A stretch of DNA of 14,136 nucleotides from Candidatus Heimdallarchaeota archaeon (GTDB lineage Archaea; Asgardarchaeota; Heimdallarchaeia; Hodarchaeales; Hodarchaeaceae), in assembly GCA_019057635.1 (NCBI GenBank), contig DXJL01000125.1, forward strand, positions 1-14,136, in the 5' to 3' direction. Positions 1 through 14,136 of this stretch are shown here, one piece after another. The notes below the pieces were generated by a model. The model was not told where the DNA came from, ran no database searches, and was given only the letters and a program-made list of their open reading frames with translations. The translations under genes were made by a program, and so were the position numbers. Position 1 is the first letter of the stretch. Each line of letters begins with the position of its first letter.

Positions 1-1
1 G

Positions 2-412
2 AAGACCCTAGTTTTAGGGGCTTTTGCGGGGATTATCCCTGATATTGATGGGATTTGGGCAATAATTAATGTTGAGACAGGAAATCCGTCACTAGACTAT
101 CTCTTTTCTCATCGTGGGTTCTGGCATAACCCAATTCTTCCACTTTTATTTGCAATTACTTCAGGGGTATACTTAGTGATAATATTCCTTCCTCGGCGGG
201 AAATGGCAAAAGATCACTTTTGGTCACTATCACCTATAGCTCTTGCATGGTTCTCTCACTTAATTCTCGATTTTGGATTTACTGCTACAAATGATATTCC
301 CGCATTAATCTTTGAATTACCATTACTTGCTGTTTACATGCTAGATCAAATATCAGCGTTCGCTATTTCCGCTCTTCTCGGATATATCCTTTGGAAACAA
401 GTTGGTTCGTAA
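2..412 (+). CDS. Membrane-bound metal-dependent hydrolase (YdjM/DUF457-like), 5'-truncated by the window edge
   Basis: The frame of the 176..412 ORF is open back to base 2: KTLVLGAFAGIIPDIDGIW...LFSHRGFWHNP...WFSHLILDF. It has the family motifs PDxD, HRGxxH and SHLxLD between hydrophobic segments. Confidence 0.8.
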   Translation, partial: KTLVLGAFAGIIPDIDGIWAIINVETGNPSLDYLFSHRGFWHNPILPLLFAITSGVYLVIIFLPRREMAKDHFWSLSPIALAWFSHLILDFGFTATNDIPALIFELPLLAVYMLDQISAFAISALLGYILWKQVGS

Positions 413-693
413 ATATATACCTAGAATTAAAAAATTCTCACGAATCAAGAATTAATTCAGTTTTTTTAACAAATACGAGAATACTCAACGTAAAGAGTAA
501 TTCAACAATTGGATAATTAATCCACAAATTCTTTAGTCTAAATGAGTTCAAATCAACAGAATGCCACAAAGAGAATATTTTAATTTCATTACTCACATAA
601 TGAAATGGGAAGAGGAAAACAATCACTTAGGATTTCAGCATTTGGAAGTTCTCAAGTACTCAATAAGTTTAGTCCATTAAAAATATTTATACG

Positions 694-735
694 AACGTCG
701 TCCATGGCTGGTTTAGATTGGAAAAGTATATGCTA
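694..735 (+). repeat. Intergenic motif copy 1 (class B left arm)
   Basis: AACGTCGTCCAT-GGCTGG-TTTAGATTGGAAAAGTATATGCTA, core at 706, directly abutting the IS left end. Confidence 0.9.
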
Positions 736-2356
736 GGGTGAGATGTGCGCGAAATTTTATTTTTCGTTGTTTTGACATTTCGGGGAAGAGTGGACTGTAA
801 TAATCCGACAATAACATGATTATTATTGAACAAGAGAGGTGAGGAGAACATTTGACCAAAAATGACCCTAACACTACTCTTGTTCGGTTATGGGGTGAGT
901 ATTACCTCTTTTTTAACTATTGTGTATGTCAGAAGCGAGTATTATAAACACTTGTACCAAAACGTCCTGTGGGATAGTTATTCACTGGAAAGAATACGAT
1001 TATTTTTTCAAAAGATTGATCCACTGTTAAAGCGGATGTATCCCATAGTGGACAAATTAAACAAGAAGAGGGGACGCCCAGTAACCAATAGATGCTTTCA
1101 ATTACGTTTTGTCATTTGGTGGAAATTTTTTGCTCCTGGACCACAAAAAAACGCGGTGGAAAGACTGAACAAGTCACCAGAACTCCAACAAATTCTGGAG
1201 GCGCCCGGAAATCCATATACCAGGGCAAGTCTCCGTCGGTTCCTCAAAGATGTGGGAGAAGAGGGATTCAGACGAATGGGTTTTTTACTTGCGGTGAAAT
1301 TGCTCAAGAAAGGGATTATTGATACCTCAAAAGTCGTGTTAGACTTTTTTCCAGTCTATTCGTATTTAAATAAGAGTAAGTGTCTAAAAATCCCAAAGTT
1401 CAATAAAAAATTAGCGAAGCAATTTTTTCAGGAATTAAGCCTGAACTACATCATTTCCAAATTTCCAATACCGCGTAGAAACTCAGCCCCATTAGTAGAC
1501 AAGTTGAAAGTCTGGATTCACCAGTATCTATGGGATATTCCCTCCAATCAACGCAATCACTATCATATATTTGGGAGAACCAATCGAAGGGAGGTACTTG
1601 GGCTTGAAAAAGGATGGAAGGCGGCGAAAACGTATCAAGATTTCTTAGATGCCTTGAAAGCCCTTCCCAACGCATCTGAGATCTAATATGTAATAGTGAC
1701 AGAGGTGGTGCGTGTACTTCGACATCTGGGAGTAACTCTTAAGAGTACTAAATATCAGCGTATAGAAGACCTTCGTTGCGTGTTCCATACTCCTCATCGT
1801 CTTAAAGATCCAATTATCACCTCAAATTATTGTGCAGCCAAAGATCAACATTTTATGGGACGAGGTGGATTGTTGGCAATAGTTCCTTCCTTAGGAATAC
1901 CACTATTCTTACAGGTAACTGCAAAGTACAAACAAAGTGAAGAATCAATTCGATCATTTCTAAAGTCGATGTCTCAACAGTATGGAGGACTTTTACGGGA
2001 GATAGAGGTATATGCGGATAGTGAGTTTGGTACCGAGGGAATTAAGGATGCGTTAAAGCGTTTACTTACGGCTACTCCCTATATCGATGTGTTTGCTCGG
2101 AGTGTCACACGATCAACATTAACTATTGAGCAAAAAAATATTCGTAAGACCGTGGAACGCGTGATTGCCCGTTTAGAAACCAATTTTCCCCTTGAACATC
2201 CTTCTGTTCTTGGAGACGACTCAGTAGCAATCCATACTCAGCTCTGCTTCCTTTGCGATTTGCTACTTGTTTCACATAACCTTTTAACAGGCAATCACTC
2301 TCACCCCCACTCCCTCTCATACATTCGGGGATAAAAGTTTTGAACACCTCTCACTC
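736..2356 (+). mobile_element. Insertion sequence of ~1.62 kb, IS4/IS5-like DDE type, with imperfect terminal inverted repeats
   Basis: Left end 736-761 is GGGTGAGATGTGCGCGAAATTTTATT. The reverse complement of right end 2331-2356 is GAGTGAGAGGTGTTCAAAACTTTTAT (18/26 identical, ungapped). The ends enclose the transposase frame. No clear target-site duplication. Confidence 0.75.
862..2334 (+). pseudogene. DDE transposase (~490 aa) interrupted by a single in-frame TAA at 1684-1686
   Basis: ORFs 862..1686 and 1696..2334 are in the same frame. Motifs are KKRGRP in the N-terminal region, VVLDFFPV (D1), VYADSEFG (D2) and RKTVERVIARL (R-x3-E, catalytic E), as in IS4/IS5 DDE_Tnp_1-type enzymes. Confidence 0.8.
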
Positions 2357-2704
2357 AGGTTTATATTAATTTACGAAATAAAAATGGAAATAATTGTTTC
2401 ATTCAAAACAACAGTACAAATTTTCTCTCAAAAGCAATCTCCATTGAGTAATAAATATAGATTTTTAAATATCTGAACAAAATCATCGAATCGAGGTCCA
2501 AATTGGTCAAATTCTAGAAATGCTTTGGCAAGTAAAGACAACAATTAGTAATAGAAACCAACATTCAATACTTGAAAAAGTTCTTTAATGGGCAAAAATT
2601 CACCACATATTTAAGTAGCAGACAAAAATGTCAATTTAAGTATCTGTACTAGGAATTAATCTTGTTCAATTGAGCTAAATAATTTAAAGATAGGAGTACA
2701 ACAA

Positions 2705-3748
2705 GTGAAACGTTGCGTTATATTAGGGACAGGGTTAATAGGACAGCAATTTGTACGGCTTTTAGATACACACCCATATTTTGAATTAACAGAAGTGGTT
2801 GCATCAGATAAATCTGAGGGTAAGTCGCTCAAGAGTAAATGGAACTTACCGTCATTTGAAATTCCAGATATGTTTGCTAATTTACAAATGAGTTCACTTC
2901 GTAATTTAGCCCCTAATAGTTATGATATAGTGTTCAGTGCACTCCCTGCATCAATAGCAAAAGAAATTGAGTTAGAAATAGCCCAGAATGGAAAACCAGT
3001 TTTCTCAAATGCTTCTGCACATCGCTATGAACCAAATGTTCCTATCTTAATACCTGAAATAAATGCTAAACATCTTGAGATCATTACACATCAAGATTCG
3101 TTTAATAATAATGGATTTATTGTCACAAACTCTAATTGTACCGTTTCTGGCCTCGCAATGCTATTAAATGAGATCAGACAAGTTCAACAAATTAAAAACG
3201 TTTATGTTAGTAGTTATCAGGCATTAAGTGGAGCAGGATTTGAAGGGCTTAAATCCATTCCTCGTGATCGGGTCATTCCGTTTATAGAAAATGAGGAAGA
3301 AAAGATTTCAATTGAAGTACGAAAAATTCTTGGGTCTGTTAATCATGACAGGATCGTTAATAATACAGAAATTGATGAAGTTTTAGCTACTTGTGCAAGA
3401 GTCCCAGTCATTGACGGTCATTTAGAAGCTGTTACAATAGAATTTAAGACGAAAATTGATCCAACGGCAATACTAGATCATTTAGAACATATTCGGAGTG
3501 ATCTCTCTTTACCAACAGCCCCGTCCAAACCGATTAAACTATTTAAAGATTTGGATCGTCCCCAGTCTACTTTAGATTTATACGATAAAACTGGAGGACG
3601 ATCAAGTGGCATGGTAGTGAGTATTAGCCCTATCAGATTTACTAAATATCATCTTAGATGTTTTTTATTAGTTCATAATACAATCCGGGGTGGAGCAGGA
3701 GGTTCTATTTTGAATGCTGAACTGGCATATTCAAGAGGATTTCTTTAA
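2705..3748 (+). CDS. asd: Aspartate-semialdehyde dehydrogenase (archaeal/fungal type)
   Basis: ILGTGLIGQ Rossmann motif, VFSALP, FSNASAHR, VPILIPEIN, catalytic NSNCT, YQALSGAG, RVPVIDGH, HNTIRGGAGGSILNAE. GTG start with AGGAG at 2692-2696. Confidence 0.97.
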   Translation: MKRCVILGTGLIGQQFVRLLDTHPYFELTEVVASDKSEGKSLKSKWNLPSFEIPDMFANLQMSSLRNLAPNSYDIVFSALPASIAKEIELEIAQNGKPVFSNASAHRYEPNVPILIPEINAKHLEIITHQDSFNNNGFIVTNSNCTVSGLAMLLNEIRQVQQIKNVYVSSYQALSGAGFEGLKSIPRDRVIPFIENEEEKISIEVRKILGSVNHDRIVNNTEIDEVLATCARVPVIDGHLEAVTIEFKTKIDPTAILDHLEHIRSDLSLPTAPSKPIKLFKDLDRPQSTLDLYDKTGGRSSGMVVSISPIRFTKYHLRCFLLVHNTIRGGAGGSILNAELAYSRGFL

Positions 3749-3798
3749 TACTCTCTTGATTGCCTAATCATCTGTAGAAATCAATTTTCCCTCCCCTG

Positions 3799-3825
3799 TT
3801 TTTTTTCTGATTATTTTTTTCTTTT
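3799..3825 (+). terminator. Oligo-T tracts, possible archaeal-type terminator of asd
   Basis: TTTTTTTTCTGATTATTTTTTTCTTTT in the gap between the convergent asd and lysC genes. Confidence 0.35.
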
Positions 3826-3836
3826 GACGCGTTTAA

Positions 3837-5243
3837 CTACTCTACTATGACCTTACTATGTGATGGTTCCATTATTCGTTTATGCAGTACTTCTAACCCT
3901 CTTTTTGCATCCTCCTTTCTTAGAACCATCGATAGATTTATTTCTGAGGCTCCTAGAACCATCATTAAAATTTTGATATTATTTTCTTCAAAAACCTCAA
4001 AAACCTGTCTAAGAACTAATGGGTTCTCACTAATACCACGGCCAACACAACATAGAATAGACCCTTTTATCTGGGTAATCATTGAAATATCCTTTCTTTC
4101 ACTTTCAGATTTAAATTCTTGGTTTAACTCATTGATTACTTTTGTTGCATCTTCAGAACGAAGAACAAAACCAATTTTTTGTTCTGCAGCAGATTGTGAG
4201 ATCATTAGTATATTGGCACCAACGCTGCGTGCACAATTAAAGGTACGAGCTGAAATTCCAGGAACACCAATCATTCCTTTTCCCAAAACATTAACTATCG
4301 AGATATTTGGTATAAGATTAATTACTTTTATGCCATTAGGTTTGGATTCTGATTTGATGAGAGTCCCAGGGTTCTCAGAATCAAATGTGTTTTTTATTCT
4401 AATTGGAATATGATTTTCAGCAGCTGGTAATATGGTCTTTGGATGAAGTACTTTTGCTCCATAATAGGACATTTCGAAAGCTTCTTCATAAGATAAATCC
4501 GTAATTTGTTCAGCAGTAGAGATCGATCGGGGATCAGTACTAAAGATTCCAGGAACATCTGTATAAATTACGATTTCTTTGACCTTAAGAAGCGCTCCAA
4601 GGATAGAAGCTGAATAATCGGATCCATTCCTACCTAAAGTAGTTGTAATATAATCTCTAGTTGAACCAATGAAACCTGTAATAACAGGAATAGTGTTTGT
4701 ATCCAAAATTGAATGTAAAGTATTTATTCTATTATTACTGACATCAAAATTAGGAGCTGCTTCCCCAAAATTATCGTCTGTGCAAATGAGATCCTCCGCA
4801 GATATGTATTTTGAGTGAATCTCTTTCGTATGCAGCATGGCATTAATTATTCTTGCAGAAAGTTTTTCCCCAAATGAAAGGATATAATCCCGAATCTTTA
4901 GACCTGATTCTCTTAAAATGATGGCTGATTTACATACGTCTTTAAGATTAACCACTTCTTCATTTAACTCAGTAAGTAATTCTGACTTTATTTCACCCTC
5001 AGGTATTAATTTATCAATGAAATCCAAATGAAGATTGAAAAATTCAAGTATGAGACTAAATACTTTCTGTGTATCCTTTTTAACTAGTAAATGGGAGATA
5101 ACCTCGAGTTTATCAGTGATTCCATTCATTGCAGAAATTACCACAATTGGATTATTATCCTGATAAGAGGAGATTATGTTTACTACTTTTTGAATACTTG
5201 ACGCGGTACTTACGGATGATCCACCAAACTTTAAAACATACAT
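3837..5243 (-). CDS. lysC: Aspartate kinase with two C-terminal ACT domains
   Basis: VLKFGGSSV, VVISAM, SFGEKLSA, TTLGRNGSDYSA, TDVPGIFSTDPR, YGAKVLHP. ACT motifs GMIGVPGISAR and GASEINLS. Confidence 0.96.
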   Translation of the reverse strand: MYVLKFGGSSVSTASSIQKVVNIISSYQDNNPIVVISAMNGITDKLEVISHLLVKKDTQKVFSLILEFFNLHLDFIDKLIPEGEIKSELLTELNEEVVNLKDVCKSAIILRESGLKIRDYILSFGEKLSARIINAMLHTKEIHSKYISAEDLICTDDNFGEAAPNFDVSNNRINTLHSILDTNTIPVITGFIGSTRDYITTTLGRNGSDYSASILGALLKVKEIVIYTDVPGIFSTDPRSISTAEQITDLSYEEAFEMSYYGAKVLHPKTILPAAENHIPIRIKNTFDSENPGTLIKSESKPNGIKVINLIPNISIVNVLGKGMIGVPGISARTFNCARSVGANILMISQSAAEQKIGFVLRSEDATKVINELNQEFKSESERKDISMITQIKGSILCCVGRGISENPLVLRQVFEVFEENNIKILMMVLGASEINLSMVLRKEDAKRGLEVLHKRIMEPSHSKVIVE

Positions 5244-5403
5244 GAAATGAAACCTCGAAGCAAATTAAAGTTTTAAACCGATATGTAAGTGCTTTTTAGC
5301 AATTTTACTGTTTCTTATAAAAGATTCACATTGAAGAAGTTGATTATTTTCAGAGATACTCCCACTTATCCTTGATTCAATCCTAGTAAAGAAGATTGAA
5401 TTC

Positions 5404-5450
5404 CGTAAAAGGCTGGTTTAGATAGGAAAAATATATACTGGGGTATATAC
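5404..5450 (+). repeat. Intergenic motif copy 2 (class A) with intact downstream palindrome
   Basis: CGTAAAA-GGCTGG-TTTAGATAGGAAAAA-TATATAC-TGGG-GTATATAC, core at 5411. Confidence 0.92.
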
Positions 5451-5714
5451 CTACAATTGAAAAAAACAAATTAGCAAATCAAACCTTTGTTAAATATTGA
5501 AAACATCGAATTTCTTTAAGAAGAGAAAAATGTGAACTTCTATTAATTACATAAAGGACTTTTGAAAGAAAAAATATTAAATTCTTTAGATACCTACCAT
5601 TTAATAAAACGAATAATAGACTCTTGTACCTATTCCAGAGAGGTTTCTCAAAATTCCGAATATAAAAATATAGTGATGGATAACCAACCAGATTCCAAGA
5701 AGGATATTAAGAAT

Positions 5715-6752
5715 ATGAAAGCGATTATGTTAACGAAATTAGGAGGACCTGATGTTTTAAAAGTTCACGATGTTCCAAAACCCACCATAAAGAATCCGAA
5801 TGATGTATTGGTCAAAATAAAGTTTTCAGGGATAAATTTCGCAGAGATACTGGCACGAAGAGGACTTTATAAGTGGGTTCCAGCAAGGAAGGGGTTTATT
5901 CTAGGGATGGAAGGAGCTGGTATTGTGGAAAAAGTTGGAACAGAGGTTGCTAATTTTAACGTAGGAGATCCAGTAATTGTAGTAAGAGGGTTTGGCTGTC
6001 ATGCTGAATATATCGTTCTAGAAGAGAAATATGTTCTTCCTGCAATTCCAAACTATACTTTAGAACAGAATGCTGCATTTACAGGGTCATTCATGACTGC
6101 CTATCTTGCACTAGTAAAGTTTGCTCGGGTTGAGTCAGGTGAGACGATTCTTGTACAAGCAGCAGCTGGAGCTTTGGGAACTGCAACCGTTAAACTAGCG
6201 AAAGCTCTCGGGTTAAAGGTTGCTGGTACAGCTAGTAATACAGAAAAAATCACCATGCTTAACAAAATGGGCATTAATTTAGCTATTAATTACTCTAAAG
6301 AAAACTTCAAAGAATCTATAATGGAATGGACTGATAACAAGGGAGTGAATGTTGTCTTAGAAAGTGTTGGAGGAGAAGTCTTCAGGGATTCTCTTCAATG
6401 TCTGTCTGCAATGGGAAGATTGATATTTGTCGGTCTAAGTAGTATTCGATTTAGCAAATTTAATCCATTGACATGGTGGTCCACATACAAATTAATTCCC
6501 AAGATTAGTTTGCTAGATATGTTAGGTAAATCTTACGGAATTCAAGCTTTCCATGCTGGACGATTACTTGATAATAATTACACAGAAATAAGAAAATCAT
6601 TTGACGATCTAGTAAATCTTGTGCAACAACATGAGATTTCACCGACAATTTCAAGAATTTTTCAACTGAATGAGATTGTGGAGGCTCACCGAATGATTGA
6701 ATCGAGAAATAACATTGGAAAAATACTCCTTAAGATAGGCAGGTCTTCCTAG
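5715..6752 (+). CDS. NADPH:quinone oxidoreductase-type MDR protein (zinc-independent, VAT-1-like)
   Basis: MKAIMLTKLGGPDVLKV, GINFAEILARRGLY, ILGMEGAG, LVQAAAGALG, SRNNIGKILL. The family-typical start is ATG 5715; ATG 5676 is an alternative, and the track's TTG 5562 looks over-extended. Confidence 0.9.
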   Translation: MKAIMLTKLGGPDVLKVHDVPKPTIKNPNDVLVKIKFSGINFAEILARRGLYKWVPARKGFILGMEGAGIVEKVGTEVANFNVGDPVIVVRGFGCHAEYIVLEEKYVLPAIPNYTLEQNAAFTGSFMTAYLALVKFARVESGETILVQAAAGALGTATVKLAKALGLKVAGTASNTEKITMLNKMGINLAINYSKENFKESIMEWTDNKGVNVVLESVGGEVFRDSLQCLSAMGRLIFVGLSSIRFSKFNPLTWWSTYKLIPKISLLDMLGKSYGIQAFHAGRLLDNNYTEIRKSFDDLVNLVQQHEISPTISRIFQLNEIVEAHRMIESRNNIGKILLKIGRSS

Positions 6753-6979
6753 TGAAGTAGGTTTTTACACCTATTATAGGTGGAGCATTGATTCAATATT
6801 TTCATTCTCAGACTCTTCCTACTCTGCTTACTGCTATTTTCTGTTTGACAATTCTCTTATGGCGGTGGTATATATCTACACCTCAATTTTCTTCAACGGT
6901 ACAAGTTACAACGACATAATATAAATAGTAGAATGATTAATTATAGATATTTAAGATCGTTAATGTATTTGCATTTCCC

Positions 6980-7019
6980 AACTTCGTAAAAGGCTGGTTT
7001 AAAATAAAAAAGTATTTAC
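6980..7019 (+). repeat. Intergenic motif copy 3 (class A)
   Basis: AACTTCGTAAAA-GGCTGG-TTTAAAATAAAAAAGTATTTAC, core at 6992, ending 4 bp from the nfi stop codon. Confidence 0.88.
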
Positions 7020-7023
7020 AAAA

Positions 7024-7734
7024 TCAATTGTATCTAAAATATTTCACAGTATCTCGAGTTAGTTTATCTGCTAATCTAATGGGCTCAGGTAAACGTTGAC
7101 GCGTATAGCGTGAGATAAGGGATGTTGCAGTCTGAATAGAGATGAGATGTCCAGGCGAAATATAAATTGGTTTGTAGATTACATTAGGAATCACTGCGGT
7201 TCCGATTTCTTGGTTTTTATACATAACAGGGGATATTTTATTTTCTAATAGGATATGCTCATCAACATTCCCTATTAAAAGTCGCTTGGCAACCCCTATG
7301 GTTGGTTTTTTTAGAGTAATTCCAAGATGAGAGGCAACACCCAGCTTGTAAGGATGAAGAATACCATTTCCATCAACCACAATAAGATCTGGTTTGTTTT
7401 GTAGTTTCTTATATGCTTCCACCAGACCTGGTGCCTCTCGGTAAGCTAGAAAGGTAGGAACATAGTCAATCTCTGGTGTGTAGATTTGGAACACATATTC
7501 TACCAATGTAAAATTAGGGACCTCTAGAACCACCATACCAGCACAAGCATCACCATTAGAAAAAAATGAAACATCACAACCCGCCACGAGGGAAATCCTT
7601 GATAGAGAAGGATGATCCTCGATAATCACTCTTTTTTGCAATGTTAATTGCTCTTTACGTAGATTTTTGAAGTGATCTACCAAATTCGGAGGAATATATT
7701 TTTCTATCCACGGTTCTAGTTCTATACACTCCAT
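7024..7734 (-). CDS. nfi: Endonuclease V (deoxyinosine 3'-endonuclease)
   Basis: VAGCDVSF, YVPTFLAYRE, VDGNGILHP, GVASHLG, PTIGVAK, PIYISPGH, RLPEPIRLAD. Confidence 0.96.
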   Translation of the reverse strand: MECIELEPWIEKYIPPNLVDHFKNLRKEQLTLQKRVIIEDHPSLSRISLVAGCDVSFFSNGDACAGMVVLEVPNFTLVEYVFQIYTPEIDYVPTFLAYREAPGLVEAYKKLQNKPDLIVVDGNGILHPYKLGVASHLGITLKKPTIGVAKRLLIGNVDEHILLENKISPVMYKNQEIGTAVIPNVIYKPIYISPGHLISIQTATSLISRYTRQRLPEPIRLADKLTRDTVKYFRYN

Positions 7735-7850
7735 GTTTTTTCTACTTAGATTTTAATCTTATAAGTAAATGTCTAAATTCCCAAGAATTAGGCTCATTTG
7801 ATCCACAAGTTTGTTCAAATACATATTTCAGTTTTCCTAATCTCGTACTC

Positions 7851-7899
7851 TGTCGTAAAAGGCTGGTTTAGATAGGAAAAATATATACTAATGTGTATA
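7851..7899 (+). repeat. Intergenic motif copy 4 (class A)
   Basis: TGTCGTAAAA-GGCTGG-TTTAGATAGGAAAAA-TATATAC-TAAT-GTGTATA. Bases 7854-7889 are identical to 5404-5439 (36 bp). Confidence 0.92.
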
Positions 7900-8080
7900 A
7901 GCAGATGAGTAGAATAAATCGTAATCTCTAGATAGACCATATGGGACATTTAGACAGGGTTATAGAATTTAGAGCTTATTTTCGGTGAACAGTTCAATTT
8001 CATCGCTGAAGGAATATTTACAGGCGTATTGATATATAAAGTTAAACGGATCTGAGCAATCAAAACTAAGGGTGAATGCG

Positions 8081-8872
8081 ATGAGAAATCCTGAAATTGC
8101 TTTAAATTCTGTTTTATATGAAAAAACAGACCTAATTGCTACCATTACTATTAATCGGCCTGATAAACGAAATGCTTTACGTATGGAAGAATTTGATAAG
8201 CTTATCAAATTTATTAAAGACGCTGACTCTGATGAATCTGTTCATGTCATTCACATCAATTCTGAGGGCGAAAAAGCGTTCTCTGCTGGATTGGATTTGA
8301 ATATGTTGCAGCAATTAGCGGCCTCTCCTGAAAATATTCCTCGTCTTCTTGAGTATGGATTTGGTTTAGTAAAAACGATGTTGCTAGCAAAAAAACCAAT
8401 TGTTGTGCAAATTCAAGGTCCTGCGGTTGCGTGGGGTGCAATTATATGTTTAGCTGCAGATTTTGTAATTGCAGGTGAAAATCCTAACACATTTCTTTCG
8501 CTCCCTGAAATTGATGTAGGATTGTTTCCCGCAACAGGAGCTCTAACCATGGCATTATTGAATTCCGGATTTAGACGCTCCAAAAGAATTCTTATGGTTC
8601 CAGAACGTCTATCCTTAGATGATGCCGTAGAATTAGGAATTATCACTCGTAGATGTCCTTTAACTAACCTCCCCGAGGACACGTTATCATTCTGTGAGGT
8701 TCTTGCCAAAAAACCTCAATCTATCCTTATTCCAATAAAAGCGTTGATAAATCGTTTTTCTTTAAAAGATCTCGATTATTATTTTACTAAGGAGACTGAA
8801 GCCTTTAATTTATCTATGGCTGGAGAAACAGAAAAATTTAACGAATTTATACGAATCCTATGGGAGAATTGA
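8081..8872 (+). CDS. Enoyl-CoA hydratase/isomerase (crotonase) family protein
   Basis: ATITINRPDKRNAL, AFSAGLDL, KPIVVQIQGPAV, AADFVIA, LPEIDVGLFP. ATG 8081 is preceded by GGGTGA; GTG 8072 is an alternative start. Confidence 0.92.
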   Translation: MRNPEIALNSVLYEKTDLIATITINRPDKRNALRMEEFDKLIKFIKDADSDESVHVIHINSEGEKAFSAGLDLNMLQQLAASPENIPRLLEYGFGLVKTMLLAKKPIVVQIQGPAVAWGAIICLAADFVIAGENPNTFLSLPEIDVGLFPATGALTMALLNSGFRRSKRILMVPERLSLDDAVELGIITRRCPLTNLPEDTLSFCEVLAKKPQSILIPIKALINRFSLKDLDYYFTKETEAFNLSMAGETEKFNEFIRILWEN

Positions 8873-8956
8873 TTTTATATTTAGATCTGTAAACGTATTT
8901 CAACTTCTGTCGGAATATGTAACTAAAATTCTACTAGAAAAAAGTGGAGACTTAAA

Positions 8957-9045
8957 TTCACCATTTTGAGACTAATAATAATTGCTTTCACATATAATGA
9001 AATACTATAGGATAAATCATCACGTACGTCGTCCGTGGTTGGTTT
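8957..9045 (+). repeat. 89-bp extended repeat ending in degenerate motif copy 5 (class B)
   Basis: Ungapped match to 12008-12096 (70/89 by hand count). Ends ACGTCGTCCGT-GGTTGG-TTT, core at 9037. Confidence 0.85.
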
Positions 9046-9342
9046 TATTTTTAGGAAATTGCCTTTTTGATGGAATAGAAAGGATTTTTCTAGGAATTTT
9101 CCAGTTAGGAGTCATAGATCGTTGGAATGAAAGATTTCACATAGGAATTTACCAAACGAGTGTCATAAAATAGAGTATTGATCATAATTAGAGAATTGAA
9201 TCCACACCTATCAGAAATGAATTAATTAGTAATGGCTTGAAAAAGTTATAAATGAAGTAGTTTTAATCAATTAAATCGAAATTGCTTCTCTTGATGACAG
9301 AAGAAAGCAAGGAATTTATCAGATAAGGGAGACATAACAAAA

Positions 9343-11847
9343 TTGAAAGTCTCTGAAATTAAGGAATTGATCCAAAGAGGGAATTACTATCAAGCCTTAG
9401 AAGCGATAGAGGATTTAAGCCCAAGTGATAAACTAAATGGTTTAATTCTTAAAAGCAGAATTTTTGAGCAGAAGGGAGAGGTAGAAAAATCACTTATAAT
9501 TGCTGAGCAAGCATTAAAAATGAGTACAACTCTAAGTGAGAAGCTACAGCAATTACAAGCAGAAATTTGTCGTGGTTTCGGATTTCTTGCTCTACAAAAA
9601 TTGACAAGATTAGAAGAAACTATTCTAAGAGGAGAAGCACTCTTACTTTCTTTAGTAAACGAATCAACATTAGATCTAAAGAAAAGTGAAGCAGATCTCA
9701 AATATCTTAAGGGTTTCTTATTTTTTATGAAAATTGAAAGAGATATTGCACAAGATTATCTTAATGAGAGTTTGGCAATCAGGAAAGAAATTATTGATGA
9801 ACAAGGAATTATAGAATCATATACAGCCCTTGGAATGCTTTATTTATTATTATATAAAAAACCAGTGACTGCTATTGACAATTTTAAAAGAGCAATGGCT
9901 TTTATGGAGAGTTTGGGGACTAAAACAATTTTTACATATTCATTGAGACAAATAATGAGTTATGACGAGGTACTCGCCCTTATATCAGTACCAGAAGACC
10001 AACAAGCCTTTTTACCTGATTATACACGGAATATCTGTCCTGAAGTTTGGAAAATTACAAATCAGTTTCAACAAAAATTAAGTCAAAATTTGCTAAGAGT
10101 ACCATCTGAACTAAAGAAGGAATTTCTTCTCGCTTTAGATAGTTACCAGAAATACAATGAATTGTTTAATATATTCACATCTTTTTCACCAATTTATCAA
10201 GATGTTGGATGGCATCTTCATGTCAAAGGTGATCTTGTCCGTGCTTTACACTTTTATAAAAAGAGTCTAGAACTCTTAAAGAATATAGAAGAGAATAAAC
10301 CAGAAACAGGACGTCTTTTAAGCACTCTGGGAACCATTTATGCTGATTTAGGGAAGTTAGATCTTGCTCTTGAATATTTCAAGAGTAGTATAAATTTAAA
10401 TCGTGAAATAGACTGTAAAATAGCAATTGCTTATAATTTGAAGGAAATTGCTAAAATAAATTCATTGAAAGGAGAACTAGATCTAGCTATGGATAATATT
10501 AATCAAAGTTTTAACTTATTCTTGGTATCTGACTGGCGAGATGGCATAAATCGATGCTATTTGGTGTTAGGGGTCATTTGGAAGCATATGGGAAAACTAG
10601 ATCTAGCTAGAAGTTTTTTAGAAAAAGGGTGGGTGCAGCGTAATCAATATGGTGGGATTTTTCCCCTTTTTGATTCGTATTATCTCTATCATCTGATTTT
10701 ACTTACTCAAGAACGAAATGATGCAGAGAACGCAGTTCATTATCTTAGTCAATTGCACAAAATACAACAGAGTCATGAATCTAAGACGATTACCTTAAGA
10801 TATCACTTTTGTGAAGCTATTGTTCTTATGATGAGCAATAGGACAATTGACAAATTCCTCGCTCAACACAAATTACGTGAAATTCTAGAAAAACACACAG
10901 AAAGGTTACTCTCTACTAATCCTATATTCATTATGGTGATGTTAAACCTTTGCGAGTTATTGATGCTGGAATTAAAAGTCTCTAGCAAACAAGAAGAAAT
11001 ATTTCAGGAAATTTCAGCATGGATTGGAATATGTCGACTACAAGCAGAATATTTCAATCTACTACCACTACTTGTTTCTTCATTTATTATTGAATCTAGA
11101 GTAAATATGGTCAAGAATGACTTGAAACATGCTCAAATACTTCTTAATAAAGCACAAATAATTGCAGAAGAGAAAAAGTTAGGAAATTTGATAGAAAAAG
11201 TGAAGAAAGAAAAAAAAACACTGGAATTGTATGAATGGGGAAGTCGTAAAGAAGATTCCATTCAAGAGCGTATAACGCAAGTTAACTTGGAAGAATATTT
11301 CAATGAAGCGAAGAAATTACCTCAAACTTGGGTACAGAGTACCACGATGCAACCATTACCCGAAGATCCTGTTATGTTCGTTATAGTTACTGATGGGGGA
11401 TTAACTCTTTTCACAAGAATATTTGACCAAAATTACTCTAAAAAAGTTGGTTTGATCGGACAAATCTTAGTAGCTTTCGAAATGTTTAGTCAAGAAGTTT
11501 TTTCAGCCTCAGCTGATCATGTGGTAATGGGAGATCTGCGGTTGGTTATGCAGACGCGGGGTAATTTAAGATTTGCATATGTTTTTAGAGGAGAATCCTA
11601 TCCAGCTATCAGTAAACTAATTCAATTAATAAATAAACTTCAGTTAAGACGTGATTTATGGGAAAAATTAGAGGATATCATTATTACAGGTGTTGCATTA
11701 AGTTCAGGTGAGAAAGCTGAAATAAATGGTGCTCTTAATGATATTATTTTTTCAACTAGCGCTAACAACACTGGATGGTTCCACAGTCCGTATCTCAAAT
11801 ATACTGAAGAAGCCCGACAATTAGTTGAAACTTGGGGAACAAAATGA
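9343..11847 (+). CDS. Large tetratricopeptide-repeat protein with a putative C-terminal longin-like domain (Asgard-type architecture)
   Basis: TPR consensus segments such as LSTLGTIYADLGKLDLALEYFKSSI, VGWHLHVKGDLVRALHFYKKSL and LGVIWKHMGKLDLARSFLEKG. The C-terminal alpha/beta domain begins PEDPVMFVIVTDGGLTLFTRIF. TTG start preceded by GGGGAG. Confidence 0.85.
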   Translation: MKVSEIKELIQRGNYYQALEAIEDLSPSDKLNGLILKSRIFEQKGEVEKSLIIAEQALKMSTTLSEKLQQLQAEICRGFGFLALQKLTRLEETILRGEALLLSLVNESTLDLKKSEADLKYLKGFLFFMKIERDIAQDYLNESLAIRKEIIDEQGIIESYTALGMLYLLLYKKPVTAIDNFKRAMAFMESLGTKTIFTYSLRQIMSYDEVLALISVPEDQQAFLPDYTRNICPEVWKITNQFQQKLSQNLLRVPSELKKEFLLALDSYQKYNELFNIFTSFSPIYQDVGWHLHVKGDLVRALHFYKKSLELLKNIEENKPETGRLLSTLGTIYADLGKLDLALEYFKSSINLNREIDCKIAIAYNLKEIAKINSLKGELDLAMDNINQSFNLFLVSDWRDGINRCYLVLGVIWKHMGKLDLARSFLEKGWVQRNQYGGIFPLFDSYYLYHLILLTQERNDAENAVHYLSQLHKIQQSHESKTITLRYHFCEAIVLMMSNRTIDKFLAQHKLREILEKHTERLLSTNPIFIMVMLNLCELLMLELKVSSKQEEIFQEISAWIGICRLQAEYFNLLPLLVSSFIIESRVNMVKNDLKHAQILLNKAQIIAEEKKLGNLIEKVKKEKKTLELYEWGSRKEDSIQERITQVNLEEYFNEAKKLPQTWVQSTTMQPLPEDPVMFVIVTDGGLTLFTRIFDQNYSKKVGLIGQILVAFEMFSQEVFSASADHVVMGDLRLVMQTRGNLRFAYVFRGESYPAISKLIQLINKLQLRRDLWEKLEDIIITGVALSSGEKAEINGALNDIIFSTSANNTGWFHSPYLKYTEEARQLVETWGTK

Positions 11848-12007
11848 TCACCTAACCTTTTGTGCTGGTTAACGTTGGTTTTATCCGTTTTTTAATTAAA
11901 ATTTATTTAATCTAATATCAATAAACGTTGGATAAGCGACATTGGTGCTCAAGAAGTATTAATCTAGTTCAAAAGATAATGGACTTATTCCTTTAAAAAA
12001 ATCTAGG

Positions 12008-12117
12008 TTCACCATTTTGAAACCTAGTATAATTGCATTCACACATAATGAATTGCTAAAGGATATATTAGTGCAAACGTCGTCCATGGCTGGTTTAGAT
12101 AAGGATAGTATATACTT
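12008..12117 (+). repeat. Extended repeat plus motif copy 6 (class B)
   Basis: TTCACCATTTTGA...CACATAATGAA...AACGTCGTCCAT-GGCTGG-TTTAGATAAGGATAGTATATACTT. Bases 12076-12100 are identical to 694-718 (25 bp). Confidence 0.9.
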
Positions 12118-12147
12118 ATAGTGGGGAAAAAGAAAATCAGACTGTAA

Positions 12148-12543
12148 TCACCAAGATTGGGTATTAACTTGAGGAATTTTTTCAAAATGACGAGTGTTCT
12201 TTGTTACTACTGTAGAAATTCCTCGTGAAATCATGGTGCCAGCAATTAGAATATCAGCTCCCCCTATCATTTCGCCTTTGGCTCGTAAATCTGCTTCTAT
12301 TATAGCAGATCTAGTTGCAGCAGCTAAATCAAAATCTAGTATAACTATCCTACTTAAAAGGTTATTGCGAACTTTCAGTTCCATTTCCGAGTTTGTTGCT
12401 CCAAAAGCTCCTACTAAGAATTCATGAGCTACGATTGTATTTGTTACATGAGGACCTTCTTTGTCCAAATCATCTAAAAGTGTTTTAGCTGGAGCATGTT
12501 TTCTTATAACATCAATTAGAAATGAAGTATCTAGAAACTTCAT
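12148..12543 (-). CDS. vapC: PIN-domain toxin, VapC family
   Basis: MKFLDTSFLID, HEFLVG, IGGADILIAG, VVTKNTRHF. The likely start is ATG at 12543, 4 bp after the antitoxin stop; the track's 12630 start overlaps the antitoxin. Confidence 0.93.
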   Translation of the reverse strand: MKFLDTSFLIDVIRKHAPAKTLLDDLDKEGPHVTNTIVAHEFLVGAFGATNSEMELKVRNNLLSRIVILDFDLAAATRSAIIEADLRAKGEMIGGADILIAGTMISRGISTVVTKNTRHFEKIPQVNTQSW

Positions 12544-12547
12544 GGTT

Positions 12548-12766
12548 TTATCGTCCTTGGAAAAAATTCTGACGTCTCTGTTCAATTTCACTAAGTTCTT
12601 CTTCATACTCACTCTTAGATTTAGTTCCAACTCCCCAATAATCTTTTAAATTTCCAAATAAACCAGAAATCCGTAATATTGTGTCTGAAAAAGACTCTCC
12701 TTCCAATTGTAATGATTTTAATGCGTGATAAGCTGCTTCCTTCACTGTGATTGTTTTCGATACCAT
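12548..12766 (-). CDS. vapB: Archaeal VapB-type antitoxin (DUF217-like)
   Basis: KTITVKEAAYHALKSLQLEGESFSDTILRI motif. 72 aa, directly upstream of the PIN toxin. Confidence 0.9.
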   Translation of the reverse strand: MVSKTITVKEAAYHALKSLQLEGESFSDTILRISGLFGNLKDYWGVGTKSKSEYEEELSEIEQRRQNFFQGR

Positions 12767-12796
12767 GTTTATGTGTATGTTTAAACTTATATAAAA
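12764..12796 (-). promoter_or_regulatory. TATA box and hexamer repeats of the first vapBC operon
   Basis: The minus strand reads TTTTATATAA-GTTT-AAACAT-ACACAT-AAACAT-G. The TATA box lies ~21-30 bp upstream of the ATG, which suggests a leaderless transcript. Confidence 0.5.
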
Positions 12797-12815
12797 GATT
12801 TTCTAGATTATTATC

Positions 12816-12857
12816 AACTCCGTCAAAGGCTGGTTTAGATTACAAAAGTATATACTA
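12816..12857 (+). repeat. Intergenic motif copy 7 (class A variant)
   Basis: AACTCCGTCAAA-GGCTGG-TTTAGATTACAAAAGTATATACTA, core at 12828. Confidence 0.9.
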
Positions 12858-12889
12858 GGGTGAGATGTGGGCGAAATTTTATTTTTCGT
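12858..12889 (+). mobile_element. Solo left-end remnant of the same IS
   Basis: 31/32 identical to 736-767 (GGGTGAGATGTGSGCGAAATTTTATTTTTCGT). No transposase or right end follows it. Confidence 0.75.
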
Positions 12890-12915
12890 AACAAAATTTT
12901 GATTTGGGAAGATTA

Positions 12916-12937
12916 TTTATATATGCATATGCATATA
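12916..12937 (+). promoter_or_regulatory. TATA box overlapped by an 18-bp perfect palindrome (probable operator of the second vapBC)
   Basis: TTTATATA at 12916-12923, TATATGCATATGCATATA at 12920-12937, and an RBS-like GGGTGA at 12945-12950. Confidence 0.55.
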
Positions 12938-12956
12938 AAAAGATGGGTGAACAATA

Positions 12957-13199
12957 ATGGCAAAAAACATTGCTGTTTCAAATGAGATCTACAAAGTATT
13001 GAATCAGCTCAAATTAGGAAATGAAAGTTTTTCTGACGTGATAAAGAGGTTATTACCTCCAAAATCGATGTTGTCAGATATAGCCGGAACTAAAACGTTC
13101 AGCTATCAAGAATGGAGTGAAATTCAAAGTGCTTTCCAAGATCAGAGAGCATTGGATATTGAACGAACGAAAAAACTATTAGAAAAAATGGTTGATTAA
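12957..13199 (+). CDS. vapB: Archaeal VapB-type antitoxin (DUF217-like)
   Basis: KNIAVSNEIYKVLNQLKLGNESFSDVIKRLL motif. Coupled to the downstream PIN gene. Confidence 0.9.
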   Translation: MAKNIAVSNEIYKVLNQLKLGNESFSDVIKRLLPPKSMLSDIAGTKTFSYQEWSEIQSAFQDQRALDIERTKKLLEKMVD

Positions 13200-13611
13200 T
13201 GTGTGGTTAGCAGATACGACTTTTATCATTGATTTGGTCAATAATGACGAAGGAGCAGTGAAAATGGCGCAAATAATAGATAGAATGCACTCAGTCGTTT
13301 TCATATCAGCTATTACGATCCAGGAATATCTAAGAGGTATTTATTATTTATTTGGAAATAAACTAAATCAAATCGACAAAAAATTGTCAAAAGCTGAAGG
13401 CGATCTAGCCCGATTCAGTGGACTAGAGCTAAATTATAATGTAGCAAAAGCTGCTGCTAAGATCGACGCTGATCTAACTCGCAAAGGAGAACAGATAGGT
13501 TATGCTGACGTTTTAATAGGAGCAACAGCTCAATTCTATCAATTGACAATTTTAACACGAAATGATAAACACTTCCAAAAAATTCCTGATTTAAAAATTG
13601 ATATCTATTAA
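13192..13611 (+). CDS. vapC: PIN-domain toxin, VapC family
   Basis: WLADTTFIIDL, SAITIQEYLRG, IGYADVLIGATA, ILTRNDKHF. Start is either TTG 13192 or GTG 13201. Confidence 0.93.
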   Translation: MINVWLADTTFIIDLVNNDEGAVKMAQIIDRMHSVVFISAITIQEYLRGIYYLFGNKLNQIDKKLSKAEGDLARFSGLELNYNVAKAAAKIDADLTRKGEQIGYADVLIGATAQFYQLTILTRNDKHFQKIPDLKIDIY

Positions 13612-13631
13612 ATGGTTCAAATATCTGTATT

Positions 13632-13669
13632 TGTCGTAAAAGGCTGGATTAGATAGGAAAAGTATATAC
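13632..13669 (+). repeat. Intergenic motif copy 8 (class A)
   Basis: TGTCGTAAAA-GGCTGG-ATTAGATAGGAAAAGTATATAC, core at 13642. Confidence 0.92.
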
Positions 13670-13857
13670 ATATTGGTAATTCTAGTAATGTGCCACAGGA
13701 ATCACAATGAAAGGCTGTTAAAGGGTTCGGGGCATGTTTAACAGTATATACTTAGGTATATAAATGGTCTATCTCTTTTTTTATACTCAGACGGAACAAA
13801 GATTGCAATGATATCTTGTTCCTTGTTATTTCAAACAATTATAACGGTGAAAAAAAA

Positions 13858-14061
13858 GTGACAACTGAAGAAATTGGTAAAAACGTCAAAGTAACCATTG
13901 ATGAGAATATTTTAACAATAAGGATTGATTTAACTAAGACATTTGGAAAGTCTGGTAGTGGTAAATCGACCATTATTGCTACTACATCAGGTAATAAGGG
14001 AATTGGTAAAGAAGATATTAAATTAGGATTAAATTGCTATACTCCTGTAAAGAACGATTAA
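13858..14061 (+). CDS. Small hypothetical protein (~67 aa, beta-rich)
   Basis: GTG 13858 is preceded by GGTGA. Sequence KNVKVTIDENILTIRIDLTKTFGKSGSGKSTIIATTSGN...LGLNCY resembles, from recollection only, a small uncharacterised family; not verified. Confidence 0.75.
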   Translation: MTTEEIGKNVKVTIDENILTIRIDLTKTFGKSGSGKSTIIATTSGNKGIGKEDIKLGLNCYTPVKND

Positions 14062-14090
14062 TATTAACCCTCTCTCTTTCTTTTTTCGCT

Positions 14091-14126
14091 AACTCCGTAA
14101 AAGGCTGGTTTAGAAAAGGAAAAAAT
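14091..14126 (+). repeat. Intergenic motif copy 9 (class A)
   Basis: AACTCCGTAAAA-GGCTGG-TTTAGAAAAGGAAAAAAT, core at 14103. Confidence 0.9.
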
Positions 14127-14136
14127 TTCTCGTAAA

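Follow-up and report, generated by a model that had tools for sequence, protein, structure and literature searches.

What is the short sequence that recurs, always in the same direction, between the gene modules of this Asgard archaeal contig, and does it mark the points at which genes are exchanged? The window, by which we mean the entire 14,136-bp contig, carries nine copies; the order of shared modules changes from one related species to another, which suggests a system of gene shuffling that has not been described. On balance, and with modest confidence, we favour the reading that the window belongs to a chromosomal array of integron-like gene cassettes of a new type, moved by site-specific recombination.

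Sites and modules of the window

Two abutting halves make up the site, the left half ending one module and the right half starting the next. Its GGCTGG core lies on the + strand at 706, 5411, 6992, 7861, 12088, 12828, 13642 and 14103, and as GGTTGG at 9037; CCAGCC has zero occurrences in the window, where no copy was found on the - strand, and the lone extra GGCTGG, at 8818, is within the crotonase gene and lacks the motif. Six copies match a 28-mer with at most three mismatches (0 expected, from 200 shuffles), and a profile built from the window copies finds nine of nine (E 5e-13 to 0.018), the match at 9037 being the weakest. The right half is degenerate in three copies, those at 6992, 9037 and 14103. 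The initial annotation had listed nine co-oriented + strand copies, and all nine hold; the intervals that it gave between them (4705, 1581, 869, 1176, 3051, 740, 814 and 461 bp) are correct, its cargo for each agrees with family assignments (Pfam, NCBIfam), and in the window no site falls inside a toxin-antitoxin pair, as it had said. Its guess of an Asgard host was right as well, the closest named contigs being those of Heimdallarchaeota B3_Heim and a Hodarchaeota MAG.

The window opens within a YdjM-family membrane protein gene, whose 3' part (2-412, +) is assigned to the module that precedes site 1; contig C207 has a copy, 96% identical, between two of its sites. Site 1 (694-745, +, core 706, E 5e-13), of T1 type with the CGTCCAT variant of the left half, precedes module 1 (746-5398), which by Pfam and NCBIfam holds an IS-like split DDE transposase (862-1686 and 1696-2334, +), an aspartate-semialdehyde dehydrogenase gene (asd, 2705-3748, +) and an aspartate kinase gene (lysC, 3837-5243, -). 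Site 2 (5399-5450, +, core 5411), also T1 and with both GTATATAC boxes present, leads into module 2 (5451-6979, +), a zinc-type alcohol dehydrogenase/MDR oxidoreductase with an ORF at 5562-6752, whose true start is probably downstream of 5562, since homology to relatives begins near 5715. Behind site 3 (6980-7031, +, core 6992, E 1.5e-6), the left half of which is intact, stands module 3 (7032-7848, -) with an endonuclease V gene of acquired type (nfi, 7024-7734), and behind the T1 site 4 (7849-7900, +, core 7861) module 4 (7901-9024, +) with an enoyl-CoA hydratase/crotonase gene (8072-8872). Site 5 (9025-9076, +, E 0.018), of class 'other', has a left half only (TACGTCGTCCGTGGTTGG), the right half being unrecognisable; module 5 (9077-12075, +) encodes an 834-aa TPR protein (9343-11847), followed by a tail of ~100 nt that recurs upstream of site 5. 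Sites 6 (12076-12127, core 12088, CGTCCAT variant), 7 (12816-12867, core 12828) and 8 (13630-13681, core 13642) are all T1 and on the + strand. They introduce, in turn, module 6 (12128-12815, -), with a VapB antitoxin (12548-12766, -) and a PIN toxin (12148-12630, -); module 7 (12868-13629, +), with a VapB-like protein (12957-13199) and a VapC/PIN toxin (13192-13611); and module 8 (13682-14090, +), an 81-aa ORF (13816-14061) with no family match. Site 9 (14091-14136, +, E 4e-5) has an intact left half and holds the end of the contig, which cuts its degenerate right half.

Clustering and taxonomic range

In the MAG from which the window comes (G000; 3.19 Mb, 214 contigs), all strong site matches are on three contigs and are co-oriented within each. 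Profile matches at E<0.02 fall on C97 (nine), C142 (four) and C207 (four), with one weak match on C144, and a left-half matrix applied to both strands (6.4 Mb) gave 17 array matches and six weak non-array ones. Among adjacent site pairs, 84 of 85 are co-oriented (29 to 53 contigs), so that both the clustering and the strand bias that the initial annotation had led us to expect are borne out. The motif occurs in 20 of the 22 genomes of one Heimdall/Hodarchaeota-type genus, the two single-contig genomes of which have just 1-3 sites each; elsewhere among Asgard archaea, one of 378 genomes has a weak motif match, the same number as with a reversed-pattern control.

Anatomy of the junction

Across 133 sites the repeat is a block of ~40-52 bp with sharp edges and unconserved flanks. 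A module has defined and unlike ends, a start of 34 nt and an end of 18 nt. The end is the conserved left half AAC(T/G)(T/C)CGT(A/C)AAAGGCTGG, which meets the right half at a fixed point; the right half in G000 is always TTTAGATnnnAAAAGTATATAC, often followed by nnGGGTATATAC, and some junctions of sister species have ATTAACACY or ATTGATAAG in its place. Tiny 'empty' units of 61-73 bp consist of start and end only. At 33 further junctions the left half continues, directly after GGCTGG, into a different conserved start. The initial annotation had described a single unrecognised site: the site is real, but each junction has two parts, and roughly one junction in three in other species has a different right half.

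GGCTGG is the best-conserved hexamer and supplies five of the six most conserved positions, with 121-128 of the 133 sites in agreement at all six. A weak dyad flanks it (AAA-GGCTGG-TTT in T1), the arms being complementary at 3/7 (T1) or 4/7 (T2) positions; the site profile yielded no dyad besides the GTATATAC boxes. The longest invariant stretch spans site positions 13-25, the second 29-40.

Modules are conserved without their neighbours

Do the two sides of a junction travel together? Among 115 sites with at least 300 nt on each side, the left flank is common to 15 (blastn) or 17 (tblastx) site pairs and the right flank to 24 or 25, and both flanks are common to one pair only, two sites 73 bp apart on one contig. 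In samples that are small (about 16 and 24 pairs), identity in pairs that share only the left flank is raised at site positions 2-13 but not at 14 and beyond; where only the right flank is shared, it is raised at positions 19-28, 33 and 37. The variable positions go with the module before the site as far as 13 and with the module after it from 19 on, which places the joint at GGCTGG. The flank-linkage pattern and the alternative right halves thus put homology breakpoints where the initial annotation had looked for them, and gene order in relatives is, as it foresaw, variable while individual modules are conserved.

A Cbi transporter module, for example, is followed in G000 by YdjM, in G018 and G020 by a 613-bp or 73-bp module and then vapBC, and in G002 by ~870 bp of unshared sequence, a site and then nfi; module 6 (vapBC) recurs in G020, G018 and G005 with other neighbours. 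Relatives give only scattered, module-sized matches to the window, on 3-5 contigs per genome; of two control regions from the core genome, one of 14.1 kb is collinear over its full length (96% in G002, 74% in G004) and the second only in part. Single modules are replaced between conserved neighbours (F5-x-F6, F6-x-F2), and two module genes are also found in relatives on contigs that have no site (TPR on G020:C243, nfi on G018:C6). In one public run, kept like the others as contigs only, which break at sites, one contig runs from the last part of the vapBC2 module across a site into the beginning of vapBC1, and this is a different order or a circle. Between G000 and G020 the TPR module is 94% and vapBC 89% identical, the core regions 77-83%.

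Could such shuffling come about with no enzyme of its own? The site might be some other functional element, bound by a genus-specific chromatin, insulator or Xer/SMC-related protein, with homologous recombination between the ~40-bp repeats moving the modules. We consider this unlikely, though not negligible: the interval that holds the joint (13-19) is inside the longest invariant stretch, where homologous exchange would also land, double crossovers in the flanking repeats would account for the exchange of a single module between conserved neighbours, and our searches found no dedicated recombinase. However, roughly every second crossover should then fall in the second invariant stretch, whereas positions 26-28 are unlinked to the left flank, and at T2/T3 junctions there is little homology to recombine on, since their right sides have only WTTR in common with T1. 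Core DNA identity between species is 66-83%, yet the same 40 nt of site are kept, a conservation that needs sequence-specific selection.

Recombinases and transposases

A recombinase at the array ends, which the initial annotation had envisaged, was found neither there nor near any site: the array contigs have none, none lies near the lone site of the one-contig genome G015, and of 10 loci with non-Xer integrase genes, taken from four genomes, none has a site together with a recombinase. The sole PF00589 match in G000 is a XerA equivalog (270 bits; cut-off 220). A XerA-type gene is present once per genome in six of six genomes examined and is the only conserved site-specific recombinase; it is unlinked to the arrays and stands in a collinear core region in G000. 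A search for a host dif site identified none.

Alternatively, modules might be non-autonomous, transposon-like units with fixed ends that insert beside the end of an earlier copy by a target-specific or rolling-circle route, an origin that we regard as improbable. The distinct 34-nt start and 18-nt end, the 'empty' units and a subterminal palindrome in the T1 end (- strand reading), 14 nt from the terminus, would all suit it, but no more than 50 of the 133 sites have the palindrome complete (at least 7 of 8 pairs), and compensatory change is absent. The transposases seen do not suit it either: no Y1 HUH transposase was found in G000; the two serine recombinases are ordinary IS607 TnpA adjoining TnpB; and the DDE transposase of the window, present in one copy, is an insertion within a single module. 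A search for Y2 HUH gave no match in G000, but its control was silent too, so that it carries no weight.

Cargo and gene orientation

The cargo is accessory and rich in toxin-antitoxin pairs, five of which lie in the G000 arrays. Genes for asd are found in 2 of the 22 genus genomes and nfi of the window's type in 5; not all cargo looks dispensable, since asd, lysC and nfi are single-copy in G000. Recurrent families across array contigs, counted with some members that sit in flanks, are ABC ATPase, DinB, glyoxalase, PIN and MNT/HEPN. Gene orientation is unbiased: 74 ORFs in 84 internal modules run with the site direction and 118 against, which argues against common expression of the Pc type. 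After a T1 site, the first ORF is + 36 times and - 50 times, with no ORF in 14 further cases; before a site, the last ORF is + 43 times and - 45 times.

These counts bear on whether the site is an ordinary regulatory element, an archaeal promoter (BRE/TATA-like AAAAGTATATAC) or a terminator of a clustered regulon, with no role in rearrangement. The right half has TATA-like boxes with an A-rich stretch before them, which can be read as BRE/TATA, and 135 of 138 sites are intergenic, outside ORFs of at least 100 aa. A promoter or terminator role is nevertheless disfavoured by the unbiased gene orientation, a T1 site is far from the next + start codon, with a median distance of 148 nt, conserved adjacency across a site is never seen and the halves always abut at a fixed point; we hold this reading to be quite improbable.

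Integron sites and integrase

The attC sites of integrons are imperfect inverted repeats (R''-L''...L'-R') that form ssDNA hairpins of 55-140 nt, with GTT and AAC triplets as the R' and R'' consensus. DNA-parameter folds of 160-nt windows (-110..+50) at 16 sites gave no attC hairpin (top-strand z between -1.7 and +2.4, bottom-strand z between -1.1 and +1.9), and alifold found no consensus structure in 33 aligned left tails. Rfam, which may lack an attC model, had zero matches in the window. Folds, profile dyads and left-tail consensus are all negative, in agreement with the initial annotation, which had noted that the long attC hairpin is lacking. IntI was not found in G000, a MAG 91.6% complete, which leaves absence unproven (the sole match, the XerA-type gene, scores 165 bits against a cut-off of 265). 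That these are canonical integron arrays (CALINs) with attC too divergent to see by eye is very improbable: PMC9668308 reports an enrichment of archaeal integrons and CALINs in the Asgard group, and the joint between G and TT and the sharply conserved AAC 17 nt upstream recall the GTT/AAC of R' and R'', but, besides the folds and the integrase search, the AAC-to-GTT distance of 14 nt is far under any attC and the greater part of the conserved sequence belongs to the cassette downstream, opposite to the arrangement in attC.

Proposed mechanism and significance

Under the preferred reading, cassettes moved by site-specific recombination, we attribute the joints, by inference, to a site-specific enzyme, with GGCTGG as the overlap region. 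Modules would be excised, inserted and exchanged by conservative site-specific recombination, with strand exchange across the asymmetric 6-bp GGCTGG, the asymmetry of which would give the site its direction and hence the strict co-orientation. The recombinase would act in trans; of the genes seen, none but the unlinked tyrosine recombinase of XerA type is a candidate, and an unrecognised genus-specific enzyme is at least as likely. As far as sequence comparison goes, clustering, co-orientation, unconserved order and breaks at GGCTGG support the shufflable cassette array that the initial annotation had proposed, and none of the refuting conditions that it had set was borne out.

To our knowledge, integrons are the one well-understood system for stockpiling and reshuffling single genes, with one enzyme family and one folded site type. 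It is possible, if still short of probable, that Asgard archaea have a second, integron-independent route to cassette arrays, with a bipartite, double-strand-type site and a trans-acting repurposed XerA or undescribed recombinase. If so, the same array logic with another site, no IntI and no expression polarity would mean that cassette platforms evolved more than once, and IntegronFinder-type screens would miss such arrays. The lineage nearest eukaryotes would then have its own platform for gene capture and exchange between species, in the Hodarchaeales/Heimdall branch, where the ways in which genes were gained are under debate with a view to the origin of eukaryotes. Since some cassettes are more alike between species than the core genome, genes may be flowing actively through the arrays.

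Comparison with known systems

Like REP/BIME and MITE repeats, the site is short, conserved and intergenic, has a palindromic box and interrupts short-read assemblies. It differs from them in being undispersed (3 of 214 contigs), strictly co-oriented and bipartite, each half being inherited with a different flank, and it has no terminal inverted repeats; a RAYT/Y1 transposase was not found in G000.

Xer sites have two inverted arms of ~11 bp around a 6-bp central region and resemble the host dif. The modules here resemble Acinetobacter pdif modules and IMEX in carrying no recombinase of their own and in having short sites with a putative 6-bp central region, and an unlinked host Xer, here the one conserved XerA of each examined genome, would likewise serve in trans. 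By contrast, pdif sites alternate in orientation, whereas those here are direct (84 of 85 pairs), with arms of weak dyad symmetry only. The sites also lack the TAA(N6-8)TTA feature described for archaeal dif in PMC11840125.

Sedentary chromosomal integrons and CALINs, among them those described from archaea by Ghaly et al. 2022 (PMC9668308), share much of the organisation: both have long arrays of co-oriented sites between one- or two-gene cassettes, accessory and species-variable cargo with many toxin-antitoxin pairs and small enzymes of DinB and glyoxalase type, and sites that are hybrids of two adjoining cassettes with the joint between G and TT, and in CALINs too the integrase is often unlinked. 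The arrays here differ in having no attC hairpin, no R''/L''/L'/R' layout and no IntI. Their cargo is unbiased in orientation, whereas integron cassettes are mostly promoterless and co-oriented; the larger conserved part of the site belongs to the downstream cassette; and the site sequence is confined to one genus.

A co-oriented array of bipartite sites

The window comprises the entire 14,136-bp contig C97 of its MAG (G000; 3.19 Mb, 214 contigs, 36% G+C). All nine motif cores that the initial annotation had placed at 706, 5411, 6992, 7861, 9037, 12088, 12828, 13642 and 14103 were recovered at exactly those positions and on the + strand, the gene content it gave for the intervening modules agreed with ours, and its guess of an Asgard host held as well, since the nearest named contigs belong to Heimdallarchaeota B3_Heim and a Hodarchaeota MAG. 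GGCTGG has no reverse-complement copy anywhere in the window, and the one additional GGCTGG (8818) is intragenic and lacks the surrounding motif. A 28-mer allowing up to three mismatches finds six copies in the window versus none in 200 shuffles, and a profile made from the window copies retrieves 9 of 9; at 6992, 9037 and 14103 the left half of the site is kept and the right half has decayed. Scans with Rfam (E<=1) and for tRNAs detected no known RNA genes in the window.

Strong copies in G000 are restricted to three contigs, C97 (nine, +), C142 (four, +) and C207 (four, -), which rules out a dispersed REP or MITE; two of the three contigs terminate within or right after a site. When 400 Asgard genomes representing 85 genera were scanned, the motif was present in 20 of the 22 genomes of the host genus, and outside the genus there was one three-mismatch match, no more than in the reversed-pattern control. 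Across 53 fetched contigs we counted 138 sites, 135 of them outside ORFs of at least 100 aa, and 84 of 85 adjacent pairs were co-oriented. The internal modules (n=84) span 61-8815 bp (median 1.5 kb), and most hold one or two ORFs. The sole inverted site, at 17169 of locus L053 (contig C97 of another genome, G003), lies beside two + sites of the same contig and could reflect an inversion or the end of an array. One-contig genomes of the genus carry just 1-3 sites (L021, G015:C1, 19167-19436; L023, G010:C1, 18070-18106) and fragmented MAGs up to 16 or more, so that either array size is very variable among species or arrays were lost or collapsed in the one-contig assemblies.

Modules are shared, neighbours are not

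Many modules proved common to several species at differing array positions in an all-against-all comparison. For the 115 sites flanked on both sides by 300 nt or more, the left flank was homologous in 15-17 site pairs and the right flank in 24-25, and both flanks were homologous in a single pair, an artefact of overlap between two sites separated by 73 bp. For comparison, a 14.1-kb control region from the core of G000 was collinear over its full length in G002 (96%) and G004 (74%) and fell into two blocks in G020 and G018; a second control region was collinear in part. Matches to the window were module-sized and spread across several contigs of each relative, and in the closest relative, G002, they amounted to just some 2 kb out of 14 kb. 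In keeping with the shufflable cassettes that had been proposed, neighbour order at the sites thus differs among relatives while the modules persist, and the core control is largely collinear.

Identity between G000 and G020 is 94% for the TPR module, 89% for vapBC and 87% for crotonase versus 77-83% for core regions, suggesting recent exchange. Two observations weigh against a simple picture: the TPR copy of G020 sits on a 6-kb contig devoid of sites, and the nfi copy of G018 likewise lies on a contig without any site.

A natural array variant is found within the MAG itself. Window positions 1-488 and 2564-3047, the YdjM and asd regions, match 2939-3425 and 1-482 of L002 (contig C207) at 96% and 89.5%; between them lie a site and an IS in C97, and a small ORF, a site, AsnC and an AsnA-like gene in C207. 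This double occurrence probably reflects two co-binned strains or a duplication.

Anatomy of the site and position of the joint

Aligning 133 copies from 20 genomes gave the block AAC(T/G)(T/C)CGT(A/C)AAA GGCTGG TTTAGAT nnn AAAAGTATATAC (T/C)AGG GTATATAC, with a sharp left edge and flanks without conservation. Each of the six positions of GGCTGG agrees in 121-128 of the 133 sites, and five of them rank within the six most conserved of the block.

Where in this block do the modules meet? Relative to unrelated pairs, site pairs sharing only the upstream module show excess likeness at site positions 2-13 and none further, and pairs sharing only the downstream module show it at positions 19-28, 33 and 37, with none at 1-13. 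This flank-linked likeness indicates that the halves belong to different modules, the left half evidently inherited with the preceding module and the right half with the following one, with the switch within GGCTGG. Downstream of the vapBC module in G018, sequence ending in CCGTCAAAGGCTGG is kept and diverges immediately after.

Scanning for just the left half returned 152 copies on the site strand, against a background of about six weak matches per whole genome. The left half was followed by TTTAGAT... in 100 of these, ATTAACACY in 27, ATTGATAAG in six and other sequence in 19, with all right-half classes intermixed within the same arrays. Such varied continuation makes the left half the constant element, joined to cassette starts of at least three kinds that share only WTTR past the joint. 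Minimal "empty" units, consisting of a start and an end only, occur in two genomes and one public run. The corresponding tandem sites, 54-73 bp apart, are at 12672/12744 of L027 (G020:C163), at 67/121 of L046 (G004:C63) and in the 7888->12815 joint of run X4; in each unit a right half and a left half are separated by about 20 nt, and nothing else is present. A tail of about 90 nt, 79% identical between two modules, precedes CGTCCAT-type left halves (8957-9045 and 12008-12096 of the window), and its recurrence in G002:C103 and G020:C163 defines a sub-family of cassette 3' ends.

Other readings of the site fared less well. An integron attC is rejected by site folding on both strands and by a dyad check of the profile: as the initial annotation had held, neither strand can form a long hairpin. 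Dyad symmetry of the profile is confined to the GTATATAC boxes, the second of which is complete, with at least 7 of its 8 pairs, in no more than 50 of the 133 copies, and GTATATAC-N4-GTATATAC shows no covariation or compensatory change across the 133 sites. A coding function was considered since the - strand of the left half, or of the second type of module start, resembled a conserved peptide (..NPAFYGV, MDDV..); the open frames range from 6 to 107 aa, the position of the motif in them varies, and 108 of 152 copies lack a start codon, which rules it out. A promoter or terminator is rejected because ORF orientation does not fit, with 74 module ORFs running with the site direction and 118 against it, the first ORF past a common-type site + in 36 cases and - in 50, and the last ORF ahead of it + in 43 and - in 45.

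Cargo

The three array contigs of G000 carry five toxin-antitoxin pairs along with metabolic enzymes, a Cbi transporter, TPR proteins, a sensor kinase and a prenyltransferase. Families repeated on the fetched array contigs, some of them in flanks, include ABC ATPases, DinB, LRR, LVIVD, glyoxalase-type, PIN and MNT/HEPN proteins. For eight cargo proteins, PADLOC returned nothing but generic TPR matches. The TPR gene at 9120-11877 is 94% identical to 128-2886 of L081 (G020:C243).

Not all cargo looks dispensable. The asd, lysC and nfi genes are each single-copy in G000, a further complication. G000 has its sole asd and aspartate kinase genes within the array (2705-5243); among the 22 genus genomes asd turns up in just two, and the G002 copy is broken (truncated, with an internal TGA). 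Five of the 22 genomes have the nfi type of the window (7024-7734) at >70% identity; the remaining genomes carry another nfi, 29-40% identical and located elsewhere, and G000 has the array copy only. The window nfi looks like a xenologous replacement.

An IS-like element at 862-2334, single-copy in G000, encodes a DDE transposase split into ORFs of 274 and 212 aa and has no clear terminal inverted repeats; the best-matching run shows raised contig depth over it, and its left edge is where G002 contigs stop. Relatives have nothing that matches the first ~50 codons of the ADH ORF (5562-5714, TTG start); homology to them starts near 5714-5736, and the true start is probably downstream of the annotated one.

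Public sequencing runs

The run data are assembled Logan contigs that break at sites, so rare circles cannot show in them. One run spans the site at 7861 in an arrangement identical to the window, and another has two sites in tandem past nfi. In a further run, the end of module 7 (vapBC) is followed by a site and then by the start of module 6 (also vapBC), which means either an altered order or a circle. Together the runs lend weak support to the cassette reading. Two ambiguous joints run from 5450 to 14081 (one side 21 nt) and from 7395 to 11075 (away from sites).

Candidate recombinase

Which enzyme could act on these sites? The single tyrosine recombinase of G000 (L077, 11256-12206) is a XerA equivalog in a collinear core region, scoring below the integron-integrase cut-off, and in all five other genomes examined there is one XerA-type gene distant from the arrays. 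A recombinase at array ends, for which the initial annotation had proposed a search, did not turn up: there is none next to the lone site of the one-contig genome G015, and none of ten additional non-Xer integrase genes, from four genomes, has a site nearby. The two serine recombinases of G000 are IS607 TnpA proteins adjoining TnpB; these IS607-type elements lie at 3793-5585 of L079 (G000:C54) and 3185-5286 of L080 (G000:C56), with TnpA beside a TnpB/Cas12f-like gene. No Y1 transposase was found in a search of G000, and a Y2 search was silent, but so was its control. A search for the host dif (11-6-11 repeat, TAA-N6-TTA) yielded five candidates in G000, and conservation of the two examined extends no further than the closest relative. 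The sites would suit a tyrosine recombinase whose overlap region is 6 bp, because their 6-bp centre is asymmetric and maximally conserved, contains the joint and has flanks of weak dyad symmetry (AAA/TTT at common-type sites, 4 of 7 pairs at those of the ATTAACAC form).

Comparison with known systems

The sequence comparisons strongly suggest recombination at the sites. In the portions consulted of the literature on archaeal and Asgard integrons, Heimdallarchaeum aloposons, XerA/dif and integron-like cassettes (including PMC9668308, PMC8813620, PMC2958812 and PMC11840125), we found no account of such arrays. The arrays resemble sedentary integrons and CALINs in their direct sites, hybrid junctions, variable accessory cassettes and many toxin-antitoxin pairs, but they fail the defining integron tests, having no attC hairpin, IntI or cassette polarity. 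With pdif modules and IMEX they share the 6-bp centre and the notion of a host Xer enzyme acting in trans, here a candidate, whereas their sites neither alternate in orientation nor have clear Xer arms. They are most likely cassette arrays, a known kind of organization, with a probably new pairing of site and enzyme.

Follow-up and report, generated by a model that had tools for sequence, protein, structure and literature searches.

Insertion sequences (IS) of the IS1111-attC group (IS110 family) reside in integron attC sites, imperfect palindromes of 57-141 nt with paired R''/L'' and L'/R' boxes, in which R' reads GTTRRRY. Elements of the IS1182 family carry an N-terminal DUF772 (InsH-type) domain, and those of the IS5 family generate a short target duplication, typically of 4 bp. 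Within the IS1182 family, IS1272 from Staphylococcus targets inverted repeats, with one model pathway duplicating the loop alone, and some members insert into palindromes, a statement for which Siguier et al. are cited (accessible text of PMC5678879). The 'pdif hunters' of the IS1202 family, such as ISAjo2 from Acinetobacter, seek short recombination sites between swappable modules and leave a small duplication (PMC10132070, part of the text), and a group of REP-targeting elements (IS1397, ISKpn1, ISPpu9/10, ISRm22), which includes members of the IS5 and IS4 families, comprises DDE elements that enter short repeated palindromes (PMC1525189, likewise in part).

The locus analyzed here lies in a 14,136-nt stretch of an Asgard archaeal genome (Candidatus Heimdallarchaeota archaeon, contig DXJL01000125.1), hereafter the window. 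Our reading, to which we assign a probability of about 80%, is that it contains a DDE element whose close clade (at least 75% DNA identity to the window IS) appears, from comparison of its flanks, to insert sequence-specifically into the centre of GTATATAC-N4-GTATATAC, in either orientation. A literature search returned no description of this element or its target, and the accessible portion of an archaeal IS survey (PMC13343696) holds no term for palindrome or target site. Palindrome targeting as such is already published for the IS1182 family, and the element is a further example. Indeed, it inserts into palindromes as some IS1182 members do and, like IS1272 and its family, combines one long DDE_Tnp_1-type transposase of about 490 aa with inverted-repeat targets that have a 4-6 nt centre, the loop-only duplication pathway being the geometry found here. 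In contrast, IS1272 targets share no common sequence and are replaced without duplication, as far as the available text of PMC5678879 goes, whereas here the 8+4+8 target is defined and retains its arms, with a gain of 4 nt; moreover, the IS1182 profile cut-off lies far above this IS (270 vs 21 bits), and the host is an Asgard archaeon rather than Staphylococcus. The pdif hunters, according to what is accessible of PMC10132070, lie in a single orientation at a distance of 5 bp from the XerC arm and have TGT...ACA ends, a TnsB-like transposase and 5-bp duplications, whereas this IS enters the core at its centre, is found there in both orientations, has GTG...CAC ends and encodes a DDE_Tnp_1 enzyme. 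Elements of the IS1111-attC group are likewise specialized for recombination sites in cassette arrays. They use an RNA-guided DEDD transposase and leave no target duplication (PMC11187229, in part); the present element has neither a DEDD domain nor a long non-coding region, and gains 4 nt. Finally, the REP-targeting elements occupy bacterial REP repeats rather than cores of cassette-array sites, and their transposase lineages are different as well, two of them, IS1397 and ISKpn1, being members of the IS3 family (PMC1525189, in part).

The original prediction placed an IS at the centre of a palindrome, and this was borne out: an array-site arm, a half-site and TAGG precede the element, while TCAG and a degenerate half-site follow it (Table 1). 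Its ends, given as 736 and 2356, lie 2 nt further inward on each side. Excision of 736-2356 had correctly been said to restore the palindrome with a 4-nt centre, and the same holds for the revised ends, because both cuts take out the IS plus 4 nt. The left end is also the exact start of assembly pieces from run X5, and the terminal inverted repeats are imperfect (GTGAGATGTGCGCGAAA from 738; partner ending CACCTCTCAC at 2354). The IS divides its site, and two cassettes have thus been joined. It is the only full copy assembled in the source genome; 1617-bp copies at three other loci (L002, L087 and L096) are about 90-92% identical. Contigs from run X1, probably the source sample of the window, span each junction (437-766; 2311-2759), and the right junction is additionally spanned by a contig from run X2 of another study (2329-2539, 1 difference). 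Runs X1, X2, X3 and X5 gave no contig that bypasses the IS; the sole joint listed (1544 to 2329, run X3) is internal to it. No IS circle junction was seen in public-run contigs, and the window gave no Rfam or tRNA matches.

Table 1 Coordinates of the insertion sequence, its site and the related palindromes in the window.
Feature	Position	Strand	Remarks
Insertion sequence (IS)	738..2354	+	1617 bp; ends are where homology among copies stops
Array-site arm (694-725) and left half-site GTATATGC (726-733)	694..733	+	Member of the site family; aligned with 98 sites
Left 4-nt centre TAGG	734..737	+	Most frequent centre among intact sites
Right 4-nt centre TCAG	2355..2358	+	Differs from left centre
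Right half-site GTTTATAT	2359..2366	+	Degenerate, 2 mismatches vs GTATATAC
Transposase pseudogene	862..2334	+	Single frame, 490 codons, TAA at 1684-1686
Intact empty palindromic core ATATATAC-TGGG-GTATATAC	5431..5450	.	Array site; hairpin -3.1 kcal/mol as DNA
Near-perfect palindrome ATATATAC-TAAT-GTGTATAA	7881-7900		Observed in sequence
Second array site: arm, GTATATAC (12848-12855), centre TAGG (12856-12859)	12816..12859	+	
Solo IS left end	12860..12889	+	30 nt, 1 difference vs 738-767; same position in second site
Palindrome GTATATAC-TTAG-GTATATAA	13744-13763		Observed in sequence

The transposase gene of the window copy is dead. Its two open reading frames (862-1686 and 1696-2334) share one frame, and the codon that separates them, TAA here, is GAA in L002, L087 and L096, aligning with the invariant E287 of the transposase family. 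D173 and D398, invariant in the family, and the nearly invariant E444 are all retained in the window copy, and a relative in genome G003 has an open frame of 504 aa. The window copy is old and inactive: a stop replaces this invariant Glu, the right half-site is degenerate, and the two centres are unlike. Among Pfam families, DDE_Tnp_1 (PF01609) matched the C-terminal ORF at 23.3 bits (cut-off 23) as well as 16 of 24 family members; it was the transposase domain found, with no rve, TnsB-type or DEDD domain in the Pfam matches. The commonest weak NCBIfam match was IS1182 (19/24 members, best E 9.2e-10), yet against a cut-off of 270 bits the model NF033551 scored only 16.8 bits for the window protein and 21.4 for an intact relative (P0001). 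The IS5 model NF033580 (cut-off 110 bits) stayed below its cut-off with the window protein (13.8 bits) and, together with NF033581 and NF033578, matched weakly in 10, 5 and 4 of the 24 members, respectively; PF05598 (DUF772) was matched in a single one (E 7.5e-4). The earlier label 'IS4/IS5-like' therefore holds in a broad sense, given DDE_Tnp_1 and the weak IS1182 and IS5 matches. From these profiles the enzyme is best classed as a diverged IS5/IS1182-like DDE transposase that falls under every curated family cut-off, and its lineage appears restricted, within the range of our searches, to Hodarchaeales and other Asgard archaea. No solved structure matched a profile of the transposase family.

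As the original prediction had proposed, the flanks of other copies were compared, here from seven related genomes and six metagenome loci, plus one right junction from a public-run contig. The metagenome scan had yielded 49 loci, but this IS was present in six only (L087, L096, L107, L113, L123 and L126); the other 43, which share merely an 18-nt pattern, were dropped. By tblastn, the transposase was detected in four of the metagenome loci (L087, L096, L123 and L126). Four of 17 left junctions (L050, L091, L115 and L132) had matched a loose pattern without being this IS and were taken out, and because a right-end pattern with 3 mismatches matched a reversed control in number, we kept right ends with at most 2 mismatches and adjoining IS sequence. 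The same motif emerged: a spacing of exactly 4 nt separates GTATATAC (at most 1 mismatch) from the end of the IS at all 13 distinct left junctions and at 8 of the 10 right ones (7/9 plus the X2 contig, which reads CAAA, GTATATAC and an inverted arm), against a background rate for such an octamer of 3.8e-4 per position. One right junction (contig C131 of G003) is a true exception, with AGAA followed by CTAAACAA, 4 mismatches and no half-site. Ten junctions are known by one flank only, and their insertions may or may not lie in array sites. The arm lies left of the IS in the window (twice) and in G002:C22, lies there in degenerate form in L096, L052 and L126, and is found inverted on the right in L087 and the X2 contig; hence the IS targets the palindromic core, whichever way round it lies. 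Relatives at greater distance (62% and 53% protein identity) have no GTATATAC flanks, and the specificity thus belongs to one clade. Since nearly all relatives occupy the same kind of palindrome, the element homes on it in the manner of some bacterial elements, and from these flanks its targeting appears strongly supported. The proposal that the IS targets array sites hence stands as regards targeting, with the correction that recognition concerns the 8+4+8 core, whichever its orientation, rather than the asymmetric site as a whole.

Turning to the sites themselves, the predicted palindromes at 5432-5449 and 13745-13762 and the near-perfect one at 7882-7899 are present, each extending one base further on both sides in our reading. 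The 3.19-Mb genome contains 56 occurrences of the octamer GTATATAC. Pairs of half-sites (at most 2 mismatches) are spaced by 4 nt at 8 places, whereas spacers of 2, 3, 5, 6 and 8 nt gave 0 to 4; two half-sites 4 nt apart are far above chance. Searches of 22 genomes of the genus detected the site family in 18 (reversed-pattern control, 0), the pattern used having no match in G001, G007, G016 and G017. Both half-sites are present in 52 of 98 sampled sites, and all 52 have a centre of 4 nt (TAGG in 13). In the site alignment, the left half-site runs on from the conserved arm, so that an array site consists of an 8+4+8 palindrome adjoining a one-sided, non-palindromic arm of 32 nt; hairpins of the core are weak (-3.1 to -4.7 kcal/mol). 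The cassettes that such sites separate in Hodarchaeales encode toxin-antitoxin pairs, transporters and metabolic genes. IS DNA was detected in 8 of the 22 genomes against 18 with sites, meaning that arrays occur without the IS. The Pfam matches of 86 ORFs, from the three array contigs of the source genome and from beside array sites in six other genomes, included no recombinase family; 18 of these ORFs matched no Pfam family. An integron attC site was rejected as the identity of the target, which has just the 8+4+8 palindrome and a one-sided arm, with no integron integrase in the stretches scanned.

The second array site of the window holds a solo left end of the IS, the rest of which is absent there; a BLAST match covers this site and the remnant (12822-12889, 91% over 68 nt). 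A 70-nt insert (13670-13743) was considered as a right-end remnant and rejected, its alignment score being equalled in 7 of 300 shuffles. A repeated element at another site centre (C142:18092) was likewise rejected as an element with the same target, since its other 12 copies lack GTATATAC flanks.

No empty allele was found for any occupied site, nor for the window site when its flanks were searched in the 22 genomes of the genus. A contig of the same genome, C207, contains window positions 1-488 (96%) and 2564-3047 (89%) with other DNA between; in G002:C84, the asd block stands behind a different gene; and in G021 and G001, considered for L096, right-flank homologues begin 63-71 nt from the junction. 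In G002:C45, the arm is followed by a single GTATATAC and then by a flank like that of L096, and because just 40 nt are common to the two, we regard it as a paralogue rather than an empty allele.

The centre measures 4 nt in every intact site and complete IS copies have 4+4 nt (4/4), so that insertion adds 4 nt. One of three informative complete copies shows a perfect 4-bp duplication: L096 has CAGG on both sides, the window copy has TAGG and TCAG, and L087 has CTAG and CACG. L002, with AATT and CAGG, is probably a mis-join or recombinant because its IS (100% identical) and right flank recur in L096. The chance of identical centres is about 0.08. A 53%-identical relative (G005:C141) is flanked by TTAA on both sides. 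The earlier statement that there was no clear target duplication applies to the window copy (TAGG vs TCAG); the family, judging from these flanks, nevertheless seems to duplicate the 4-nt centre. In L123, a nested copy occupies a pseudo-site of its host IS; the centre beside it is AATT, where five other copies examined have ACTT, and a further copy of this IS variant in the same population likewise has AATT as its neighbouring centre.

Unlike centres might be a mark of mechanism rather than of decay, if the IS left its donor with 4-nt overhangs and took the donor centre to the next site; we consider this unlikely. One flank may then keep the centre of the target and the other that of the donor, for which piggyBac with TTAA could serve as a model, and such carry-over would fit TAGG/TCAG in the window, CTAG/CACG in L087 and AATT for ACTT in L123. 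Alternatively, the window junctions could be an artefact, with one contig fusing the flanks of two IS copies. The genome is metagenome-assembled (214 contigs), runs X1 and X5 cover the IS several times more deeply than its flanks, the two centres differ, and G003:C204 resembles such a mis-join. We hold this to be quite unlikely, given that no more than one full IS copy is assembled in the genome and that contigs of two studies span the junctions, the X1 contigs both and the X2 contig the right one; even with two source loci, each junction would obey the flank rule.

Another question is what reads the palindrome. We favour the transposase itself as the probable reader of both half-sites, with sequence rather than structure as the likely signal because the hairpin is weak. 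In a variant of this reading, possible though doubtful, the transposase would be drawn to a palindrome-bound protein, and the IS would enter the bent or opened centre; candidates are a putative array recombinase or TBP/TFB, GTATATAC being TATA-box-like with an A-rich stretch before it. Half-sites strictly kept at the junctions, together with so weak a hairpin, call for a dimeric reader of double-stranded DNA, not necessarily the transposase, and IS1202-family elements beside pdif sites have been proposed to interact with XerC (PMC10132070, part of the text). Yet no recombinase gene was found near the arrays in the stretches scanned, and the specificity of IS1397 and ISKpn1 is credited to their transposases in the available text of PMC1525189. 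That a host site-specific recombinase joins an IS circle (...TCTCAC-N4-GTGAGA...) to the core (...TATAC-N4-GTATA...) is very improbable, as is the attendant idea that the two 4-nt centres form an overlap region in which identity is not required. The 4+4 geometry and the unlike centres of the window and L087 fit conservative recombination with mismatched overlaps, and AC-N4-GT is common to the joined IS ends and the core; this likeness, however, is limited to two bases on each side. Moreover, the element carries typical inverted repeats and a gene for a conserved DDE transposase, TTAA is plainly duplicated around a relative with other flanks, circle junctions were not seen in public-run contigs, and no recombinase is known for the sites. 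The notion that the IS itself extends outward to include the GTATATAC-N4 units, as long inverted repeats containing a free spacer, and that array palindromes are unrelated or IS footprints, can hardly be right. Every close copy does have GTATATAC-N4 on both sides, and the single GTATATAC of G002:C45 would suit it, were that locus not a paralogue; but 4-nt-centre palindromes occur at over half of the sampled sites (52/98), including array genomes without an IS match, the conserved arm runs directly into the left half-site, copies otherwise 97-99% identical have different 4-nt stretches, and the nested L123 copy sits in a pseudo-site of its host IS.

Under the preferred reading, the IS encodes a single DDE transposase of a diverged IS5/IS1182-like lineage, with which the close clade would insert, in either orientation, at the 4-nt centre of the palindrome, most likely through a cut staggered by 4 bp that duplicates the centre. 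The palindrome is rare in these genomes and serves mainly as the core of a roughly 50-nt site between cassettes in co-oriented arrays, which would make the IS in practice a hunter of array sites. Landing in these sites, which we infer to be recombination sites, would spare genes and offer a 'safe haven'.

The small set of DDE insertion sequences that have a long, defined target thus gains an archaeal case, from the group nearest to eukaryotes. If the donor centre is carried over, the IS would represent a DDE element of prokaryotes that integrates seamlessly, by matched overhangs, into a 20-bp target. A transposase reading a palindrome of roughly 20 bp is also a candidate tool for site-directed insertion, and solo ends show array decay and cassette fusion, which is useful in genome annotation. 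For Hodarchaeales, the IS marks to the base the functional centre of the sites that divide their genomes into cassettes, and provides a second, independent sign that DNA is opened at the 4-nt centre between two GTATATAC half-sites.

Homology among copies of the insertion sequence (IS) begins with GTGAGATGTGCGCG and ends with CACCTCTCAC, and assembly pieces from the public sequencing run X5 start precisely at position 738. The limits of 736 and 2356 in the original prediction thus each lay 2 nt too far outward, which leaves its picture of a split site unchanged. The occupied site in the window reads arm, GTATATGC, TAGG, IS, TCAG and GTTTATAT. The IS termini are imperfect inverted repeats that share their first six bases and match at 13 of the first 17. 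Copies at locus L002 (G003:C204:120752-122368, from a related genome) and at the metagenome loci L087 and L096 are likewise 1617 bp long and ~90-92% identical to the window copy, which entered this comparison one base short.

The interrupted sequence belongs to a ~50-nt site repeated along the contig C97, of which the window is the entire 14,136 bp, in a single orientation that is independent of the direction of the genes in between. Each site consists of an arm (consensus AACTCCGTAAAAGGCTGGTTTAGATTACAAAA), a half-site GTATATAC and four free bases, followed by a second GTATATAC in roughly half of the copies. In the genome (G000; 3.19 Mb, 214 contigs, 36% G+C), array sites were found only on C97, C142 and C207; a strict pattern recovered them in 18 of 22 congeneric genomes, with 0 matches for a reversed control pattern. 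Among 98 sites sampled from 29 stretches, 73 carried the left half-site with ≤1 mismatch and 52 the right one with ≤2, the centre being 4 nt without exception and most commonly TAGG (13/52). Genes between the sites are accessory, including VapBC and HepT/MNT toxin-antitoxin pairs, a CbiMNQO transporter, endonuclease V, oxidoreductases, TPR proteins and asd with an aspartate kinase gene. From this cargo, the common orientation, the loss of conservation right after the centre or right half-site, and the appearance of cassettes in different neighborhoods, we infer that these are recombination sites. Neither the three array contigs of G000 nor the stretches adjoining sites in six other genomes yielded a recombinase gene.

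The sites show some variation. In a subfamily whose arm begins ACGTCGTCCATGG, ~100 nt of additional sequence is conserved upstream, containing, by eye, a small hairpin whose stem varies among copies with pairing kept (ATTTCATTA/TAATGAAAT, TTTCA/TGAAA, ATTCA/TGAAT). A second arm type, CGTTGGYWAGGTTAWGAAAA, lies upstream of GTATATAC in L096, L052, L126 and G002:C45:20190-20260, the last having one half-site only. At site 13642 (window 13662-13763), ~70 nt part the arm and left half-site from a complete palindrome at 13744-13763; the likeness of this insert to the IS right end was not significant (7/300 shuffles scored equally well), and this assignment was rejected. A different repeated element, starting GGGGTCAATCCTGTTGTCGGATAGATTGAC, is inserted at the centre of an array site at the contig end G000:C142:18121-18188; it has 13 copies in G000, the other 12 being without GTATATAC flanks and preceded by ...TAGGG or ...AAGGG. 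The YdjM-like gene and asd region is present twice in the G000 bin with different intervening DNA (window 1-488 and C207:2939-3425, 96% identity; window 2564-3047 and C207:1-482, 89%), explained either by duplication or by the presence of a second strain in the bin.

Location of the insertion sequence, array sites and related features. Positions are those of the window unless a contig or locus is named.
Feature	Location	Description
Insertion sequence	738-2354	1617 bp; limits from comparison with copies elsewhere
Transposase reading frame	862-2334	Single frame, interrupted by TAA at 1684-1686
Co-oriented site array	694-14136; C142:11120-18188; C207:2360-8135	Separates accessory gene cassettes
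ACGTCGTCCATGG-arm subfamily	571-735, 8960-9060, 12010-12120; C207:3700-3800	By eye
Second window site	12816-12859	Next 30 nt are the IS left end, at the same point of the site as the full IS at the first; unrelated DNA beyond
Nested insertion	L123, reverse strand, 2501-2766	L096-type IS, inverted, inside another copy at pseudo-site TATAAAC-ACTT-GTACC
18-nt look-alike loci	L085, L099, L105, L111, L112, L115, L116, L121, L124, L130, L132

Junctions were collected from the 22 genomes, a metagenome contig scan (49 loci, six with this IS) and contigs of public runs; four rows having only the 18-nt search pattern without the IS following were dropped from the left-junction count. All 13 distinct left junctions carry GTATATAC (≤1 mismatch) precisely 4 nt ahead of the IS, as do, in mirrored position, seven of nine distinct right junctions in the genome and metagenome-locus set. 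The right half-site has two mismatches at the window IS and at the nested copy, and the right junction on G003:C131 is a true exception, with no half-site (four mismatches). A tenth right junction, on a run X2 contig, reads CAAA, GTATATAC and then the reverse-complement arm. Octamers matching GTATATAC this closely begin at 3.8e-4 of positions in G000, which excludes chance for this flank rule. At the window copy, the second window site and G002:C22, the arm is on the left side of the IS (in degenerate form also at L096, L052 and L126), and at L087 and on the X2 contig it is inverted and on the right; what the IS reads is therefore the symmetrical core, which it can enter in both orientations. 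The palindrome (≤2 mismatches) is rare, with eight places in G000; four of them have a recognized arm, one has what by eye is a partial arm, and another is inside the C97 array, so that in practice the IS is aimed at the array. IS DNA was present in eight of the 22 genomes versus 18 with array sites; since arrays occur without the IS, the palindromes are not its product. The splitting of an array-site palindrome, as originally predicted, is confirmed with corrected ends, and the proposed targeting of such sites is supported, with corrections, by the flanks of the fetched copies.

The half-sites of an intact site are separated by 4 nt, and all four complete IS copies have 4 nt on either side, indicating a gain of four bases on insertion. 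CAGG flanks both ends at L096, and TTAA both ends of a relative with 53% protein identity. The centres differ at the window IS (TAGG versus TCAG), L087 (CTAG versus CACG) and L002 (AATT versus CAGG). Two randomly drawn centres are identical with a probability of 0.08 and agree in their outer two bases with one of 0.27, so that the lone perfect duplication at L096 lends modest support and the matching outer bases of the two imperfect cases mean little. L002 shares its right flank and a 100% identical IS with L096, whose left flank is found at the end of G003:C11 (5931-5983); one of the two joins, taken to be that of L002, has thus probably arisen by misassembly across the repeat or by recombination. 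The unlike centres could reflect decay, or a recombination event in which two IS copies swapped flanks; inside an array, such a swap would also have deleted the intervening cassettes. A minority reading has the donor's centre carried over to the new site: the nested insertion at L123 has an AATT centre where five of five other copies examined have ACTT, and AATT is also the left-junction centre of G003:C204, which holds the same IS variant.

In the mechanism we consider most likely, a DDE transposase would bind the IS inverted repeats and, as a dimer, recognize the two GTATATAC half-sites; it would join the IS ends to phosphates staggered by 4 bp across the centre, which repair would then duplicate. 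The palindrome folds weakly as single-stranded DNA (-3.1 to -4.7 kcal/mol) and the half-sites show strict sequence conservation at the junctions, which favors sequence recognition over cruciform recognition. Alternatively, a site-bound protein could recruit the IS, either the array's enzyme or, given the resemblance of the half-site to a TATA box, TBP.

The window transposase retains the D, D and E residues. Its in-frame TAA stands where related copies have GAA, at the codon for Glu-287 of the intact protein, a residue that does not vary across a 24-member family alignment; judged from this frame, the window copy is dead, the D, D and E residues notwithstanding. In the G003 copy the frame is open over 504 aa. 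The sole Pfam match was DDE_Tnp_1 (23.3 bits for the window protein versus a cut-off of 23; 16/24 members), and NCBIfam matches were all weak and far under their cut-offs (IS1182, 19/24 members; ISNCY, 14/24; IS5, 10/24; IS982, 6/24). The family profile matched no solved structure. All 72 homologues are unnamed or 'hypothetical', the few with an organism name being mostly Hodarch-, Heimdall- or Hermodarchaeota; the source names of two agree with a Hodarchaeales host for G000. By these profile comparisons, the transposase is a diverged IS5/IS1182-like lineage outside the curated families.

Solo IS ends of 30-110 nt, like that at the second window site, occur in G002, G003, G005, G013 and G015. 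A different repeat at 11 loci from other metagenomes shares the IS's first 18 nt (GTGAGATATGCGCGAAAT or a one-base variant) but then continues with ~20 nt of a TTCG-type sequence that usually terminates in GGGGT; the available DNA of these loci showed no transposase similarity.

Our literature search found no description of the present IS. Palindrome targeting is documented for the IS1182 family, where IS1272 inserts into inverted repeats whose centres span 4-6 nt; the published model includes one pathway duplicating the loop alone, and a review cited by its authors notes palindrome targeting by some IS1182 members (PMC5678879). Also comparable are the IS1202-family elements adjoining pdif sites, which hunt the recombination sites of modular arrays (PMC10132070), the IS1111-attC group (PMC11187229) and REP-targeting IS from five families (PMC1525189). 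From each of these the present IS differs in its transposase lineage, archaeal host, single defined 8+4+8 target and central insertion in two orientations. Its main value is that it marks the active centre of an uncharacterized Asgard cassette system.

Follow-up and report, generated by a model that had tools for sequence, protein, structure and literature searches.

Switching at a six-base core in repeat arrays that bound exchangeable gene cassettes in a Hodarchaeales genus

The analysed stretch of DNA (the window; 14,136 nt from a Candidatus Heimdallarchaeota archaeon) contains nine copies of a repeat, all co-oriented and all intergenic, which bound a series of gene cassettes (Table 1). Comparison of 265 such sites from the window's genome and its relatives, all in one Hodarchaeales genus, revealed that the arms of a site move with their own flanks, that the switch lies inside the core hexamer and that the cassettes change neighbours. 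Site-specific exchange at the core is, in our judgement, very probable. With somewhat less confidence, the sequence data lead us to regard the repeat as a probable double-stranded tyrosine-recombinase site, in which a 12-bp left arm and a right arm flank a 6-bp exchange core, with XerA as the enzyme.

Table 1. Sites, cassettes and IS-related features of the window
Feature	Position	Strand	Description
Cassette 0, partial	1..693	+	YdjM membrane protein; 96% copy on contig C207
Site 1	694..737	+	left arm 694-705, core GGCTGG 706-711, right arm class R1; IS interrupts palindrome tail
IS	738..2354	+	DDE_Tnp_1 transposase, ORFs 862-1686 and 1696-2334, same frame, one in-frame stop
Second 8-mer of site-1 palindrome	2359..2366	+	pushed away from first 8-mer by IS
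Cassette 1 cargo	2705..5243	both	asd 2705-3748 (+), aspartokinase 3837-5243 (-)
Site 2	5399..5450	+	core 5411-5416, R1, palindrome full
Cassette 2 cargo	5562..6752	+	zinc-binding dehydrogenase
Site 3	6980..7019	+	core 6992-6997, R1 partly decayed
Cassette 3 cargo	7024..7734	-	endonuclease V; other neighbours in L007 and L011
Site 4	7849..7900	+	core 7861-7866, R1
Cassette 4 cargo	8072..8872	+	enoyl-CoA hydratase
Site 5	9025..9049	+	core GGTTGG 9037-9042, right half decayed; placed by eye, matrix score below threshold
Cassette 5 cargo	9343..11847	+	TPR protein, 834 aa
Site 6	12076..12119	+	core 12088-12093, R1
Cassette 6 cargo	12148..12766	-	VapB-PIN toxin-antitoxin pair
Site 7	12816..12859	+	core 12828-12833, R1
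IS left-end remnant, 30 bp	12860..12889	+	same IS and register as at site 1
Cassette 7 cargo	12957..13611	+	second VapB-PIN pair
Site 8	13630..13669	+	core 13642-13647, R1, A at +6
Lone 8-4-8 palindrome copy	13744..13763	+	without arm or core; in run X5 struck by the IS of site 1
Cassette 8 cargo	13816..14061	+	81-aa ORF without Pfam or NCBIfam match
Site 9	14091..14119	+	core 14103-14108, right half decayed, at contig end

The left arm, which may resemble a Cre/loxP arm, is combined with right arms of two classes: R1 consists of TTTAGAT and a GTATATAC-N4-GTATATAC tail, and R2 is ATTAACAC with the tail absent. Chance was ruled out for the R1 models, as reversed-sequence controls (1.9 Mb of loci plus the genome) gave no hits; an Rfam search also gave none. 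The earlier note, made from the window's sequence, reported GGCTGG in eight of the nine copies and left-arm groups 1/5/6, 4/8 and 3/7/9. Both observations hold, copy 5 being the exception in the core and copy 2 lying close to the 3/7/9 group. The identity of copies 2 and 4 was likewise confirmed, over 36 bases (5404-5439 and 7854-7889), but it does not locate the switch, because the match extends 7 bases beyond the core on the left side. Copies 1 and 7 indeed have a common right half and IS end (699-767 and 12821-12889, 91%), but the IS end is not valid as crossover evidence. The IS has inserted into the site-1 palindrome, parting its two 8-mers, and has unlike 4-nt flanks (TAGG and TCAG); all five IS left ends found, three of them in sites, lie 4 nt past a GTATATAC-like 8-mer, and the same end follows such an 8-mer at a sixth place (run X5). 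On these positions, the IS end common to copies 1 and 7 is IS targeting, not crossover.

According to the same note, left and right halves of the site assort independently. The nine window copies alone are too few for testing this (Mantel r 0.15, p 0.19). The wider collection was reduced from 268 to 265 sites by removing three artefacts (L192:2, L112:20 and L029:57), and site L113:6077 was kept one base out of register. IS-driven pairs were left out of the flank test and identical junctions were merged. Across 158 sites, the two halves were uncorrelated (Mantel r -0.07, p 0.89), bearing out the independence. The left arm went with the upstream cassette and the right arm with the downstream cassette: among 60 flank-sharing pairs, 29 had only the upstream and 31 only the downstream flank in common, and none had both, a zero that the merging of junctions partly builds in.

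The flank-sharing pairs also bracketed the switch. Upstream-sharing pairs mismatched in 3/29 cases at +5, and in 14/29, 13/29 and 16/29 at +6, +10 and +11 (background 0.51, 0.48 and 0.55). Downstream-sharing pairs mismatched in 20/31 cases at -4 and 10/31 at -1 (background 0.55 and 0.35), and in 4/31 and 3/31 at +10 and +11. The right-arm class differed in 16 of 29 upstream-sharing versus 2 of 31 downstream-sharing pairs (p 0.058 when the contrast was restricted to independent pairs). The resulting bracket, to which the R2 class contributes, is 0 to +6 and corresponds to the GGCTGG hexamer. Furthermore, a single-switch likelihood peaked at +5/+6, the right edge of the hexamer, in all 20 independent matchings, with drops of up to 7 log units over the core and of 11 at both -1 and +7. 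Column linkage was absent over the core (mean z -0.1, 1/48 above 3) versus 6.0 inside the left arm; because linkage between the outer and inner parts of the left arm is weak as well (r 0.09), low linkage alone cannot mark the core, and it was not used for placing the switch. In line with the earlier note, switch points concentrate at the core. Its reading of the sites as hybrids made by strand exchange there is supported by this map, and the flank comparison it proposed, run on the 265 sites, revealed neither congruence nor non-core switching.

Positions +6 to +31 track the downstream flank. This contradicts the idea that a serine recombinase, or the transposase of the resident IS, cuts at the palindrome and that strands are really exchanged there. 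The palindrome is the most symmetric part of the site, the IS inserts there and genome G000 has two resolvase-domain genes; however, none of 70 R2 sites contains the palindrome and the array-rich G005 has no resolvase match, so that we consider palindrome cutting very improbable. A reading of the site as a dif beginning at +6 was also rejected, since +6 to +15 go with the downstream flank. Equally hard to credit is that the hybrids are assembly chimeras at a short repeat. All data are metagenome assemblies, contigs break at sites and genomes are fragmented at arrays, but the longest exact run over the core common to two GGCTGG sites of G000 is 36 bp, R1/R2 swaps have only ~18 bases in common, sites 1 and 5 are spanned in run X1 by contigs that agree with the window, and seven junctions recur identically in a second dataset.

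Besides GGCTGG (class A), we found a second core class, CGCACA (class B), with the same arms. In class B the hexamer is swapped as one block, and four exact left-arm 12-mers are present in both classes. None of 63 flank-sharing pairs crossed core class (0/47 independent pairs, p ~0.001). By this comparison, the classes have arms in common, but not cassettes. In close downstream-sharing pairs, 24% of the positions +13 to +15 still differ, and 3/4 class-B pairs mismatch at +6, which suggests some conversion between sites. Such conversion, together with the AT-rich, TATA-like R1 tail, would suit a portable promoter or operator with cassettes shuffled via short-homology recombination between copies. 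We regard this as improbable: the gene following a site lies on either strand (R1, 71 plus and 77 minus; R2, 26 plus and 34 minus), and R1 and R2, little alike beyond +9, yet swap exactly at +6 behind the same left arm. The promoter reading also fits poorly with core classes that have common arms but never common cassettes, and the palindrome, of whose 8 best genomic copies 6 are inside sites, is no genome-wide motif.

Cassette exchange was seen in several loci. Cassette 4 (7851-9045) has a 96.7% match in L086 that extends from site to site, and neither of its neighbours is the same there; in L086 and L094, it comes immediately after cassette 7. What comes after cassette 6 varies, being an R2 site in L016 and another R1 site in L012. 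The asd and aspartokinase genes of cassette 1 are the sole such genes found in the assembly. Among loci with at least two sites, 57 of 61 have them on a single strand (median spacing, 1.4 kb), and 8 of the 268 sites initially collected lie within ORFs. No circular cassettes were seen in the contigs of four runs. The sole backward joint (13669 to 12124) was rejected as a circle, since it is based on 31 letters and is consistent with a variant right arm.

XerA (G000:C157, 41294-42202) is the only PF00589 match in G000 (92% complete), and its gene is unlinked to the sites. It scored 270 bits against NF040815 (XerA_Arch; cut-off, 220) and 165 bits against TIGR02249 (IntI; cut-off, 265). It has orthologues in 18 of 21 relatives, and no other tyrosine recombinase is common to these genomes. 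All 19 genus proteins listed carry xRS in the helix where P. abyssi XerA has K; xRS is a XerC-type motif according to the accessible text of PMC2958812. Among 24 post hoc tests, the left arm matched the Acinetobacter XerC arm, as given in the available part of PMC12907356, at up to 9/11 positions, its matrix beating all but 1.2e-4 of random 11-mers. In the same post hoc series, right arms had no likeness to Xer arms in the proper geometry (p 0.15-0.75), and R1 resembled the P. abyssi arm only in the wrong-way reading (p 3e-4). From these data, we lean towards XerA, the housekeeping recombinase that resolves chromosomes, as the enzyme.

A less probable but serious alternative retains the site and the crossover and assigns them to a dedicated or mobile-element tyrosine recombinase, unassembled or visiting. 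The arms are asymmetric, unlike published XerA sites, and a dedicated integrase could be missing from the assemblies because the genomes are fragmented at arrays. The genus has two further recombinase families, one member being a pseudogene within the array contig G004:C160, and sister genera have XerA (51-54%) yet no sites. However, both families are patchy and absent from G000, no site was found beside either, no recombinase besides XerA is common to the array-rich genomes, XerA is the sole recombinase in G000, G001, G006 and G011, and viral contigs gave 0 matches.

Sites reach up to ~20 copies per genome. A relaxed search of the sister genera gave scattered matches with two mismatches and no arrays. 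Outside the genus, a core-agnostic search matched at about the frequency of controls; of 20 matches fetched, 19 lay in ORFs of >100 aa and none had the tail. A terminus location was unsupported: the sites are 48.5% (G010) and 44% (G008) of the contig away from the best cdc6 match, but there are four cdc6 matches per genome, skew sampled in 27 windows was noise, and in the single-contig G010 the sites occupy three separate places. G000 contains one weak candidate for a Pyrococcus-like dif.

The layout resembles an integron array, and the sites might be unusual attC sites (a CALIN) served by a distant IntI. Asgard archaea show an enrichment of integrons, as far as the accessible text of PMC9668308 states, and G002 contains an IntI-like fragment. 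However, arms plus core form no hairpin in 60 folded sites (mean dG -0.5 kcal/mol; z +0.4 and +0.3; 1/60 below z -2), the weak folding being confined to the R1 tail. No IntI was found in G000, though CALINs may lack one, and cargo genes are not co-oriented. We give the integron reading very little credence.

Returning to XerA, a cassette would extend from one core to the next. Because it would bring a right arm at its start and a left arm at its end, every site would be a hybrid. Strand exchange would require matching cores, and this need would keep the two array types apart. The direct orientation of the sites would allow cassettes to be excised as circles and re-integrated at another site, XerA acting from its distant locus and an accessory protein possibly binding the R1 tail. 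More tentatively, Hodarchaeum may have recruited its one housekeeping XerA as a cassette integrase working on long direct-repeat arrays; the 6-bp core could serve as the address of two insulated gene pools (GGCTGG and CGCACA), and whether a site is a donor or an acceptor could depend on which right arm it has, the bare R2 or R1 with its accessory palindrome.

Hodarchaeales have been proposed as one of the lineages closest to eukaryotes, and this cassette system bears on how they gain and reorder accessory genes. Our analysis provides an exact crossover point and a named candidate enzyme. If true, it describes integron-like gene shuffling without integron parts in an Asgard genus. If the XerA reading also holds, the arrays would represent a third way to capture genes in integron-like fashion, one carrying biosynthetic genes (asd, aspartokinase) in a lineage near eukaryotes. 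The two insulated core classes and two right-arm classes are natural substrates for studying homology dependence and directionality, and could give a compact recombination tool. We found no description of the system in the literature searched, which covered main text only and few subscription papers.

As described in the accessible text of PMC12907356 and PMC9455709, the Acinetobacter dif/pdif system is similar in that many sites with a 6-bp centre flank exchangeable accessory modules, including toxin-antitoxin pairs, IS elements home to the sites, and housekeeping recombinases (XerC/XerD) act from elsewhere, as proposed here for XerA. The XerC arm next to the centre is the one that the left arm resembles. 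The present system differs in being archaeal, with a single Xer gene instead of separate XerC and XerD, and in its nearly exclusive direct repeats with a fixed core per array, whereas the lists of pdif sites contain both C/D and D/C forms, and their centres vary. It has no XerD-like arm (p 0.15 for R1 and 0.55 for R2, inverted geometry), but its right arms fall into two classes, of which one has a palindromic tail. Archaeal XerA/dif, in the available portions of PMC2958812 and PMC8371274, has the same order of arm, 6 bp and arm, and a xerA gene unlinked to the site; its conserved flanking inverted repeats, proposed there as partner-binding sites, we count as a further likeness. However, archaeal dif occurs in one or two copies per chromosome in the terminus region, not in tens of copies bounding cargo, and its arms are near-perfect 11-bp inverted repeats, whereas here the match is poor for L/R1 (4/11) and weak for L/R2 (p 0.025). 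Sedentary integrons and CALINs, among which are archaeal examples (PMC9668308, as far as its accessible text goes), likewise have co-oriented sites, cassettes of 1-5 kb that change order, toxin-antitoxin cargo and Asgard enrichment. In contrast to integrons, whose cassette genes generally have one orientation, the arrays described here lack the attC fold and IntI, carry cargo in both orientations that is often multi-gene and metabolic, and appear to depend on core identity for exchange.

The window, which is contig G000:C97 in full, contains nine co-oriented copies of one site, which keep mutually unrelated genes apart. In order, the cargo comprises YdjM; an IS with asd and aspartokinase; zinc dehydrogenase; endonuclease V; enoyl-CoA hydratase; a TPR protein; two VapB-PIN pairs; and an 81-aa ORF. 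The earlier note had sorted the arms of these copies into groups, which proved exact when each letter was checked, and had proposed that left and right halves reassort by crossover at the GGCTGG core. The nine copies alone are too few for testing independence (Mantel r = 0.15, p = 0.19). The site set was built from contigs of most, not all, of the matches reported below plus 17 metagenome loci, and after cleaning held 265 sites.

Coordinates of sites and associated features (L, fetched locus; G:C, genome and contig)
Feature	Location	Remark
Site 1 core	window 706	
Site 2 core	window 5411	
Site 3 core	window 6992	
Site 4 core	window 7861	
Site 5 core	window 9037	
Site 6 core	window 12088	
Site 7 core	window 12828	
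Site 8 core	window 13642	
Site 9 core	window 14103	
IS	window 738-2354; L006:6356; L007; L008; run X5	DDE_Tnp_1 transposase
asd + aspartokinase	window 2705-5243 (asd also on G000:C207)	
Relocated cassette	window 7851-9045	96.7% to L086
Shared cassette ends	window 8957-9045 / 12008-12096	89 bp, 79%
Partner of copy 6	L086:890	
Partner of copy 7	L016:5123	
Third core	L020:7599	TGCCAT
Gene-less units	L006:1295; L011:7315; L012:12734; L085:3881; L093:1514	58-77 bp
Broken recombinase	L028 (G004:C160:1569-2169)	

With the first base of the core as position 0, the left arm spans -12 to -1 (11-mer consensus ACTTCGTAAAA). The core is GGCTGG in 244 sites (class A) and CGCACA in 20 (class B); left-arm 12-mers and right-arm triplets are common to both classes, and intermediates are few. 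A third core, with intact arms, lies 58 bp past a class-A site. The right arm is either R1 (TTTAGAT, a variable triplet and AAAA, then the tail GTATATAC-N4-GTATATAC) or R2 (ATTAACAC, without tail; 69 sites), and the first 8-mer of the tail is retained in 148/179 R1 sites versus 0/70 R2 sites. R2 is present in 16 of 21 relatives and absent from the window's genome, G000. Right-arm class was independent of outer left-arm type (p = 0.84) and marginally related to inner type (p = 0.044).

Site pairs were chosen by homologous 80-bp flanks lying outside the site. After identical junctions were merged, 29 pairs had the upstream flank alone in common, 31 the downstream flank alone, and no pair shared both; seven identical junctions were seen again in a second dataset. 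Upstream-sharing pairs kept the left arm (3-5/29 differ at -10, -9, -8 and -1, and 9/29 at -4; background 0.35-0.60) and the core (3/29 differ at +5), and reached background past it (14/29 at +6, 13/29 at +10, 16/29 at +11). Among downstream-sharing pairs, left-arm differences were as frequent as background (20/31 at -9, 20/31 at -4, 10/31 at -1), and from +10 onward the pairs were linked (4/31, 3/31). Right-arm class differed in 16/29 upstream-sharing versus 2/31 downstream-sharing pairs, and strict R1 versus R2 differences numbered 10 versus 1. The single-switch likelihood was maximal between +5 and +6 in 20/20 independent matchings, stayed within 7 log units over the core and was 11 lower at -1 and +7. 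Copies 6 and 7 each share flank, arm and core with a partner in another locus, after which R1 stands against R2. Furthermore, whole cassettes occur with new neighbours: one matches L086 from site to site, yet lies behind cassette 7 there. No flank-sharing pair crossed core class (0/63; independent pairs 0/47, p about 0.001). The single locus scored as mixed core class depends on a weak match.

The switch maps to the hexamer in the 265-site set; the main reading of the earlier note is correct, and the array is a real finding. At the level of sequence, these comparisons demonstrate that site halves assort at the hexamer and that the cores divide the cassette pool.

Some results stand against so clean a picture. 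In independent pairs (a set still containing three artefact sites later taken out), the right-class contrast gave p = 0.058 and the left-arm contrast p = 6e-5. Linkage within the left arm is also weak (r = 0.09). Some conversion between sites probably takes place, since 24% of triplet positions vary in close downstream-sharing pairs and position +6 varies in 3/4 class-B pairs. Many homologies stop within a segment or are inverted (27/164 matches), suggesting that sites have decayed or that other rearrangements have taken place. Regarding artefacts, exact identity across the core between any two class-A sites of G000 extends over 36 bp at most, and contigs of sequencing run X1, which is probably the sample of origin, span sites 1 and 5 as the window does and break at other sites. 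No circular cassettes were found among run contigs, which cannot exclude circles.

The IS end common to copies 1 and 7, previously taken as crossover evidence, does not serve as such: each of the five IS left ends found begins 4 nt beyond a GTATATAC-like 8-mer, and a sixth, in run X5, is placed likewise at a palindrome standing on its own (6/6 cases). The 4-nt flanks of the window IS differ from each other, and at its one in-frame stop contigs from four runs have another letter; short remnants of the left end also occur. The asd and aspartokinase genes are the sole ones found in the assembly, all on array contigs; on G000:C207, asd (89%) and YdjM (96%) each occur a second time, and the cassettes there are in a different order. 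Cassettes 4 and 5 share a homologous end that also precedes sites in L009, L012 and L086.

Elsewhere in G000, contig C142 carries 5 class-A sites and C207 carries 4; a different core marks the sites on C144 (3), C128, C20 and, weakly, C190. A 20-base pattern matched 18/21 same-genus genomes (control, one match). A species-level collection gave 18 matches, 17 titled Hodarchaeota, Heimdallarchaeota or Ca. Hodarchaeum and one 'uncultured archaeon'; a class-wide search matched 15/83 genomes, all from 1 of 18 genera, and the viral contigs searched gave none. Reversed-sequence controls yielded 3 matches in 1.9 Mb, every one by short R2 models. Sites lie on a single strand in 57/61 loci having at least two, at a median spacing of 1.4 kb, with 8/268 inside ORFs. 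The gene-less units between two sites, several homologous between genomes, form a minimal cassette consisting of an R1 arm, the palindrome and a left arm. In G005:C163 and G006:C78, site-free accessory genes lie upstream of the class-A array and lead, further upstream, into a block syntenic with G000:C150; this layout suggests a conserved locus with an older, decayed end.

According to passages of PMC8371274, tyrosine recombinases at dif use two arms flanking a 6-bp centre that must match, a geometry that the arm, 6-bp core and arm of the present sites fit. A tyrosine recombinase would excise cassettes between the direct repeats, excised cassettes would enter another site of the same core, and an accessory protein may be bound by the R1 palindrome. 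Six of the eight best palindrome copies in the genome lie within sites. A role as cassette promoter is unlikely, because the palindrome is not a genome-wide motif and genes downstream of sites run in either direction.

G000 has one tyrosine recombinase gene, on a contig other than the array's; it scores above the archaeal XerA cut-off, and P. abyssi XerA is the best of its solved relatives. XerA orthologues occur in 18/21 relatives; none was found in G009, G012 or G021 (71, 74 and 80% complete). Two other recombinase families are patchy in the genus and absent from G000, and no sites were found beside their genes; a broken member of one lies within an array contig. The recognition helix reads xRS in 19/19 genus XerA proteins shown, a XerC-type motif (passages of PMC2958812), and a XerC arm from PMC12907356 scored p = 1.2e-4 against the left-arm matrix (post hoc, 24 tests). 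Against XerA count the poor inverted repeat of the arms, the right arms, neither of which resembles a Xer arm in proper geometry, and sister genera that have XerA and lack sites; a terminus position of the sites is also unsupported. On balance we lean slightly towards XerA as the best candidate enzyme. A search of G000 gave no Pyrococcus-like dif; R1 (+6 to +16) agrees with the dif arm of P. abyssi at 8/11 only when that arm is read direct to the mapped core, and not when it is inverted. XerA carries a ~100-aa insertion before the catalytic domain in L244 and L245 (G014:C5, G013:C16), whose genomes have 0 and 1 good sites; as the two are kin, a tie to the near-absence of sites is only a hint. 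A frameshifted fragment, integron-integrase-like by eye, is unlinked to arrays (L061/L063, G002:C77).

No description of such a system was found in the literature searched, nor is the array mentioned in excerpts of PMC8813620 and 10.64898/2026.05.29.728689. As portrayed in parts of the respective papers, Acinetobacter dif modules work alike (PMC12907356; PMC9455709) and the integron has a similar layout (PMC9668308). Unlike in the integron, the sites lack a hairpin, IntI is missing and cargo direction is mixed; unlike in the dif modules, there is no XerD arm, and the core is fixed and in direct repeat. The array thus fails defining features of both.
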